From Candidatus Nomurabacteria bacterium RIFCSPLOWO2_01_FULL_41_18 (GTDB taxonomy: Bacteria; Patescibacteriota; Minisyncoccia; Phycocordibacterales; UBA9973), in contig MFUZ01000008.1 in NCBI GenBank assembly GCA_001785865.1, positions 1 through 46,343 of the forward strand: DNA of 46,343 nucleotides. The letters run 5' to 3'. This document shows, one piece after another, positions 1-46,343 of the stretch (within the stretch, counting starts at the first letter, position 1; every line of letters begins with the position of its first letter). The notes beneath the pieces were generated by a model. The model did no database searches. It was given only the letters and a program-made list of their open reading frames with translations, and had not been told where the DNA came from. The translations under genes were made by a program, and so were the position numbers.

Positions 1-207
1 AGACATGATATCGAGTTGTTCTTGTTCTGTGGTGGGAGTGAAGTTGGATTCTTCGGCTAATTTCTGTAAAGTGGCTAGTTCTTTCTCTTCTTCCGTAGTG
101 GAATCGATTGGAGGAGACTTGGTGGGAGTAAGGGAGAAATACAAGAGGAGTCCTGCCAATACTAGGATGATGAGGATGGATAATGCGAGTTTGGAATTCT
201 TAGTCAT
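1..207 (-). CDS. Hypothetical membrane-anchored protein, truncated by window start
   Basis: Own translation from ATG at 207: MTKNSKLALSILIILVLAGLLLYFSLTPTKSPP..., open to base 1; N-terminal hydrophobic helix. Confidence 0.6.
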   Translation of the reverse strand, partial: MTKNSKLALSILIILVLAGLLLYFSLTPTKSPPIDSTTEEEKELATLQKLAEESNFTPTTEQEQLDIMS

Positions 208-270
208 GATTTTGCAAGTTAATTATATGATAAAAGGGGTGGTGGAGGAAGGGGTGGTGGGGATAACTAA

Positions 271-816
271 TTAGTCTTCTTTTTTGTAAAAATGAGCTAC
301 TAAAACCAGAGCGAGCAACCCGAGGAAACTGCTCAAGGCCAGCATCGGAATGGAAATATATCCTCCGAACTCACTGATTAATTGCTGGTAACAAGACACG
401 CCGGAAGCATCGCAAGGGAGAGACGACCCGCTCCCGAAATAATAGAAGAAATTTTGATAGATGGCGATGACCAGACCGACGGCGATGAGGGGCAGGGTAT
501 ATTTCACTATTTTTCTGTCCTTGTGCCAGATGGCTGATCCAAAAATAAAAGGGAGCGGAAACAAAAATACCCTCTGATACCAGCATAAGACACAGGGAAG
601 AAATCCGATGATCTCGGAATAGACCAACGAAAACAATGCGGAAAAAAGCGAAACGAGAAAGCCAAGAGTGAGATAATGCTTGTCTATGAAACCCAAAAAT
701 TTATTTTCCCTTGGGCGAAAAAAAAGGAGAGCCAAAGCGATGACCGAAAGTATTTGCAGGATTATCGCCCCTGCTCCTAGAAAGATATTCAAATAATGTA
801 TGGTGACAGGATTCAT
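271..816 (-). CDS. dsbB: Disulfide bond formation protein B family
   Basis: Multi-TM protein with PCVLCWYQR CxxC motif and second Cys pair (CDASGVSC); next to thioredoxin-like gene. Confidence 0.8.
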   Translation of the reverse strand: MNPVTIHYLNIFLGAGAIILQILSVIALALLFFRPRENKFLGFIDKHYLTLGFLVSLFSALFSLVYSEIIGFLPCVLCWYQRVFLFPLPFIFGSAIWHKDRKIVKYTLPLIAVGLVIAIYQNFFYYFGSGSSLPCDASGVSCYQQLISEFGGYISIPMLALSSFLGLLALVLVAHFYKKED

Positions 817-820
817 GCTT

Positions 821-1216
821 TTATTCAGGCAGAACGCAGGAAGTTTTCTCGGCTAATTGCGCAAGCGCTATCTCACCGTTTAGCCTCGAGCCGTCCGCAA
901 ATTCCCATGTAGGATAACTTTCTACTTTCTTGTCTATGCAAGCTTGGGTCTGACTCTTGCCGTCTAGAGTAGAACATTCGACGTAAGGCAATAATCTTTG
1001 CGATGAACCGAAGAGTTTCTTTTGATTCTTGCAATGTTGGCACCAAAAAGCCCCGTAGAAGATCGCGCCCTGGTCTTTAAGGCACGTCGCAAACGCATCG
1101 TACTTGGTGTCAGCCACTAGTCCACCACCTCCACCAGCGCGGATGACTACGGTCATGATCACCCCTAATACAAGGAGAACGATGACAGAAAGAAATATTT
1201 TTACATTTTTATCCAT
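821..1216 (-). CDS. Membrane-anchored thioredoxin-like (CxxC) protein
   Basis: FYGAFWCQHC motif, N-terminal TM helix; native ATG placed at 1216 because 1217-1335 is an inserted element. Confidence 0.75.
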   Translation of the reverse strand: MDKNVKIFLSVIVLLVLGVIMTVVIRAGGGGGLVADTKYDAFATCLKDQGAIFYGAFWCQHCKNQKKLFGSSQRLLPYVECSTLDGKSQTQACIDKKVESYPTWEFADGSRLNGEIALAQLAEKTSCVLPE

Positions 1217-1335
1217 CCCGTTTAGAAGCAGATCGCGATCAACTCGCGTATCTGACATATTATGTTATTAATCTTTATAATGCTTGATTTCATGTTTTTA
1301 TTTGTTTTTAAATTGCGATCGCGGCTTCTAACGGG
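1217..1335 (-). mobile_element. TIR miniature element E1 (119 bp) at start codon of thioredoxin-like gene
   Basis: Ends CCCGTTAGAAGC...GCTTCTAAACGGG (gene sense), flanked both sides by ATGGAT (1211-1216, 1336-1341); about 90% identical to 16341-16460. Confidence 0.85.
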
Positions 1336-1348
1336 ATCCATAAATAAA

Positions 1349-1750
1349 TTATATCATATTAAATATCTTTGGTAAAAAAACAATCAAGCCAACTATTATT
1401 GCTGTAAATACAGATAATAGCACGGCTCCTGCCGCTACATCTTTCGTGTCACGAGCATAAGGATGATATTCCGGAGAAGTCAGATCTATATCTATTTCAA
1501 TGGCAGTATTTAAAGCTTCAGTAACAAAAACAAAACCTATTGCAAAAACAAGTGCAATCCATTCTAAGCTAGAAATAGAAAAGCAAAACCCAAAAGCTAT
1601 CACAACCAAGGCTGACATTATGTGTATCCATAGATGCCTTGTGGTTTTAGCAATAACATACAAACCACGAAAAGCATTTTTAAACTTTTCGTTGTATTTC
1701 ACTTCCCGCCAAGCCCTTTTTTCATTCTGTGTTTCTTCTTGAGAATTCAT
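1349..1750 (-). CDS. dgkA: Diacylglycerol/undecaprenol kinase (DgkA family)
   Basis: EALNTAIE and KDVAAGAVL motifs, three TM helices. Confidence 0.85.
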   Translation of the reverse strand: MNSQEETQNEKRAWREVKYNEKFKNAFRGLYVIAKTTRHLWIHIMSALVVIAFGFCFSISSLEWIALVFAIGFVFVTEALNTAIEIDIDLTSPEYHPYARDTKDVAAGAVLLSVFTAIIVGLIVFLPKIFNMI

Positions 1751-1801
1751 GGATATATTATAACATTAACTAGAAAAACTATTTTCGCGTGATGTGGATA
1801 T

Positions 1802-2803
1802 TTACTTAACTATTTTTTCTCTCAGCTTGTACCCATTCCCATGACTAATCATCCCCAAATACGACTGCACTGTTTCTACTTTCGGATTATTCTCTAAATT
1901 CTTCAACATTTTTCTCTTTGTTGATGTCCTCAAAACCCTATGCTTGGGAAAATGCACCCAGCCTAGAAAATCCACACCTGAAGCTATTGTTTTGATAAAA
2001 ACTTTATCTGGATGTAATTGCAATTTTAATTCTTTTTCTAAAAATTTGGATATTTGTGGAAGTAAATTGGTAAGATAGTTTTTATTTTCACTTAATACAA
2101 CAAAATCATCTGCATAACGTATATAATATTTTACTTTCAATTCCCTTTTCATAGATTGATCAAATTCATTCATGTAGACATTTACTAGAAGCTGAGAGGT
2201 TAGATTCCCTAGTGGCAAACCTACTTTACATATATCAGCCATGGCGTAAATGTGTCTTGGTGAGAAAAAGCTGTCAATTACCTGACTGAAGAGCCATAGT
2301 ATATTTTTATCTTTGATATGTTTTTCTAAAATCTTTTTTAATATTTCATGGTCAATATTTGCGAAGAACTTTCTAATATCACATTTCAATACAAAACAGG
2401 TTTTTGTATTGTTTTTAGAAACTTTATGAAAGAAATAACGAAATCTGTTTATTGCTTTATGGGTTCCTTTGTTGAGCCTGCAAGAATACGAATCGTGGAT
2501 GAATTTAGAGTCAAAATATGAGTATAGTTCCTGATAGATTAAATGGTGAAGTAGTCTATCTCTGACTGTCGCTTTGTGTATTTGTCTTGGTTTAGGATCA
2601 GAAATATTAAAAGCGTGATATCCACCATGTATATATGTTTTGTTTTTCAAGTCATTATACAGATCAAATACATTATCCATTAGTTTAGCTTGGAATAGAA
2701 TCACATCTTTTCTGTTCTTTTTGTCACGCAAAAATTCCTGCCAAGCTTGGAGCAGTTTTTCTATGGTTATGATATTATCGTATGTATGAATAAATTGTTT
2801 CAT
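1802..2803 (-). CDS. DGR-type reverse transcriptase
   Basis: GLPLGNLTSQ and YIRYADDF motifs, 333 aa, adjacent avd and TR/VR pair. Confidence 0.95.
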   Translation of the reverse strand: MKQFIHTYDNIITIEKLLQAWQEFLRDKKNRKDVILFQAKLMDNVFDLYNDLKNKTYIHGGYHAFNISDPKPRQIHKATVRDRLLHHLIYQELYSYFDSKFIHDSYSCRLNKGTHKAINRFRYFFHKVSKNNTKTCFVLKCDIRKFFANIDHEILKKILEKHIKDKNILWLFSQVIDSFFSPRHIYAMADICKVGLPLGNLTSQLLVNVYMNEFDQSMKRELKVKYYIRYADDFVVLSENKNYLTNLLPQISKFLEKELKLQLHPDKVFIKTIASGVDFLGWVHFPKHRVLRTSTKRKMLKNLENNPKVETVQSYLGMISHGNGYKLREKIVK

Positions 2804-3191
2804 ATTTTACCCCCCCCCCTCAGCGCCTTCAGCGCTTGTAAAAGCAAAAACGGCATATTCTCTGTGGTTTAAGATATATAATGACTTTCCGAAAGCGCAT
2901 CGTTATACTTTGGGCGGAAAGATAGAAGATTATTTTCTTGGTCTTTTAGAGAATATTTTCATTTCGATTTATCTTCCGCCGGAAACTAAAATACCTCGTC
3001 TCATCATAGCAATTTCCAAACTTGATGGCATAAAATTCTTTCTGCAAATAGCTTGGGAAAATAAATGCATTCCTAATGAAAAATATTCTACACTTTCCGA
3101 ACATCTGCAAGAAATCGGCAGAATGCTAGGCGGATGGAAAAAAGGCTTAGAAAGCCTACAAAAAAAGAAAACTCCCCCGCCCAATAATTAA
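2786..3191 (+). pseudogene. avd: Avd-like four-helix accessory protein, out of frame with its nearest ATG at a C10 run
   Basis: Frame KTAYSLW..FPKAHRYTLGGKIE...EIGRMLGGWKK is Avd-like and open from 2790; ATG 2786 joins it only if the C10 run is 9 or 12 long (134 aa with C9); ORF track starts at TTG 2910. Confidence 0.75.
2810..2819. repeat. C10/G10 homopolymer at avd/RT head-to-head junction
   Basis: Ten C on + strand; reads AGGGGGGGGGG-TAAAAT-ATG before the RT start on - strand. Confidence 0.9.
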
Positions 3192-3212
3192 AGAACGAGG
3201 AAGAAACATTGA

Positions 3213-3328
3213 GTTTCGGGGTTACGAAACGATGCCGATACTCAGCATTCCAGACGTTGTCGTTGTCGAACCGGTTCACGTTGACGTTGAGCTGACCATT
3301 GTCGTCGAAGTTCACGTTAGCAACGAAG
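3213..3328 (-). other. DGR template repeat (TR)
   Basis: 116-bp ungapped match to 3702-3817; 15 of 16 differences are at TR adenines; nine AAC/AAT codons in target frame. Confidence 0.95.
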
Positions 3329-3633
3329 AATTGTACGATAAGCCATCTATTTCACTGCCGATCTAAACGCAATTTAATGCTAGAGATCGTGCTGTATATT
3401 ATTTGGGAGTCTAAAACTCCACCAGCTCATCGCACCAACTTTTAGTTTTTTATTTTTAAAAAAGAATTCACTCTTTTGCAAGAAAATTCCGGCAAAACTC
3501 TCAAATTAATTTTTAAATAATCACGGCTTAAAGCCTTAGCCGTAAGCATTTCCTGATTACTGTTTTAATATAGCAAAAATTTAAAAGAAGAAGGGTTAAA
3601 GTATAAAAGTTGCAAAGTGTATATAAAAAGGAA

Positions 3634-3672
3634 AACCGCTCTTGCGAACGGAATTCCGTGCATAGAGCGGTT
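3634..3672 (-). terminator. Hairpin downstream of VR (DGR cis hairpin and/or intrinsic terminator)
   Basis: AACCGCTCT...AGAGCGGTT stem with inner ACGG/CCGT pairing, followed by T-rich tract on - strand, 30 nt after VR. Confidence 0.7.
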
Positions 3673-3696
3673 GATTTTTGATGTTGAGCAACAAAG

Positions 3697-4317
3697 CTAC
3701 TGTTGCGGGGCGACGAAACGATGCCGATACCCAGCACACCAGACGCTCTCGTCGTCGAACCGGTCCACGTAGACGTAGAGCTGACCACGGTCGTCGAAGC
3801 GCACGTTAGCAACGAAGCCACCTTTGACACGAAAGAATGTGCCGTAGCCTTTGGTTCGAAGCTTGTCACGGTGATCACGAATGAACTGATTAATTTGACT
3901 CTGCTCCAGTTCAAGCTCACCCACCTTACCGAGACTCTTGAAAACCGGCTCAAAAGCCCCATTCTCAATCAGCTCGTAGATAGCAACGTTAACCAACAGA
4001 GTCGGTTTGCCTGAAGATGCAGGTAGAGTCTCGCCGTAGATACGGTTACCGAAAAGTCCGCCTGATGCGAAAGTCTCGGTGCGGTCGGTGGGAACAATGG
4101 CGATTACCTCCGTTTCAGACAGACGCTTGAGGTAAATTTTTGCCTCAGCCATCTTCGGTCGTTCCCAATCACCAAACCGTTCTTCGCGGTCTTCTGGTTT
4201 GAGGTTGTTGAACCGTTCCATCTGGTCCAATGTCATTTGGCCGGCTCGTAGTTTCGTCAGTTGGTCAATTTGCAGACCAGCCAATCTGGCCGCGTCTGCG
4301 TCGATGGTATTATTCAT
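3697..4317 (-). CDS. DGR target protein with C-terminal variable region
   Basis: 206 aa; last ~39 codons coincide with VR; CLec-type fold expected from known DGR targets, not shown here. Confidence 0.9.
   Translation of the reverse strand: MNNTIDADAARLAGLQIDQLTKLRAGQMTLDQMERFNNLKPEDREERFGDWERPKMAEAKIYLKRLSETEVIAIVPTDRTETFASGGLFGNRIYGETLPASSGKPTLLVNVAIYELIENGAFEPVFKSLGKVGELELEQSQINQFIRDHRDKLRTKGYGTFFRVKGGFVANVRFDDRGQLYVYVDRFDDESVWCAGYRHRFVAPQQ
3702..3817 (-). repeat. DGR variable repeat (VR)
   Basis: A-specific variant of TR, e.g. AAC>CGC, AAT>CGT, AAC>TAC, AAT>TGT. Confidence 0.95.
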
Positions 4318-4449
4318 CGTTTTTCCTTTTTTGTTGTCTCTGTTGGGCTAACTATATCAGTTTCGCCACAGAAAAAAATAACCAAAACGATATTTAGTAA
4401 CTTTTCTCTGTAGCGAATCCCTTATTTTTAAAGAACAGCATATCCTTAT

Positions 4450-4478
4450 ATTATACACCTAACAGGCATTTATGTCAA
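4450..4478 (-). promoter_or_regulatory. Consensus sigma70 promoter for DGR target gene
   Basis: TTGACA-17 nt-TATAAT on - strand, about 130 nt before ATG 4317. Confidence 0.75.
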
Positions 4479-4511
4479 TGGCTATCAGGGCCTTGTAAAT
4501 TAAGGCTAATT

Positions 4512-5672
4512 CTACTGATACTGTATATAACTAGGTCTTGGATTTAATTTCAATAAGTCGTCTGGGGTCATTAAAACAGTGCCAGATTCAAAAACATCAT
4601 TTTTGTAAAATAATTTAAAACCAGCAAATTGAACTGGCTCGGGATAAATAAAGTTTCTATATGTCCCCTTCTTTTTCGCCATCCCACCCCAGCCATCCAT
4701 ATGCATTACTATCTGCACTTCTCCCAGTGGTTTGATGTTTTGATAGTTCGTAACCATTTTTTGCGTGTAGCGATGGATCACCAGCACCTTTGGTGGAAGA
4801 TTATTTTCTTTTACGATCTTTGCCAAGAAGTCGGCGGCATAATTGAAGTCTGCGGCATCAAAGGTGCCCACGACCTTGCCCGGCCGGATATCACCCTTCA
4901 TAGAAAATTCTGGATCCATGCCGAGGTGCACGTTCGGTAATTTTAAATATTTTTCCAACCTCGGAAGTTCGGACTGGATAGTGCTAAATCCGACTTGGAT
5001 ATCGAGAAAGACGATGGCGTCAATTTTTTCAGCAATTTTCAAGACTTTGTCAATTTCCGAATCCGGCATGCGGGCGCGATACTTGCCATCCGCCCCGGCA
5101 CTCCCCTGCGCCACCACCGCGATATAGTGAAGAGCTGGAATGACAGGAGTGCCCGGATCGGCAGCCTCCCATTTCTTTACTTCAACATCCAACCTTTGCA
5201 ACATTTCCGCTTCAGGATATTCCCCGAGAACTCCCATTTTTTTTGAATATAGATTTCCATAATAAGCGATAATTCTATTAAAAGGTAAAATAGCCCCCGG
5301 ATTTGGATAAACTGCCTTCACGGGCCAAAAATGTGATTTGACGGGTTGTGGGTCCAGTGGGACTTTGGTGGTCTTGGTTGTAGATTTGCCATTTGCATCA
5401 GTTTCAACAGTTTTAATAGTTTCATAGACAATAGGGTCAGGCGGATTGTTTGCTAATTCCAACATTTTTTTGTCATAAGCCACCTTATCAAGCGGTGGGA
5501 AATTGGATGTTTTTAATTTCTCTTTTTGTACACTTTTTTTATTTATTTCATCGTTTCTTACATATGAGATTTTACCACCAAAAAATTCTGGAAATGCAAA
5601 AAACAAAAGAACTAGCACAATAGCCAGAAGCAGAATAATCCACCTAACATTTTTCTTTATTGTCTTTTTCAT
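4512..5672 (-). CDS. Conserved hypothetical membrane-anchored protein, possibly glycoside-hydrolase-like
   Basis: 386 aa ORF with N-terminal TM helix and globular region (RIIAYYGN, VFLDIQ, HLGMDPEF, MHMDGWG). Confidence 0.6.
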   Translation of the reverse strand: MKKTIKKNVRWIILLLAIVLVLLFFAFPEFFGGKISYVRNDEINKKSVQKEKLKTSNFPPLDKVAYDKKMLELANNPPDPIVYETIKTVETDANGKSTTKTTKVPLDPQPVKSHFWPVKAVYPNPGAILPFNRIIAYYGNLYSKKMGVLGEYPEAEMLQRLDVEVKKWEAADPGTPVIPALHYIAVVAQGSAGADGKYRARMPDSEIDKVLKIAEKIDAIVFLDIQVGFSTIQSELPRLEKYLKLPNVHLGMDPEFSMKGDIRPGKVVGTFDAADFNYAADFLAKIVKENNLPPKVLVIHRYTQKMVTNYQNIKPLGEVQIVMHMDGWGGMAKKKGTYRNFIYPEPVQFAGFKLFYKNDVFESGTVLMTPDDLLKLNPRPSYIQYQ

Positions 5673-5726
5673 GGTTTGATTTCACTCGCCATGACATCAT
5701 AGCAGAGTTTCGGGGGAAGTTGTAGC

Positions 5727-5800
5727 TGGCTGCCGGACTTGGATTCGAACCAAGATGACATCCTCCAGAGGGATGAATCCTACCATTAGATGATCCGGCA
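5727..5800 (-). tRNA. tRNA-Gln(CTG)
   Basis: Cloverleaf, anticodon loop CTCTGGA, GGTTCGAATCC T arm, encoded CCA. Confidence 0.95.
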
Positions 5801-5853
5801 ATAATTTAAACTTAGCACATTTTTTATGTAATAAAAAGTGCTATACTAAACCC

Positions 5854-6234
5854 ATGAATTATCTAATTTTAGTTATCGTAGCCATCATCTTTTTCTTTAT
5901 TGGAAGAAAAACAGTAAAAATGTTTGCGCCCAAAGAAGCTGAAGATTTAAAAGAACTCCAAGACGAATCACGCAAGGCTCTCGCAGAGCGAACAGAGCAA
6001 AGAAAAGCGAAAATTCTAGAATTTATGAAAAAAGAAGCTATCCACAAAAGCGAATTGCAATTATGCGGAATAGATTCTTCCAGAAAAGAATTCAATCGAG
6101 AAGATGTTGAAAAATTGCTCGATGTTGGAGGCAACACAGCTAGAAAATATCTAAATGAGCTAGAGGCAGAGGGTAAAATAAACCAAATGGGAGAAACTGG
6201 TCCTGACGTCTTTTACACCCTAAAAACCCCCTAA
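5854..6234 (+). CDS. Hypothetical protein, N-terminal TM helix and C-terminal winged-HTH-like region
   Basis: NREDVEKLLDVGGNTARKYLNELEAEGKI resembles a wHTH. Confidence 0.6.
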   Translation: MNYLILVIVAIIFFFIGRKTVKMFAPKEAEDLKELQDESRKALAERTEQRKAKILEFMKKEAIHKSELQLCGIDSSRKEFNREDVEKLLDVGGNTARKYLNELEAEGKINQMGETGPDVFYTLKTP

Positions 6235-6273
6235 TCTACCAAAACCGTGCTGATTTTGGTGGGATGGGGGGTT
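6225..6273. repeat. Palindromic hairpin repeat, copy 1
   Basis: Core CGTGCTGATTTTGGTGGGATGGGGG shared with 10174-10218; overlaps stop of 5854-6234. Confidence 0.6.
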
Positions 6274-6306
6274 ATTGATAGAAAATGAGGATATTTCCCT
6301 ATCCCC

Positions 6307-6741
6307 TTACTTAGATATAAAATAAATACTCATCAAAGCGCATAGTAATCCTACGGCTGTATAAGCTGTAAAGTTTTTGTCTCCTAAAAATATATAAAAC
6401 ACAGCAAGCACAACTATATACTTAACTTCATAAATTGAACCTATCAGGACTCCTTGATGTCTAGTTATTACATACCATAATGGCACTGTTATCCAAGTAA
6501 GCACATATATAATCGCATACATGATAAAAGTTTTATCGTGAATTAATTTTGTTATGTCAGCTCCAAAAGTTGCTTTGTCATACAATATAATTCCAACTAA
6601 AACTGGCACATAAAATACAGCAGCCAGCAGAATAATCATTCCAAGAGAAAAATTCTTTACTAATCTTTCGTAAGCCAGACATCCAATAGCTGTAGTCACA
6701 GCAAGGGCTATACCTAACATTTGGGATTGTATTTGAGTCAT
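6307..6741 (-). CDS. Small multi-pass membrane protein, EamA/DMT-like
   Basis: 144 aa with about five hydrophobic segments. Confidence 0.55.
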   Translation of the reverse strand: MTQIQSQMLGIALAVTTAIGCLAYERLVKNFSLGMIILLAAVFYVPVLVGIILYDKATFGADITKLIHDKTFIMYAIIYVLTWITVPLWYVITRHQGVLIGSIYEVKYIVVLAVFYIFLGDKNFTAYTAVGLLCALMSIYFISK

Positions 6742-6941
6742 TGGATTGATTGTAGCAGATAAAAAACTATTTAAAAGGCATTACGAAATATCACTTTGAT
6801 TTTTGCTTGAAACGTGGTAATTTTTACTTAGAAGAGCATTCAATTTACAACCGTCCTTTGAAAATCACATATGTAGTTAAACAACTTTCCATTGGCTTGG
6901 AGAGGTGTGTAATTGTCAGAGGACCTACGGAAAGTAACCTT

Positions 6942-7136
6942 ATGAAAATATTCTCATTTGTAGTCTCTGTTGTGGTGCTGTTTTTTGGAATAATGGTTTT
7001 TGGTCTTTTTATCTCTTCGCGCACAGAGCAAATGTCATCACTAGACAGAGCAGGAGGTTTGCTTCTTGGCGGTGCTTTTATTGTTTTTGGAACGTTATGG
7101 ATGTTGGGTGACAGACGGTGGCCAAGAAGACAATAG
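6942..7136 (+). CDS. Small two-TM hypothetical protein
   Basis: In-frame ATG 6942 starts the hydrophobic part of ORF 6807-7136. Confidence 0.5.
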   Translation: MKIFSFVVSVVVLFFGIMVFGLFISSRTEQMSSLDRAGGLLLGGAFIVFGTLWMLGDRRWPRRQ

Positions 7137-7175
7137 ACTCTGAAACAACACAAACCATCAACCAAAAATTAACTT

Positions 7176-7508
7176 ATGAAAATTATCCAGTTCTTTAAGG
7201 AATTCAACGCGTCGATGGACGCAAGTGCAGACAACTATGTGGCAAAGCACCACAACGAGAAACTCTTCCTTTCTTGGATTATTTTTTTCTCGATGTGCGT
7301 TTTTCTGGGAAGCATTTGTGCTATTCTTATCTTCACTGGAATTGTCCCACCCATGAACAACAGATGGGCGGTTTGGCAATACAGCTTCATGACAATTGTA
7401 GCGCTGATTTCGCCCTACAACATGGTACGGTCCATTCACGTTGTCAGGAACGCCTCTTGGCATCTTTACCATCAGATCGACAATACATTGGCAAAATTGT
7501 TCGACTAA
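7176..7508 (+). CDS. Small two-TM hypothetical protein
   Basis: 110 aa, co-oriented cluster. Confidence 0.55.
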   Translation: MKIIQFFKEFNASMDASADNYVAKHHNEKLFLSWIIFFSMCVFLGSICAILIFTGIVPPMNNRWAVWQYSFMTIVALISPYNMVRSIHVVRNASWHLYHQIDNTLAKLFD

Positions 7509-7535
7509 CCGTAAACCCTAAACAAAACTTGCTCT

Positions 7536-7760
7536 ATGAAATGGATAAAGAAACATTCTGCGTTATCTCTCTTTCTGGCTTTCCTGCTGGATTGGGGATT
7601 AATTGCCATCATCAATCGAGGACAGGAGGCTTCCGAAGCAGTTGCGTTTCTCCTGATCCTTCTGAGTTCCCTGTGGTTATTCTTTTTTTTCTTTACCGCA
7701 GCGGAAGTGTGTGAAAAAGGATCTTTTGCAAAATTTATTCAGCTTTTACGAGAAGAATAA
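7536..7760 (+). CDS. Small two-TM hypothetical protein
   Basis: 74 aa hydrophobic ORF, co-oriented cluster. Confidence 0.5.
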   Translation: MKWIKKHSALSLFLAFLLDWGLIAIINRGQEASEAVAFLLILLSSLWLFFFFFTAAEVCEKGSFAKFIQLLREE

Positions 7761-7876
7761 ATTTCTATCTGCTATTACAATCACACAGGAATCGTGCGAC
7801 GTCCTGCTTCCATTTATTTTAATAATGGAAAAACTGTCGCGCATCGGGGCCTAGACATATCGTCTGGGCTTTTTCG

Positions 7877-7912
7877 TTTCCACTATCTTTTACATATGTT
7901 CGAGATAGTAGA
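7877..7912. repeat. 36-bp intergenic repeat, copy 1
   Basis: 35/36 identical to 33553-33588; internal CTATCT...AGATAG inverted repeat. Confidence 0.8.
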
Positions 7913-7980
7913 CGTTGGAATTCACTAATACCACAATAGCCACGGCCGTTGCTATTACGTTATCTCGCCTTTTATGTAGT

Positions 7981-8316
7981 TTATCTAAAAGGTAGTACAA
8001 AATAATTTCTTAAAAAGAAAATTAGGATAACAAAAAGTATTGTTCCGATGATTGATACAAATGAATAATTATCTTTGTGTATTTTTCCTCTGATTAAAAT
8101 ATAAGTGAGTTCGTCAATGAACAAGCCTAACCCAATCGCATACATACTAATCGAATTAACAAATAATCCTACAACAATTCCTAAAATCCCGTACATATAA
8201 TGATGAACTCTGAAACCTTTAATTGTTGGGCTGGAGACAGGATGTAAAAACAAGAAAATACGAATAACTAAAACAGTTATTATAAATATAACAAAGAATT
8301 TGTTTTCGATTTCCAT
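7981..8316 (-). CDS. Hypothetical membrane protein
   Basis: 111 aa, HHYMYG and GLGLFIDEL motifs, hydrophobic. Confidence 0.6.
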   Translation of the reverse strand: MEIENKFFVIFIITVLVIRIFLFLHPVSSPTIKGFRVHHYMYGILGIVVGLFVNSISMYAIGLGLFIDELTYILIRGKIHKDNYSFVSIIGTILFVILIFFLRNYFVLPFR

Positions 8317-8415
8317 TGGTATAGTATATCAAAACATTAAAGAAATTAAAAAAGCCAGACCTTTTCCTCCTTTCGGGGTGTTGGTGCTGGCTCTTTGAGA
8401 ACTAATCGTTAATCC

Positions 8416-10083
8416 TCAGACCGTGTCCGCGGCGGCGGACTTGTCAGATCTGGTAGCTACTTTTGCTCGCGAGATCTTTTGTTTGACTTCGTTGATTCCA
8501 CGGATTGTCTCCGTGAGAAGAGTCATGTCGGCGGAAACGCGCGCAGTTCCGCGAAGGATAACGAATTTGCGCCATTCTTCAGCATTTACTGCCTGGAGTT
8601 CTATGAGCGCTAGGCTGAGAGCGTTGAAACGGCGGTCGAGCAGTTGTGTCACACGACCCGCTTCCTTTCGACGATCAGAACGCACCCCTCTTTTGTACTG
8701 GAAGAATGGTCTTCCTAACTCGTGGAGTTTCGCCACGATAAGCCTGCGACTCGGCTGGCCTTTGGCCTTATTCCAAATCTCCACTTGGTGGTCCGGATGA
8801 ATACTGCTGAGAACTGATGCTTCCAGAAGCCTAATGCGATCCTCCTCTGGAACAGACGACTTAAGGAGTGGTCTGAGGTCTGGATGGACCGATTTGATAG
8901 AGAGAAGCTTCCTGATTTGGGTCAGTGATAGGCTGGTGGCTTCAGCCAGGGAGACTTGAGTTTCTCCCGCTTCAATTTGTTCCTGAAGAGCATCCGAAAT
9001 CTCGAGCGAACTCGGATCCACTCGAAACAGATTCTCAATGAGAGACAGCATGTGTTGCTGTTTCTTTGTCACGGGTTTTTCTTCGATTGCCCTCAGATAA
9101 GGGAAACCGATGAGCTGTAGAGCTCGCCAACGACGTTCGCCGGCGATGAGTTCCCATTTTTTGCCAGCAATTGTGTCAATCCGACGAACAAGGGCAGGTA
9201 CTTTTTGACCGTGCCTTTTAATACTTCCTGCAAGTTTCTTTAGGTCACTTTCATCGAAGTCCTTGCGAGGTTGTCCTGAGAACGACGGATCACTTTCCTG
9301 CTTTTGGAAGCAGACAATTTCACTGAGGGGAATATGTAACACCAACTCCTCCCCAAGAGATTTATTCTCCAACACGGGAGCAACCGGAGCCACTGTCCGT
9401 GCCGGTGGTGAAACTGCTACAGGCGGTGGAATGACTTTTTTCTCCGGAATGACCGGCGACAATTGTACGACTAGTCGAGGAGGAGTGACTTTCGCCATCG
9501 GAAGAGTTACACGAGGCGGTGGAACCACTTCTTCTTTCTCCTCTTCATCTTCTTCTTCGGGTTTAGGTGGAGAAGCAGTGTGTGCTTCCTCTCGCCTCGT
9601 TGATCTGGGAATCGGTTTGTTAGATTTCAGAATACCATCGCGGGCAAGCATTATCTTGTACGCCTCGGCTGTTTTAGCATCTGCCATCTTACATTTGAGT
9701 TCCCAGTCATCAAGACAATTACCTCTCAGAAAAACCTCAATGGAACCGTTGGAGCTCGGGACGGCTTGGATGTACATCGTGTTGCCCGTATCGATCTCCT
9801 TCCAGATTTGAGATTGCAGTCGCACCATTTGGAAAGGCTTTTGATTGGCTGGATTGGAAGCGTCGTACGCTACCAGGAAGAGCAGACCCCCCCCTGGCGG
9901 TTGCGCCGTCGTCCTATTTGTCGCATATTTAAGTTCGACAAACCCAGCCTCTTGAAGAACTCCGAAAGCCTTGGTGTCAGAGTGCCCATTTTGCCTGCCA
10001 CTACTGACGGAGACGCCCGTTATTTCGAGGACAGTTTTACCCGTCCTCTGTGGTTTAGTTTTCATAGGTCCTTTTGTTGTCAA
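8416..10083 (-). CDS. ParB/Spo0J-family protein with long N-terminal extension
   Basis: GQPRKDFD, LIAGERRWRA, SLIEN ParB motifs after a ~150-aa unknown region and Glu/Pro-rich linker. Confidence 0.8.
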   Translation of the reverse strand: MTTKGPMKTKPQRTGKTVLEITGVSVSSGRQNGHSDTKAFGVLQEAGFVELKYATNRTTAQPPGGGLLFLVAYDASNPANQKPFQMVRLQSQIWKEIDTGNTMYIQAVPSSNGSIEVFLRGNCLDDWELKCKMADAKTAEAYKIMLARDGILKSNKPIPRSTRREEAHTASPPKPEEEDEEEKEEVVPPPRVTLPMAKVTPPRLVVQLSPVIPEKKVIPPPVAVSPPARTVAPVAPVLENKSLGEELVLHIPLSEIVCFQKQESDPSFSGQPRKDFDESDLKKLAGSIKRHGQKVPALVRRIDTIAGKKWELIAGERRWRALQLIGFPYLRAIEEKPVTKKQQHMLSLIENLFRVDPSSLEISDALQEQIEAGETQVSLAEATSLSLTQIRKLLSIKSVHPDLRPLLKSSVPEEDRIRLLEASVLSSIHPDHQVEIWNKAKGQPSRRLIVAKLHELGRPFFQYKRGVRSDRRKEAGRVTQLLDRRFNALSLALIELQAVNAEEWRKFVILRGTARVSADMTLLTETIRGINEVKQKISRAKVATRSDKSAAADTV

Positions 10084-10173
10084 TTTACTGCGATTATAAA
10101 AACGATACAGAAAAACTACACCTATGTCAATTTATCTTCAAATAGTAAAGAAATCCAGATAATCCCTAAATCC

Positions 10174-10218
10174 ACCTAATCCTGTAAGAATCGTGCTGAT
10201 TTTGATGGGATAGGGGGT
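10174..10218. repeat. Palindromic hairpin repeat, copy 2
   Basis: CGTGCTGATTTTGATGGGATAGGGGG, same orientation as copy at 6225-6273. Confidence 0.6.
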
Positions 10219-10258
10219 TTTGGTGTTAGATTTAAACAAAATTTAGTATAATCAAAGT

Positions 10259-10960
10259 GTGAAAATACATATAATAATGCATGAAAGTTTTGAATCCCCT
10301 GCAGCAATAGAAACATGGGCACAGAAGAAAAACCACAATATTACTTACACAAGATTGCATGAAGAAGATACTTTCCCTAAAGAATGTAATTTTGATTTTT
10401 TAGTTATTATGGGTGGTCCACAATCCCCTGAGTCAACTCTTGAAGAATATCCGCACTTTGATGCACAAAAAGAAATTGCTTTTATTAAAAGGGCTATCGA
10501 ACAAAATAAAACCATATTGGGCGTGTGTCTTGGGGCGCAATTTATCGGACAAGCTCTCGGTGCGCGATTTGAACATAGTCCAAATAGAGAAATTGGGGTT
10601 TTTCCTATTACACTTACATCCGATGGAAAACACGATCCAATATTTTCAACCTTCCCTGAAAAATTCATTGTTGGTCATTGGCATGGAGACATGCCTGGGC
10701 TTGCTCCAGAATCAAAAGTCCTAGCAACGAGTGAAGGATGTCCTAGGCAAATAGTCCGCTATGCTCAAAATATTTACGGATTCCAATGTCATTTTGAATT
10801 TACTCCCCTAGCGATCGAGGAAATGATCAAAAATAATGCCCCCGAACTAGAAAAATATAAAGTCTTGCCGTATGTCCAAACTGCGGAACAATTGAAGAGC
10901 AATAATTATTCTAAAATGAATGAACTCTTATTCGTTTTTTTAGACAAAATTGCTGAGTGA
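10259..10960 (+). CDS. Class I glutamine amidotransferase
   Basis: GVCLGAQ nucleophile motif and QCHFE His-Glu motif. Confidence 0.85.
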   Translation: MKIHIIMHESFESPAAIETWAQKKNHNITYTRLHEEDTFPKECNFDFLVIMGGPQSPESTLEEYPHFDAQKEIAFIKRAIEQNKTILGVCLGAQFIGQALGARFEHSPNREIGVFPITLTSDGKHDPIFSTFPEKFIVGHWHGDMPGLAPESKVLATSEGCPRQIVRYAQNIYGFQCHFEFTPLAIEEMIKNNAPELEKYKVLPYVQTAEQLKSNNYSKMNELLFVFLDKIAE

Positions 10961-11013
10961 TAATTCCCACGTTACGTCACACGGCCAGCCAAGAAAATGG
11001 TATAATAAATTAT

Positions 11014-11319
11014 ATGAATAACATTCTTAAAAATCCATACATCAATGCATTACTAGCCGCACTATATATCATTGTCATTGTTTTTGTAATTGGAAACCTG
11101 GAAGATATTACCAGAGGTAAGGAATCGTTGCTTGTTCCTGTAATCATGCTTAGCTTGTTTGTGCTCTCGGCGGCCATCATGGGGCTCTTCTTCGTATACA
11201 CTCCGGCAAAAATGTTTTTGGATAATCAAAAACCAGAAGCGCTGACCTTCTTTTTAAAAACCATAGGCACATTTGCGGGTTTTGCCATTGTGGCGCTTCT
11301 CATGATTCTTTTGTTGTAA
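11014..11319 (+). CDS. Hypothetical membrane protein
   Basis: Three hydrophobic segments; ATG 11014 in frame with ORF 10957-11319. Confidence 0.6.
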   Translation: MNNILKNPYINALLAALYIIVIVFVIGNLEDITRGKESLLVPVIMLSLFVLSAAIMGLFFVYTPAKMFLDNQKPEALTFFLKTIGTFAGFAIVALLMILLL

Positions 11320-11338
11320 GAATTCGCTCTACCCTCTC

Positions 11339-12583
11339 ATGCAAAAAGAACGGGCGGACAATCTATATTTTCATGCTGACGGAGATTCCTTTTTTGTTGC
11401 CTGTGAACTCTCTCTGCGCCCAGAATTGAAAGGCAAGCCTGTGATCGTCGGCGCCGACCGAGGCATCGCGGTCGCCATGAGTATGGAAGCCAAGAAACTA
11501 GGCGTGACGAGAGGCATGCCTGTTTTTAAAATAAAGAAATTATTTCCGGAAGTAGTCGTCCTCCCCCACCACTTCGACCTATATGAAGATATTTCTAGAA
11601 AACTGCACCAGATCTTATCGTCATATTTCAGAGAAATAGAGGTATACAGCATCGATGAATGTTTTGCGCTGGCGCAACCTTTTGAAGTCACCTATCACGG
11701 CGGAGAGCGGAAGCTGATGACAGCAATAAGAGAAGAAATAGAAAAAAAATTGAAAGTGACATATTCTCTCGGACTCGCGCGGACGAAAGCTCTCGCCAAG
11801 CTCGCTTCGAAGCTTGAAAAGCCGAACGGGCTAGTCATGCTACTTTCCAAAGAAGATGAAACACGCGCCCTCACGGCTACACCGATCGACGACATTTGGG
11901 GCATTGGCCGGCGCACAGTTCCCCGCCTCCTTGAGCTTCGCATGAAGACCGCGCATGATTTCACGGAGTACCCTGTCGCAAAAATCGCGAGAGACTTTCC
12001 AGGGCCGCTCTTGGTATTGCAGAAAGAATTATCCGGAGAGCAGATATTGGAAGTCGAGAGCAATACTGATCCGCGCGACCAAAAATCTATCCAGTCCACT
12101 GCCACTTTCCGCCCGGCGTCCACGGACTCGAAAGTGGTAATGCGAGAAATATCCGAAAACAGCGAGCATGCCTGCGCCGAGGCAAGAGAGCTCCATCTGG
12201 TAAGCAATAAAATATCTTTTTTTGTCAAAACAAGCGAGTTCAAATATCGATTTGATGAAGTAAGGCTGGAAGAATTCACTGCGGACCCGGGAGCAATCAT
12301 GGATGCGATCGCTCCGAAGGCCGTGAAGCTTTTAGGGAAAAAGGAGCGCATCAGATCGACCGGGGTCATCCTGCACAATCTGATACGAGAAGAGGAAGTT
12401 CCGCTCGATCTTTTTGGAAAACAAAAAAAAGCAATCGACGACTTGGTGATAGAAGAAACGGCAGATAAGATACGAAAGAAATTCGGCCATGATGCCATCA
12501 AGAGAGCGGCTTCTCTCAGCAAGAATGCCAAGTACCCGCCCCATCATGATTCCGGCTCTTCATTTAAGAAACGAAACATTTAG
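11339..12583 (+). CDS. dinB: Y-family DNA polymerase IV
   Basis: HADGDSFF, SIDE, AKLAS, IWGIG motifs. Confidence 0.9.
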   Translation: MQKERADNLYFHADGDSFFVACELSLRPELKGKPVIVGADRGIAVAMSMEAKKLGVTRGMPVFKIKKLFPEVVVLPHHFDLYEDISRKLHQILSSYFREIEVYSIDECFALAQPFEVTYHGGERKLMTAIREEIEKKLKVTYSLGLARTKALAKLASKLEKPNGLVMLLSKEDETRALTATPIDDIWGIGRRTVPRLLELRMKTAHDFTEYPVAKIARDFPGPLLVLQKELSGEQILEVESNTDPRDQKSIQSTATFRPASTDSKVVMREISENSEHACAEARELHLVSNKISFFVKTSEFKYRFDEVRLEEFTADPGAIMDAIAPKAVKLLGKKERIRSTGVILHNLIREEEVPLDLFGKQKKAIDDLVIEETADKIRKKFGHDAIKRAASLSKNAKYPPHHDSGSSFKKRNI

Positions 12584-12585
12584 AC

Positions 12586-12614
12586 TTGACAATACCCCCT
12601 AGGGGGTATATACT
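12586..12614 (+). promoter_or_regulatory. Sigma70 promoter with CsoR-type operator
   Basis: TTGACA-17-TATACT; perfect palindrome ATACCCCCTAGGGGGTAT (12592-12609) fills the spacer. Confidence 0.85.
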
Positions 12615-12626
12615 TTCCTTATGCAT

Positions 12627-12703
12627 CCCGTACGAAATCCTACTAATAAAGTTTCGTGCTGTGGATGGGGTCAATTTATAAATTGAATAAAATTTCGTAC
12701 GGG
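12627..12703 (+). mobile_element. TIR miniature element E2 (77 bp) at csoR start codon
   Basis: CCCGTACGAAAT...ATTTCGTACGGG flanked by ATGCAT at 12621-12626 and 12704-12709. Confidence 0.85.
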
Positions 12704-12967
12704 ATGCATACAAATAAGCAAAAATTAACAAGGAGATTAAAAATTTTAGAGGGTCAAATCAGAGGCATCCAAAACATGGTTGAAAAAGATGCATACTGCA
12801 TTGATGTCATTACCCAAACTTCAGCCATCAAACAAGGCATATCAAATATAGAAGATGCCCTGCTTGAAGGACACTTGGGGCATTGCGTTGTAAATCAAAT
12901 AAAAAGTGGCCAAACAACCAAAGCTACCAAGGAAATCTTGAAGGTTTATCAACTTAAACGTAAATAA
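12704..12967 (+). CDS. csoR: CsoR/RcnR-family metal-sensing repressor
   Basis: [23 protein letters not shown]; upstream operator; precedes copA. Confidence 0.9.
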
Positions 12968-12971
12968 AAAT

Positions 12972-15272
12972 ATGCATACTAAAACATATAAAGTAAAAGG
13001 GATGCACTGTGCTTCATGCGCCTCAATCATTGAAAGGACTGTTAAAAAAATTGACGGCGTAGAGAATATATCTGTAAATAATGGTACAGAAAATGCAAAA
13101 ATTTCTTTTGATACAAATAAAACAAATACAGAATCTTTTAATAAAAAACTGGAACCACTGGGATATTCTTTGGAAATAAGTGAAAGTGAACACAAAGAGC
13201 ATCTTGGACTAAATCAATCTAAAAAAGAAAAGCTAGCAGAAATAAAAGAAATGAAAACAAAAGTCATTTCTGCTCTCCCTCTCGCAGTCATAAGTGTTTT
13301 CGTGATGTCATGGGAGATCTTGGCTCAATATGATGCCGTCGCGGAAATGAGTCCGGTAATTGAAGAATTTTTTCACCATCTCCTTCCCCTCCTCGCGACA
13401 TACGTTTTATTCGTAGTGGGCAAACCGTACCTTCTCGGCTTTTATCGCTTCCTCCGTTATGGAAAAGCGAATATGGATACCTTGATCGGCATCGGAACTC
13501 TGACTGCATATTTGTATAGCTTTGCGGTCACCGCTTTCGAGGACGTACTTAAGCCCTTCATCAATACCGAGAGCACATACTATGATGTGACTATCATCGT
13601 CATCACGTTCATTGCGCTTGGAAAATATCTGGAAGCAAAATCTAAATTGAAAACCGGGGATGCTATCGAAAAGCTTTTGAATTTACAAGCTAAAACGGCT
13701 TTGGTCATCCGCGACCCCGAAGGAAAGCCAGCTTCCTATGGGGCAGGCGGCAAAGAGATCGAAATCCCTATCGATCAAGTGGTACATGGAGACCTCATCA
13801 TCGTAAAACCGGGAGCCAAGATTCCAGTAGACGGAACTATCACCGAAGGAAGCTCTTTTGTCGATGAATCCATGGTGACGGGAGAACCCATGCCGGCTCA
13901 AAAAAAAGTTGGAGACACTGTCATAGCCGCAACCATAAATACCAGCGGTTCGTTTACATTCAAAGCGACAAAAGTCGGATCAGAAACATTGCTCGCGCAT
14001 ATCATAAAGATGGTGGAGGAAGCGCAAGGAAGCCGTGCGCCGATCCAGGCTCTCGCAGACCGTATCTCGAGCGTCTTCGTGCCTATCGTCTTGGTAATTT
14101 CTTTCGTCACCCTTCTCACATGGCTTTTCCTAGGGAGTCTTTTTGTGCCTTTCTCACAGGCTCTTTCTTTCGGACTAGTTTCTTTTGTGGGAATCCTGGT
14201 CATCGCCTGCCCCTGCGCGCTCGGGCTCGCCACTCCGACAGCGATCATCGTCGGCGTAGGCAAAGGCGCCAAAGAAGGCATCCTTATCAAAGATGCGGCA
14301 ACCTTGGAAAAGCTTCACAAGGTTGATACCGTGGTAGTGGACAAAACCGGCACAATAACCGTCGGCAAACCCACTTTGGTAGATATAAAAAATTTCTCAA
14401 ATTTGAAAGATGAGGAACTCATCTCTCTCATAGCCTCGCTTGAAAAAAAATCAGAGCATCCTATCGCCCATGCGATTGTGAATTATGCGCAGGGAAAAAG
14501 CGTAACTATAACGGATGTGGCAAGTTTTGAAAGTGTCCAAGGCAAAGGATTGAAGGGATGGATAAATAATTTAGAATATTTTGTCGGTAATGTAAAACTA
14601 ATGCAGGATCTTGGAATATCTTTTGATGTCTCAAAGATTGAGGAGTTCACAGCGCAGGGTAAAACGCCAGTCATTTTAGCAACAAAAGAAAAAGTGTTGG
14701 GATTCGTGATGGTAGCTGATGAAATAAAAAAACAATCCAGAGAGGCAATTGCGGATCTGCATAAGCTTGGAATCAAGGTAGTCATGTTGACCGGAGACGA
14801 TGAAAAGGCGGCAAAATATATCGCGAAACAAGTCGGCATCGACGACGTGGTGGCACATGTATTGCCAGCTGATAAATTAGGGAAGATCAAGGAATTGCAA
14901 GAAAAGGGACACATCGTCGCGATGGCTGGCGACGGCGTGAATGACGCTCCGGCGCTCGCGCAGGCGGCCGTGGGCATCGCGATGGGCACTGGCACTGATG
15001 TCGCGATCGAGTCAGCCGGTATCACCCTCTTGGGCGGAGATATTTCAAAATTGGTCAAGGTGATCAAACTTTCCAAGATAACCATGCGCGGAATCAAACA
15101 GAATCTTTTCTGGGCATTCATTTACAACATTGTCGGCATTCCTCTCGCGGCCGGATTATTCTATCCCATATTCGGCTGGCTCCTCTCCCCTGTCTTTGCC
15201 GGATTTGCCATGGCGATGTCATCGGTGTCTGTGGTGTCGAACTCACTTAGAATTAAAAGCAAAAAATTATAG
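12972..15272 (+). CDS. copA: Copper-translocating P1B-type ATPase
   Basis: GMHCASC HMA domain, TGE, CPC, DKTGT, GDGVND, YN and MAMSS motifs. Confidence 0.95.
13715..13747 (+). repeat. In-frame palindromic insertion in copA
   Basis: CCCC-GA-AGGAA-AGCCAGC-TTCCT-AT-GGGG-CAGG encodes [11 protein letters not shown] inside IRD..GKEIEIP. Confidence 0.7.
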
Positions 15273-15289
15273 AAATAACAAAATAATTT

Positions 15290-16327
15290 ATGAAAACATA
15301 TACATTTCACGTTACCGGCACTCATTGCGCTTCATGCAAGATTCTCATTGAAGACATTTTGGGTGAGCAAAGTTTCATCAAAAATCCGAAGGTAGATTTA
15401 AAAAAAGAAACCATGGAGATCGAAACAGAGAGCGGAGAGAGTCCAGAGGAATTGGCAAAAATACTTACTGAAAAAATAAAACCAAATGGTTACACTATTT
15501 CGGTTGAGAAAAATATACAGGAAAAGAAAAATGACCTGCCTGCGCAGACAGGTGATGTGATCTGGAAAGCTATCCCGATCGGGCTTGGTTTCCTCGCTCT
15601 GTTCTTTCTCTTGCAGAAATCAGGAATATTAAATCTCGGCATCGGAGGAGAGACGACGTGGGTCACAGCTCTGATAATCGGTCTCATCGCCTCGGTTTCG
15701 AGCTGTCTCGCCATAGTCGGGGGGCTTGTGCTGTCGCTGTCCGCAAAGGTATCCCAAGATAATATTAGCGACACCAAAACTTTTATTCTTTTCCATGCCG
15801 GCCGGCTCTTCAGTTTCGCAGTCCTCGGCGGAGTGCTGGGATTAGTCGGCAGTGCTATCGGCATCAGCTTCACCTTTACCGCTATCCTCGGGATCATCGC
15901 TTCCCTAGTCATGCTCTTCCTCGGATTCAATTTGGTCGGAATATTTGCAAAGAACAAGATAACGCTGCATTCTGGAATTTTTCAAAAGATGACTTCCACA
16001 TTCCGAAAAATAGAGCATCAGACTTGGACGCCTATTTTGATCGGCTTTGGCACTTTCTTCCTTCCTTGCGGGTTCACCCAATCGATGCAAGTCGTGGCGC
16101 TGTCGAGCGGATCATTCGGTACAGGCGCTCTCATCATGTTTGCCTTTGCGCTCGGCACCTTGCCGGTCTTGGCGCTCCTCTCTTTCGGTTCGGCTTCATT
16201 TGCGCATTCGAAACATGCTCCCCTTTTCTTCAAATCAGCCGGAGTCGTGGTGATCGGGCTCGGAATATTCGCACTTTTAGGCGGGCTAGCTGGACTCGGT
16301 ATTATTAATCCATTATTCAGTATATAA
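15290..16327 (+). CDS. HMA-domain plus TauE/DsbD_2-type membrane protein
   Basis: GTHCASC N-terminus; SSCLA and FFLPCGFTQ motifs; multi-TM. Confidence 0.85.
   Translation: MKTYTFHVTGTHCASCKILIEDILGEQSFIKNPKVDLKKETMEIETESGESPEELAKILTEKIKPNGYTISVEKNIQEKKNDLPAQTGDVIWKAIPIGLGFLALFFLLQKSGILNLGIGGETTWVTALIIGLIASVSSCLAIVGGLVLSLSAKVSQDNISDTKTFILFHAGRLFSFAVLGGVLGLVGSAIGISFTFTAILGIIASLVMLFLGFNLVGIFAKNKITLHSGIFQKMTSTFRKIEHQTWTPILIGFGTFFLPCGFTQSMQVVALSSGSFGTGALIMFAFALGTLPVLALLSFGSASFAHSKHAPLFFKSAGVVVIGLGIFALLGGLAGLGIINPLFSI
15535..15552 (+). repeat. 18-bp in-frame palindromic insertion
   Basis: CCTGCCTGCGCAGACAGG, related to CCTGCCTGCCGGCAGGCAGG; encodes LPAQTG. Confidence 0.6.
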
Positions 16328-16340
16328 TTACGGAATGAAT

Positions 16341-16460
16341 CCCGTTAGAAGCCGCGATCGCAATTAAAAAAATAAACAAAAATATGAAATCAAACATTGG
16401 AAAAATTAATAACATAATATGTCAGGTACGCGAGTTGATCGCGATCTGCTTCTAAACGGG
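16341..16460 (+). mobile_element. TIR miniature element E3 (120 bp) at start codon of cupredoxin gene
   Basis: CCCGTTAGAAGC...GCTTCTAAACGGG flanked by ATGAAT at 16335-16340 and 16461-16466. Confidence 0.85.
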
Positions 16461-16841
16461 ATGAATAAAACAGTCTACATAATTCTCGCCTTCGCCATAC
16501 TTGTCGTCATCGGCATAGTGTTTTCCGGAGGCCCTCAAACAACTGAACTAAAACAGGCAGTGGAAATAAAAGATGGCGTCCAGTATATCACCATAGAAGC
16601 AGAGGGTGGGTATTCTCCCCGCGTTACAGAAGCGAAAGCCGGTATGCCGACCAAGCTCATAATGAAAACAAACGGAGCTTATGATTGCTCTGCATCCCTG
16701 GTAATTCGTTCTATCGGATTTCAAAAGATTCTACCGCAAACTGGCGAAGAAATCATCGACCTCGGCACGCCTAAAGCGGGCGTTCCCCTCCAGGGAGTCT
16801 GCGGTATGGGCATGTACAGTTTCATCATTAATTTCAGTTAA
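16461..16841 (+). CDS. Cupredoxin-domain protein
   Basis: GGYSP, CSASL and CGMGMY motifs; last gene of copper operon; native ATG 16461. Confidence 0.8.
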   Translation: MNKTVYIILAFAILVVIGIVFSGGPQTTELKQAVEIKDGVQYITIEAEGGYSPRVTEAKAGMPTKLIMKTNGAYDCSASLVIRSIGFQKILPQTGEEIIDLGTPKAGVPLQGVCGMGMYSFIINFS

Positions 16842-16890
16842 TTTACTCCTAATTCTTGATTTTTGGGTATATTTGTGTTAGAATAGAAGG

Positions 16891-19137
16891 ATGAAATATA
16901 TATTTGCCATTATCGGCAGTGTGGTGATAAGCGTGGCTGTAGTTTCATTTTTTCTAAACCTTAAACAAATTGACGACGAGCGTACGACGCTCTCGATCAA
17001 TCTAGAACAGCGAGCTTCCCTTTTAGCCGACAGTTTAAAAGAATCAGTCGAGCCTTCTTATGCAAATTCTTCTTCAGAGGGAACTCTCCGAACATCTCTC
17101 CAAAAAACCGTGGACAAATTCGCCAATCGGGAAAGATTAGCGGGAATTGCTTTGTACGACAACAAAGGAGCACTTCTGGCCACTTCTTCTGGATTGCCAA
17201 AAACTATAATTGAAAATACAAAGTCGGTTTCGGAAGCGATGGACAGCGATAAAACAACAAACGAATTTATCGACGCCGATGGAGAATCACGATACGTATT
17301 TATCGACCCGCTTCACAAGGATGAAAGCATCGTAGGCGCGCTCATGATCGTGCAGAATGCTGGATATATAAATAAAACTATCGGAGAAATATGGCGGGGC
17401 AATCTGCTAAAACTGATGGCCCAAATAATAATATTTTCAACTACCATTTTTATTATTCTAAGATTTTTTGTTTTTCAACAAGTTGTCCGCCTAGTGGATT
17501 CTATAAAAAAAGTCCGCTTGGGAGGAAAAGGTGGGAGTTTAGAAGGAGCAGACAAATATTCTTTCTTTACGCCGCTTGCTAAAGAAATTACCCATATCAC
17601 CAGAAGCTTATCCGAGGCGCGGTTATCGGCTAAGGAAGAAGCTCGGATGCGTTTGGAAAAATTAGACACTCCTTGGACATCTGGGCGCTTGTCCGAATTC
17701 ATAAAGGCCCTGTTAAAAGATCGTCCTGTGTTTGTGGTATCAAATCGCGAGCCTTATGAACATTATACCGACTCTAAAGGTAAAATAAATTATCGTGTTC
17801 CCGCGGGCGGAGTCGTCACCGCCTTAGAGCCGATAATGGAAGCTTGCAACGGCACTTGGATAGCTTGGGGCAGCGGAAATGCTGATAAACTAGTCGTAGA
17901 TAAAGATAATAAGATCAAAGTTCCCATTGTCGAACCAAAATATACTCTAAAAAGAGTCTGGATATCTGAAAAAGAAGCAAATGGTTATTACAAGGGTTTT
18001 TCGAATGAAGCCATTGTCCCCTTGTGTCTCTTGGCGCATGTGCGTCCCTTATTTAGAAAAGAGGATTGGCAAGAATACAAGAAAGTGAACGGCATATTCG
18101 CCAGAAACGTACTCGCCGAAATAAAAAATATCCAGAACCCACTTATTTTGGTGCAAGATTTTCATTTAGCGCTTTTACCACAGATGATCAAGAAGAGCCG
18201 GCCGGATGCCCAAGTGGGAATATTTTGGCATATGCCCTGGCCTAGCCCAGAAGCATTCAGCGTCTGTCCGTGGCGTAAAGAAATATTGCAAGGGATGCTG
18301 AGTGCCGACATTGTAGGTTTTCATATCCAACAGTACTGCAATAACTTTATAAATACTGTCGCTAAAGAATTGGAATCCTTGTGTGATCTTGAGCAATTCA
18401 CGGTGACCTACCAAGAGCATACCAGCTATATCAAATCGTTCCCTATCAGTGTCGCTTTTACAGACAGTGGCAATGACACCACCTATGATACGAATCTCGG
18501 CAAGGCATATTTGGAAAAATTAGCGATAAACACCCCATATGTGGGGCTCGGTGTAGATCGGATGGATTACACAAAAGGCATACTCGAAAGATTCAAGGCA
18601 ATCGAATTCTTTTTGGAAATGCATGAAACATACAAAGAAAACTTCACATTTCTGCAGATAGCATCCCCTTCCCGCGAAAGTGTTCCTAAATTCAAGCAGT
18701 TCAGTGAAGAAGTCACGCAAGAAGCTGAACGAATCAATGAGAAATTAAAAACAAAAAGCTGGAAGCCTATCGTCCTCATCAAAGAACATCATTCGCATGA
18801 AGAACTGGGGCCCCTCTTTAAAATTGCCAATGTGTGTATGGTGACTTCGCTCCATGACGGCATGAATCTAGTAGCCAAGGAATATGTCGCTGCCAGAGAC
18901 GACGAGTCTGGAGTTTTGATCCTATCTAAATTCACCGGCGCCGTACGGGATCTGAAAGGTGCCATAATTGTAAATCCTTACAGCGCCGAGGAGACGTCAG
19001 AGGCTATTTATACTGCGTTAAATATGTCATTGCCGGAACAACATAAACGTATGAAAAAAATGAGAGAATCCGTCAAAAATTACAATATTTTCCGCTGGTC
19101 TGCAGAATTCATAAGAGCTATCACCAGCTTGAGCTAA
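16891..19137 (+). CDS. otsA: Trehalose-6-phosphate synthase (GT20) fused to N-terminal TM-extracytoplasmic-TM region
   Basis: VVSNREPY, VQDFHL, GIFWHMPWP, GVDRMDYTKGI, DGMNLVAKE after ~275-aa extension. Confidence 0.9.
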   Translation: MKYIFAIIGSVVISVAVVSFFLNLKQIDDERTTLSINLEQRASLLADSLKESVEPSYANSSSEGTLRTSLQKTVDKFANRERLAGIALYDNKGALLATSSGLPKTIIENTKSVSEAMDSDKTTNEFIDADGESRYVFIDPLHKDESIVGALMIVQNAGYINKTIGEIWRGNLLKLMAQIIIFSTTIFIILRFFVFQQVVRLVDSIKKVRLGGKGGSLEGADKYSFFTPLAKEITHITRSLSEARLSAKEEARMRLEKLDTPWTSGRLSEFIKALLKDRPVFVVSNREPYEHYTDSKGKINYRVPAGGVVTALEPIMEACNGTWIAWGSGNADKLVVDKDNKIKVPIVEPKYTLKRVWISEKEANGYYKGFSNEAIVPLCLLAHVRPLFRKEDWQEYKKVNGIFARNVLAEIKNIQNPLILVQDFHLALLPQMIKKSRPDAQVGIFWHMPWPSPEAFSVCPWRKEILQGMLSADIVGFHIQQYCNNFINTVAKELESLCDLEQFTVTYQEHTSYIKSFPISVAFTDSGNDTTYDTNLGKAYLEKLAINTPYVGLGVDRMDYTKGILERFKAIEFFLEMHETYKENFTFLQIASPSRESVPKFKQFSEEVTQEAERINEKLKTKSWKPIVLIKEHHSHEELGPLFKIANVCMVTSLHDGMNLVAKEYVAARDDESGVLILSKFTGAVRDLKGAIIVNPYSAEETSEAIYTALNMSLPEQHKRMKKMRESVKNYNIFRWSAEFIRAITSLS

Positions 19138-19140
19138 TGT

Positions 19141-19944
19141 ATGAAATATGTTCTTTCGCATTTATCTGAAATAAAAAAGATGATAGAAGAAGAAAGCGGA
19201 CCTGCATTGCTTCTAGATTTTGACGGTGTACTTTCCGCCATTGCGCCGACGCCGGCCGAAGCATTTATCTCGGAAGAAAATAAGAAGCTCGTAAAAGCAT
19301 GCGCTGAGCGTTTTCCGGTCGCCGTGATTACTGGCCGAAAACTTACAGAAATTAAAGAGAAAATAGGTATCACAGGTCTCCTGTTTGTCGCCAGCCACGG
19401 TCTAGAATGGGAAGAAAATGGCAAACATCATATTAAACCGATTCCAAAGGAGACAATTGAGGCAATCAATCTGGCGAAAGAAAAAATTAGACCTCTCATG
19501 AGTAGTTATCCGGGAATGATTTATGAAGATAAATCATTTATGTTTGCTGTTCACTATCGGATAATGAATAAAGAGTTAGTTGATGCTTTCATAAAAGAAA
19601 TAACATCGATACTTGAGCCGATTGTCAAACAACACAAACTACGTCTGGATCATAATTTGATGACCTTTGAATTACGTCCAGAGATTAATTGGGACAAGGG
19701 AGACAGCGTACTTTTTGCTAAAGAATATTTCCAAAAGAAAGGAAAAAGAAAGGAAAAACCTATACCGATTTATATCGGGGATTCGGATACCGATGAAGAT
19801 GCATTTGTTGCTCTAAAAGAAAATGGAATTACGATCCGTGTCGGTAAAACCAAAAAAAGCTCGGCAAAGTGGTATATGTCTGACCAAAAAGAAGTTGGTG
19901 TTTTTCTTAAGTGGTTATTGTCTCTACAGCTACCACCTATTTAG
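19141..19944 (+). CDS. otsB: Trehalose-6-phosphate phosphatase
   Basis: LDFDGVL, ITGR, DKG, GDSDTDEDAF HAD motifs; follows otsA. Confidence 0.9.
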   Translation: MKYVLSHLSEIKKMIEEESGPALLLDFDGVLSAIAPTPAEAFISEENKKLVKACAERFPVAVITGRKLTEIKEKIGITGLLFVASHGLEWEENGKHHIKPIPKETIEAINLAKEKIRPLMSSYPGMIYEDKSFMFAVHYRIMNKELVDAFIKEITSILEPIVKQHKLRLDHNLMTFELRPEINWDKGDSVLFAKEYFQKKGKRKEKPIPIYIGDSDTDEDAFVALKENGITIRVGKTKKSSAKWYMSDQKEVGVFLKWLLSLQLPPI

Positions 19945-20347
19945 AATCCACAATTCTCTTTCGTAAATTAGTACTAGAATGATTGTGACCACGACTGTTG
20001 TAAACAACCTTCATATCGGGAAGCAGATCTCTGGAATAATTTGGTTTGTCTTTCCAATCAGCTCCCATAAAACGAACATCTGGATTTAATTTCTTCAAGA
20101 GATTATAAAGATCAATTTCATCAGTATAAGTAATCACCTTATCCACATATTTGCATCCTTCTAAGCGGATCATTCTTTCTTCCACAGTCTCGATGGGTTT
20201 CTTTTTATCCGGCCTGTCCACCGAAGGGTCTATTTGCAATCCAACTATGAGAAAATCACATTGCTCCCTGCATTCTTTGAGCATGAGCACATGACCTGCA
20301 TGAAGTAAGTCCATAGCTCCGCATGTAAATCCAATTATCTTTTTCAT
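19937..20347 (-). CDS. Cytidylyltransferase family protein (TagD-like)
   Basis: DLLHAGH HxGH motif, HSST. Confidence 0.8.
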   Translation of the reverse strand: MKKIIGFTCGAMDLLHAGHVLMLKECREQCDFLIVGLQIDPSVDRPDKKKPIETVEERMIRLEGCKYVDKVITYTDEIDLYNLLKKLNPDVRFMGADWKDKPNYSRDLLPDMKVVYNSRGHNHSSTNLRKRIVDSK

Positions 20348-20361
20348 AGTATTTATTTAAA

Positions 20362-21096
20362 TTATATAATTATTTTATTTATTGCGACCAGTGTTTCATC
20401 TGGACCAGAAACTTGAAGGGTGTCACAAACTCCTAAAACCGTGTCGTCATTGCCACCTGGAAACAATGCGTCACCTATATAAATGCATTCAGCTATATTC
20501 CAACTCATTTTTTTAACGAATTCATTCACGTTATACCCCTTGTTCATCCCCTTTTGAACATAATCAAAAGTGGTCGTGCCTCCGATTTTGACTTCCACAA
20601 AATTTGACACCAGTGGATGTTCCGCGAGCAACTTCTTCCGCTTTTTCCAATCAGGGTCAAATGCTTCTTTCTTCTCAACATTTTCGTGATGCCCCAACAA
20701 AGAGTATGAGATTTGCGAACCCCTATCTTCGATCAAATCATTTTCATCTGTAACCGGCCATGTGCGTGGTAACAATGCAATATGATCCATAATTTCTTTT
20801 TTTTGTTCTTTGGAAAGTTCTTTTCTCCAAAATTCCTCTCCAGTAACAATATCAAGTGCATGATTGCCACTCTGGCATAGATAATAGGACGGGAAAGCAT
20901 TAGTTTGTTTCTTGATATTCTCAAGCGTCTGTCCTGAAACAATAATGACATCATGTTTTTGTTTGAGCAATATAAGTACTGAAGTCATCTCGGGTGTAAT
21001 AATAGATTTGGCACGCGTAACAGTGCCGTCCATATCAAAAAAGACATGTTTGTATTTTTTTTCATCCAAATCTTGAACTGTTGCAAAATGCTTCAT
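20362..21096 (-). CDS. HAD-IIB hydrolase, phosphomannomutase-like
   Basis: FDMDGTV, GGTTTFD, IGDALFPGGND motifs. Confidence 0.8.
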   Translation of the reverse strand: MKHFATVQDLDEKKYKHVFFDMDGTVTRAKSIITPEMTSVLILLKQKHDVIIVSGQTLENIKKQTNAFPSYYLCQSGNHALDIVTGEEFWRKELSKEQKKEIMDHIALLPRTWPVTDENDLIEDRGSQISYSLLGHHENVEKKEAFDPDWKKRKKLLAEHPLVSNFVEVKIGGTTTFDYVQKGMNKGYNVNEFVKKMSWNIAECIYIGDALFPGGNDDTVLGVCDTLQVSGPDETLVAINKIII

Positions 21097-21112
21097 AAAT
21101 TTAGTTATGAAG

Positions 21113-22777
21113 TTATTTTTTATCTCCGGATGCGCAAGCTTTTATAAAAGCAGAGAAAAGAGGGTGCGGATCGAGTGGACGTGCCAAGAATTCCGGATGA
21201 AATTGCGTGCCCAAGAAAAAAGGATGTCCGCTTTTTGGCAATTCGGCGATTTCCATCAAATTGCCGTCCGGAGAGCGTCCGGAAAAAACCAAACCAGCTT
21301 TTTCTAACTCGGCAATGAATGACGGATTCACTTCATAGCGATGCCTGTGCCTCTCTGATATTTCATTTTTCCCGTAGCTCTCATTTGCTATAGTGCCATC
21401 ACTCAAGACAGCTTTGTATGCCCCGAGTCTCATGGACCCGCCATATAAATTATTTTTTAAATTATCCTTTTGTGATTCCATAATATCTATCACCATATTT
21501 TTTGAATCAGGATTCACTTCTCTGGTGTTCGCGTCTTTCAGTCCTAGAACATTCCGAGCATATTCTATTACCATCATCTGCATACCATAACATAGCCCGA
21601 AATAAGGAATTTTATTCTCACGAGCAAACTTCACGACTTTCAGATTTCCTTCCACCCCTCTCGCCCCGAATCCGCCTGGCAGGACTATGCCATCGTATGC
21701 CTTGAGCTCTTCCAGCTTTAGGGGAGACTTTTCATAATCAACAGAATTTAGCCAAGAGAAAATGGGTTTTTTATTCTGTGCATAACAAGAATATTTTATT
21801 GCCTCAATAACTGAAAGATAAGAATCAGATAACATAAAATCACCCGTTTCAAAATATTTTCCAATCATGGCAATTTTTAAAGTATCTTTGCCGTTGTGCG
21901 CTTGATCTGCAAAATTCTTCCATTTATCCCAAGATGTTGTATCAGGCTTTTGGCAAACTACATCCATTAGTTCACAAAGCTTGTCTGATAATTTTTCTTT
22001 TTCAAAATTAAGCGGTATATCATAAATGCTATCAACATCAGGGGCAGAAAATACCCTACTGGCCGGCATATTGCAAAATATGGAAAGTTTTTCTCTTCGC
22101 TTGGAATCAAGACTGGTCTCTCCTCTTGCTAGAAGCACATCGGGTTGTATACCTGAAGCGTTCAGTGCTCGCACAGCATGCTGTGTCGGCTTGGTTTTCA
22201 TCTCACCAATTTTTGAAGGTGTGGGTAAATAAGAAACCATAACAAAAAACACATCTTCCGGATTTTCAATTTTCATCATTCGAGCTGCCTCCAAGAAAAG
22301 AATATTTTCATACTCGCCGACAGTACCGCCGATCTCTATTACAACTACATCAGCTTTGGCATTGATGCTTGCTTCTTTTATGCGTTTTATAACTTCAAGT
22401 GGAATATCTGGAACAACCTGCACGCATTTACCCTTATATTCCAAATTGCGCTCCTTGTTTATGACACTCTGATACACACGCCCTGTAGTCATATAATTGA
22501 CTTTGGTCAGATTGAGTTCGAGAAATCTTTCATAATTACCCATATCCTGATCAGTTTCGTCTCCATCGGTCAGCACAAAAACTTCCCCATGCTCGGTAGG
22601 ATTCATTGTGCCGGCGTCCACGTTTATATAAGGATCGATCTTTATGGCGGTAACTGTAAGGCCCCGATTCTGTAAAATGAGCCCGATGGAGGAGGTAGTA
22701 ATACCCTTCCCCACTCCGGAAATAACTCCCCCCACTACAAAAATATATTTTGTCTGTTTGGTCATATTGTCATCCAC
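21113..22777 (-). CDS. pyrG: CTP synthase
   Basis: GGVISGVGKG, GLCYGMQ, QFHPEF. Confidence 0.97.
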   Translation of the reverse strand: MDDNMTKQTKYIFVVGGVISGVGKGITTSSIGLILQNRGLTVTAIKIDPYINVDAGTMNPTEHGEVFVLTDGDETDQDMGNYERFLELNLTKVNYMTTGRVYQSVINKERNLEYKGKCVQVVPDIPLEVIKRIKEASINAKADVVVIEIGGTVGEYENILFLEAARMMKIENPEDVFFVMVSYLPTPSKIGEMKTKPTQHAVRALNASGIQPDVLLARGETSLDSKRREKLSIFCNMPASRVFSAPDVDSIYDIPLNFEKEKLSDKLCELMDVVCQKPDTTSWDKWKNFADQAHNGKDTLKIAMIGKYFETGDFMLSDSYLSVIEAIKYSCYAQNKKPIFSWLNSVDYEKSPLKLEELKAYDGIVLPGGFGARGVEGNLKVVKFARENKIPYFGLCYGMQMMVIEYARNVLGLKDANTREVNPDSKNMVIDIMESQKDNLKNNLYGGSMRLGAYKAVLSDGTIANESYGKNEISERHRHRYEVNPSFIAELEKAGLVFSGRSPDGNLMEIAELPKSGHPFFLGTQFHPEFLARPLDPHPLFSAFIKACASGDKK

Positions 22778-22781
22778 CTTA

Positions 22782-23699
22782 TCATTTATTTAAATATTTT
22801 CTGACGGCCAGGAAACTGGAAATTACACCCAAAAGTATACCTGATAATATAACAATTGCAAAAATCTGGAGTATGTTCGTAATGTAATAATCATAGATAT
22901 CGAACCCGAGAAAACTGGTCATGTTGCGCCCCAGCCATACCGTAGCGGGCCAGAAAAGGAGCAGGGTGACAAAAGTAGCGATAATGCCATAAATTGCCCC
23001 TTCGATCATAAACGGCCCTCGGACGCGCATTTTAGAAGCTCCCACGAGCCTCATAACGCCTATTTCTTCCCTCGCGATGAATATAGTCAGCCGGATAGTA
23101 TTGAATGTAATAATGATAGAAATGAACACTAGGATAAGAGTAATGAGAAAACCTAGCTTCTGCGCTCCGGATATGATGGAGTTCAGGCGATCGATCACTA
23201 TCTTATTTTGATAATAATTTACCTTATCGATTATCGATGCGGAGCCCACCACCAGCTCATTGTCGGACTTCATGAAGTTCGCAATATTTTCATATTGAGA
23301 AATTTCTTTGGCCTTGATATTCAGGTAGGCGCCGAGGGGATTGCTCCCTATTTCGTCTAGGGCGGCGATCGTAGAATAGTCATTCGCATGGCGCTCACGA
23401 AAGGACTTCAAATTTTCCTCGGCGCTCACATAGGAAACATTGGCTACTTCAGGCAATTTTTCCAGGGAAGATTTGAAAAGCATGATCTGGTCTTCGCTCG
23501 CCCCTACCGTAAAATAAATTGTCACATCCACTTTGTCTTTGATGATATTGAGTGAAGAATATAAAACAGTCTGCAACAAGATGATAGAAGTGATGAAAGA
23601 AAGCGTAATAGTCACTATCAGCACTGCCGCAAAAGAAATCAGCCCTCCTCGGGTAAAATTGATAAATCCGGCTTTTATAATTCTTTTTAATTCAGTCAT
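22782..23699 (-). CDS. ftsX: Cell division permease FtsX
   Basis: TIRLTI..REEIGVMRLVGA motif; follows ftsE. Confidence 0.9.
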   Translation of the reverse strand: MTELKRIIKAGFINFTRGGLISFAAVLIVTITLSFITSIILLQTVLYSSLNIIKDKVDVTIYFTVGASEDQIMLFKSSLEKLPEVANVSYVSAEENLKSFRERHANDYSTIAALDEIGSNPLGAYLNIKAKEISQYENIANFMKSDNELVVGSASIIDKVNYYQNKIVIDRLNSIISGAQKLGFLITLILVFISIIITFNTIRLTIFIAREEIGVMRLVGASKMRVRGPFMIEGAIYGIIATFVTLLLFWPATVWLGRNMTSFLGFDIYDYYITNILQIFAIVILSGILLGVISSFLAVRKYLNK

Positions 23700-23724
23700 A
23701 AATTAGATTCTTGTTGATATTATA

Positions 23725-24393
23725 TCACTTATTGTGTTTGGTATCGCGAATAATTTTGCCGTTTTCCATCGTTATCACTCTTTTGTTGATCGAATCGATC
23801 ACTCCTCGGTTGTGAGTGGCCAGGATTACTGTCGTACCGAGATCATTTATTTTCTTCAAGATCTGCACGATCTCGTGTGTATTTATCGGATCGAGGTTGC
23901 CGGTCGGTTCGTCTGCGATGATGACCTCGGGCTGATTGATGATCGCCCGGGCGATCGCCAGCCTTTGCTGTTCACCTCCAGACATCTGGTTTGGAAAATG
24001 AAAAAGGCGATGGCCGAGATCAACCAGCTCGAGCACGTGCGGCACATCGGAGGCTATCTCTTCATCCGTCTTGCCGACGGCTTCCATAGCAAAAGCTATG
24101 TTTTCGTATGCGGTCTTATTTTGCAATAGTTTGAAATCTTGAAATACCACCCCGATACGCCTCCGAAGCTTGGTCAGTTCCTTGCTTTTCAATTTGTGAA
24201 TATCAATTGATTCAAATAGGACTGTCCCTTCAGTCGGAGTGGCATCCGCGAGGATCATCTTGGTGAGAGTGGTCTTGCCTGCGCCTGAATGACCGACGAT
24301 AGACACAAATTCCCCTGCGACAATGGTCAAAGTCACATCGTCCAAGGCCAAACCATCCCTATAAGCTTTTGAAACGTTGTTGAAGTAAATCAT
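23725..24393 (-). CDS. ftsE: Cell division ATP-binding protein FtsE
   Basis: GHSGAGKT, MSGGEQQR, ADEPTGNLD. Confidence 0.9.
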   Translation of the reverse strand: MIYFNNVSKAYRDGLALDDVTLTIVAGEFVSIVGHSGAGKTTLTKMILADATPTEGTVLFESIDIHKLKSKELTKLRRRIGVVFQDFKLLQNKTAYENIAFAMEAVGKTDEEIASDVPHVLELVDLGHRLFHFPNQMSGGEQQRLAIARAIINQPEVIIADEPTGNLDPINTHEIVQILKKINDLGTTVILATHNRGVIDSINKRVITMENGKIIRDTKHNK

Positions 24394-24501
24394 CCCGTTA
24401 CGAAATAAACGCGGACACTAGAGTGACGCATCTATTTTTATTATTACTAAAATTTATTAATAAGGTCATATATGTTATATGTGTCCGCGATTTCGTACGG
24501 G
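24394..24501 (-). mobile_element. TIR miniature element E4 (108 bp) abutting ftsE start codon
   Basis: CCCGTACGAAAT...ATTTCGTAACGGG-ATG; subterminal CGCGGACAC/GTGTCCGCG inverted repeat; no clean duplication. Confidence 0.8.
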
Positions 24502-24502
24502 A

Positions 24503-24763
24503 TTATCCCGTACAGAACAGGAAGCGCTTTAATCGTTGCTTGAGATACAATTTGCCCCTTCCTGACTTCAAATACAATTCTCGGTTCCTTGCGTCATGCT
24601 CATCCAAACACGCTTCATAGTATATTATCTTAAAGGGGCCTCGTCCTTTTGTATATAGAGATTTACCCTCAGTATGTTCTTTGAAGCGCTTCCGCAAGTC
24701 ATTTGTGTAACCTGTATAAAACTTACCGCTTTTCTTACTTTTTAATATATAAGTATAAAACAT
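24503..24763 (-). CDS. Small GIY-YIG nuclease ending in a TIR
   Basis: FYTYILKS...FYTGYT, RE..LKSG; last codons TGT ACG GGA TAA come from the TIR. Confidence 0.85.
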   Translation of the reverse strand: MFYTYILKSKKSGKFYTGYTNDLRKRFKEHTEGKSLYTKGRGPFKIIYYEACLDEHDARNRELYLKSGRGKLYLKQRLKRFLFCTG

Positions 24764-24790
24764 GGCAAGTTCTGTTTGGGAGCACCTCTC

Positions 24791-24823
24791 TATTATATCA
24801 TGGTTCGGAATTACTCACCATGA
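24791..24823 (-). repeat. 33-bp hairpin repeat carrying a -10 box, copy 1
   Basis: TCATGGTGAG-N6-CGAACCATGA-TATAATA; differs from 38447-38479 only in the 6-nt loop. Confidence 0.75.
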
Positions 24824-24872
24824 CCTTAAAAATTTATCTATTGAAGAGTCACAAATCCTTCTCTGCCTCAAT

Positions 24873-24940
24873 CCCGTACAAAGCAGGTCGCCCCAAGGTG
24901 ACCGTAGCACTCGCTAGACGCGAGGGCGGCTTCGTACGGG
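24873..24940 (-). mobile_element. TIR miniature element E5 (68 bp) in the 3' end of prfB
   Basis: ATTGAT-CCCGTACGAAGC...GCTTTGTACGGG-ATTGAG; displaced tail IEAEKDL* at 24849-24872. Confidence 0.8.
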
Positions 24941-25864
24941 ATCAATGAAGATACCTATGTCCCCATCCAAAACTGCATCTACATTGCTGGTTTCCGCCTC
25001 TGTCCGGTGATCTTTGACCATTTTATATGGGTGCATTACATAAGAGCGTATCTGGTTCCCCCATTCTATTTCTGTGTTTTTTAATTTCATACTCTCTTCT
25101 ATGCTCTTTTTTTCTTCTTGGGCTTTTTTGAATATTTTTGCGCGCAAAATAGAAAGCGCTTGTTGCCTATTTTGCTCTTGGCTGCGTTCACCAGAAGCAT
25201 GAACAGAAATATTGCTTGGTATGTGTATAATTCTGACAGCCGTTTCTCTTTTATTCACATTTTGCCCTCCGGGGCCAGACGAACGGGCAAATTCTATTTT
25301 TAAATCTGCGTCAGGTATTACAAAATCTTTCTCATCTAGTTTCCCAAACTTCGGCAGAACTTCGACCAAAGCAAAAGAGGTATGACGCTTTGCATTCGCA
25401 TTAAATGGTGAAACACGCACAAGTCTATGCACCCCAGATTCATTTTTCAACATCCCATAAGCACCCGATTTCTCTCCACCCTCTCCTTTCAGGAGAGGGC
25501 CACGGGTGAGGTTCTTTATCTCAAAAGAAACATTTCTATATCCATTATGATCATTTTTATGCTCATGAATAAAATTAATTCCCCAACCTTTTTTATCAGC
25601 ATATTTCATATACATAGAGAGAAGCATCCCTGCGAAATCTTCCGCATCGTCTCCTCCTGCACCGGAGATAATAGTCATCACAGCATTGCCTTTGTCATAT
25701 TTTCGCGGGCCGACATTACCCTCTTTTTGGTTTTTAAGTTCAGCAAGTTCTCGTAACACATTTTGTGCCTTGTTTTTGTCATTCCAAAAGTCCGGACTTA
25801 TCATTTCCTCTTCCAGGCGTTTTATTTGCTCTTCTATTGTGTTTTTGTCTTCCCCTTTATCCAT
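24914..25864 (-). CDS. prfB: Peptide chain release factor 2
   Basis: SPF tripeptide, GGQ motif, WGNQIRSY; short N-terminus, no frameshift site seen. Confidence 0.95.
   Translation of the reverse strand: MDKGEDKNTIEEQIKRLEEEMISPDFWNDKNKAQNVLRELAELKNQKEGNVGPRKYDKGNAVMTIISGAGGDDAEDFAGMLLSMYMKYADKKGWGINFIHEHKNDHNGYRNVSFEIKNLTRGPLLKGEGGEKSGAYGMLKNESGVHRLVRVSPFNANAKRHTSFALVEVLPKFGKLDEKDFVIPDADLKIEFARSSGPGGQNVNKRETAVRIIHIPSNISVHASGERSQEQNRQQALSILRAKIFKKAQEEKKSIEESMKLKNTEIEWGNQIRSYVMHPYKMVKDHRTEAETSNVDAVLDGDIGIFIDPVRSRPRV
25479..25511 (-). repeat. CCCTCTCCT/AGGAGAGGG palindrome inserted in frame in prfB
   Basis: Same family as 43183-43217 and 44557-44592; encodes LTRGPLLKGEG. Confidence 0.75.
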
Positions 25865-25900
25865 AATTACATTTTAGCATACTTGCCCGCCTCTCTGAGG

Positions 25901-25918
25901 TACGTAATCGATTACGTA
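25901..25918. promoter_or_regulatory. Perfect 18-bp palindrome TACGTAATCGATTACGTA
   Basis: Related to arrays at 26469-26492 and 30311-30346. Confidence 0.55.
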
Positions 25919-25926
25919 TAAAATAA

Positions 25927-26367
25927 TTAATCTTTAATATATCTAACTTCATTTGAAACCATTTTCTCTGCTTTAAAATCTTCTCCCAAACTCTTAGGAA
26001 GAATGCGAATATCATCAGTCGGGTTCACCCAAACTATTTCAGCAATTTCGCTAGAATGGGAACGAGCAAATTTTTCAATATTCAAATAATCATTTCCATT
26101 TTTTACCTCAAAGAAAAACTCCACATATTGCTTACCATCTGTTTGTGTAAAATTATTTATATAAAACAGCCTGCCTATCTCTGGTTTTACCCCCAGCTCT
26201 TCAATTATTTCCCGAGACAAACATTCTTTGATATCTTCTCCCCACTCTAAATGACCACCCGGAAGCGCAGCAAAGCTTGTGTCGTGAGGATGTCGCACAG
26301 CCAAAAGCTTCCCTTCGTGTAAAATAATCGCTCGAACTTTAATAATAATTTTTTTATTATTTTCCAT
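25927..26367 (-). CDS. NUDIX hydrolase
   Basis: GGHLEWGEDIKECLSREIIEELG Nudix box. Confidence 0.9.
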   Translation of the reverse strand: MENNKKIIIKVRAIILHEGKLLAVRHPHDTSFAALPGGHLEWGEDIKECLSREIIEELGVKPEIGRLFYINNFTQTDGKQYVEFFFEVKNGNDYLNIEKFARSHSSEIAEIVWVNPTDDIRILPKSLGEDFKAEKMVSNEVRYIKD

Positions 26368-26468
26368 ATTTTTATTGTATCACAATTTTATTTCCTTTTT
26401 TGTCGACTTTACTAAACTAAAGTACTTTAGTTTAATAAAGTAGCTGGGGTATTAGGGATATACTTATA

Positions 26469-26492
26469 CGAATACGTATTCGAATACGTATA
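26469..26492. repeat. Two tandem 12-bp units CGAATACGTATW
   Basis: Direct reading; preceded by ATACTTAT as at 30302. Confidence 0.7.
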
Positions 26493-26583
26493 TGAATATT
26501 TACCTGCCGTTAGTGGGCGTATAAATCCCCTGCCGTTTTTAATTTCTAGCATCTATAGCAAGAACCGTTCTTGCTAATTAAAA

Positions 26584-27627
26584 TTATCTAGAATTTAGAA
26601 TTACCTTACCAAGCTGTTTCGCAAATATAGGTGGAACCGCATTGCCAATCATTCTTGCAATATCAGCTATGCTTTTAGCATGAAAAACATAGTTTTTAGG
26701 AAAAGTTTGAAGTGTTGCACCTTCCCGAAGAGAAATGGCTCGATTTTCTTGAGGATGGGCAAACCTTCCGTTAGAAATACTAAAAAATTTTGTTGTTATT
26801 GTTGGAGCAGGCTTATTCCAAGACATTCTCCCGTAATTATCTTTAAAACCTTGTCCTCTGTAAGATTTTCTTTTTAAATCTTTATTTTGTGCCCAATCCA
26901 ACCATGAACCACCATTCTTTTGAGTTTTCTTTAATCTATCTATATTTTTTTGAGTAAGCCCAGCAACACTATGATTAAAAATGGAGTCGTCTTTGTGTCC
27001 AGCTTTTATCCGAGCAAAACCGTTACTAGAACCAATAAAATCTTTTACTAGTGCTTTTTTACTTTTCTTATTTTGAAGAGAAATCTTATTCTTTGACAGC
27101 CGAGTTGCAATAAGTGAAAATCTTTTCCTAGATTGAGGAATACCGTAGTCATTCATATTTACTATTTCATAATGAACACTATATCCTTTTATTTTTAAGC
27201 TTGTAACAAAATTATCTAAACCACTTTTATCTTTTTTACCTAAAATTCCAGGAACATTTTCTACTAAAACATACCCAGGGTTAAAGTAATCAACAAATCT
27301 TTTAAATTCCACGAGAAGATTTTTTGATTTTGCAGATTTTGTTTTGTCAGTTCTTATGATTGACCAAAATTGGCAAGGACTACATCCTATCATAACCAAA
27401 TTATTATCATTTTTTTTCAACCCTAACTGTTTTTCCAAGTCTTGTTCTTTTAACTTAAAAACATCCGCAAGAATGAATTTTGATTCCGGATTATTTCTTT
27501 CATAAGTATCTTTACAAGCTGGATCATTATCAATTCCTGCAATAACATCTATGCCTGCCTGCCTAAGCCCGCAAGTCATACCACCCCCTGAACAAAAGAA
27601 ATCTATAGCTTTAATTTTCTTTTTCAT
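26584..27627 (-). CDS. dcm: DNA (cytosine-5)-methyltransferase
   Basis: FFCSGGG motif I, SPCQ motif IV, ENV motif VI, GNAVP motif X. Confidence 0.92.
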   Translation of the reverse strand: MKKKIKAIDFFCSGGGMTCGLRQAGIDVIAGIDNDPACKDTYERNNPESKFILADVFKLKEQDLEKQLGLKKNDNNLVMIGCSPCQFWSIIRTDKTKSAKSKNLLVEFKRFVDYFNPGYVLVENVPGILGKKDKSGLDNFVTSLKIKGYSVHYEIVNMNDYGIPQSRKRFSLIATRLSKNKISLQNKKSKKALVKDFIGSSNGFARIKAGHKDDSIFNHSVAGLTQKNIDRLKKTQKNGGSWLDWAQNKDLKRKSYRGQGFKDNYGRMSWNKPAPTITTKFFSISNGRFAHPQENRAISLREGATLQTFPKNYVFHAKSIADIARMIGNAVPPIFAKQLGKVILNSR

Positions 27628-27664
27628 TAATATGTTTATTATAACATTTAATTACCTAAATAAT

Positions 27665-29680
27665 TTATTCATTATCAAAGCTAAAAGCAATAGCATAGTT
27701 GCCTTCTGGAAAACGTATTTGTGGCAACCATATTTCTTCACCTTTATGACTTGGTTTTAATTTATACATAAAAAGTGTTACAGCGTCTTCAGGTACTAAC
27801 TTATCCTCACCTCCAGAATAATATCCCTGAGTTTCCTTACGAGGCGCGTTAAGATTAAAGCCTCTTTTAACCCTAATATAGGCTTTTTTTCCTCTCAAGG
27901 TTTTTATTTTTTCAAGTGCTGCTCTTAGAATTTTAAGGTTCCATAATTTAGCACCTTCTTCTGGATCGTGAGCACATTTCTCTATTATTTCTATAACAGA
28001 ATCAATGTCTGTTTCATGATAATTTTTAACACTATCGTAACTAGCTAATTTATTATCTAGCCACTTTGTTGATGTTTCTGTATCTTTAGTACGAAGAGGA
28101 TACCTTTGGTTACACCACCCTCCCGCAACATAAATACCGATTGAGTTTGTATCTAAAACATTAGACCGGGTTGTTTTTAAAGGGGAAGAAATGTAAATAC
28201 CCTCAAATTTTCCTTCAGGATGTTTTTCAATTAGCTTTCTTAGGGCTTTTTCCATTTGATGAATTATGCGAAAATGTTCTGCTAACTTTTCAGGTAAAAA
28301 TAGGCGTGTTACCCCAATATGTCTTTCACGATATCCATACATACGTGCGTGTTGAAGTACCGTATCAGAATTTGGATGCTTGGGATTTCTTCCGTAATAG
28401 CTAGTAATAAGATTAGGAATAGTTACACCTCTACCAAGTTTATTGCCACCCACAAAAATACTATATACATGATCTAGCGTAATGGCTTCCTCTGAATTTG
28501 AATTAATTTCTTTTATGCTTGCTCCAGGTAGAAGAAACTCAATTCGTTGGAGTATTTTTTCAAATTCTGGAAGTACTGGTTCGGTCTTAGTAATGTCATT
28601 ATAGGCAACAAATAATTCGTCTCTTAATTTTTTAAAGGCAGTGGAATCTTTATTTTTAAATGCAATTACAATATCTTCTCTGAAAGAATCAATAAGATTT
28701 ACAACATGTTTATGATCAACTTTAGTATGACTAATGTGGCAAAGAAAGGAGAAATTTTCACTAGGATAATTAATATTTCTAGCCGTAGCAGCAATTAAAA
28801 AACTTAGAACAGCTTCTTTTAATCCTACTGGTATTTTATGTGTTGGATTTGGTTGAAAACCAGATTTTAATTCATCAACTTCGTCTATATCAACGTTACG
28901 CAAAAGTTTTGATTCCGATTCAAAAAATGCTTCGCCACCTATATAGCCTGGTCCTGGTTCACTTAAAACTGTAAACGAGGGACGGTAAAGTCCATTTGGC
29001 GTTTGTAAGAATAGAGCCTGCGGAGTTGCTGTTACTTGAAGATATGTATTGATTTGGAAAAACTGCCTTATTTCAGTTATATATTTATTTATAGCACTAA
29101 GCTCCTCAGTTCTTTTTTTAGCATTTTTATTTGTTTTAGTATTTAAGCTTGCCTGGTCAGCCTCGTCATCAATTATTAAAGTAGGAAGACCACGAGATCC
29201 ACTAGATCCAACTTTTTTAAAAGCATCTATTAAATTTTTTAGATGACTTGAATTTTTTGAACAGACAATAGCGAAAGGAGACATTCTTATTTGTCGTTCA
29301 AATCTAGGAAGGTCTTCCCAGTCTGACTTGCCGAGAACAGTTAATCCTCTAAGTTGACTACGAATTCTCTGAAGTGTTTGTCCATATAAAAGATTTATGT
29401 CGGAAGTTAATATGATTATACATTTAAAACCATTATCAGCAGCCATTGCAGTTGTTACAGTAATGATACTGGTTTTACCACTTTGAATTAAACCGTAAAG
29501 TAAGCCATAACTCGGTTCTGTTGATCCAGCAATTGGATCCACTGCATAACCTAAAATTTTACCAGCACGTTCAACAATTGCATGTAAAGACGCTTCTGTT
29601 TTTATTTCATTGGAAAGAACATCTAAAGCTTCTTTAGTTTGCAAGCCATCGTGAATTATTTTTCTTGAGTTTATTTCCAT
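27665..29680 (-). CDS. SF2-helicase/Z1-domain putative restriction protein
   Basis: GLIQSGKT Walker A, DDEADQAS Walker B, VGGNKLGRGVTI, QHARMYGYR. Confidence 0.8.
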   Translation of the reverse strand: MEINSRKIIHDGLQTKEALDVLSNEIKTEASLHAIVERAGKILGYAVDPIAGSTEPSYGLLYGLIQSGKTSIITVTTAMAADNGFKCIIILTSDINLLYGQTLQRIRSQLRGLTVLGKSDWEDLPRFERQIRMSPFAIVCSKNSSHLKNLIDAFKKVGSSGSRGLPTLIIDDEADQASLNTKTNKNAKKRTEELSAINKYITEIRQFFQINTYLQVTATPQALFLQTPNGLYRPSFTVLSEPGPGYIGGEAFFESESKLLRNVDIDEVDELKSGFQPNPTHKIPVGLKEAVLSFLIAATARNINYPSENFSFLCHISHTKVDHKHVVNLIDSFREDIVIAFKNKDSTAFKKLRDELFVAYNDITKTEPVLPEFEKILQRIEFLLPGASIKEINSNSEEAITLDHVYSIFVGGNKLGRGVTIPNLITSYYGRNPKHPNSDTVLQHARMYGYRERHIGVTRLFLPEKLAEHFRIIHQMEKALRKLIEKHPEGKFEGIYISSPLKTTRSNVLDTNSIGIYVAGGWCNQRYPLRTKDTETSTKWLDNKLASYDSVKNYHETDIDSVIEIIEKCAHDPEEGAKLWNLKILRAALEKIKTLRGKKAYIRVKRGFNLNAPRKETQGYYSGGEDKLVPEDAVTLFMYKLKPSHKGEEIWLPQIRFPEGNYAIAFSFDNE

Positions 29681-29689
29681 AGTATAAAT

Positions 29690-30118
29690 TTAATACTTAA
29701 CTACTTCAGATACAATATTAGACCATCTTCTGACTGAAACCTTACCCTTAAGTTTAGAAATAGACCCTGCAACTCCGTAACTTTTATTATGCTTTCTTTG
29801 TACCGAAATCCACCCAGGATTTGTACTCAAAAGAGATCGAGCTTCCTTCCACGTTAACGCACAAACTCCATCTCCACCACAAACTAAACCTAAAATTACT
29901 GTACTGTATTCTGACTCCATCTTCAAGCATCGATCAATATCTTCTTGGTCAAAACTAAATCTCCAAGGACTTCGAGCTTTTGTGGTGTATTTTAAAAAAA
30001 CAAATACTTTTTCATTAACGACATATCCCAGTAGCCCTTTTTTCTTAACCGAAAAATTCTCGTTTTCAAGTAAAGCTACTATGGCAGCACCGTGATAATA
30101 TTGCAATTTATCTATCAT
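29690..30118 (-). CDS. Hypothetical protein in methylase/Z1 operon
   Basis: 142 aa, co-oriented, overlaps upstream AbrB-like gene. Confidence 0.7.
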   Translation of the reverse strand: MIDKLQYYHGAAIVALLENENFSVKKKGLLGYVVNEKVFVFLKYTTKARSPWRFSFDQEDIDRCLKMESEYSTVILGLVCGGDGVCALTWKEARSLLSTNPGWISVQRKHNKSYGVAGSISKLKGKVSVRRWSNIVSEVVKY

Positions 30119-30299
30119 ATTTTTTCAATTTCCAATCTTTAATTATAATTTTCGTGCCTTCCAGTTTCACCACCACCTTCTGCCTCTCGCGCCAGCCGAG
30201 CTTACGAGCAAAATCGATAGGTAAAGTCACAGCAAGTGATGACTTGCCGACTTTGGTTATCTTCCTTATATTGCTACTGCCAGATTTTGTGATTCCCAT
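30108..30299 (-). CDS. AbrB/MazE-family DNA-binding protein
   Basis: RKITKVGKSSLAVTLP..FARKLGW...VVV pattern. Confidence 0.8.
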   Translation of the reverse strand: MGITKSGSSNIRKITKVGKSSLAVTLPIDFARKLGWRERQKVVVKLEGTKIIIKDWKLKKYDR

Positions 30300-30310
30300 A
30301 AATACTTATT

Positions 30311-30346
30311 CGATTACGTAAACGATTACGTATTCGTATACGTATA
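30311..30346. promoter_or_regulatory. Three tandem 12-bp units CGWWTACGTAWW upstream of AbrB-like gene
   Basis: CGATTACGTAAA, CGATTACGTATT, CGTATACGTATA; operator role is inferred. Confidence 0.6.
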
Positions 30347-30419
30347 TACTACTCTCAAATAGATGATTTGTAAATTTAATTCAAACTTTTTATCAAATAA
30401 GTACTTATCATATAATATG

Positions 30420-30492
30420 AGCCGCCCCCGAGGATCGAACTCGGGACCCCCACTTTACGAAAGTGGTGCTCTACCAACTGAGCTAGGGCGGC
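30420..30492 (-). tRNA. tRNA-Thr(CGT)
   Basis: Cloverleaf, loop TTCGTAA, no encoded CCA. Confidence 0.95.
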
Positions 30493-30503
30493 TTGAATTT
30501 TTT

Positions 30504-30575
30504 TGCTCTACTTCACCCCGCCTAAGTTAGGCGGGGCAAGCTGAGCCCTGCCTGCCGGCAGGCAGGTATAACGGC
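30504..30575 (-). pseudogene. tRNA-Thr 5' fragment with two palindromic insertions
   Basis: GCCGTTATA-[CCTGCCTGCCGGCAGGCAGG 30547-30566]-GCTCAG-[CCCCGCCTAAGTTAGGCGGGG 30516-30536]-AGTAGAGCA. Confidence 0.75.
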
Positions 30576-30592
30576 ATACTACCCAAAAGCCA

Positions 30593-30668
30593 TGGAGCCG
30601 TTAATTGGATTTGCACCAATGACCTTGTTCTTACCAAGAACATGCTCTACTACCTGAGCTATAACGGC
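30593..30668 (-). tRNA. tRNA-Thr(GGT)
   Basis: Cloverleaf, loop TTGGTAA, encoded CCA. Confidence 0.95.
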
Positions 30669-30895
30669 ATTAAACTTTTCAAAAACTCCTTACCAAAACC
30701 CGATTTTAATAATTTCTCTCTCTTTCTTGCCTCTCCACGACTTAAAACTTCTTCTGTATATAACAACTCCCATGGACGATGTATTTTGGTAGAAAAAACA
30801 TATCCACTATTGTGCTCTTTGAATCTTCTCATGAGGTTATTGGTCATACCGACATAAACTCTTTTTTCTTTATTTTTTAATGCATACACTATCAT
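30659..30895 (-). CDS. Small GIY-YIG nuclease whose stop codon lies in tRNA-Thr(GGT)
   Basis: IVYALK...VYVGMT, RE..LKSG; ends ATG CCG TTA TAG; ATG 30895 preferred over 30961. Confidence 0.85.
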   Translation of the reverse strand: MIVYALKNKEKRVYVGMTNNLMRRFKEHNSGYVFSTKIHRPWELLYTEEVLSRGEARKREKLLKSGFGKEFLKSLMPL

Positions 30896-30904
30896 AAAGT
30901 ATTT

Positions 30905-30945
30905 TACCAACTGAGCCCTGCCTGCCGGCAGGCAGGTACAACGGC
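30905..30945 (-). pseudogene. tRNA-Thr-like 5' fragment with 20-bp palindrome
   Basis: GCCGTTGTA-[palindrome 30917-30936]-GCTCAGTTGGTA. Confidence 0.75.
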
Positions 30946-31106
30946 TTATGTTCGCATACAAACATACTAGTTTATCCCCACACCTTTGACAAGGGTAAGT
31001 GTGGGGATTTATTTCTGTATATTTTGTAAAATTAGACTATGGTCATATTTATACATCAAATTTATGAAGTTTGCATTTATAAAGCATCGAGTGATACAAT
31101 AGGGAA

Positions 31107-31445
31107 ATGAAGAAAGTTACGAAAAAATTACAATCTACTACTGCACCCGCATTCGAAAAACATCAAGATTTCATGGGTCAGCAATTTAAGAAAGTTTTTG
31201 AAAAATTAGACCATCACTCTAAAATCCTAGATCAGCATTCTAAAATCCTAGATCAGCATTCTAAAGTCCTGGATCAGCATTCTAAGGCTCTTGATGTAAT
31301 TCTCAAAGAAATGCAAGAGCAAACTAGAGAAAATAGAGAACATCGAATGATGATGAATGATTTGAATCGTACTGACATGATTGAGCATCGAAAAATTGAA
31401 GGCTTAGAACTCCGAATTGAAAAACTAGAAGAAAAAATAAAATAG
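31107..31445 (+). CDS. Coiled-coil hypothetical protein with heptad tandem repeats
   Basis: HSKILDQ repeats from 21-bp units at 31215-31295. Confidence 0.65.
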   Translation: MKKVTKKLQSTTAPAFEKHQDFMGQQFKKVFEKLDHHSKILDQHSKILDQHSKVLDQHSKALDVILKEMQEQTRENREHRMMMNDLNRTDMIEHRKIEGLELRIEKLEEKIK

Positions 31446-31543
31446 GCCTATGGACGAAGTTGCCTGCCCGCCTCTGGAGGGATGTTAGAACTGCGTTTTC
31501 TGTATTAAATGATACACAGATATACATTCCTAATTATATTTAA

Positions 31544-32029
31544 TTATTTATTGATTTCTTTTTCAGCTTGGTCTGCTAAGTCAACGATGATCGCTGTCTC
31601 TTCCATTCTTAGCTTTCGGGGTTTTGTATCCTTCACACAAAAAACACCGATTGGCTGTCTTGTTTTATAATCAAAAAGAGCCATGCCAGCATAAAATCTA
31701 ATAAATGGGAAACCAACCACCATAGGATTGTCATGGAAACGCTCGTCTTCTAACGTATTTTCAACAACAAAAAGAACTTTTGCCAGTAAAGCATGTGCGC
31801 AAAAAGAAACAACTCTTTCACCTTCTTTCTGATTCAACCCAGTACAAGATTTAAACCATTCTCGATCATGATCAATAATCGACACCATAGAAATAGCAAC
31901 ATTTAATTTTTCTACAGCTTGCCGAGTTAAAACATCAAACCTTTCTTCTGGATCGGAATCTAGAATAGCTATCCGATGTACAGCTTCCATTCTCTCTTTT
32001 TCATCCTCTGGCACAGGTGCATTTTGCAT
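31544..32029 (-). CDS. Stand-alone GAF-domain protein
   Basis: ILDS.PEERFD, FCAHA, RFHDNPMV.G.PFIRFYAG, GVFCVKD..PR. Confidence 0.85.
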   Translation of the reverse strand: MQNAPVPEDEKERMEAVHRIAILDSDPEERFDVLTRQAVEKLNVAISMVSIIDHDREWFKSCTGLNQKEGERVVSFCAHALLAKVLFVVENTLEDERFHDNPMVVGFPFIRFYAGMALFDYKTRQPIGVFCVKDTKPRKLRMEETAIIVDLADQAEKEINK

Positions 32030-32140
32030 TTATTAATTATACAGAATTATTTTAATAAATCAAAGTCCAATTGAAACATCATCCGTTCTCCGTCCAATCA
32101 GTATACGAAAAACAGCCTTTATAAATTAAGGCTCAAATCG

Positions 32141-32162
32141 ATGCGCGATCGACCGGACTTGA
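32141..32162 (-). repeat. 22-bp duplication of tRNA-Asp 3' end (att-like)
   Basis: ATGCGCGATCGACCGGACTTGA identical to 32423-32444. Confidence 0.85.
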
Positions 32163-32425
32163 GGGTCAAGTTTCTAAGTCGCTACGCTCCTAAGAACTTC
32201 CTCCTTACAGGAGCAGTACACCTTTTCGACTTTTTATTTCGCATCCTCGTAAAAATTCAGAAAAGGTCTTGCGAAGTGATTTATATTACTTCTCACCCCG
32301 GGCTCGCCTCAGCCAAAGGCTGATGGCTCCGCTTGTTCAAGCCGGACGCAAGCAAAGCAGTTTGCTTGCTTTCTCTCGCGATGTAAAAAGAAAAAACTGG
32401 CCCGAAGCCAGCATTTCTTTTTATG

Positions 32426-32709
32426 CGCGATCGACCGGACTTGAACCGGCAACCTCGTCCGTGCACTTATCCAATATTTTCATAAAGGCGTGGACTATAT
32501 CTTCACCGTAAGCTTTCGCCCTTAGGTGCTTTGGTATCTAGTCTCTACGGCGCCCCCGACACATTATCGGGGTTCCCTCGGTATTCGCATGCTCTGATTT
32601 TAATCAAAGTTTAGCCTTCACCGATATCCCAAAGAGTTTCAACCCCACTTTAGCGAGGAAGCTGCAGTAATCTACAGGGACGCGCTCTAACCAGTTGAGC
32701 TACGACCGC
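32426..32709 (-). tRNA. tRNA-Asp(GTC) split by an intron in the anticodon
   Basis: Exon 1 32709-32674 ends CCCTGT, exon 2 32463-32426 starts CACGGACG; joined loop CT-GTC-AC; G discriminator. Confidence 0.92.
32464..32673 (-). ncRNA. Group I intron (210 nt, no ORF) at tRNA position 35/36
   Basis: Exon ends in U, intron ends in G; P1 CUGU/AG pairs with CUGCAG giving U.G at splice site; AGAGACUA and GAAGAUAUAGUCC core motifs. Confidence 0.9.
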
Positions 32710-33371
32710 ATCTTGGCTATATAACCCTCAAACTTATCCTTCTTTCTTTTTAGAAACAAGGTACATGTATCATTATACATAATTTTGTATAAAATCAAAG
32801 AGTCCCCAATGCTATATTTCAAATCAAATCCTCTTTCTTTTTGAACCAAAGAACCTCCTAAAATTTCATATTCAGATAAAACTTCTTTTAAGGCTATTAA
32901 AAATTCTCTACTCCCTGAAGTAAATGCAGTGCTTATAGCATAAATTTTATGTATTCTTTTCTTATTTTTAAAACCAACCCACACTCCACCATCTCCATCA
33001 AAATAACCTCGTAAAAAATCAGGGAAATATTTTTTTGGTACTTTTGGTAGTAAAATTGTTTTACTTTTTCTTTCTGTTAAGCCAAGATGCATCAAATCTT
33101 CACACATCTCTTTGCTTCCAACTTGCAAACGATACGATTGCCCTTGATTATTATATATTTTCTTTTTTGAGATAACGTGTTCTGAATTCAGTACCTTTTT
33201 TATTTCTTCAAGAATATCTTTGTCATTAATTTGTAATGACCAAAACCATGTATTTCTTTTCGTGCAAATTATATTTCCATCGGCATATATAAAACCCAAG
33301 ACATACGCCATTTCAGTATTCCACTTTTTGAAAAAATCTTTATTTATTTTTTTATAAATAGGCACATACAT
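32700..33371 (-). CDS. Free-standing double-motif LAGLIDADG endonuclease
   Basis: AYVLGFIYADG and FLRGYFDGDG; ends ATG CGG TCG TAG inside tRNA-Asp. Confidence 0.9.
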   Translation of the reverse strand: MYVPIYKKINKDFFKKWNTEMAYVLGFIYADGNIICTKRNTWFWSLQINDKDILEEIKKVLNSEHVISKKKIYNNQGQSYRLQVGSKEMCEDLMHLGLTERKSKTILLPKVPKKYFPDFLRGYFDGDGGVWVGFKNKKRIHKIYAISTAFTSGSREFLIALKEVLSEYEILGGSLVQKERGFDLKYSIGDSLILYKIMYNDTCTLFLKRKKDKFEGYIAKMRS

Positions 33372-33381
33372 ATTATACCAT

Positions 33382-33411
33382 GTGACAGGACAATATACTA
33401 ACCACTTATAT
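33382..33411 (-). pseudogene. Decayed intronless tRNA-Asp 5' fragment (D arm to anticodon loop)
   Basis: ATATA-AGTGGTTAG-TATAT hairpin; TGGTTAG-N8-CCTGTCAC has the same spacing as the spliced tRNA-Asp. Confidence 0.6.
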
Positions 33412-33429
33412 AAACAAGATATAAGGTTG

Positions 33430-33502
33430 TGTCGGCGACAGGGATCGAACCTGTGACCTGAGGCTTATGAGTCCTCCGCTCTACCGACTGAGCTACGCCG
33501 AC
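33430..33502 (-). tRNA. tRNA with CAT anticodon (elongator Met or Ile2)
   Basis: Cloverleaf, loop CTCATAA, paired 1:72. Confidence 0.9.
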
Positions 33503-33552
33503 ATATTTATGAATATAACAGAAAATCTTGAAAAATAAAAGCTTTTAACTTA

Positions 33553-33588
33553 TTTCCACTATCTTTTACATATGTTTGAGATAGTAGA
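33553..33588. repeat. 36-bp intergenic repeat, copy 2
   Basis: 35/36 identical to 7877-7912. Confidence 0.8.
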
Positions 33589-33629
33589 AAACTTGTATAT
33601 TTTGCTAATTTAATGTAGTATACTAATAT

Positions 33630-33700
33630 AGCGGGATAGAGAAGAGGCATCTCGTAAGGCTCATAACCTTAAGACAACGGTTCGATTCCGTTTCCCGCAA
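33630..33700 (+). tRNA. Initiator tRNA-fMet(CAT)
   Basis: 1:72 mismatch, A11:U24, loop CTCATAA; anticodon stem TAAGG/CCTTA. Confidence 0.85.
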
Positions 33701-33786
33701 CTCTTCGTCGCAAAGCTCCTCAGAGCCTGCGACCGTAGTGCCTTTGCGATAAAGACACTGACGAAACTTTAATGAGGAAGTGCAAA

Positions 33787-43718: not shown

Positions 43719-44547
43719 TCGATTTTGCTACTTTTAATACATTATTCAAAAGCATAGCGACCGTCACAGGCCCGACACCTCCGGGAACGGGAGAAACATG
43801 GCCTGCAACATCTTTGACAGATTCCAAATCTACATCACCGACGATTCCCCCGCCAGACTCTGAAGTTCCAGCATCTATCAAAATTGCCCCCTCTTTTATC
43901 ATATTACCTGTAATGTATTTCCCTTTCCCCATTCCCGAAATTATAATATCAGCTTCTTTTATAAGTTGTTCTTTGTTTTCTGTTTTGCTTCTAATTACAA
44001 CAGGATTCAAGCCACGAAATTTAAGAAGTGCGGAGACGGGTTTACCTACCAACATCCCCTGCCCCAAAACAGCTATTTTCTTATTTTTTAAATCTAAATT
44101 TATAGAATCTAGTAATGCTATGCAAGAAAGCGCCGTAGGAAACCCTATCTCCGGAGCCTTTCCACCGCTGTAAAATTTTTCACTAGCAACACTACCTAAA
44201 CAATCCACATCAAGTTTTGGGTCAATAGCGTCAAAAACTTTTTGTTTATCAATATGTTCCGGCAGTGGAAGTTGAACAATAATTCCACACATATTTTCTA
44301 TTTTGTTTAAAGTATTTATTTCTTTTATCAACTCTTCGGTAGATATTGATGCAGGAAAACTTGCATGGTGAAATTTTATACCGACTGATTCTGCTTTCTT
44401 TGCTTTCATACCTACATATTGGACAGATGAAGGATCTTCCCCTGCTAGCACATCACAAAATACTGGCACAAAATCCAGATTGGAAATTCCTTTTTTTACA
44501 TTTTCCAATATATCACTAGCTAATTTTTTCCCATCAATTATATTCAT
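43711..44547 (-). CDS. folD: Methylene-THF dehydrogenase/cyclohydrolase
   Basis: IVQLPLP, KLDVD, GKPV, PVPGGVGPVT. Confidence 0.95.
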   Translation of the reverse strand: MNIIDGKKLASDILENVKKGISNLDFVPVFCDVLAGEDPSSVQYVGMKAKKAESVGIKFHHASFPASISTEELIKEINTLNKIENMCGIIVQLPLPEHIDKQKVFDAIDPKLDVDCLGSVASEKFYSGGKAPEIGFPTALSCIALLDSINLDLKNKKIAVLGQGMLVGKPVSALLKFRGLNPVVIRSKTENKEQLIKEADIIISGMGKGKYITGNMIKEGAILIDAGTSESGGGIVGDVDLESVKDVAGHVSPVPGGVGPVTVAMLLNNVLKVAKSNE

Positions 44548-44556
44548 AATTTTATT

Positions 44557-44592
44557 CCCCCTCTCCTTTACAAGGAGAGGGCTAGGGTGAGG
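44557..44592 (-). repeat. CCTCACCC-CCCTCTCCT/AGGAGAGGG repeat after rodA stop
   Basis: Hairpin directly follows TGA at 44593-44595. Confidence 0.8.
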
Positions 44593-45729
44593 TCATGCTC
44601 CCAAAAATTCATTCTTGGTATCGTCCCGATGCACCGACCGGGAATATCTTTTCATGCTCATCAAAATTCCCAAACCCGCAAATTCAAACACAAGGTGGGA
44701 ACCACCATAACTCATAAAAGGAAGCGGAATGCCGGTGACCGGCATCAACCCCAAATTCATACCTATATTTATGAGTATATGACTCATAAAGAAAATAGCA
44801 ATACCCATGCCGAAAAGTATCTCGAAATTGTAGGCCCCAAAAGTGGCAGAATATAGTATCCTCCAAATGACAGCCGCATACAGAAGCAGGATAAGAAGCG
44901 AGCCGATAAAGCCCCATTCTTCCGCAAATGCTGCAAAAATGAAATCAGCTTGTGGCTGTGGCAAGAACTTCAGGCGAGACTGCGTGCCAAACCCGAGTCC
45001 CTTGCCTGTGATCTCTCCCGAACCCACCGCCACGGTAGACTGAAAGGCATTGTAGCCCGTCCCCTGGATGTCTGTGAGTGGATGAATAAAGTTCAAGATG
45101 CGAGCTTTTTGATAAGGCGCAAAAACCAGGAACCAGAACGACGCAAGAACCACCAGGCCGACGCCAAATACCGCAAATAAATGCTTTTTAGAAATTCCGG
45201 AGACCAACACCATGCCGAGCCAAATAAGACCGATGATCATAGCCGAACCGAAGTCCGGCTGGAGCAAGACCAGGACAAAAGGCACAAATGCGTAAAATCC
45301 TGATATAAAAATATGTCTTATATCTCGAATTTCCACATGACGACGTGAAAAATATTTGGCTAGAATGAGCACTAGAACCAACTTCATCATATCAGCCGGC
45401 TGAAAAGAGAAGAATCCAAAATTTAGCCAGCTGGTCGCTCCATGAGAAGTATACCCAAGAACGAAAAGTAATACCAAGATCAGACAGTTAATGAGGAATA
45501 TAAACACCAAGACATTAGTACGTTTCAAAAAACGAAAATCTACCAAAGAAAAAACAACGAACACCATAAAGCCTGCCAAAATCCAAATGATCTGCTTGCT
45601 GAAGAACTCTCCGGCATCCTCCGAGGGAGCAAAGCTTTTCATGGTTACAAGCCCGGCGGCGATGATCGGAAGTATGAACAACAACAAAAGCCAATCTATT
45701 TTTTTTAGAGCAAAAAAGATGCTGTTCAT
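44593..45729 (-). CDS. rodA: SEDS protein RodA
   Basis: FQPADMMK, LQPDFG, ADFIFAAFAEEWG, LPFMSYGG; rodA versus ftsW not certain. Confidence 0.85.
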   Translation of the reverse strand: MNSIFFALKKIDWLLLLFILPIIAAGLVTMKSFAPSEDAGEFFSKQIIWILAGFMVFVVFSLVDFRFLKRTNVLVFIFLINCLILVLLFVLGYTSHGATSWLNFGFFSFQPADMMKLVLVLILAKYFSRRHVEIRDIRHIFISGFYAFVPFVLVLLQPDFGSAMIIGLIWLGMVLVSGISKKHLFAVFGVGLVVLASFWFLVFAPYQKARILNFIHPLTDIQGTGYNAFQSTVAVGSGEITGKGLGFGTQSRLKFLPQPQADFIFAAFAEEWGFIGSLLILLLYAAVIWRILYSATFGAYNFEILFGMGIAIFFMSHILINIGMNLGLMPVTGIPLPFMSYGGSHLVFEFAGLGILMSMKRYSRSVHRDDTKNEFLGA

Positions 45730-46343
45730 TTTAACTTCACAAGATCTATGTTATACATAGGAATTATTTCCTTGGCTATAACCTTGCCAAAAAAAGGTTC
45801 CGGCCAGGTAAAATGGATATCTTCGGCTTCTTCCGGGGAAAGCTTGTCGAGATAGGTACGGCTCGCGGAAATGGCGTTTCCGCTTGCATCGTATAAAATT
45901 ACCACGACATCGATCTCAGGAATGATAAAGAAAGAGTTGTTTTTGACTACAGCGGAAAGCACCGGGCTCGTGTCTTCACCTCTGAGAATTATTTCCGAAA
46001 CCGATACTTTGAGCTGATCTATCTTCTCTTGCGAGATCGTCACCCAATTCGGCACCTCGGTAAATTCAAAAGTGGTATAAACAGGAATGGAACTGCCGAC
46101 ATCGACTCCTGGCTCGAAGATGGCAAAGCGACCAGAAGGAGGAATAAAAGTGGAACCTTCGCGCTTGCCTATGTAGACATTGTTTGCATCCGCAAAGCGA
46201 AATCTGTACTTGATCTGACCCACCACTGCAGCATTTCTATTTTGATTTTCGAGATAAGCAACCGCATTGTAACGCCCCGGGACCACCCGAAAAGCACGAG
46301 TCCACAGCAGTGAAACAGGATCCACTTGCGCGAGGCAGGCTCG
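45726..46343 (-). CDS. Conserved hypothetical protein, 5' end outside window
   Basis: Frame stays open from GTG 46325 to window end (RACLAQVDPVSLLW...). Confidence 0.7.
   Translation of the reverse strand, partial: RACLAQVDPVSLLWTRAFRVVPGRYNAVAYLENQNRNAAVVGQIKYRFRFADANNVYIGKREGSTFIPPSGRFAIFEPGVDVGSSIPVYTTFEFTEVPNWVTISQEKIDQLKVSVSEIILRGEDTSPVLSAVVKNNSFFIIPEIDVVVILYDASGNAISASRTYLDKLSPEEAEDIHFTWPEPFFGKVIAKEIIPMYNIDLVKLK

Follow-up and report, generated by a model that had tools for sequence, protein, structure and literature searches.

Does this locus hold a complete diversity-generating retroelement (DGR) that has rewritten its own target gene, as a first-pass annotation proposed, and if so, is the element still working and what does it diversify? 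The window (the whole stretch of DNA analysed, 46,343 nucleotides) contains a reverse transcriptase (RT) gene, a template repeat (TR), a variable repeat (VR) and a small target gene. The locus is almost certainly a chromosomal DGR typical of CPR/Patescibacteria, with architecture B3, in the order target/VR - TR - (avd, inverted) - RT (Table 1).

Table 1. Features of the cassette. Positions are those of the window; strand is left empty where none is given.
Feature	Position	Strand	Details and evidence
DGR reverse transcriptase	1802-2803	-	333 aa; RVT_1 2e-25; PHROG RT 1.7e-102; best PDB match 8ub7_A, 3.5e-34
avd (accessory variability determinant)	2802-3191	+	inverted relative to RT, TR and target; homology ~2823-3188
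C10/G10 homopolymer	2810-2819		head-to-head avd/RT junction
Small conserved hairpin	2822-2836		AGCGCC-TTC-AGCGCT (plus strand); beside the homopolymer, in the avd APSAL codons
Conserved hairpin and U-tract after TR	3160-3203	-	hairpin 3203-3172, U-tract 3171-3160; covariation
TR	3213-3328	-	31 adenines, nine AAY codons; repeat search and alignment
Hairpin and U-run after VR	3634-3672	-	fold energy; conserved in relatives
IMH-like stretch (by analogy)	3686-3701	-	10/16 identical to TR 3197-3212; contains the target stop codon
VR	3702-3817	-	116 bp; encodes the last 38 target residues (168-205 of 206)
Target gene (variable protein)	3697-4317	-	206 aa; ATG at 4317; ORF and family search
Promoter-like site of the target gene	4450-4478	-	TTGACA-17-TATAAT, 12/12 consensus

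The repeat pair and the parts of the cassette

The 116-bp TR and VR had been described as differing at 16 positions, of which 15 are adenines of the TR and one is a C>G change. The computed alignment, read in the minus-strand sense, returned the same count, with the C>G change (position 3259) as the sole non-adenine mismatch. The adenine bias on which the annotation depended is present (hypergeometric P = 1.5e-9 for at least 15 of 16 mismatches at A, given 31 A in the 116 nt of the TR). The nine AAY codons claimed for the TR were all counted in frame, with their adenines at codon positions 1 and 2, and eight of the nine are recoded in the VR, which lies at the 3' end of the target gene. As adenine-specific mismatches occur far beyond chance, past mutagenic homing, as annotated, is the only reasonable reading, and adenine-directed replacement of the VR has occurred here at least once (15/16 differences, 8/9 AAY codons recoded). 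The repeat search returned a longer pair (3197-3328 and 3686-3817, 83% identity), and in the alignment the repeat extends 16 nt beyond the VR with non-adenine differences. By analogy, positions 3686-3701 would be an IMH-like stretch and TR 3197-3212 its IMH* counterpart.

RT motifs had been reported as intact, and LGNLTSQ and YADD are both present in the 333-aa ORF. The DGR-clade RT, the Avd gene, the TR, the ORF with the VR at its 3' end and the hairpin downstream of it adjoin one another. Together with the adenine specificity of the repeats, these bear out the DGR signature that the annotation had called. The description of the element as complete holds in that all defining parts are present, but avd has no in-frame ATG, GTG or TTG in this assembly, owing to the C10 run. 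The Avd gene itself was absent from the earlier observation. Its product matched Pfam bAvd (54.2 bits; cut-off 40) and the PHROG "Avd protein of DGR" (5e-16), and scored 65 bits, below the cut-off of 80, with NCBIfam DivGenRetAVD.

Remote VRs matching the TR, which had been suggested as a check, are absent from the whole genome: blastn of the TR and VR against all nine contigs (750 kb) found local copies only. A tblastn search of the same nine contigs for a second RT, Avd or target likewise returned local copies only. A search for related loci, built on a 12-sequence alignment, identified approximately 25 CPR loci in which the genes are ordered alike and the mismatches all fall at adenines (e.g., 27/27, 24/24, 23/23 and 20/20). 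A homologous RT was present in 25/61 related genomes, and in three congeners the slot of the cassette holds other genes. A phage origin was considered and rejected, the junction motif being absent from viral contigs and the cassette being flanked by housekeeping genes.

The consensus promoter reported upstream of the target was recovered with all 12 positions matching, and is the only perfect match in 1700-4600. The hairpin placed 30 nt after the VR was also found, on the minus strand at that distance from the VR end at 3702. Folding of the 111 nt around it (3720-3610) gave -30 kcal/mol (z = -4.6 versus shuffles), and the hairpin is followed by UUUUCCUUUUU. A strong hairpin lies 25-45 nt after the VR in nearly all of the 14 related loci folded. 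This hairpin and U-run may form an intrinsic terminator of the target gene, and are a candidate DGR target-site hairpin.

The TR has a hairpin of its own, differing from the one after the VR. The first hairpin after the TR (GAAAC...GUUUC) gives no evidence either way because its sequence is invariant. The conserved hairpin and U-tract directly after the TR, at 3203-3160, which overlap the avd stop and last codons on the opposite strand, showed clear covariation across 17 loci and nine pairs: 95.4% of the cells were paired, compared with 47-67% in slid controls; there were 23 double-change cells, and none of 500 shuffles reached the observed value. The hairpin and U-tract are probably the 3' end, or a structured 3' spacer, of the TR RNA.

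Taken as a working mechanism, the target would be transcribed from the consensus promoter, ending at the strong hairpin after the VR. The TR would be transcribed from the same strand as a short non-coding RNA, ending in, or structured by, the covarying hairpin and U-tract approximately 10-50 nt after the TR. By the Bordetella phage paradigm, the RT and Avd would copy this RNA into cDNA, misincorporating opposite adenines, and the cDNA would then replace the VR.

The avd homopolymer and the activity of the element

The run at the avd/RT junction encodes PPP in avd; on the other strand, it is a Shine-Dalgarno-like stretch of G that lies 6 nt ahead of the RT ATG. Nowhere else in the 750-kb genome is there a G/C run of at least 9. 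The homopolymer is conserved in approximately 30 related loci, and its length varies between otherwise near-identical contigs. Within the species itself, C9 (L001) and C10 (the window and L002-L005) occur with no other differences in 8.3 kb outside 2804-2820; the C9 allele places avd in frame, and C10 is the majority allele (5/7 assemblies of the species with a readable junction). The sister species has C9 (L011) and C10 (L012, L013, L124 and L141), and a third pair has C8 (L128) and C9 (L129). The run length thus differs between otherwise identical genomes and sets the avd reading frame, with sequencing or assembly error at the run being possible. In the window, there is no ATG, GTG or TTG in the avd frame before 2910, upstream of the conserved N-terminus. 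The ATA at 2802 is in frame, the ATG at 2786 misses the frame by one base, and four other assemblies also lack a canonical in-frame start. The small hairpin beside the run was found in four sequence variants, each with 6/6 pairs; one variant carries a two-sided change (C-G to U-A) and two share a change from U.G to C-G, a covariation that may argue modestly for the conservation of the hairpin.

Nine loci cover the VR (L001-L008 and L123; consensus sequences from different assembly records), and its sequence was the same in all of them, so there is no sign of ongoing diversification at the assembly level. The target protein is recorded in identical form from 15 contigs. One target variant (P0018; D18Y, Y197D) was discounted as a sign of DGR activity because its changes are not adenine-directed and it derives from a read-assembled protein catalogue. 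In a sister element sampled twice, 26 differences were present in 2.7 kb, of which 23 lie in the VR, all 23 at TR adenines.

The invariant VR in nine loci, the missing in-frame start of avd and the C10 majority would suit an element that once diversified its target and is now a silent fossil, the C10 allele being unable to yield Avd and the VR effectively fixed. We consider this possible but doubtful. The RT, avd and target are otherwise intact and clearly conserved ORFs, L001 of the same species has avd in frame, and an assembly consensus hides minority VR variants. Moreover, as the sister contigs with G10 differ by 23 adenine-site changes in the VR, the G10 state does not preclude recent homing.

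The same divergence of the sister G10 contigs at VR adenine sites would fit an element in which C10 is not an off state at all, with Avd made either from the ATA at 2802, a codon that shares bases with the RT start, or after a +1 slip of the ribosome or of transcription on CCC CCC CCC C, and the element being constitutively, if weakly, active. CCC-C is a +1-prone site, and the PPP-encoding run lies directly 5' of the conserved small hairpin. Four loci (L018, L026, L030 and L114) carry an ATA 12 nt upstream of the C-run, at the place of the in-frame ATG of L009 and L091, and an in-frame ATA is also found in the window, in L012/L013 and in L107. However, an in-frame ATA follows automatically from the +1 offset relative to CAT-ATT and is not independent evidence, and two out-of-frame loci (L074 and L084) lack an ATA, with a stop codon a short way upstream. 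Constitutive activity of this kind is also a tentative reading that we would not favour.

The target protein

The target had been described as a 206-aa protein with no transmembrane (TM) helix, signal peptide or recognisable function. This description stands: a TM helix or signal peptide is not expected since the highest 19-residue hydropathy is only 0.98, and no match was found in Pfam, NCBIfam, PHROGs or the PDB sequences, including a PDB sequence profile. Pfam analysis of 95 members of the target family gave scattered single chance matches only. The family is large and unannotated, with at least 887 cluster representatives at E <= 1e-3 and a conserved core at residues 57-206. The protein comprises an N-terminal three-helix module (~7-48) and a conserved C-terminal domain (~57-206). 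W193, a nearly invariant aromatic residue, lies in the middle of the VR, and approximately 1e17 sequences are possible for the last 38 residues.

[quoted passage not shown] The two predicted models are confident (pLDDT 92.3, AF2, and 88.7), and the order of helices and strands fits a minimal CLec core, but no structure in the PDB matched. Foldseek searches at E <= 0.001 returned nothing for the full model against the PDB (best 0.14) or BFVD (best 0.18), or for the C-terminal-domain model against the PDB (best 0.64). The sole lectin among the hits, a viral protein in BFVD, aligned with the target model over 99 columns (rmsd 4.0, E = 1.2). The N-terminal module used alone as a query retrieved only seven proteins, none of them named. 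The target is a small soluble protein that carries no export signal; it would be a ligand-binding protein, with a C-terminal binding domain most probably built on a minimal, very divergent C-type-lectin-like core.

Alternatively, and in our view improbably, the target could represent a third kind of DGR scaffold, an insert-free domain of approximately 100 aa unrelated to C-type-lectin or Ig folds. Such a protein, placed inside the cell because it has no export signal, would be docked there by an N-terminal three-helix module common to other DGR targets, and its diversification would be gated by slippage at the avd poly-C run. As a diversified protein, it could then, for example, sense or bind molecules, whether invading or of the host.

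Comparison with known systems

Whatever the fold of its target, the element is a genuine DGR of the standard, already catalogued groundwater CPR type, real but ordinary: one further well-documented example among hundreds of catalogued CPR DGRs. As the locus is clean, complete and has many close relatives, it makes three points testable. The first is the nature of the domain-less CPR DGR targets that carry no export signal, which can be approached through the confident models and the family of at least 887 representatives. The second is the form of the TR RNA in the inverted-avd architecture, with the covarying hairpin and U-tract marking its 3' side. The third is the possibility that a hypermutable homopolymer turns targeted hypermutation on and off.

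The homopolymer resembles the homopolymeric contingency loci at which Campylobacter, Neisseria and Haemophilus phase-vary by strand slippage: 8-12 G or C in a row stand among the first codons of a gene, and sequences that are otherwise identical differ in the length of this run, which fixes the reading frame. Unlike at those loci, the gene concerned encodes a helper of a targeted mutator, and the run is shared with the ribosome-binding region of the head-to-head RT gene; any switching here is predicted from assembled sequences, in which sequencing error at the run is possible.

The CLec core of DGR variable proteins has the order b1-a1-a2-b2-b3-b4-b5 (Handa et al. 2016, PMC5006420). In the predicted model of the target, residues 109-204 show this same order, and, like AvpA, the target is a small protein of a nano-sized organism with a C-terminal VR, at whose centre stands a nearly invariant aromatic residue (W193). 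It differs from AvpA and the CLec proteins in its domain of approximately 100 aa, which has no inserts and no Foldseek CLec match in the PDB.

The RT is homologous over its full length to 8ub7_A, which we take to be the Bordetella phage DGR RT (3.5e-34, compared with 1.8e-18 for group II intron RTs in the PDB). A reading in which the repeat arose by plain duplication and diverged at random, and in which the RT is that of an unrelated group II intron, retron or defence element, as sub-threshold matches to group II intron, Drt and retron models might suggest, can be dismissed as extremely improbable: it is refuted by the adenine bias of the mismatches, the 16 orders of magnitude by which the DGR RT beats other solved RTs, the DGR-specific LGNLTSQ, the adjoining Avd, the recurrence of the cassette with adenine-only mismatches at the related loci, and Rfam, which at gathering thresholds returned nothing but five tRNAs in the whole window and detected no RNA family, intron and retron RNAs included, at the cassette. 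With the Bordetella phage BPP-1 DGR (mtd-avd-TR-brt), the locus further shares the I/LGxxxSQ motif, a homologous Avd, adenine-specific mutagenesis, AAY codons and a hairpin approximately 30 nt past the mutagenised stretch. Unlike in BPP-1, avd lies on the opposite strand between the TR and RT, so that only a short segment, antisense to avd, follows the TR on its 3' side. The element is carried on the chromosome and not by a phage; its target is not a tail-fibre protein, and no FGE-type CLec fold was detected in it.

Both Wu et al. 2018 (PMC5758913) and Roux et al. 2021 (PMC8144416) are in line with the statement of the first-pass annotation that DGRs are common among CPR. [quoted passage not shown] The window has this TR-(avd)-RT order; its avd is encoded in reverse orientation, and the target gene lies upstream. 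In the CPR DGR literature compared, we found no description of a poly-C run at the 5' end of avd, a covarying hairpin and U-tract after the TR, or a confident model of this target family, although other surveys may cover them. The closest known systems are the CPR/Patescibacteria B3 DGRs (PMC5758913) and DGR clade 2 of Roux et al. 2021 (PMC8144416). With the CPR B3 DGRs, the element shares the gene order, the inverted avd, the single adjacent target with a C-terminal VR and without a recognisable domain, TM helix or signal peptide, the occasional non-adenine substitution, and a groundwater CPR host with a genome of ~0.75 Mb; it differs from them in no essential respect.

Cassette layout and the TR/VR repeat

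The window is one complete contig of a genome of 750 kb in 9 contigs (G+C ~40%), and a repeat search of it found a single long direct repeat (3197-3328 and 3686-3817). Alignment of the 116-bp core on the minus strand, TR (3328-3213) against VR (3817-3702), gave 16 mismatches; 15 fall at TR adenines and the last, at 3259, is a C>G change, matching the count that the first-pass annotation had read by eye. With 31 adenines among the 116 bases of TR, the probability of at least 15 of 16 mismatches falling at A by chance is 1.5e-9, and the adenine bias thus held in the computed alignment. The nine AAY codons reported earlier were recounted in TR in the frame of the target; eight of the nine are recoded in VR, and TR can specify about 2e17 protein variants. 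Past homing at the window DGR is clear.

On the minus strand, the order is promoter, target with VR, hairpin, TR, inverted avd and RT. The hairpin 30 nt after VR, the consensus promoter upstream of the target and the intact RT motifs that had been described were all located. For the 111-nt stretch around the post-VR hairpin, the computed folding energy is -30 kcal/mol, with z -4.6 against shuffles. The closest solved relative of the RT by far was 8ub7_A (E 3.5e-34), presumably the RT of the Bordetella phage DGR; the group II intron RTs followed at 1.8e-18. The avd product also matched the PHROG 'Avd protein of DGR' (5e-16) and scored 65 bits against NCBIfam DivGenRetAVD (cut-off 80). The G+C content within 1802-4317 is uneven, at ~30% in RT and ~50% in the target against a genome mean of 40%. 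The window element is a genuine DGR, structurally complete and of the type standard in CPR, and the original DGR interpretation is supported by both the complete cassette and the adenine-directed mismatches.

Features of the cassette and C-run lengths in near-identical contig pairs
Feature	Position	Strand	Remark
Promoter	4478-4450	minus	12/12 consensus
Hairpin after VR, then U-run	3672-3634	minus	begins 30 nt past VR
Hairpin after TR	3203-3172	minus	covariation, 17 loci
U-tract after post-TR hairpin	3171-3160	minus	
avd	between RT and TR	plus	Pfam bAvd, 54 bits (cut-off 40)
RT	1802-2803	minus	RVT_1 match; motifs LGNLTSQ and YADD
Run-length pair, own species			C9 (L001) vs C10
Run-length pair, sister species			C9 (L011) vs C10
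Run-length pair, third			C8 (L128) vs C9 (L129)

Relatives, genomic slot and current activity

Protein look-ups, together with scans of genomes (by DNA pattern) and of metagenomes, yielded ~25 distinct related loci from Nomurabacteria, Saccharibacteria, Paceibacterota and other CPR MAGs, with RT 73-89% and Avd 81-96% identical to the window and the gene order unchanged. Their TR/VR pairs span 109-132 bp and differ almost only at TR adenines (for example 27/27, 24/24, 23/23 and 20/20). A homologous RT was present in 25 of the 61 related species genomes, with up to four matches in some. The avd/RT junction motif had zero matches in the viral contig collection.

The cassette is flanked by a diacylglycerol kinase gene and a gene for a 386-aa protein. 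The same genes adjoin with no DGR between them in three congeners (L182, L183, L184), where the slot holds other small genes or just 244 bp with a 73-aa ORF; by this comparison of gene neighbourhoods, the slot is variable and the cassette occupies it in a lineage-specific manner. The counterpart of slot 1751-4511 encodes a secreted protein of ~170 aa in genomes G018 and G013, apparently cupredoxin-like, and the 73-aa ORF in G007. Within the 386-aa gene, 13 clustered substitutions at the extreme end of one contig (L005:1-70; window 4929-5000) probably reflect a strain junction or an artefact of the contig end.

The exact target protein is recorded on 15 contigs. VR was identical in all nine loci of the window element (L001-L008, L123), taken from different assembly records, and a search for remote VRs, as the first-pass annotation had advised, found none in any of the 9 contigs of the genome. 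No ongoing diversification was therefore seen at the consensus level of these assemblies, and the current activity of the window DGR is unproven with consensus-level data. A sister-species element of the same architecture, with a target 58% identical to that of the window, was used as a positive control. Two of its contigs from two samples (L012 and L141) are 99% identical over 2.7 kb with 26 differences; 23 of these lie in VR, all 23 at TR adenines. On this evidence, the family is active in nature.

The 3' end of TR and the start of avd

Directly 3' of TR, all 17 aligned loci carry CCGAAAC-N5-GTTTC, followed by a 9-bp hairpin and then by UUUUCUUUU. In the 9-bp hairpin, pairing was preserved in 95.4% of cells, compared with 47-67% when the partner was slid, and changes on both sides were found in 23 cells. 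None of 500 shuffles reached the observed value. In avd on the opposite strand, the hairpin covers the stop codon and the last codons. Toward both ends of avd, synonymous-site identity rises, as would be expected if these ends double as signals in RNA or DNA. The hairpin and U-tract are probably a TR-RNA terminator or a 3' spacer, by analogy with the spacer region of Bordetella: TR would be made as a short RNA ending here or, alternatively, the hairpin would form a structured 3' spacer needed by the RT-Avd complex.

Avd homology starts at ~2823-2841, and the Avd frame from its stop at 2787 to 2910 contains no ATG, GTG or TTG. An ATG at 2786, antisense of the RT His6 codon, lies one base out of this frame, and the loss of one C from a C10 run (2810-2819) would join it to Avd. 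Locus L126, from another species, has an identical junction but C9, with the in-frame reading MNKLFHILPPPSAPSALL. The run is the sole G/C homopolymer of at least 9 in the genome, and a 6-bp hairpin next to it (2822-2836) is conserved, with one compensatory change. A poly-C run is kept at the junction in all close relatives, and also in DGRs with an Avd just 42-54% identical. In a distant DGR (L159; G055:C1, ~137200-137300; Avd 38% identical), a (GA)n dinucleotide repeat replaces the poly-G run. An in-frame avd ATG is present in ~15 and absent from ~10 of the ~25 distinct junctions tallied; most out-of-frame loci have an in-frame ATA overlapping the RT start, an automatic outcome of the +1 offset.

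The run length differs within three near-identical contig pairs from three species-level groups. Together with the conserved run and the frame status of the junctions, these differences are consistent with slipped-strand phase variation of Avd, read from assembled sequence; homopolymer error may instead account for the length differences. A Saccharibacteria MAG (CAYHBT01) has the junction on three contigs (L054, L063, L084), two of which are nearly identical but have a run of C9, in frame, in one and of C10, out of frame, in the other. L001 and the window differ at seven positions, all in 2804-2820, with no others in 8.3 kb. The L001 junction (5490-5520) has C9, GCAGC for TCAGC and 3 extra nt ahead of the RT ATG, and represents a true allele or else a misassembly of this spot. 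In the sister element, contigs with G10 (equivalent to C10 on the plus strand) have diverged through DGR action, so the G10 state may be leaky or may revert often. The window Avd is probably gated or weakened by the length-variable C-run.

The target protein and comparison with known systems

The target family is large: among 1.8 billion searched, 887 representatives match at E<=1e-3, with a conserved core (residues 57-206) and a variable N-terminus. The family is without annotation; the target had no match in Pfam, NCBIfam, PHROGs or the PDB sequence profile, and Pfam runs on 95 family members yielded just isolated chance hits. The N-terminal three-helix module (residues 1-56; window 4153-4317) recurs, 70-90% identical, on proteins whose C-terminal domain differs (including L143:5001-5708); one carrier, P0013, has (avd)-RT after it and is a DGR target in its own right. 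The module looks like a common handle of DGR targets. Neither a TM helix nor a signal peptide was computed for the 206-aa sequence, in agreement with the earlier reading. The target may serve in attachment to a host or partner following non-classical export, or in recognition inside the cell.

AlphaFold2 models were confident, with a pLDDT of 92.3 and pTM of 0.74 for the full target, and 88.7 and 0.82 for residues 105-206. In the model, the variable positions alternate over two strands (N181, N183, N185) and the next loop; the central tryptophan of VR is nearly invariant. Residues 109-204 follow the element order b-a-a-b-b-b-b, which equals that described for the AvpA CLec core (PMC5006420), but Foldseek returned zero matches to PDB or BFVD at E <= 0.001, with best E-values of 0.14 (full model, PDB), 0.64 (domain model, PDB) and 0.18 (BFVD). 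One viral C-type lectin aligned with the target (99 columns, rmsd 4.0, E 1.2).

Patescibacteria DGRs form their own clade, and their targets are typically without TM or known domain (Roux et al. 2021, PMC8144416). The window cassette has exactly the gene order of the CPR DGRs of architecture B3, defined as TR-(avd)-RT (Wu et al. 2018, PMC5758913).

Follow-up and report, generated by a model that had tools for sequence, protein, structure and literature searches.

The stretch of DNA analysed here, referred to below as the window, is 46,343 nt long (contig MFUZ01000008.1), belongs to an ultra-small bacterium and carries a reverse transcriptase (RT) gene beside a template repeat (TR) and a variable repeat (VR), with an open frame for the accessory protein Avd between TR and RT (Table 1). 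The RT is of the RVT_1 type, and 15 of the 16 differences between TR and VR lie at TR adenines, the remaining one being C>G. VR occupies the last 40 codons of the target open reading frame (ORF), for which no Pfam match was found. On these sequence features, an RVT_1-type RT beside a TR/VR pair with adenine-confined differences and a VR that ends the target ORF, the locus is a diversity-generating retroelement (DGR).

Table 1. Features of the DGR locus in the window
Feature	Position	Strand	Remarks
DGR reverse transcriptase gene (RT)	1802-2803	-	333 aa; ATG start at 2803-2801; RVT_1 match 2e-25
ATG 2786	2786-2788	+	+1-offset frame (MNKLFHIL...); antisense of RT Ile-His codons; joined to Avd by C9 or C12
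avd open frame	2802-3191	+	129 codons counted from ATA 2802
C10 homopolymer	2810-2819	+	G10 on RT strand, 6 nt 5' of RT ATG; PPP in avd frame
Hairpin AGCGC-CTTCA-GCGCT	2822-2836		Directly 3' of tract on avd strand (5' of G10 on RT strand); MFE -6.7 kcal/mol
Template repeat (TR)	3213-3328	-	116 nt
Promoter-like candidate site	3627-3600	-	Consensus scan only
Terminator-like hairpin of target gene	3651-3636	-	Consensus scan only
Target gene	3697-4317	-	206 aa
Variable repeat (VR)	3702-3817	-	3' end of target gene

The sequence-only reading of this DNA had placed the target gene, TR and RT on the minus strand and avd on the plus strand, head-to-head with RT, and had taken a run of ten C residues (C10) to be both the poly-G upstream of the RT start codon (CAT 2801-2803) and a part of the avd frame. 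All of these coordinates hold, and the avd stop codon (TAA 3189-3191) does sit 21 nt from the end of TR at 3213. An arrangement in which target/VR, TR and RT share one strand and avd is reversed between TR and RT is the same as architecture B3, TR-(avd)-RT, given for 90% of a set of CPR DGRs (Wu et al. 2018, Nucleic Acids Res 46:11, PMC5758913), and the antisense avd layout by itself is thus already known. The B3 order and orientation were found in 75 of the 80 best of at least 569 related loci, and these 75 loci together with the window make up the 76-locus set referred to below. The promoter-like candidate site could be the origin of a TR-(antisense avd)-RT transcript. A terminator-like hairpin at 3157-3143 on the minus strand was considered as a conserved antisense terminator after TR and was rejected, as it is not kept in congeners.

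In the DGR of Bordetella phage, Avd is required for mutagenic cDNA synthesis and is a pentamer that binds RT. The BPP-1 system (mtd-avd-TR-brt) and the window share an RVT_1 RT, an Avd four-helix bundle and TR/VR differences at TR adenines. However, avd of BPP-1 is co-oriented and located upstream of TR, whereas avd of the window is antisense between TR and RT, and the TR-RT region, a spacer RNA in BPP-1, is therefore antisense avd here. The two Avd proteins share only ~18% identity, and we know of no repeat tract in the avd gene of the Bordetella phage.

The avd frame is open from 2790, past TGA 2787, and the helical body of Avd is encoded by 2820-3188. The frame at 2790-3191 on the plus strand matched bAvd (PF22296) at 2.4e-14 and 54.1 bits (cut-off 40). 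An AlphaFold model of the protein (pLDDT 92.5) has four helices, the first beginning right after the PPP encoded by the C10 run, and a Foldseek search with it gave TM values of 0.75-0.89 to 4dwl (Bordetella Avd) and the Avd chains of 8ub7 (TMt 0.84-0.89 for the 4dwl match). By these matches and this model, the predicted avd product is a four-helix bundle of the bAvd family, like Bordetella Avd. As PPP lies just N-terminal of helix 1, a changeable N-terminal tail should be tolerated by the predicted fold. The first canonical in-frame avd start in the window is TTG 2910, which would give a product of 93 aa.

Counting from ATA 2802, the C10 run lies in codons 4-6 of avd, and every other G/C homopolymer in the 750-kb genome is shorter. 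The G/C runs of this genome comprise one C10, one C8 and ten C7, where ~0.12 runs of at least 10 are expected, and these counts together with conservation at the same site in relatives show that the presence of C10 exceeds chance. An in-frame TAA is located directly before the RT ATG, thus the G run is outside the RT ORF, and RT homologues align with this RT from residue 1 onward. MutS_V and MutL domains were searched for in the genome, which is estimated to be 100% complete, and none were found.

The hairpin beside the tract is matched by compensatory AGTGC/GCACT arms in L007, L008 and L030 and by a 6-bp form in L004, L005, L021 and L031. It was significant against shuffles in only 12 of 61 loci, and Rfam gave no match. 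A universal RNA structure beside the tract was therefore rejected in favour of a clade-specific hairpin.

A run of C7 to C13 was found at the same place, between the RT start and the Avd body, in 62 of the 76 Patescibacteria avd/RT loci, which represent many lineages, with C9 and C10 the modal lengths. Other repeats take up this site in a few loci, namely (TC)n in L011, L062 and L096 and (CA)n(GA)n in L043. Immediately before the tract there is usually an A, frequently within TCTA-Cn or TTA-Cn, and depending on the locus the tract lies 6-61 nt away from the RT ATG. In relatives that lack the tract, avd begins MNTLLKTPSVLVK or MSTILRPPVVLVK, and in-frame loci that carry it read M-x(1-6)-PPP-... 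(for example MQNFTPPPRAPAVLVK in L032), indicating that the tract is inside the avd coding sequence. L035, a relative of L032, has C11, which is one C short of the L032-type in-frame reading. Eight congeners with 80-92% Avd identity all keep CCC CCC CCC as the core, whereas the adjoining codons vary synonymously, a pattern that argues for selection at the nucleotide level.

The tract also varies in length. Tract length was the sole difference in four of seven groups of contigs with identical flanks, although Illumina sequencing or assembly can produce spurious one-base differences in G/C homopolymers, and coverage is low for some of the contigs. L023 (C9) and L135 (C10) differ only in the tract across 2562 nt, and with constant flanks L151 has C9 and L130 and L131 have C8, as L115 has C9 and L134 has C10. 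A further group includes L101 (C11), L142 (C10) and L113, in which the spacer has +1 nt that compensates for C9. Across all these stretches, A/T homopolymers of 7-8 were always of equal length. The DGR literature searched, including the survey that describes architecture B3 (PMC5758913), mentions neither a homopolymer nor a repeat tract where avd and RT meet, the place of C10 in the window.

The frame in which avd can be started depends on this length. At C10, ATG 2786 is +1 out of the avd frame, C9 would yield a 134 aa product, and TGA 2787 separates the in-frame ATGs further upstream (2763 and 2769) from avd, all as the sequence-only reading had described. TGA is a true stop in this genome, being the last codon of 44 of 309 long ORFs, and table 11 yields long ORFs; an alternative code in which TGA is read through and avd starts at ATG 2763 or 2769 was therefore rejected. 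The model built on this geometry, with ATG 2786 as the start, C10 as an OFF state or an error, and C9 or C12 as ON, was not the best fit to the relatives. Among 51 unique sequences from the genus, avd is in frame with an ATA or ATG codon overlapping the RT start, which is the state of the window at C10, in 32, with the equivalent of ATG 2786 in 11, and is in a third, dead frame in eight (chi-square p = 4e-5, a test that ignores kinship). ATG 2786 was thus rejected as the conserved avd start and kept as a second state, the codon being a by-product of the RT Ile-His codons.

The codon at 2802, ATA in the window, is ATG in congeners L002, L007, L025, L105, L116 and L138. Spacer and tract lengths covary in the genus, occurring as 8+10, 11+10, 12+9, 14+10 and 15+9 (Fisher p = 0.0045, kinship again being ignored). 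L126 has C10 with the same 8-nt spacer as the window, and L159, with this spacer and C9, is in the ATG 2786 frame and reads MNKLFHILPPPSAPSALLK. Across 32 distinct spacers, the two startable frames are free of any stop, and the dead frame has stops in 11. Because the frame of ATA 2802 is the one preferred in 32 of the 51 sequences and the covariation of spacer and tract keeps that frame, a non-AUG start at ATA 2802, previously put forward as a fallback, is the better supported option for this genome, and translation of avd would be initiated there. What speaks against the switch is that in the window, and in the majority of congeners, ATA alone stands at the start of the preferred frame, with no ATG, GTG or TTG, and that ATA is a poor initiator in model bacteria.

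A start of avd downstream of the tract in homologues, which would have spoken against a switch, was not what was found, as several have an in-frame ATG upstream of it. The nearest open ATG upstream of the tract in distant loci is in frame in nine (+6 with two ATGs), offset by +1 in 23 (+6) and offset by +2 in 10. Either most of these assemblies are in the OFF state or those ATGs are not true starts.

Taken on balance, it is somewhat probable that C10 is a slipped-strand switch on the supply of Avd, gating targeted hypermutation or setting its level. The earlier proposal of a slippage-prone avd switch is upheld to the extent that the tract is conserved (62/76), differs in length and occurs in a genome without mismatch repair genes, and its specific frame model was set aside. 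The first avd codons of Patescibacteria B3 DGRs would hold a conserved, hypermutable simple-sequence tract, of which C10 is the version in this genome. Slipped-strand mispairing at replication would alter the tract by one base per step, and the slippage would go uncorrected because MutS and MutL are absent. Each change in length would shift the Avd four-helix body among three frames. With C10, Avd would share its frame with the codon that overlaps the RT start (ATA 2802, or ATG in some congeners), with C9 it would be joined to ATG 2786, and with C11 it would have no start and lie in the dead frame. The three frames are expected to differ in Avd output. The RT frame itself is untouched in this genome, as the G run lies in the RT 5' leader. 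Since Avd is needed for mutagenic cDNA in the Bordetella phage, the tract would stochastically and heritably gate or tune hypermutation, and we infer that such switching goes on in populations of the organism.

In Campylobacter jejuni, Helicobacter pylori, Neisseria and Haemophilus, contingency loci rely on intragenic poly-G/C tracts, and the avd loci described here resemble them in having a G/C run of 8-13 towards the 5' end of a coding sequence, one-base length differences between otherwise identical sequences, and all three frames among relatives. C10 is itself a long simple-sequence repeat in a coding/start region, and length polymorphism at identical flanks is seen in the congeners (4/7 groups). 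C. jejuni and H. pylori are without MutS/MutL mismatch repair, an absence that they have in common with the host of the window. However, contingency loci gate surface or restriction-modification genes, whereas the tract in the window belongs to an accessory factor of another diversity generator. Contingency tracts are kept within species, whereas the avd tract is found across a whole phylum-level radiation.

A more elaborate form of the switch would have three states of dosage. Two starts in different frames would both be in use, ATG 2786, perhaps as the first codon of a leaderless mRNA, and a weak ATA/ATG 2802, and slips would lead to high, low or zero Avd; both start frames are kept stop-free. 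We regard this form as unlikely.

There is a similarly small chance that the tract acts as a nucleic-acid element, in the RT 5' leader or DGR RNA or in the spacing of divergent promoters, or as a poly-proline tail, with length changes that are neutral or artefactual and no gating of Avd. The position of G10 only 6 nt upstream of the RT ATG, the compensatory changes in the adjoining hairpin of this clade and the A that commonly precedes the tract (TCTA-Cn, TTA-Cn) are in keeping with such an element, as are the near uniform frames relative to upstream ATGs in distant loci. In many distant loci, moreover, a TTG, GTG or ATG follows the tract in frame, but the window and its genus have no canonical start between the tract and helix 1, and the frame preference and spacer/tract compensation of the genus would be unexpected if the tract were untranslated. 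The element has no Rfam match, and poly-C is replaced at the same site by (TC)n and (CA)n(GA)n, suggesting that slippage-proneness and not sequence is the conserved property. A Shine-Dalgarno (SD) role is unlikely given the distance of 6-61 nt to the RT ATG and the presence of GGAG in 2.7% of 475 genes; with SD motifs almost absent upstream of 475 long ORFs, poly-G as a general RT SD was rejected.

Constitutive recoding is rather less likely again. Under this explanation avd would start at ATG 2786, possibly leaderless, and the Avd frame would be reached by RNA polymerase slippage on the C run or by a +1 ribosomal slip of tRNA-Pro on CCC_C, so that the length of the DNA tract would be of minor consequence and the +1 offset would be the intended state. 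An offset of +1 to the upstream open ATG is the commonest both in the genus (28/45) and in distant loci (23/49), but in the genus it is indistinguishable from a start at ATA/ATG 2802 because the two are a fixed 16 nt apart, and where congeners have a genuine ATG at 2802, avd is in the frame of that ATG in six of eight. The ATG 2786 frame has no stop before the tract in 32 distinct spacers; however, the equivalent of this ATG is dictated by the Ile-His codons of RT, which lie opposite it, and its presence needs no avd function. The near absence of SD motifs in the genome makes unusual initiation plausible.

Work on m1G37 and EF-P in Salmonella and E. coli has shown CCC_C to be prone to +1 shifts, but no slow or stop codon follows the shift site here and an EF-P-like gene is present (weak match). 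Ribosomes could stall at the hairpin that directly follows the tract in this clade, but it is missing from most distant loci, and most documented cases of efficient transcriptional slippage concern A/T runs. Programmed recoding at homopolymers is known from dnaX and IS-element transcriptional slippage and from +1 frameshifting in prfB and on CCC_C, and the avd loci resemble these cases in having a shift-prone run between start codon and protein body and in the prevalence of the +1 offset. Unlike them, the avd family has no conserved stimulatory element and no stop or hungry codon at the shift site, and length variation is seen at the DNA level. Offsets of 0, +1 and +2 all occur in place of one fixed conserved offset, with the hairpin significant in 12/61 loci, though slippage may contribute as a mechanism. 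Ribosomal frameshifting by -1 on C CCC CCC with the downstream hairpin was rejected, since it requires an offset of +2, which the genus shows least often (7/45).

It is highly improbable that C10 is an assembly or sequencing error for C9 or C12, with avd simply starting from ATG 2786, since, although G/C homopolymers this long are error-prone and L159 has C9 with the same 8-nt spacer, L126 also carries C10 with this spacer, C10 gives the frame preferred in the genus and kept by compensating spacer lengths, and C9 and C10 are the modal lengths among the 76 loci.

DGRs are usually regarded as always-available diversity generators. The new part of the present finding is the conserved, length-variable tract, the antisense avd layout having been described already, and the tract is probably a random switch on the helper protein Avd. 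A slippage-prone tract in a DGR accessory gene is conserved across a huge uncultured radiation without mismatch repair. If the slipped-strand switch is real, targeted hypermutation would be on in only part of each population, a form of bet-hedging atop a diversification system. It would also explain why gene callers truncate or miss avd in these genomes, and why many CPR DGRs look inactive in metagenomes. If the switch sets dosage, the rate of DGR hypermutation would be a heritable, stochastic trait across much of Patescibacteria, and the mutator would be controlled by a mutable switch.

The window is one entire contig of a 750 kb genome (nine contigs, 40% G+C), and a complete diversity-generating retroelement (DGR) was found within positions 1802–4317. 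The template repeat (TR) and variable repeat (VR) differ at 16 positions, 15 of which are TR adenines. With 19 homologues as input, AlphaFold modelled Avd confidently as a four-helix bundle (pLDDT 92.5), which can be superposed on the Avd of the Bordetella phage (4dwl) and on the Avd chains in 8ub7, a DGR ribonucleoprotein (TM 0.75–0.89). The avd gene lies head-to-head with the reverse transcriptase (RT) gene and ends 21 nt from TR, as described in the sequence-only reading. This antisense layout was correctly recognised there, yet it is not new, being the known architecture B3, TR-(avd)-RT (Wu et al. 2018, PMC5758913). A profile of Avd homologues gave more than 569 matches in GTDB genomes, and the best 80, which were analysed, were all labelled as, or resembled, Patescibacteria, the nearest being in MAGs labelled Candidatus Nomurabacteria or Paceibacterota. 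In 75 of these 80, RT is directly upstream of avd and on the other strand; the other five were mostly ended by contig edges.

Features of the DGR in the window
Feature	Position	Strand	Evidence or remark
RT ORF	1802–2803	−	RVT_1 match, 2e-25
avd frame	open from 2790 to TAA 3189–3191	+	bAvd PF22296, 54.1 bits (cut-off 40)
C10 tract	2810–2819	+	Pro-Pro-Pro in avd frame; 6 nt from RT start (CAT 2801–2803)
Hairpin AGCGC-CTTCA-GCGCT	2822–2836		after the tract; compensatory changes within the genus
TR, 116 nt	3213–3328	−	repeat pair with VR
VR	3702–3817	−	closes the target ORF
Target ORF, 206 aa	3697–4317	−	ends with VR

On the TR strand, a terminator-like hairpin with a U run (AGGCTTTCTAAGCCT TTTTTCC) is located at 3143–3157 (−), inside antisense avd and ~56 nt past the end of TR; it could terminate a short TR RNA before RT is reached, and is not conserved in congeners. 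Immediately 3′ of TR, read on the RT strand, congeners have GGAGGAGTTTTCTTTTC in common, the version in the window being GGGAGTTTTCTTTTTTTG (3159–3176, −; compared across L002-L155). These sequences run antisense to the KKTPP codons at the C terminus of Avd, and the conserved stretch may belong to the DGR RNA instead of reflecting a constraint on the protein.

The orientation of avd, the C10 run, the offset of ATG 2786 and the block at TGA 2787, all noted previously, were confirmed on the window sequence. ATG 2786 has a +1 offset, its frame ending after 28 codons, and ATGs 2763 and 2769, in the avd frame, are separated from avd by TGA 2787, TGA being a genuine stop in this genome. No ATG, GTG or TTG was found in the avd frame between TGA 2787 and TTG 2910. 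A feature particular to the window is the position of the tract outside the RT ORF, due to a TAA directly upstream of the RT ATG, and thus only avd is frame-shiftable in the window.

C10 is the longest G/C homopolymer in the genome, where ~0.12 G/C runs of at least 10 are expected by chance; the next longest are one C8 (9887–9894, inside the long ORF 8416–10083, −) and ten C7. Seven other species of the genus (Avd identity 80–92%) have C9 or C10 at the same site, with a core that is always CCC CCC CCC and synonymous changes in the adjoining codons. When more distant families were included, 62 of 76 loci had C7 to C13 as their longest C run from the RT start to the Avd body, C9 and C10 being the modal lengths. 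The longest tract seen was C15 in a genus member, L147, in frame with the equivalent of ATG 2786 (MNKLFHVVPPPPPAAPSALLK). Three loci (L011, L062 and L096) have (TC)n in place of poly-C, and L043 has (CA)n(GA)n; the apparent conserved property is a slippage-prone repeat rather than one particular sequence. In five repeat-less loci avd opens with a clean ATG, giving MNTLLKTPSVLVK or MSTILRPPVVLVK, and the tract-bearing L032 (C12), with its ATG in frame, reads MQNFTPPPRAPAVLVK, indicating that the tract occupies the N-terminal tail of Avd, right before helix 1. A relative of L032, L035, has C11, one C too few for the L032-type frame.

The tract could instead be a nucleic-acid element with no gating role, though this is unlikely. 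The hairpin that follows it is absent from most distant loci, and hence cannot account for the tract; no Rfam match was found. The complementary G10 is an unlikely Shine-Dalgarno sequence for RT, as SD-like motifs precede only 2–4% of 475 long ORFs genome-wide (GGAG 2.7%, GGAGG 0.2%) and the distance from tract to RT ATG ranges from 6 to 61 nt in relatives. The near-absence of SD motifs suggests that initiation in this organism may be SD-independent or leaderless.

Metagenome contigs were scanned with a pattern for the flank specific to the genus, which recovered 61 loci, ~45 being DGRs from the genus itself. Independent assemblies with 530–720 nt flanks of 99.9–100% identity formed seven groups, and tract length differs in four. 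The tract is the sole difference over 2562 aligned nt between L023 (C9) and L135 (C10), and is accompanied by one substitution over 2587 nt between L151 (C9) and L130 and L131 (C8). L115 (C9) and L134 (C10) also differ in tract length, with near-identical flanks, and L101 (C11), L142 (C10) and L113 (C9) belong to one such group, the C missing from L113 being offset by one added T in the spacer that restores the same frame. Any single differing pair may reflect a sequencing or assembly artefact; A/T homopolymers of 7–8 nt in the same aligned stretches show no length differences. MutS_V and MutL (DNA_mis_repair) domains were not found in the genome, estimated to be 100% complete, and the same searches were positive in 11 of 14 control genomes. 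Instability of G/C runs where mismatch repair is missing is established for Campylobacter and Helicobacter, and by analogy a run this long should be highly unstable here.

Other variation was seen among these contigs. L115 (1944–2033) has 17 substitutions relative to L134 within 90 nt downstream of RT, which are not adenine-specific, in sequence otherwise identical over 2 kb, and L106 differs from the otherwise identical L123 (both C9) by a 4-nt insertion, TAAC, at 1312, ~700 nt from the tract. In metagenome contigs rich in GC the flank pattern also matched something unrelated, an element of the form C7-9 GCAGCGCCTTCGGCGCTT C5-7 (A)GGGG that immediately follows stop codons (L108, L114, L121, L122, L127, L128, L132, L136, L137, L140, L146, L153, L156 and L158) and looks like a repeated terminator-like hairpin between poly-C and poly-G.

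In 51 unique sequences of the genus, the frame of the Avd body is that of the codon overlapping the RT start (CAT-N; ATA 2802 in the window) in 32, that of the ATG 2786 equivalent in 11 and the third frame, which has no possible start, in 8 (chi-square p = 4e-5, uncorrected for shared ancestry). These counts favour the overlapping codon over ATG 2786, the main avd start proposed in the sequence-only reading, and as that ATG is the antisense of RT codons Ile-His, its presence is imposed by RT. The overlapping codon is ATA in 41 sequences (26 in frame), including the window's genome, and ATG in eight (six in frame); the remaining two have ATT. Some sequences (L006, L029, L031) have TTG or ATG right after the ATA. 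The ATA is the weak point of the preferred frame in this genome, since model bacteria permit it as an initiator but use it poorly. Changes in spacer length are balanced by tract length (8+10, 11+10, 12+9, 14+10, 15+9; Fisher p = 0.0045), and the window, with an 8-nt spacer and C10, sits in the preferred frame. The 8-nt spacer also occurs with C10 in L126, with C11 in L110 and with C9 in L159, which has the MNKLFHILPPPS... product predicted earlier.

Neither startable frame contains a stop in 32 distinct spacers, so both may be used, whereas the third has stops in 11 of the 32; contig pairs differing in tract length mostly toggle between the two startable frames. Constitutive recoding from ATG 2786, as an alternative to gating, is quite improbable. 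A −1 frameshift would require the offset that is rarest in the genus. An EF-P-like gene (weak match) is present, hence the PPP should be translatable. An assembly error at C10, raised in the sequence-only reading, is very improbable, as the window is in the preferred frame and L126 has the same spacer and tract.

The closest open ATG 5′ of the tract was also scored in the more distant loci: 9 (+6 that have two ATGs) have it in frame, 23 (+6) at +1 and 10 at +2; for ATGs in the intergenic spacer only, the counts are 11, 13 and 6. This near-uniform distribution would fit mostly-OFF populations, decoding by RNA-level or ribosomal slippage, or start sites elsewhere.

A search of the DGR literature turned up no paper reporting repeat tracts in the accessory genes of DGRs. 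The switch proposed for the C tract is retained here as the favoured reading, with the frame model based on ATG 2786 fitting less well. On balance, we lean slightly towards C10 being a tract, conserved and hypermutable, within the opening codons of avd, where it gates or grades the production of Avd and, through it, the activity of the DGR.

Follow-up and report, generated by a model that had tools for sequence, protein, structure and literature searches.

The prfB locus and the inserted element

The sequence originates from an ultra-small Nomurabacteria bacterium with a 750-kb genome in 9 contigs and 40% G+C, and the window, which is the whole stretch of DNA analyzed here (46,343 nucleotides), corresponds to one whole contig. 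The interval between prfB, the gene for release factor 2 (RF2), and ftsE contains three elements in the window: E5, a 276-nt element with a GIY-YIG gene (h) and a 110-nt gene-less element (c). The features of this region are as follows, with asterisks in peptides denoting stops:

24914-25864, minus strand: prfB (release factor 2), a 316-aa ORF that ends in E5 at a TAG (24916-24914)
24942-24945, minus strand: upstream copy of the target-site duplication, 4 bp, TTGA in gene orientation
24872-24941, minus strand: E5, a 70-nt hairpin element, T-CCCGTACGAAGC...GCTTTGTACGGG-A, with a GC-rich core, two inner hairpins and the TAG in the loop of hairpin 1
24868-24871, minus strand: downstream copy of the target-site duplication, 4 bp, TTGA
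24849-24871, minus strand: displaced native prfB tail, (A)TT GAG GCA GAG AAG GAT TTG TGA, encoding IEAEKDL*
24506-24781, minus strand: h, a 276-nt GIY-YIG element with the ends T-CCCAAACAGAAC...GTTCTGTACGGG-A and an 86-aa ORF at 24503-24763
24393-24502, minus strand: c, a 110-nt gene-less element with CCCGTACGAAAT-type ends that abuts ftsE
23725-24393, minus strand: ftsE, which in relatives begins 10-30 bp past the prfB stop

On the minus strand, prfB ended with TTC ATT GAT CCC GTA CGA AGC CGC CCT CGC GTC TAG, followed by the remainder of the hairpin, and the sequence past the hairpin was GGG ATT GAG GCA GAG AAG GAT TTG TGA. The insertion point of E5 was located between an Ile and a Glu codon, seven codons ahead of the prfB end. 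The RF2 C-terminus now reads ...DGDIGIF-IDPVRSRPRV*, having lost the 7 residues IEAEKDL and gained the 9 residues DPVRSRPRV, which are encoded by E5 except for the first two bases of the D codon, which belong to the host. The A of the tail ATT (24872) is the final base of E5, and the 24 nt at 24849-24872 encode IEAEKDL*. At the other end of the interval, the A of the ftsE ATG is the last base of element c.

E5 was found to fold strongly both as DNA (z = -5.7) and as RNA (z = -6.0), and it had inverted-repeat ends of 12-14 bp and an outer stem of 14 bp in which compensatory changes were present among copies. An intrinsic terminator was ruled out at E5, where there was no T-run and no terminator call. 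Rfam scans of the element with gathering thresholds and with permissive E-values revealed nothing beyond a meaningless match to a miRNA hairpin (E = 0.86).

Empty sites in related genomes

We located RF2 in 40 related genomes and compared the C-termini of the best 29 matches. As evident from this comparison, 23 of the 29 proteins ended in F(I/V/L)(E/D)AE(K/R)xL(C)*, and the empty sites in the relatives read TTC ATT GAG GCA GAG AAG AAT TTG TAG, with ftsE following 10-30 bp further on. The initial annotation had proposed that the insertion of an element replaced the C-terminus of RF2, and this was borne out by the prfB sequence together with these empty sites. Its statement that the displaced tail survives also held, as an intact IEAEKDL* lies just beyond the 70-nt hairpin. 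It had further regarded DPVRS-like RF2 ends in relatives as evidence against an insertion; four relatives do end in a DP(V/E)(R/Q)S-like sequence, but only by way of the same element. The original observation is confirmed and its core interpretation is right, with corrections to the length of the duplication, the target rule and the polarity that are given below.

Ends and target-site duplication of the element family

The ends ATCCCGT...ACGGGAT were found in 48 of 101 genomes of the genus, and a reversed control pattern gave 0 matches. We fetched 60 copies with their flanks and added eight from the window's own genome, which together form a set of 68 start-codon copies, and 25 copies of the E5 subfamily, for a total of 93. 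The direct repeat around the element was 4 bp long with the consensus T/C-N-N-A; it was exact in 60 of the 68 start-codon copies and 17 of the 25 E5-like copies, with shifted controls giving 0-2, and at least three of the four duplication bases matched in 23 of the 25 E5-like copies. The next base on each side proved complementary to its counterpart and was therefore counted as part of the element, so that the element proper is Y-CCCGT...ACGGG-R, with Y and R pairing as T..A or C..G.

A duplication of 5-6 bp had been read initially from the flanks ATTGAT and ATTGAG. We found that the duplication at E5 is 4 bp (TTGA) and that the fifth and sixth matching bases are E5's own end bases: the extra matching A is the last base of E5, and the T/G difference is one between element and host. 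A duplication of 5 or 6 bp was ruled out by 10 copies in which the outermost bases differ and pair mutually. A model with a 2-bp duplication, in which the element would be ATCCCGT..ACGGGAT, was also ruled out, as the C after ACGGG-A was matched by a C in the left copy in five of five cases.

The start-codon copies mostly had AT-rich cores and were placed exactly on start codons. In 58 of the 68, the duplication was TGNA after an A, and the final A of the element rebuilt the ATG. A frame rule for these elements, such as a uORF or translational coupling would impose, was unsupported, since their lengths fell in all three phases. The initial annotation had described the target as AT-NN-AT-like rather than strictly ATG. 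This description is roughly right, the target being (A)TNNA; however, E5 is not an exception among ATG-targeting elements but belongs to a separate GC-rich subfamily.

The E5 subfamily is normally in frame

The core of E5 is GC-rich and has the arrangement GCCGCCCTC-hairpin-GTGCTACGGTCACCTTGGGGCGACCTGC, with compensatory changes in the stems. Within the genus (212 genomes), a search with a covariance model (R1) built from four copies revealed approximately 36 strong copies, and copies were present in only three of 190 other genera of the order. TGNA duplications accompanied 5 of the 25 E5-like copies versus 58 of the 68 start-codon copies (Fisher 7e-9). For 23 of the 25 subfamily copies, which were 68 or 71 nt long, the length added together with the duplication was a multiple of three (72 or 75 nt), and the host ORF was open through the element in 24 of 25 copies, the sole exception being E5. 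Whichever way round they lay, most copies were read in a single phase, giving DPVRSRSPQGDRST..RAASNG(I/V) or DPVRSRP..ESATxTLGRPASNG. The interrupted genes were assigned by Pfam to YidD, RsmH, XerC/D, FtsW/RodA and Sua5, and the LeuRS gene contained two tandem copies of an E5-like element. Subfamily copies keep the reading frame and are normally read through in translation, giving an insert of 24-25 residues in housekeeping proteins.

E5 is 70 nt long, adds 74 nt together with its duplication and is read in the usual phase; it truncates RF2 because it is 1 nt short of the subfamily length and carries a TAG in the hairpin loop. Additionally, a second copy in the genome (C6:268258-268331) likewise ends another gene, as ...LLLLVY-NSVRSRLRQ*.

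Probable repeated use of the prfB site

The prfB site was found in several states in other genomes, as follows:

G144: E5-like copy in the same orientation at the same TTGA, new tail VDPERSRPR*
G061: E5-like copy in the same orientation at the same TTGA, new tail IDPEQNRPR*
G096: E5-like copy in the same orientation, with the right end and the old tail deleted and the truncated gene kept
G073: whole element inverted with both TTGA copies intact, ending in IDPVQSRSSQGDRSTC*
G015: in-frame remnant of 24 nt, CCCCGTCGTTCGCGAACGACGGGG, which is a perfect palindrome; this genome and G073 are sisters (98/95 support)
G014: another kind of element, with a Y1-transposase-like gene, interrupting this codon position

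A search of the 212 genomes with the pattern TTGATCCCGWACRAARC yielded no further copies at the prfB site, for a total of 5 copies and 1 remnant in 212 genomes. The inverted copy in G073 overturns the initial view that E5 gives direct evidence of insertion polarity, as it occupies the same site in the opposite orientation. In the RF2 tree, the occupied genomes were scattered: G061 grouped with the empty G008, and G096 with the empty G196 and G009. The tree was poorly resolved, and its well-supported branches force only at least two changes. Judged by eye, no co-conversion of flanks, as expected from homing, was evident among the occupied alleles, whose upstream flanks showed roughly the divergence seen over the remainder of prfB. 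This hot spot would appear to have seen repeated entries, departures or inversions of the element.

The displaced tail itself was compared among the four occupied genomes that keep it. We found 5 synonymous and 2 non-synonymous changes, and the stop codon was kept; both non-synonymous changes fell at the D/N/G position, which is also variable in empty genomes. As 17% (0.167) of random single-base changes in the tail are synonymous, a binomial worked by hand gave p ~0.002. The DNA past the tail stop could not be aligned between occupied genomes. The displaced tail therefore still evolves like a coding sequence, which simple long-term truncation does not predict.

These data bear on the possibility that E5 descends from a single ancient insertion, inherited vertically, precisely lost in most descendants and no longer mobile. 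The derived end sequences that the prfB copies have in common, the sister relationship of G073 and the G015 remnant (98/95) and a downstream mazEF islet common to G096 and G144 would all fit such a history, as would the small number of changes that the well-supported branches require. However, with only 5 copies and 1 remnant in 212 genomes, empty sites in the nearest RF2 relatives of G000, G061 and G096, an inverted copy flanked by both intact TTGA copies, and a tail that is conserved in a codon-like manner next to unalignable intergenic DNA, we consider a single ancient insertion unlikely. Recent repeated insertions, or an element that cycles in and out, would possibly explain the conserved tail, and they fit the inverted copy and the scattered distribution. 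We also entertain, tentatively and at rather long odds, that the prfB tail site is a reusable docking site, which a nuclease-matched hairpin element would leave, re-enter and invert in time and again, so that RF2 alternates between native and truncated C-termini, or that the native tail is made by bypass, frameshift or read-through. If true, either would explain purifying selection on seven "discarded" codons in four species.

Fate of the native tail and independent assemblies

To support the junctions, we relied on independent assemblies (ENA, JGI and Logan). The exact 316-aa chimeric protein was called on 22 contigs from independent assemblies of different samples. Over the stretch compared, nine of ten fetched loci had no base difference from the window, and the tenth differed only downstream of E5; two of the ten contigs ended inside E5. 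The same arrangement was present on 13 of 13 contigs with the exact FtsE. We found no element-free allele of the strain on the 22 contigs with the chimeric RF2, on the 13 with the exact FtsE or in the RF2 cluster at 90% identity, which had a single member.

Expression of the native tail from the occupied gene could in principle occur by bypass between the AUU-GA words, a -1 shift, stop read-through or removal at the RNA level, or the tail could be restored in a fraction of the cells if the element is often excised precisely from the DNA. The 5 synonymous versus 2 non-synonymous changes and the retained stop in the four occupied genomes point in this direction; the -1 frame of E5 has no stop before the tail, one loop stop separates RF2 from the in-frame tail in G144 and G061, and mobile bypass elements are known (bioRxiv 10.1101/2022.08.31.505936). 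Nevertheless, the truncated gene persists in G096, where both the tail and the element's right end are gone, and the sister copies of the subfamily, kept at multiples of three and open, are sensible only if translated. There is no stop after the would-be take-off codon and no slippery heptamer in the first nine codons, on which grounds a -1 frameshift or a gene-60-like bypass was ruled out. The lack of an empty allele on the 22 and 13 contigs and in the 90% identity cluster also argues against this reading, and we regard continued production of the native tail as improbable, more so than the ancient insertion.

An assembly artefact, in which a repeat collapsed or chimerized the contig at prfB, would agree with the 2 of 10 contigs that break within E5, as assemblers often break at repeats, yet it can be set aside with near certainty, as every contig through both junctions and the tail equals the window there, in at least six samples from several assembly sources, and four other species have the element at the orthologous site.

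Direct repeats around a hairpin favour precise deletion, as is established for transposon excision. A precise excision of E5 would join TTCATTGA directly to GGCAGAG, and the alternative C-terminal peptides of RF2 are ...DGDIGIFIDPVRSRPRV versus ...DGDIGIFIEAEKDL.

A GIY-YIG nuclease as the candidate mobilizer

The h protein consists of 86 aa, with a Pfam GIY-YIG domain over residues 1-69 and no other domain; it scored 25.9 bits against NCBIfam TIGR01453, which is below the cut-off of 56. GIY-YIG genes like h were present in 122 of the 212 genomes. The coding relatives with the family's ends were elements of 276-280 nt that encode a GIY-YIG protein of 86-87 aa and nothing else, and neither a transposase nor an HUH gene was found with these ends. 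Gene-less copies with the same ends were present in the same genomes as the nuclease elements. We also observed that the ends of the elements co-vary with the clade of the nuclease:

h clade: 82-100% identity to h, ends CCCGAACAGAAC...GT(A/T)CGGG, located between prfB and ftsE where prfB is visible
Second clade: 77% identity to h, ends CCCGTACGAAAT
Third clade: 68-75% identity to h, ends CCCGTTAGAGAT

The copies at the prfB site had h-type ends, CCCG(A/T)AC, while all other E5-like copies had CCCGTTAG. Furthermore, the prfB site was occupied in 3 of 8 genomes with the h nuclease versus 3 of 204 without it (p = 7e-4). E5 would be moved in trans by the single-domain GIY-YIG nuclease encoded approximately 100 bp downstream. 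This nuclease would recognize the ends of the hairpin, probably in single-stranded form, like the Ssn nucleases, and the cuts that open the target at TNNA would lie 4 nt apart. From the matching ends and the co-occurrence, h is likely the mobilizer of E5.

Several points run counter to mobilization in trans. The left end of the h copy in the window is mutated, with a G>A change relative to seven orthologous copies, and two genomes with an occupied prfB site, G061 and G096, have no h-type nuclease. Characterized GIY-YIG enzymes leave overhangs of 1-2 nt, not 4, and although GIY-YIG enzymes cut DNA, none is known to join it. The h-type ends of the prfB copies could also have arisen by gene conversion with the nearby h element rather than by mobilization in trans.

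Overall, we assign a probability of roughly three in four to the following reading: E5, a 70-nt hairpin flanked by a TTGA duplication, is a miniature, non-autonomous mobile element from a subfamily that is normally in frame; it truncates RF2 here and, we infer, is moved in trans by a GIY-YIG nuclease.

Effect of the insertion on RF2

The alignment of the chimeric protein to the NCBIfam prfB profile reached position 349 of 353, so that 4 profile positions were lost. The alignments to NCBIfam prfB and to RF2 chains in the PDB stopped at residue 308/309, and those to the PDB chains were 7 residues short of the end. The genome contains one RF2 gene and one RF1 gene, and TGA is the stop codon of 58 of 378 long ORFs; RF2 is therefore needed. 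The truncated RF2 very probably still works, because the change is confined to the final 7 residues, the genome has UGA among its stop codons and one related species no longer has the old tail DNA.

Comparison with known systems

To place E5 among known elements, we compared it with several systems. Rickettsia palindromic elements (RPEs; Ogata et al. 2000, reviewed in PMC10969869) are small palindromes that lie in frame in unrelated housekeeping genes and are translated. The E5 subfamily can be likened to them by behaviour, as both are palindromic, keep the frame, add a translated peptide and reuse sites. There are also differences: RPEs are approximately 150 bp long, while members of the E5 subfamily have 68-71 nt, show a clear 4-bp TNNA duplication, occur in Patescibacteria and have ends in common with relatives that target start codons and with a tiny element that encodes a nuclease. 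E5 itself, unlike RPEs, disrupts the frame and shortens the gene in which it lies.

The closest studied proteins to h are the Ssn nucleases (Chenal et al. 2025, PMC11893778), which are 94-aa single-domain GIY-YIG proteins whose gene lies between copies of a hairpin repeat (NTS/SRM). SsnA binds the hairpin as single-stranded DNA and cuts a few nucleotides outside it, and the role described for Ssn is the modulation of natural transformation (PMC11893778). The similarity to h is that a single-domain GIY-YIG protein (~90 aa; 86 aa in h) is flanked by a dispersed cognate hairpin repeat, and the stem of the Ssn repeat, ATTCCCGCG..CGCGGGAAT, resembles the ATCCCGT..ACGGGAT of the elements described here. 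In contrast to these elements, Ssn repeats have not been described as mobile, with target duplications, or as in-frame or start-codon insertions.

Classical prokaryotic MITEs (Correia, ERIC, RUP and others; PMC10969869) resemble E5 in being short, non-coding and present in many copies with terminal inverted repeats and a target duplication; they also share their ends with a longer, coding relative and can alter gene ends. E5 accordingly shows the features of a MITE, with no coding capacity of its own, inverted repeats, a duplication of fixed length, dispersed copies and empty sites. Whereas the relative of classical MITEs carries an IS transposase, the coding relative of E5 is a 276-280-nt element with an 86-87-aa GIY-YIG protein only.

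Bypass inserts (T4 gene 60 and the mitochondrial "byps"; bioRxiv 10.1101/2022.08.31.505936) are, like E5, mobile hairpins within a coding sequence that are bordered by matching codons (AUU GA ... AUU GA). In E5, however, the codon after the take-off is GAU and the stop follows 9 codons later, and the sister copies are plainly translated. GIY-YIG homing endonucleases of the I-TevI type have a linker and a DNA-binding domain, while h has 86 aa and no extra domain. Elements of the IS200/IS605 type with hairpin ends make no duplication and use an HUH Y1 transposase; here, the duplication is 4 bp and there is no HUH gene. The E5 family can be described as an in-frame, RPE-like MITE with an Ssn-like mini-nuclease as its partner. 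We found no published description of the family in the papers searchable here.

Implications

The prfB site is found in empty, occupied, inverted, truncated and decayed states, and these states fix both the 4-bp TNNA duplication and the true ends of the element. The C-terminus of an essential translation factor can be rewritten by a 70-nt mobile hairpin, and the last seven residues of RF2 are dispensable in these bacteria. By their matching ends, the in-frame, RPE-like elements are linked to the start-codon elements and to a tiny GIY-YIG nuclease. If the nuclease does move the elements, the two would be among the smallest pairs of autonomous and non-autonomous mobile DNA known, and Ssn-like nucleases, the biology of which has barely been explored, would have a role in mobility.

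E5-like copies within genes

In yidD, the same codon position was occupied in five genomes (L131, L132, L161, L140 and L160) by a copy resembling E5, the 70-nt hairpin element inserted near the end of prfB. The duplication was found on both sides of these copies, as TTAA in three of the five (L131, L132 and L161) and as CTAA in two (L140 and L160). Because the duplication pairs were concordant within each genome, this result suggests that the yidD copies are separate insertions into slightly different targets.

The leucyl-tRNA synthetase gene of G090 (C3:43407-43548; loci L149 and L168) carried a tandem pair of E5-like copies, both in frame, and the product read ...YWLGV-DPVRERSPQGDRSTASGRAFSNEV-DPVRERSPQGDRSTASGRAFSNGV-DWYNGGNEHT... 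across them. The genome of the window carried a second E5-like copy, located outside the window (G000 C6:268258-268331), where the ends were decayed (ATTCTGT..GACGGAAT); as E5 does, this copy provided the stop codon and final residues of the upstream gene, ...LLLLVY-NSVRSRLRQ*. In a related genome (L206, G097:C14:5752), a putative rodA/ftsW-like gene was interrupted after 12 codons, at a TTGA site, by an element of the AT-rich-core type that contains stop codons; translation of this gene would need a new start at the rebuilt ATT/TTG.

Other inserts in prfB and the prfB-ftsE spacer

A second in-frame insert of RF2 (..NLTRGPLLKGEGGEKSG..) was present inside prfB at 25479-25511; it was absent from the RF2 sequences in the PDB, which showed a gap at this position in the alignment, and it matched a separate repeat family already flagged in the first reading of the sequence. 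At L007 (G014:C76), RF2 terminated in ...DLFI*, at the Ile codon where E5 is inserted in the window, and was followed by an element other than E5 with a gene resembling the IS200/REP-associated Y1 transposases (MAKRRVPLAEGEFFHIYNRGN...), flanked by TTAACCAGGTTAAGG palindromes. The spacer of L005 (G018:C9) was occupied by an unrelated hairpin of ~100 nt (..TTACTTTCGGTAATGC..GGGGGAGGGACCCGGGAATCC..ATTACCGAAAGTAA), compared with 10-30 bp in other relatives. At L135 (G144:C2), the element at the prfB site was separated from the GIY-YIG element by a mazE/mazF-like toxin-antitoxin pair, which has a promoter of its own (TTGACA..TATACT), and a mazE-like gene was found at the matching position in L154 (G096:C7) and L153 (G073:C28).

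The GIY-YIG element and its upstream DNA

A 36-nt repeat with 86% identity between its copies (24788-24823 and 38444-38479; CTCTATTATATCATGGTTCG..CACCATGA) includes TATAAT and the inverted repeat TCATGGT..ACCATGA. The GIY-YIG/ftsE unit has one copy upstream of it, the other being 13.6 kb away, and the repeat possibly serves both places as operator and promoter. At its left end (24772-24781), the GIY-YIG element reads CCCAAAC, in contrast to CCCGAAC in seven orthologous copies; the copy in the window may be immobile now, even if the nuclease itself is intact.

Follow-up and report, generated by a model that had tools for sequence, protein, structure and literature searches.

In fungal mitochondria, the so-called mORFs (for example, that of Allomyces atp6) consist of a nuclease ORF that is inserted in an essential gene and brings along a duplicate of the gene end that it displaces; the function of the gene is retained, and a dead fragment is left behind. 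REP/RAYT, IS200/IS605 and the Rickettsia palindromic elements are dispersed short palindromic repeats that cause no target duplication, occasionally lie in frame and are tied to one enzyme gene (discussed also in PMC11893778). The Ssn nucleases are single-domain GIY-YIG proteins of ~80-95 aa without a DNA-binding domain (Chenal et al. 2025, Nat Commun, PMC11893778). The ssn genes are flanked by a cognate hairpin repeat of 20-50 nt (NTS/SRM), with further copies scattered through the genome; the repeat co-varies with the nuclease, and the enzymes work with the NTS/SRM hairpins on single-stranded DNA (PMC11893778). Phage T4 encodes SegB, a free-standing GIY-YIG homing endonuclease, in a tRNA gene cluster (PMC2330249).

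The locus analyzed here belongs to Candidatus Nomurabacteria bacterium RIFCSPLOWO2_01_FULL_41_18 (contig MFUZ01000008.1, positions 1 to 46,343; this entire stretch of 46,343 nt is referred to as the window) and is transcribed from the minus strand. The initial annotation, made from the sequence alone, had described a tRNA 5′ fragment carrying a palindrome, a GIY-YIG ORF, an intact tRNA-Thr(GGT), a second palindrome-bearing fragment and an intact tRNA-Thr(CGT), in this order, and all these parts were found. A promoter-like site (TTGTCA-17-TAGTAT, 30964..30992, minus strand; -10 region ACTAGTATGTTT) lies upstream of fragment 1, which comprises positions 1-9 of tRNA-Thr(GGT) (GCCGTTGTA, 30937..30945, minus strand, with G7 where the live gene has A7), the 20-nt palindrome CCTGCCTGCCGGCAGGCAGG (hereinafter P; copy 1, 30917..30936) and tRNA positions 10-21 (GCTCAGTTGGTA, 30905..30916, minus strand). 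A spacer of nine bases separates this fragment from the ORF for a 78-aa GIY-YIG nuclease (30659..30895, minus strand; Pfam PF01541, E = 4.8e-15). As had been noticed, the stop codon TAG (30661-30659) is at the same time U8-A9-G10 of tRNA-Thr(GGT): the ORF ends with ...AGT TTA ATG CCG TTA TAG, the tRNA begins with GCCGTTATAG, and the final three codons (M-P-L) come from the tRNA 5′ end. The tRNA itself is intact, with an encoded CCA (30593..30668, minus strand; Rfam match 30668-30596, 63.1 bits, with ARAGORN in agreement), and is present in a single copy in the genome (750 kb, 9 contigs).

Fragment 2 follows, with tRNA-Thr(GGT) positions 1-9 in the allele of the live gene (GCCGTTATA, 30567..30575, minus strand), a second copy of P (30547..30566), again at the bond between positions 9 and 10 (9|10), and a remainder (30504..30546, minus strand) composed of GCTCAG (30546-30541, positions 10-15), a hairpin and TAGAGCA (30510-30504, approximately positions 20-26). 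This second, GC-rich hairpin, CCCCGCCTAACTTAGGCGGGG (CCCCGCCT-N5-AGGCGGGG; 30516..30536, minus strand), sits in the D-loop, and as single-stranded DNA the remainder is predicted to fold into a single extended D-arm hairpin (z = -4.7). The second hairpin is represented by three copies in the genome and is absent from the other homologous loci (the best 80 of more than 577 relatives, see below). The intact tRNA-Thr(CGT) (30420..30492, minus strand; Rfam, 64.4 bits) completes the array. In both fragments, P is a clean insert of 20 nt with no duplication of the flank, exactly as first reported; the window contains two exact copies, compared to none in 100 dinucleotide-preserving shuffles. The 277-nt insert encodes no integrase, the tRNA piece duplicated at the locus is the 5′ end rather than the 3′ end, and no intrinsic terminator was predicted in the locus.

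The 78-aa protein scores 56.1 bits with the PF01541 profile (cut-off, 22.6), and the catalytic Tyr-Tyr-Arg-His/Glu set is in place: Y4, Y14, G16, R24, H28 and E60 are invariant or nearly so among 32 aligned homologs. The AF2 model (pLDDT 94.8) predicts a compact beta-beta-beta-alpha-beta-alpha-alpha GIY-YIG fold in which the catalytic domain extends over the whole length of the protein. The top PDB matches, by both sequence and fold, are the stand-alone UPF0213 proteins EF2693 and BH0048 (fold matches 1zg2 and 1ywl), followed by the catalytic domain of I-TevI and by SLX1. The ORF contains no separate DNA-binding domain (TIGR01453, 18.6 bits against a cut-off of 56) and, as a single domain of 78 aa, falls within the size range of stand-alone domains of the Ssn family (<150 aa). 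The same genome encodes four further small GIY-YIG paralogs. One of these precedes tRNA-Ile(TAT), with the stop codon TAG again coinciding with U8A9G10 and with flanking direct repeats that consist of a tRNA 5′ piece with a different hairpin insert of 32 nt; another precedes tRNA-Ala(TGC) and is flanked by repeats of a tRNA 5′ piece with a 36-nt hairpin; the remaining two lie on the start codons of ftsE and rpiB and are bordered by inverted repeats. The assignment of P or the other local hairpins to the SRM motif was considered and rejected, given that they do not fit the published consensus, which as a regular expression has one match in the genome, compared to two to four in shuffled sequences; all five GIY-YIG paralogs lack a match within 500 nt.

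Comparison of the thrT/thrU loci within the genus reveals both filled and empty sites. In four genomes (G003, G006, G009 and G021), tRNA-Thr(GGT) is followed by a spacer of 4-95 nt, tRNA-Thr(CGT) and prfB, the ATG of which overlaps the tRNA end, and neither the ORF nor a tRNA fragment nor P is present at this locus. The same junction is filled in the genome from which the window derives (G000) and in G015. The ORF of G015 is 62% identical to that in the window and likewise ends with TAG = U8A9G10; fragment 1 of this genome is GCCGTTGTAGCTCAGTTGGTA[P]GAGCACGTCC..., with P between tRNA positions 21 and 22 (21|22), and a second fragment, of the Thr(CGT) type (GCCGCCCTAGCTCAGTTGGTA[P]GAGCACAG), is located directly before the intact tRNA-Thr(CGT). 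Given the clean empty loci in four genomes of the same genus, the cassette is an insertion polymorphism at a fixed site that leaves the tRNA intact, and the early proposal that a nuclease cassette integrates in the tRNA 5′ end and restores the gene is supported. The -10 region is common to the window and the empty-site relative G009, which indicates that fragment 1 occupies the position of the former native tRNA 5′ end. In the N-terminal part of RNase R, none of these genomes is further from G000 than G015 (55% identity, compared to 63-73% for the genomes with empty sites), so that a shared ancestral insertion would entail several losses without a scar; that the junction was filled independently in the two genomes is the simpler reading.

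Linkage to tRNA genes is a property of the family. When each species was represented by one genome, more than 577 relatives were detected, of which the best 80 loci were examined; these come from Bacteroidota, CPR lineages, MAGs of Gammaproteobacteria, Ignavibacteriota, Bdellovibrionota and others. Approximately 70 of 86 homologous ORFs adjoin a tRNA 5′ end, live or dead, which contradicts the possibility, raised in the initial annotation, that homologous nucleases are not tRNA-linked. Within the best 80 loci, nearly all ORFs lie 1-30 nt from a same-strand tRNA 5′ end, ARAGORN places the start of a same-strand tRNA between -49 and +90 nt from the stop codon in most loci, and the conserved protein end ...GKEFLKS is found 1-15 nt from tRNA +1, again in most loci. 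The neighbor of an ORF without a called live tRNA is usually a P-bearing tRNA fragment or a contig end. A stop codon at tRNA positions 8-10, in ~21 of the 80 loci, is the modal arrangement, and 21 of the 38 ORFs that read into the tRNA use the TAG frame, compared to one third expected (p = 0.006, for loci that are non-independent); many other ORFs of the family stop earlier or later than U8A9G10. The overlap between the stop codon and the tRNA is, in our reading, a by-product of a very tight junction rather than a designed feature. Tandem nuclease copies and tRNA pseudo-fragments also occur among the homologous loci. Identical cassettes at two tRNA-Arg copies (L020 and L022) were considered as evidence of homing and discarded because both lie in a 2.8-kb segmental duplication.

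In the phylogenetic tree, the nucleases associated with P follow the tRNA more closely than the host. For the 72 ORFs of this clade with a called tRNA, tRNA identity changes 12 times, compared to 37.8 times after shuffling, whereas the host phylum changes 16 times, compared to 22.9 (with the CPR collapsed into one group). The ORFs linked to tRNA-Leu form a clade in which Bacteroidota, CPR and Ignavibacteriota are mixed, and the ORF of the window groups with two other Thr(GGT)-linked copies from CPR and one Asn-linked copy; the encoded protein is 64% identical to copies from Bacteroidota and 62% identical to the copy from the same genus. Such a pattern would be expected of an element that moves horizontally and keeps to its target, as opposed to a host gene with vertical inheritance.

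The palindrome is the partner of one clade of these nucleases. Of the 80 best loci (of more than 577), 43 contain the 20-mer without any change, typically 10-55 nt upstream of the start codon, and variants with one to four mismatches are found in ~20 further loci of this set, even though the proteins are only ~55-65% identical. When the paralogs of 41 relatives were compared, a copy of P was found within -300/+400 nt of each of the three ORFs with an identity of 53% or more to the query, but near none of the 25 more distant ones. In the tree of 117 ORFs, P is located within 400 nt of 67 of the 85 members of one clade and of none of the 32 ORFs outside it (Fisher, 3e-16), and the P label changes 10 times on this tree, compared to 38 times after shuffling (0 of 500); the clade itself has moderate support (SH-aLRT 82, with 84 alignment columns). 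GIY-YIG paralogs without P are found at tRNA fragments as well, where they are accompanied by other hairpins. Across the class, evenly sampled with 251 genomes, 87 genomes contain P (35%; 69 of 189 genera), with 1-12 copies in each, and the reversed control sequence does not occur at all in these 251 genomes. A profile match of at least 100 bits is accompanied by P in 24 of 29 genomes, compared to 63 of the 222 others (2e-8), and 11 of the 17 genomes with six or more copies of P have such a match (5.6e-8). This threshold of 100 bits is ad hoc, given that separation of the P clade from the paralogs lacking P is not sharp with the A1 profile, those in the genome of the window scoring ~90 bits.

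Copies of P are also found without the nuclease. One genome (G012) contains five copies and no GIY-YIG match, and in another (G027), nine copies coexist with paralogs that are all distant. The copies in G015 and G012 include some at the tips of other hairpin repeats and some in solo pseudo-tRNAs, and possibly also some within ORFs. The third copy in the genome of the window, which has one mismatch, lies in frame in the variable N-terminal linker of RNase R, where the nearest orthologs lack exactly the seven residues LPAGRQG, a net 21 nt. Outside tRNAs, no common flanking sequence of P was seen. On viral contigs, 42 copies were detected on 35 stretches, 41 of them with no nuclease nearby and one beside the nuclease ORF. 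A phage vector was considered and rejected; no homolog of the protein was found in 50,697 phage records. The clade specificity of P, its letter-for-letter conservation across phyla and its spread on its own are observations that go beyond the initial annotation.

Within tRNA genes, the insertion contexts of the 20-mer converge on two hot spots. In the genome loci, P is nearly always located at 21|22 (...GGTA[P]GAGC...), with a few copies at 26|27, in Leu D-loops and in the T-loop, and none of the ~55 copies is at 9|10. The impression from these loci that the latter position is rare was overturned by a metagenome scan for P followed by GYTCA, which yielded at least 120 stretches: 41 of the 82 copies examined have the form TA[P]GYTCA, that is, P at the 9|10 bond. 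The respective fragments derive from Asn, Arg, Met, Val, Trp, Thr, Asp, Ile and Ala tRNAs, and their acceptor stems are of many kinds; at least nine of these loci have a GIY-YIG ORF starting within 120 nt downstream, followed by an intact tRNA, and one (L221) repeats the design of the window with two 9|10 fragments. The placement seen in the window is thus less common but recurrent. Both hot spots are TA^G sites at the edge of the D-stem, and their recurrence supports a real site preference. When each fragment is compared with its live tRNA, the identity is 0.91 on the left and 0.91 on the right of P for 9|10, and 0.99 and 0.96, respectively, for 21|22; in the absence of asymmetry, there is no signal as to which side of P is borne by the element.

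Whether the two fragments in the window record one event or two bears on how their shared insertion point is to be read. The fragments form a 35-nt direct repeat that includes P and is identical at 34 of 35 positions, and duplicated P-bearing fragments around the ORF are also found in three other loci (L221, L011 and L032), all of which favors a single local duplication or gene conversion that carried one copy of P, in which case the common bond would be uninformative with regard to site preference. The sole mismatch, however, is at tRNA position 7, that is, precisely the A7/G7 difference between the two tRNA-Thr(GGT) alleles of the genus: fragment 1 combines G7 with the D-loop TTGGTA, the allele of G015, G006 and G021, whereas fragment 2 and the live gene have A7, the allele of G003 and G009, a distribution that points to separate histories or to a short conversion tract. 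Beyond the repeat, the fragments diverge as well, into TTGGTA in fragment 1 and a D-loop with another hairpin in fragment 2; the leader of fragment 2 resembles that of G009 too weakly to point to either tRNA copy as the original. The combination of G7 with the D-loop of the other allele suggests that fragment 1 did not arise by duplication of the present live gene, although the D-arm of the neighboring Thr(CGT) gene may have contributed to it. Moreover, two independent hits at 9|10 are plausible because many tRNA species have been hit there. We would give a single copied event somewhat less than an even chance. The initial annotation had offered strict site preference and copying with the fragment as alternatives; the recurrence of 9|10 and 21|22 argues for the former, whereas the latter can be entertained, tentatively, for the two local copies.

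Two broader alternatives deny the mobility of the nuclease-palindrome pair altogether or the role of the nuclease in the movement of P. Conceivably, P is an autonomous mini-repeat, similar to REP or RPE, which is copied by another host or mobile enzyme and accumulates in neutral, hairpin-prone dead tRNA fragments, with the proximity of the nuclease being a by-product. The presence of P in 35% of the 251 class-level genomes, many of which lack a strong nuclease match, would be compatible with such a scenario, as would its occurrence in G012, its ORF-less copies on viral contigs, its nesting at the tips of other hairpin repeats and the in-frame copy within RNase R. It is nevertheless improbable, considering that P accompanies 67 of 85 ORFs in one clade and none of 32 other GIY-YIG paralogs, that its copy number tracks the presence of the nuclease, and that no HUH/Y1 transposase or other candidate enzyme is encoded beside P at the window locus, where the GIY-YIG gene is the sole ORF between the repeats. 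Still harder to accept is the possibility that neither component is mobile, the small GIY-YIG protein being a domesticated host factor for repair, processing or defence that is co-transcribed with tRNAs, and P, a regulatory RNA or DNA hairpin. The ORF lies between a native-looking promoter and the tRNA and therefore should be co-transcribed with the latter, the catalytic residues of the 78-aa protein are conserved, and the Ssn nucleases are thought to be domesticated (PMC11893778). Such a role is, however, difficult to reconcile with the patchy presence of the gene within the genus and the clean empty sites, with several paralogs at different tRNAs in a genome of 0.75 Mb, with the tandem copies and pseudo-fragments, and with a nuclease tree that tracks tRNA identity rather than the host, which makes this the least credible of the explanations considered.

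The best explanation, to which we assign a probability of about 0.7, is that the locus is one copy of a widespread selfish module that consists of a domain-only GIY-YIG gene, displaced tRNA 5′ copies and the partner palindrome P. In the mechanism that we propose, the nuclease would act in the manner of an Ssn-type or structure-specific enzyme, with the P hairpin, the D-arm DNA of tRNA genes, which is prone to form a cloverleaf, or both as the site of recognition and cutting. Repair templated by a copy with the cassette, with the conserved tRNA 5′ sequence (TAGCTCAG...) providing the homology, would then copy the ORF together with a fresh tRNA 5′ end, such that the essential tRNA is rebuilt and the old 5′ piece remains as a scar; the ORF would run to the first in-frame stop codon, often U8A9G10. 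The palindrome presumably lands at TA^G junctions by the D-stem (9|10 or 21|22) of dead fragments, where it would be neutral, and may split the direct repeat formed by the fragment and the live tRNA, which otherwise could delete the cassette. Simple homing by cutting of the empty allele fails to explain the immunity of the filled allele because the live tRNA keeps an intact D-arm.

A more far-reaching possibility, which for now is rather doubtful, is that the nuclease and P constitute a mobile system with two components, of a previously undescribed kind. In this system, a 78-aa domain with nothing added, guided by a 20-nt hairpin and by cloverleaf-forming tRNA-gene DNA, would home into tRNA 5′ ends across phyla, rebuild the tRNA and mobilize P in trans as the smallest known non-autonomous element, with P landing at loop/stem junctions such as 9|10 and 21|22 of tRNAs, at the tips of hairpins of other types and even in protein linkers.

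If the selfish-module interpretation is correct, it provides a concrete biology for the very common small genes annotated as "GIY-YIG nuclease family protein" in thousands of CPR and Bacteroidota genomes: these would be cassettes that parasitize essential tRNA genes without killing them, cross phyla and keep to the same tRNA species. It would also account for tRNA pseudo-fragments and assembly breaks at tRNA loci, as well as for a 20-mer that is identical in a third of the sampled genomes of a whole class, and would extend the recently discovered Ssn principle, in which a tiny nuclease is paired with a cognate hairpin, to another hairpin and another target. The nuclease and P form a testable enzyme/site pair that may serve as a sequence- or structure-specific tool for single-stranded DNA.

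In the searchable literature, no paper mentions the 20-mer P or its 14-16-nt core, and none links GIY-YIG nucleases, tRNA genes and Patescibacteria in this sense; the widespread nuclease-palindrome cassette on tRNA genes has apparently remained undescribed. Among the known systems, the Ssn nucleases, with their combination of a tiny single-domain GIY-YIG protein and a cognate dispersed hairpin, are probably the most similar in the way they work. The gene in the window differs in being flanked by P, a perfect, orientation-less palindrome that is conserved letter for letter across phyla, and in being fused to a tRNA 5′ end with duplication of tRNA pieces, whereas tRNAs are not mentioned in the Ssn paper (PMC11893778). 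With SegB and other free-standing GIY-YIG homing endonucleases, the locus shares the location of a GIY-YIG gene at tRNA genes, presence or absence among relatives and inheritance together with flanking tRNA sequence. The Seg and I-TevI-type enzymes, however, exceed 200 aa and have a separate DNA-binding domain, unlike the bare 78-aa catalytic domain encoded here; furthermore, in contrast to the Seg genes, the ORF in the window overlaps the tRNA, is accompanied by a conserved palindrome and tRNA fragments, and has no homolog in the phage records.

The resemblance to the mORFs is that the cassette also brings along a replacement gene end, although the mORFs target the 3′ ends of protein-coding genes in organelles, as opposed to the 5′ end of a bacterial tRNA gene with an additional palindrome. 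Integrase-type tRNA islands combine a tyrosine or serine integrase with a duplicated tRNA 3′ end, and the insert in the window has neither. Finally, where REP/RAYT and IS200/IS605 depend on an HUH/Y1 transposase, the enzyme associated with P is a GIY-YIG nuclease, and the repeat is only 20 nt long and identical across phyla.

Outside the window, GIY-YIG cassettes are also associated with tRNA-Ile(TAT) and tRNA-Ala(TGC), elsewhere in the same genome (contigs C2:35560-36080 and C6:307150-307650). Each of these cassettes lies between directly repeated copies of a tRNA 5′ segment with its own hairpin: in one of the two cassettes, this is a 32-nt double hairpin, TCCGCCAGAGGCGGACCAGCCTTTGGCTGAGG, which is present in 8 copies in the genome, and in the other one, a 36-nt hairpin, CCCTCACATGG...CCATGTGAGGG. 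Thus, different nuclease paralogs encoded in one genome are associated with different hairpins. Further GIY-YIG paralogs are found away from tRNA genes. An 86-aa paralog is encoded within the window, on the minus strand, between prfB and ftsE (24503-24763; 24394-24800 with the flanks); it is bounded by the inverted repeats ATCCCGTACGAA and TTCGTACGGGAT, and its end point is the start codon of ftsE. A sister copy is located upstream of rpiB (C6:289015-289233), and both paralogs lack linkage to a tRNA as well as the 20-nt palindrome (P) found in the tRNA-Thr 5′ fragments.

A third copy of P, with one mismatch, resides within a protein-coding gene, that of RNase R (C2:80835-80854), where it is read in frame as part of the variable N-terminal linker. 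RNase R thereby gains the sequence LPAGRQG, and exactly these 7 residues are absent from the nearest RNase R orthologs, those of the related genomes G018 and G013. Given the 20-nt length of P, the reading frame must have been restored by an additional change of 1 nt.

In several metagenomic fragments that carry P between tRNA positions 9 and 10 (loci L207, L209, L216, L225, and L233), the D-arm 3′ of P is reshaped into a perfect short hairpin, GCTCAG-NN-CTGAGC; a sequence complementary to the acceptor strand comes next, so that P is enclosed in a DNA palindrome that is compact and cloverleaf-like. In other assemblies, many contigs encoding nuclease homologs end no more than a few hundred bases past the GIY-YIG ORF or the tRNA (loci L005, L006, L016, L018, L019, L046, L062, and L080), as expected if this repeat-rich module breaks assemblies.

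The only tRNA-Asp(GTC) gene of the genome (32443-32712, minus strand), which ARAGORN does not call, is split by an intron of approximately 210-230 nt placed between anticodon positions 35 and 36 (5′ exon, GCGGTCGTAGCTCAACTGGTTAGAGCGCGTCCCTGT; 3′ exon, CACGGACGAGGTTGCCGGTTCAAGTCCGGTCGATCGCGCA). In Rfam, the match is to the group I intron family RF00028 (38.4 bits, E = 2.4e-7, under the gathering score).

Between tRNA-Thr(CGT) and prfB lies an island of about 4.5 kb (25927-30299, minus strand) that encodes a 671-aa protein matching the PADLOC model ‘Helicase_II’ (E = 5e-102), a 347-aa protein that, judging from its motifs, appears to be cytosine-5 DNA methyltransferase-like, an AbrB/MazE-like protein of 63 aa, and ORFs of 142 and 146 aa. 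The island looks like an insertion on the 3′ side of the tRNA because, in four genomes of the same genus (G003, G009, G015, and G021), the start of prfB overlaps the tRNA 3′ end.

Follow-up and report, generated by a model that had tools for sequence, protein, structure and literature searches.

We report a locus in which a free-standing LAGLIDADG endonuclease gene runs into the 5′ end of a tRNA-Asp gene that is itself split by a group I intron lacking an open reading frame (ORF), and in which the promoter region of the endonuclease gene carries a conserved copy of letters from that same tRNA. The overall explanation that we favor, with slightly more confidence than doubt, is that the protein would be a homing endonuclease targeting tRNA-Asp, that the resident tRNA gene would be shielded from it by the intron or by D-loop changes, and that the promoter copy would act as a target-mimic operator. 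The argument draws on comparison of homologous loci across the Patescibacteria: uninterrupted tRNA-Asp genes of canonical sequence are avoided beside intact endonuclease genes, and the promoter copy stays fixed in two blocks while the spacer between them drifts.

Organization of the locus and its gene products

The window, that is, the whole stretch of DNA analyzed (46,343 nt), is contig C8 of a 750-kb genome in nine contigs, whose closest named relatives are Nomurabacteria and Paceibacteria within the Patescibacteria (CPR). All features of the locus lie on the minus strand, in the order tRNA-Met, GGTTAG-N8-CCTGTCAC (33403-33382), TATAAT, LAGLIDADG gene and tRNA-Asp(GUC) (32709-32426). The tRNA-Met(CAU) gene (33429-33502; ARAGORN and Rfam tRNA, 68.8 bits) is a conserved upstream neighbor: a CAU tRNA occupies the equivalent position in most homologous loci, and it is the probable left homology arm of the cassette. 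An AT-rich spacer of 25 nt separates it from the GGTTAG block.

The endonuclease gene (32700-33365) starts at a GTG at 33365 that is conserved in relatives and is preceded by ATGTAT, which supplies an in-frame upstream ATG at 33371; counted from that ATG, the ORF has 223 codons. Its last codons and stop are at the same time positions 1-10 of tRNA-Asp. The TAG (32702-32700) lies inside the tRNA gene that starts at 32709, where it forms U8-A9-G10, just as the original prediction had read it. The tRNA gene itself consists of a 5′ exon with positions 1-35 (32674-32709) of the canonical form GGTTAG-AGCGCGTC-CCTGT, an intron of 210 nt (32464-32673) between anticodon positions 35 and 36, and a 3′ exon with positions 36-73 and a discriminator G (32426-32463), which base-pairs with the 5′ exon in the acceptor and anticodon stems. 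A terminator-like hairpin (32396-32412) stands 3′ of the tRNA. Once spliced, tRNA-Asp reads ...CAACTGGTTAG-AGCGCGTC-CCTGTCAC-GGACG.

The insertion is a group I intron without an ORF. Its P1 helix pairs CUGU|AG with CUGCAG, placing a U·G pair at the 5′ splice site, and the terminal nucleotide of the intron, before CAC, is a G. Rfam Intron_gpI (RF00028) matches it at 38.4 bits (E = 2.4e-7), under the gathering score of 50, and homologues with 71-87% identity are found in 13 relatives. In the 750-kb genome, ARAGORN finds tRNAs for all amino acids but Asp, leaving the split gene as the sole tRNA-Asp; the intron must therefore splice. The ORF-less intron that had been proposed is thus real. The tRNA-Asp 3′ end is present in two 22-nt copies, and the 260 bp that separate them were also considered as a second intron or a known RNA; this was ruled out, the segment being a mosaic of short multicopy repeats.

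The protein is, from its sequence and predicted structure, an intact monomeric two-domain LAGLIDADG enzyme encoded outside any intron or intein, with predicted cleavage activity, which bears out the family assignment made at the outset. Pfam LAGLIDADG_3 matches with E = 1.4e-11, and two motifs are present, YVLGFIYADGNI and FLRGYFDGDGGV (FIYADG and FDGDGG). Across 19 homologues from four tRNA-linked classes, D31/G32 and D125-G128 are invariant, including the catalytic aspartates D31 and D127. An AF2 model (pLDDT 91, pTM 0.88) predicts a tandem alpha-beta-beta-alpha-beta-beta-alpha fold. The assignment to the LAGLIDADG family leans on a fold search of this model, since the sequence search of the PDB was weak by itself (2DCH, E = 0.019): Foldseek returned 132 PDB matches at E ≤ 0.001, led by I-Tsp061I (2DCH, E = 4.5e-11), with I-AniI, bI3 maturase and I-SceI among the other leading matches. 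Like I-Tsp061I, I-DmoI, I-SceI and I-AniI, the protein (221 residues) thus carries two motifs in a chain of about 220 residues with the same predicted fold; unlike them, it is free-standing, where those enzymes are encoded inside introns or inteins, and identity to them is just about 20%.

A tRNA-Asp match in the endonuclease promoter

The upstream match consists of block 1, GGTTAG (33398-33403; with the preceding T, TGGTTAG at 33404-33398), whose letters are those of the canonical tRNA-Asp D loop, an 8-nt spacer, TATATTGT (33390-33397), standing where the tRNA has AGC and the 5′ strand of the anticodon stem, and block 2, CCTGTCAC (33382-33389), which is the uninterrupted anticodon loop including the intron insertion site CCTGT|CAC. 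Both blocks and the 8-nt spacing are identical to spliced tRNA-Asp (14 of 14 block letters), none of the middle eight bases match (0/8), and the match ends after C38. The original prediction was right about the blocks, their spacing and the break after the anticodon loop; its D-arm hairpin is mere TATA/TATA pairing in AT-rich DNA and is unconserved. A tRNA-like fold of the corresponding RNA was likewise ruled out, the stem positions being unpaired (TTGTC against ATGGT).

Chance is excluded as the source of this match: GGTTAG-N8-CCTGTCAC occurs once in the 750-kb genome, and of 88 unique homologous loci across the Patescibacteria, 46 have it immediately before the gene (at most one mismatch per block), with about 1.8e-4 expected per locus by chance. 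Among the 13 closest homologues it holds the same position in 9 or 10. As the original prediction had required of it, the match is therefore present at homologous loci. What does not hold is its description there as a relic, a displaced fragment: it is conserved within the promoter, with fixed blocks. In 30 aligned loci the blocks carry 1.5-2.0 bits per position, a figure inflated by the selection of loci with at most one mismatch per block, and the N8 spacer carries 0.1-1.2 bits at 78% A+T, drifting while the blocks stay fixed. The blocks are exactly the letters that are invariant among canonical tRNA-Asp genes, at equal spacing, and the motif is retained in four loci (L004, L005, L007 and L013) even though the D loop of the resident tRNA differs. 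Terminal branches on the enzyme tree have a median length of 0.5 changes per site, a divergence through which a neutral relic would not persist. However it arose, the upstream match is, judged by this conservation, a functional component of the cassette and not a decaying relic. That its work is that of a target-mimic operator is a narrower claim, to which we give close to an even chance, if anything a little below.

The match is joined to promoter elements in a recurrent layout. A −10 box, TATAAT (33372-33377), preceded by ATGG, lies 4 nt past block 2 and 6 nt before the conserved GTG, and the full arrangement GGTTAG-N8-CCTGTCAC-N4-TATAAT-N6-(G/A)TG is found in 33 of the 88 loci. A sigma-70 scan made no call at the endonuclease promoter, where every −35 hexamer matches at fewer than 4 of 6 positions; the element is read as a promoter from the conserved spacing of TATAAT and start codon. 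With TATAAT 6 nt before the start and no Shine-Dalgarno sequence visible ahead of it, the endonuclease mRNA is probably leaderless. In about eight loci with what we call type B promoters, the TATAAT lies within the N8 spacer and the start codon follows right after CTGTC(AC).

Same-family enzymes encoded before other tRNA genes provide a comparison. Those before tRNA-Leu(GAG) and tRNA-Leu(UAG) carry, at the equivalent place, the D-loop and anticodon-loop letters of their own tRNA. A mimic in every enzyme class holds only in part: the tRNA-Leu(UAG) class fits the pattern, the mimic of the tRNA-Leu(GAG) class has one base more between its blocks than every tRNA-Leu(GAG) seen, that of the present genome among them, and in the tRNA-Cys class no mimic was seen, just an ordinary TTGCAA-17-TATAAT promoter. 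Where class-specific letters do occur, they are hard to explain as sigma-factor contacts, and recognition sites of the individual enzymes would account for them readily.

These observations bear on a passive origin, in which an insertion after position 38 would have displaced the 5′ half of a tRNA-Asp gene, with the displaced piece surviving as promoter sequence that the enzyme does not bind. We regard this as unlikely, though deserving of real weight. It would account for a match that stops right after the anticodon loop; the one-base shift in the tRNA-Leu(GAG) class is what an indel in a relic would leave; the Leu-class D-loop letters TTGGTA resemble a −35 box and in tRNA-Leu(UAG) stand 17 nt from TATAAT; and 33 of the 88 loci have neither mimic form. 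Yet the fixed blocks differ by enzyme class, each matching its own tRNA, which generic sigma contacts would not do, and the Asp-class blocks lie 21 nt from the −10 box, the wrong distance for a −35 element. Type B promoters keep the tRNA-like CTGTC(AC) despite its altered position relative to the −10 box, now moved into the spacer, and no acceptor-stem or D-stem remnant was found upstream in any locus examined.

A second TATAAT box (32772-32777) lies inside the endonuclease reading frame, in conserved Met-Tyr-Asn codons 62 nt before tRNA-Asp. The Met-Tyr-Asn motif is encoded as ATG TAT AAT in 62 of 62 genes, where 60% would be expected from the genes' own codon use, and the box persists in spacers from which the gene has been deleted. 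It is a candidate promoter of tRNA-Asp.

Distribution of the gene, the intron and the uninterrupted site

A homologue of the endonuclease is found in 23 of 61 relatives and in 30 of 401 genomes sampled across the class, and a scan of GTDB species yields more than 546 relatives of the enzyme in Patescibacteria. Taxa are intermixed on the enzyme tree, and pseudogenes, truncations and remnants of the gene occur among the relatives. Each of the 13 closest homologues from the 61 relatives (49-66% identity) is flanked by a CAU tRNA on one side and tRNA-Asp on the other, and each ends at the TAG of the tRNA. The gene is thus patchy and horizontally mixed across Patescibacteria, always joined to the 5′ end of tRNA-Asp.

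Gene and intron are strongly associated across the 61 nearest genomes: 10 of 12 intact Asp-type genes stand beside an intron (Fisher p = 6e-7), and of the other four intron-bearing relatives three have a broken gene or remnant (a pseudogene in G031, an N-terminally deleted gene in G016, a C-terminal remnant in G051) and one, G053, has nothing. The co-occurrence of endonuclease and intron that had been foreseen is accordingly strong at this range. Over all intact loci, a free-standing endonuclease and an ORF-less intron adjoin in 43 of 75. A class-wide BLAST with the intron was discarded as a measure of co-occurrence, many of its matches being related introns at other genes (L125-L132). Enzyme and intron are, as read from the tree, short-range partners and not a fixed unit: the state of the intron requires 23 changes on the enzyme tree, at least 11 of them forced, and clusters no more than shuffled labels, and loci with an intron and no gene exist (G053 and G293). 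The proposal that both spread together consequently survives for the co-occurrence among close relatives and holds at most over short times.

Beside intact genes, the 5′ part of tRNA-Asp is canonical in 29 of 43 intron-bearing genes and in 3 of 32 intronless ones (p = 3e-7). Among the 61 relatives, an exact uninterrupted GGTTAG-N8-CCTGTCAC is found in 27 of 45 genomes without gene and intron, as opposed to 0 of 13 with the gene, counting intact and pseudogenised copies (p = 7e-5); the allele of G003, GGTTAGAGCGCGCCCCTGTCAC, exemplifies the canonical intronless form. This avoidance supports tRNA-Asp as the putative target. The depletion is weak, however, when set against the class as a whole, in which 84 of 371 genomes have the canonical form (p ~0.05-0.11), and four intact genes do stand beside an uninterrupted, block-canonical tRNA-Asp (L086, L103, L121 and G219). 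Co-conversion of the exon with the intron could account for part of the association between the intron and a canonical 5′ exon, and of the putative 22-bp site the intron leaves all but the final 3 bp unchanged.

In all, 32 of the 75 intact genes (~40%) adjoin an intronless tRNA-Asp, and these genes mostly deviate from the canonical sequence. Because of these otherwise deviant neighbors, the intron would be only one of several routes to the putative immunity. One of the deviations is an extra base in the D loop, GGTTAG-T-AGC, found in 7 of the 32 intronless neighbors of intact genes, which shifts the two blocks one base apart. This variant arose at least four times on the enzyme tree and was seen in 0 of 401 class-sampled background genomes, even at one mismatch. 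The pattern of avoidance suggests an enzyme that reads both blocks at a fixed spacing, and equally suggests hosts or cassettes escaping through intron insertion or D-loop change; both are marks that such an enzyme would be expected to leave.

The same comparisons bear on two further explanations that do without homing. In one, the protein would be a domesticated regulator that tunes tRNA-Asp expression by binding both the tRNA gene and the promoter from which it is itself expressed. Its long residence at one locus across the whole radiation and the embedding of the tRNA's TATAAT box in the coding sequence would suit such a role, which we nonetheless find quite improbable: patchy occurrence, horizontal mixing and pseudogenes are what a selfish element would show, the catalytic residues are kept, and the resident tRNA genes avoid the very sequence that is present in the mimic. 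In the other, highly improbable in our view, the protein would be kept as a maturase for folding and splicing of the tRNA-Asp intron with no role in mobility, a function in which I-AniI and bI3 maturase, both among the best structural matches, help their introns, and which would explain the strong co-occurrence of gene and intron in the genus, but which sits poorly with the 32 of 75 intact genes beside an intronless tRNA-Asp, with related classes beside intronless tRNA-Leu and tRNA-Cys genes, with the four intron-bearing relatives that have no intact gene and with the invariance of both catalytic aspartates.

Proposed mechanism and relation to known systems

Monomeric LAGLIDADG enzymes have targets of about 22 bp (20-24 bp for the class), and their cleavage leaves 4-nt 3′ overhangs. 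In the homing explanation that we favor, the enzyme would recognize the ~22-bp stretch from D loop to anticodon loop of an ordinary tRNA-Asp gene, a candidate site deduced from the mimic together with the sequence avoided by adjacent tRNA genes. Cassette-free alleles would be cut, and repair would copy the cassette in. The resident gene would escape through its group I intron, which divides the CCTGT|CAC block; elsewhere, an extra base or other D-loop changes would provide the escape. The mimic in the promoter would be bound and left uncut, its central 8 bp being different, and would then serve as an operator that keeps expression low, in the manner of the homing-site-like operator of I-TevI. 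Its origin probably lies in a duplication of the 5′ part of the target gene, and selection would have kept it since. In the PDB, entry titles describe LAGLIDADG enzymes on "uncleavable" DNA with altered central four base pairs.

The closest parallel for the operator is I-TevI itself, whose operator overlaps its promoter, shares 15 of 20 positions with the homing site and is bound equally well and cut about 100-fold more poorly (PMC2988022). Here too, a copy of the putative homing site overlaps a promoter and differs where cleavage would depend on it. I-TevI is a GIY-YIG enzyme encoded by an intron-borne phage gene, whereas the present gene is LAGLIDADG, free-standing and chromosomal, and binding and repression, proven for I-TevI, are predicted here.

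For the pairing of enzyme and intron, the parallel is collaborative homing in phages, in which a free-standing endonuclease works with an ORF-less intron: F-CphI with the psbA intron of cyanophage S-PM2, and MobE of T4 and Aeh1 with the nrdB intron (PMC3984707, PMC2790892). As in those cases, the putative target overlaps the insertion site of the intron, which would protect the resident allele. The setting differs, being a CPR bacterial chromosome instead of a phage, and so does the enzyme family, LAGLIDADG instead of HNH or Endo VII-like. Further departures from F-CphI and MobE are the single-copy tRNA target, an ORF fused to that target's 5′ end and the existence of intron-free immunity as well, with cleavage predicted in our case. 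Phage T4 also offers SegB, a free-standing endonuclease among phage tRNA genes that is believed to promote the inheritance of that tRNA region (PMC2330249). It resembles the present gene as a free-standing homing endonuclease gene amid tRNA genes; SegB, a GIY-YIG phage enzyme, lacks the ORF-tRNA fusion, the intron partner and the promoter mimic of this locus.

Lui et al. (2021) note that some tRNAs in circularized genomes, mostly CPR, contain group I introns, and say nothing further on their arrangement; our literature search found no description of the combination of endonuclease, tRNA-Asp, intron and mimic. These comparisons support the view that the arrangement would work like collaborative homing combined with I-TevI autorepression, and would be new in its enzyme family, its place on a cellular chromosome, its ORF fused to an essential single-copy tRNA gene and its alternative immunity alleles. 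If this is true, it would explain how ORF-less group I introns spread and persist in CPR tRNA genes, account for the odd variation of the tRNA-Asp D loop in CPR genomes, and carry two phage paradigms, collaborative homing and the autorepression of an endonuclease through a homing-site mimic, over into a cellular lineage and into LAGLIDADG enzymes. The locus would also supply a natural set of enzyme, target, uncleavable operator and resistant alleles, useful for meganuclease specificity and engineering.

A broader reading, which we put forward tentatively and with more doubt than belief, is that LAGLIDADG cassettes of a "cleave-and-rescue" kind form a guild in Patescibacteria, every one of them joined to an essential tRNA gene present in single copy. 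Such a cassette would cut the common allele of its tRNA gene, carry a resistant one (split by an intron or lengthened by a base in the D loop), limit its own expression by means of a target-mimic operator and hold the tRNA promoter inside its reading frame. Loss of the resistant allele and clean removal of the gene would then both be closed to the host, and the cassettes would amount to a natural self-regulated gene-drive and addiction module on tRNA genes.

A GIY-YIG gene in the window had been proposed to share its layout with the LAGLIDADG locus, and in outline it does. Its TAG (30661-30659) is U8-A9-G10 of tRNA-Thr(GGT), and a 5′ piece of tRNA-Thr (GCCGTTGTA, a 20-nt palindrome and GCTCAGTTGGTA) lies 9 nt before its ATG. 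The breakpoints differ: the upstream fragment covers tRNA positions 1-21 at the GIY-YIG locus as against ~17-38 at the LAGLIDADG locus.

Elements at the two ends of tRNA-Asp

In the Nomurabacteria contig, the 3' end of tRNA-Asp is present as a 22-nt direct repeat (TCAAGTCCGGTCGATCGCGCAT; 32141-32162 and 32423-32444, minus strand). The two copies enclose 260 bp composed of a mosaic of short repeats that are multicopy in related genomes, and this stretch is predicted to fold strongly (z = -4.3). Beyond the distal copy lies the flank found 3' of tRNA-Asp in the comparison genome G051, and we therefore infer that an element entered the T loop, supplying a replacement 3' end.

The 5' end of tRNA-Asp carries an arrangement of its own in two relatives: a 17-nt copy (GCGATCGTAGCTCAACT) comes first, next a stretch of ~85 nt that contains a CCGCC..GGCGG hairpin, and last the complete tRNA-Asp. 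It is found both in G001, which carries the endonuclease (locus L008, about 1466-1590), and in G002, which does not (locus L034, 540-620). This arrangement appears to mark another small element that entered the D loop, rebuilding the tRNA-Asp 5' end.

Probable signals shared by the endonuclease gene and tRNA-Asp

Near the C-terminus of the LAGLIDADG enzyme, a conserved Met-Tyr-Asn is encoded by ATG TAT AAT in 62/62 homologues (32772-32780, minus strand, in the window), where the codon use of these same homologues predicts this at 60%. The codons contain a perfect TATAAT, located 62 nt from the downstream tRNA-Asp, and spacers from which the endonuclease has been deleted still keep the box (L035 in G003, L030 in G033). 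This box within the endonuclease reading frame probably serves as the tRNA-Asp promoter. At the end of the gene, the endonuclease stop codon falls within the mature tRNA-Asp (32700-32709, minus strand), and if RNase P processed a transcript that reads through into the tRNA, the endonuclease mRNA would thus be left without its stop, which could act as an extra brake on expression of the enzyme.

Distant homologues and another possible nuclease-intron pair

Distant homologues of the endonuclease (26-42% identity), including one truncated gene, all adjoin tRNA genes in the neighborhoods inspected (L014-L028 and L033), and nearly all are positioned directly upstream of them. The tRNA neighbors are tRNA-Cys(GCA), tRNA-Leu(UAG), tRNA-Leu(GAG) and probably tRNA-Ser(UGA); at L019, tRNA-Leu(CAA) lies upstream of the homologue and no tRNA was detected on the downstream side. 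The reading frame of the Leu(UAG)-linked enzyme extends 13 codons into the tRNA before its stop. At other genes, related group I introns (L125 in G135, L126 in G437) have an ORF ahead of them that resembles an HNH gene on visual inspection; this may be another free-standing nuclease-intron pair.

The tRNA-Thr locus and its adjoining operon

In each of two tRNA-Thr 5' fragments (GCCGTT[A/G]TA ... GCTCAG; 30500-30580 and 30895-30945, minus strand), the palindrome CCTGCCTGCCGGCAGGCAGG breaks the tRNA sequence after position 9. One fragment is located 9 nt upstream of the GIY-YIG start, while the other, bearing a second hairpin, sits between both tRNA-Thr genes. The stop of the GIY-YIG gene (TAG, 30661-30659) is formed by U8-A9-G10 of tRNA-Thr(GGT). 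Beside the tRNA-Thr genes, an operon (27665-30299, minus strand) encodes a Z1-domain protein (Pfam Z1, E 1e-38), a 142-aa protein for which no family match was found and a MazE/AbrB-like protein, and looks like a defense-type island.
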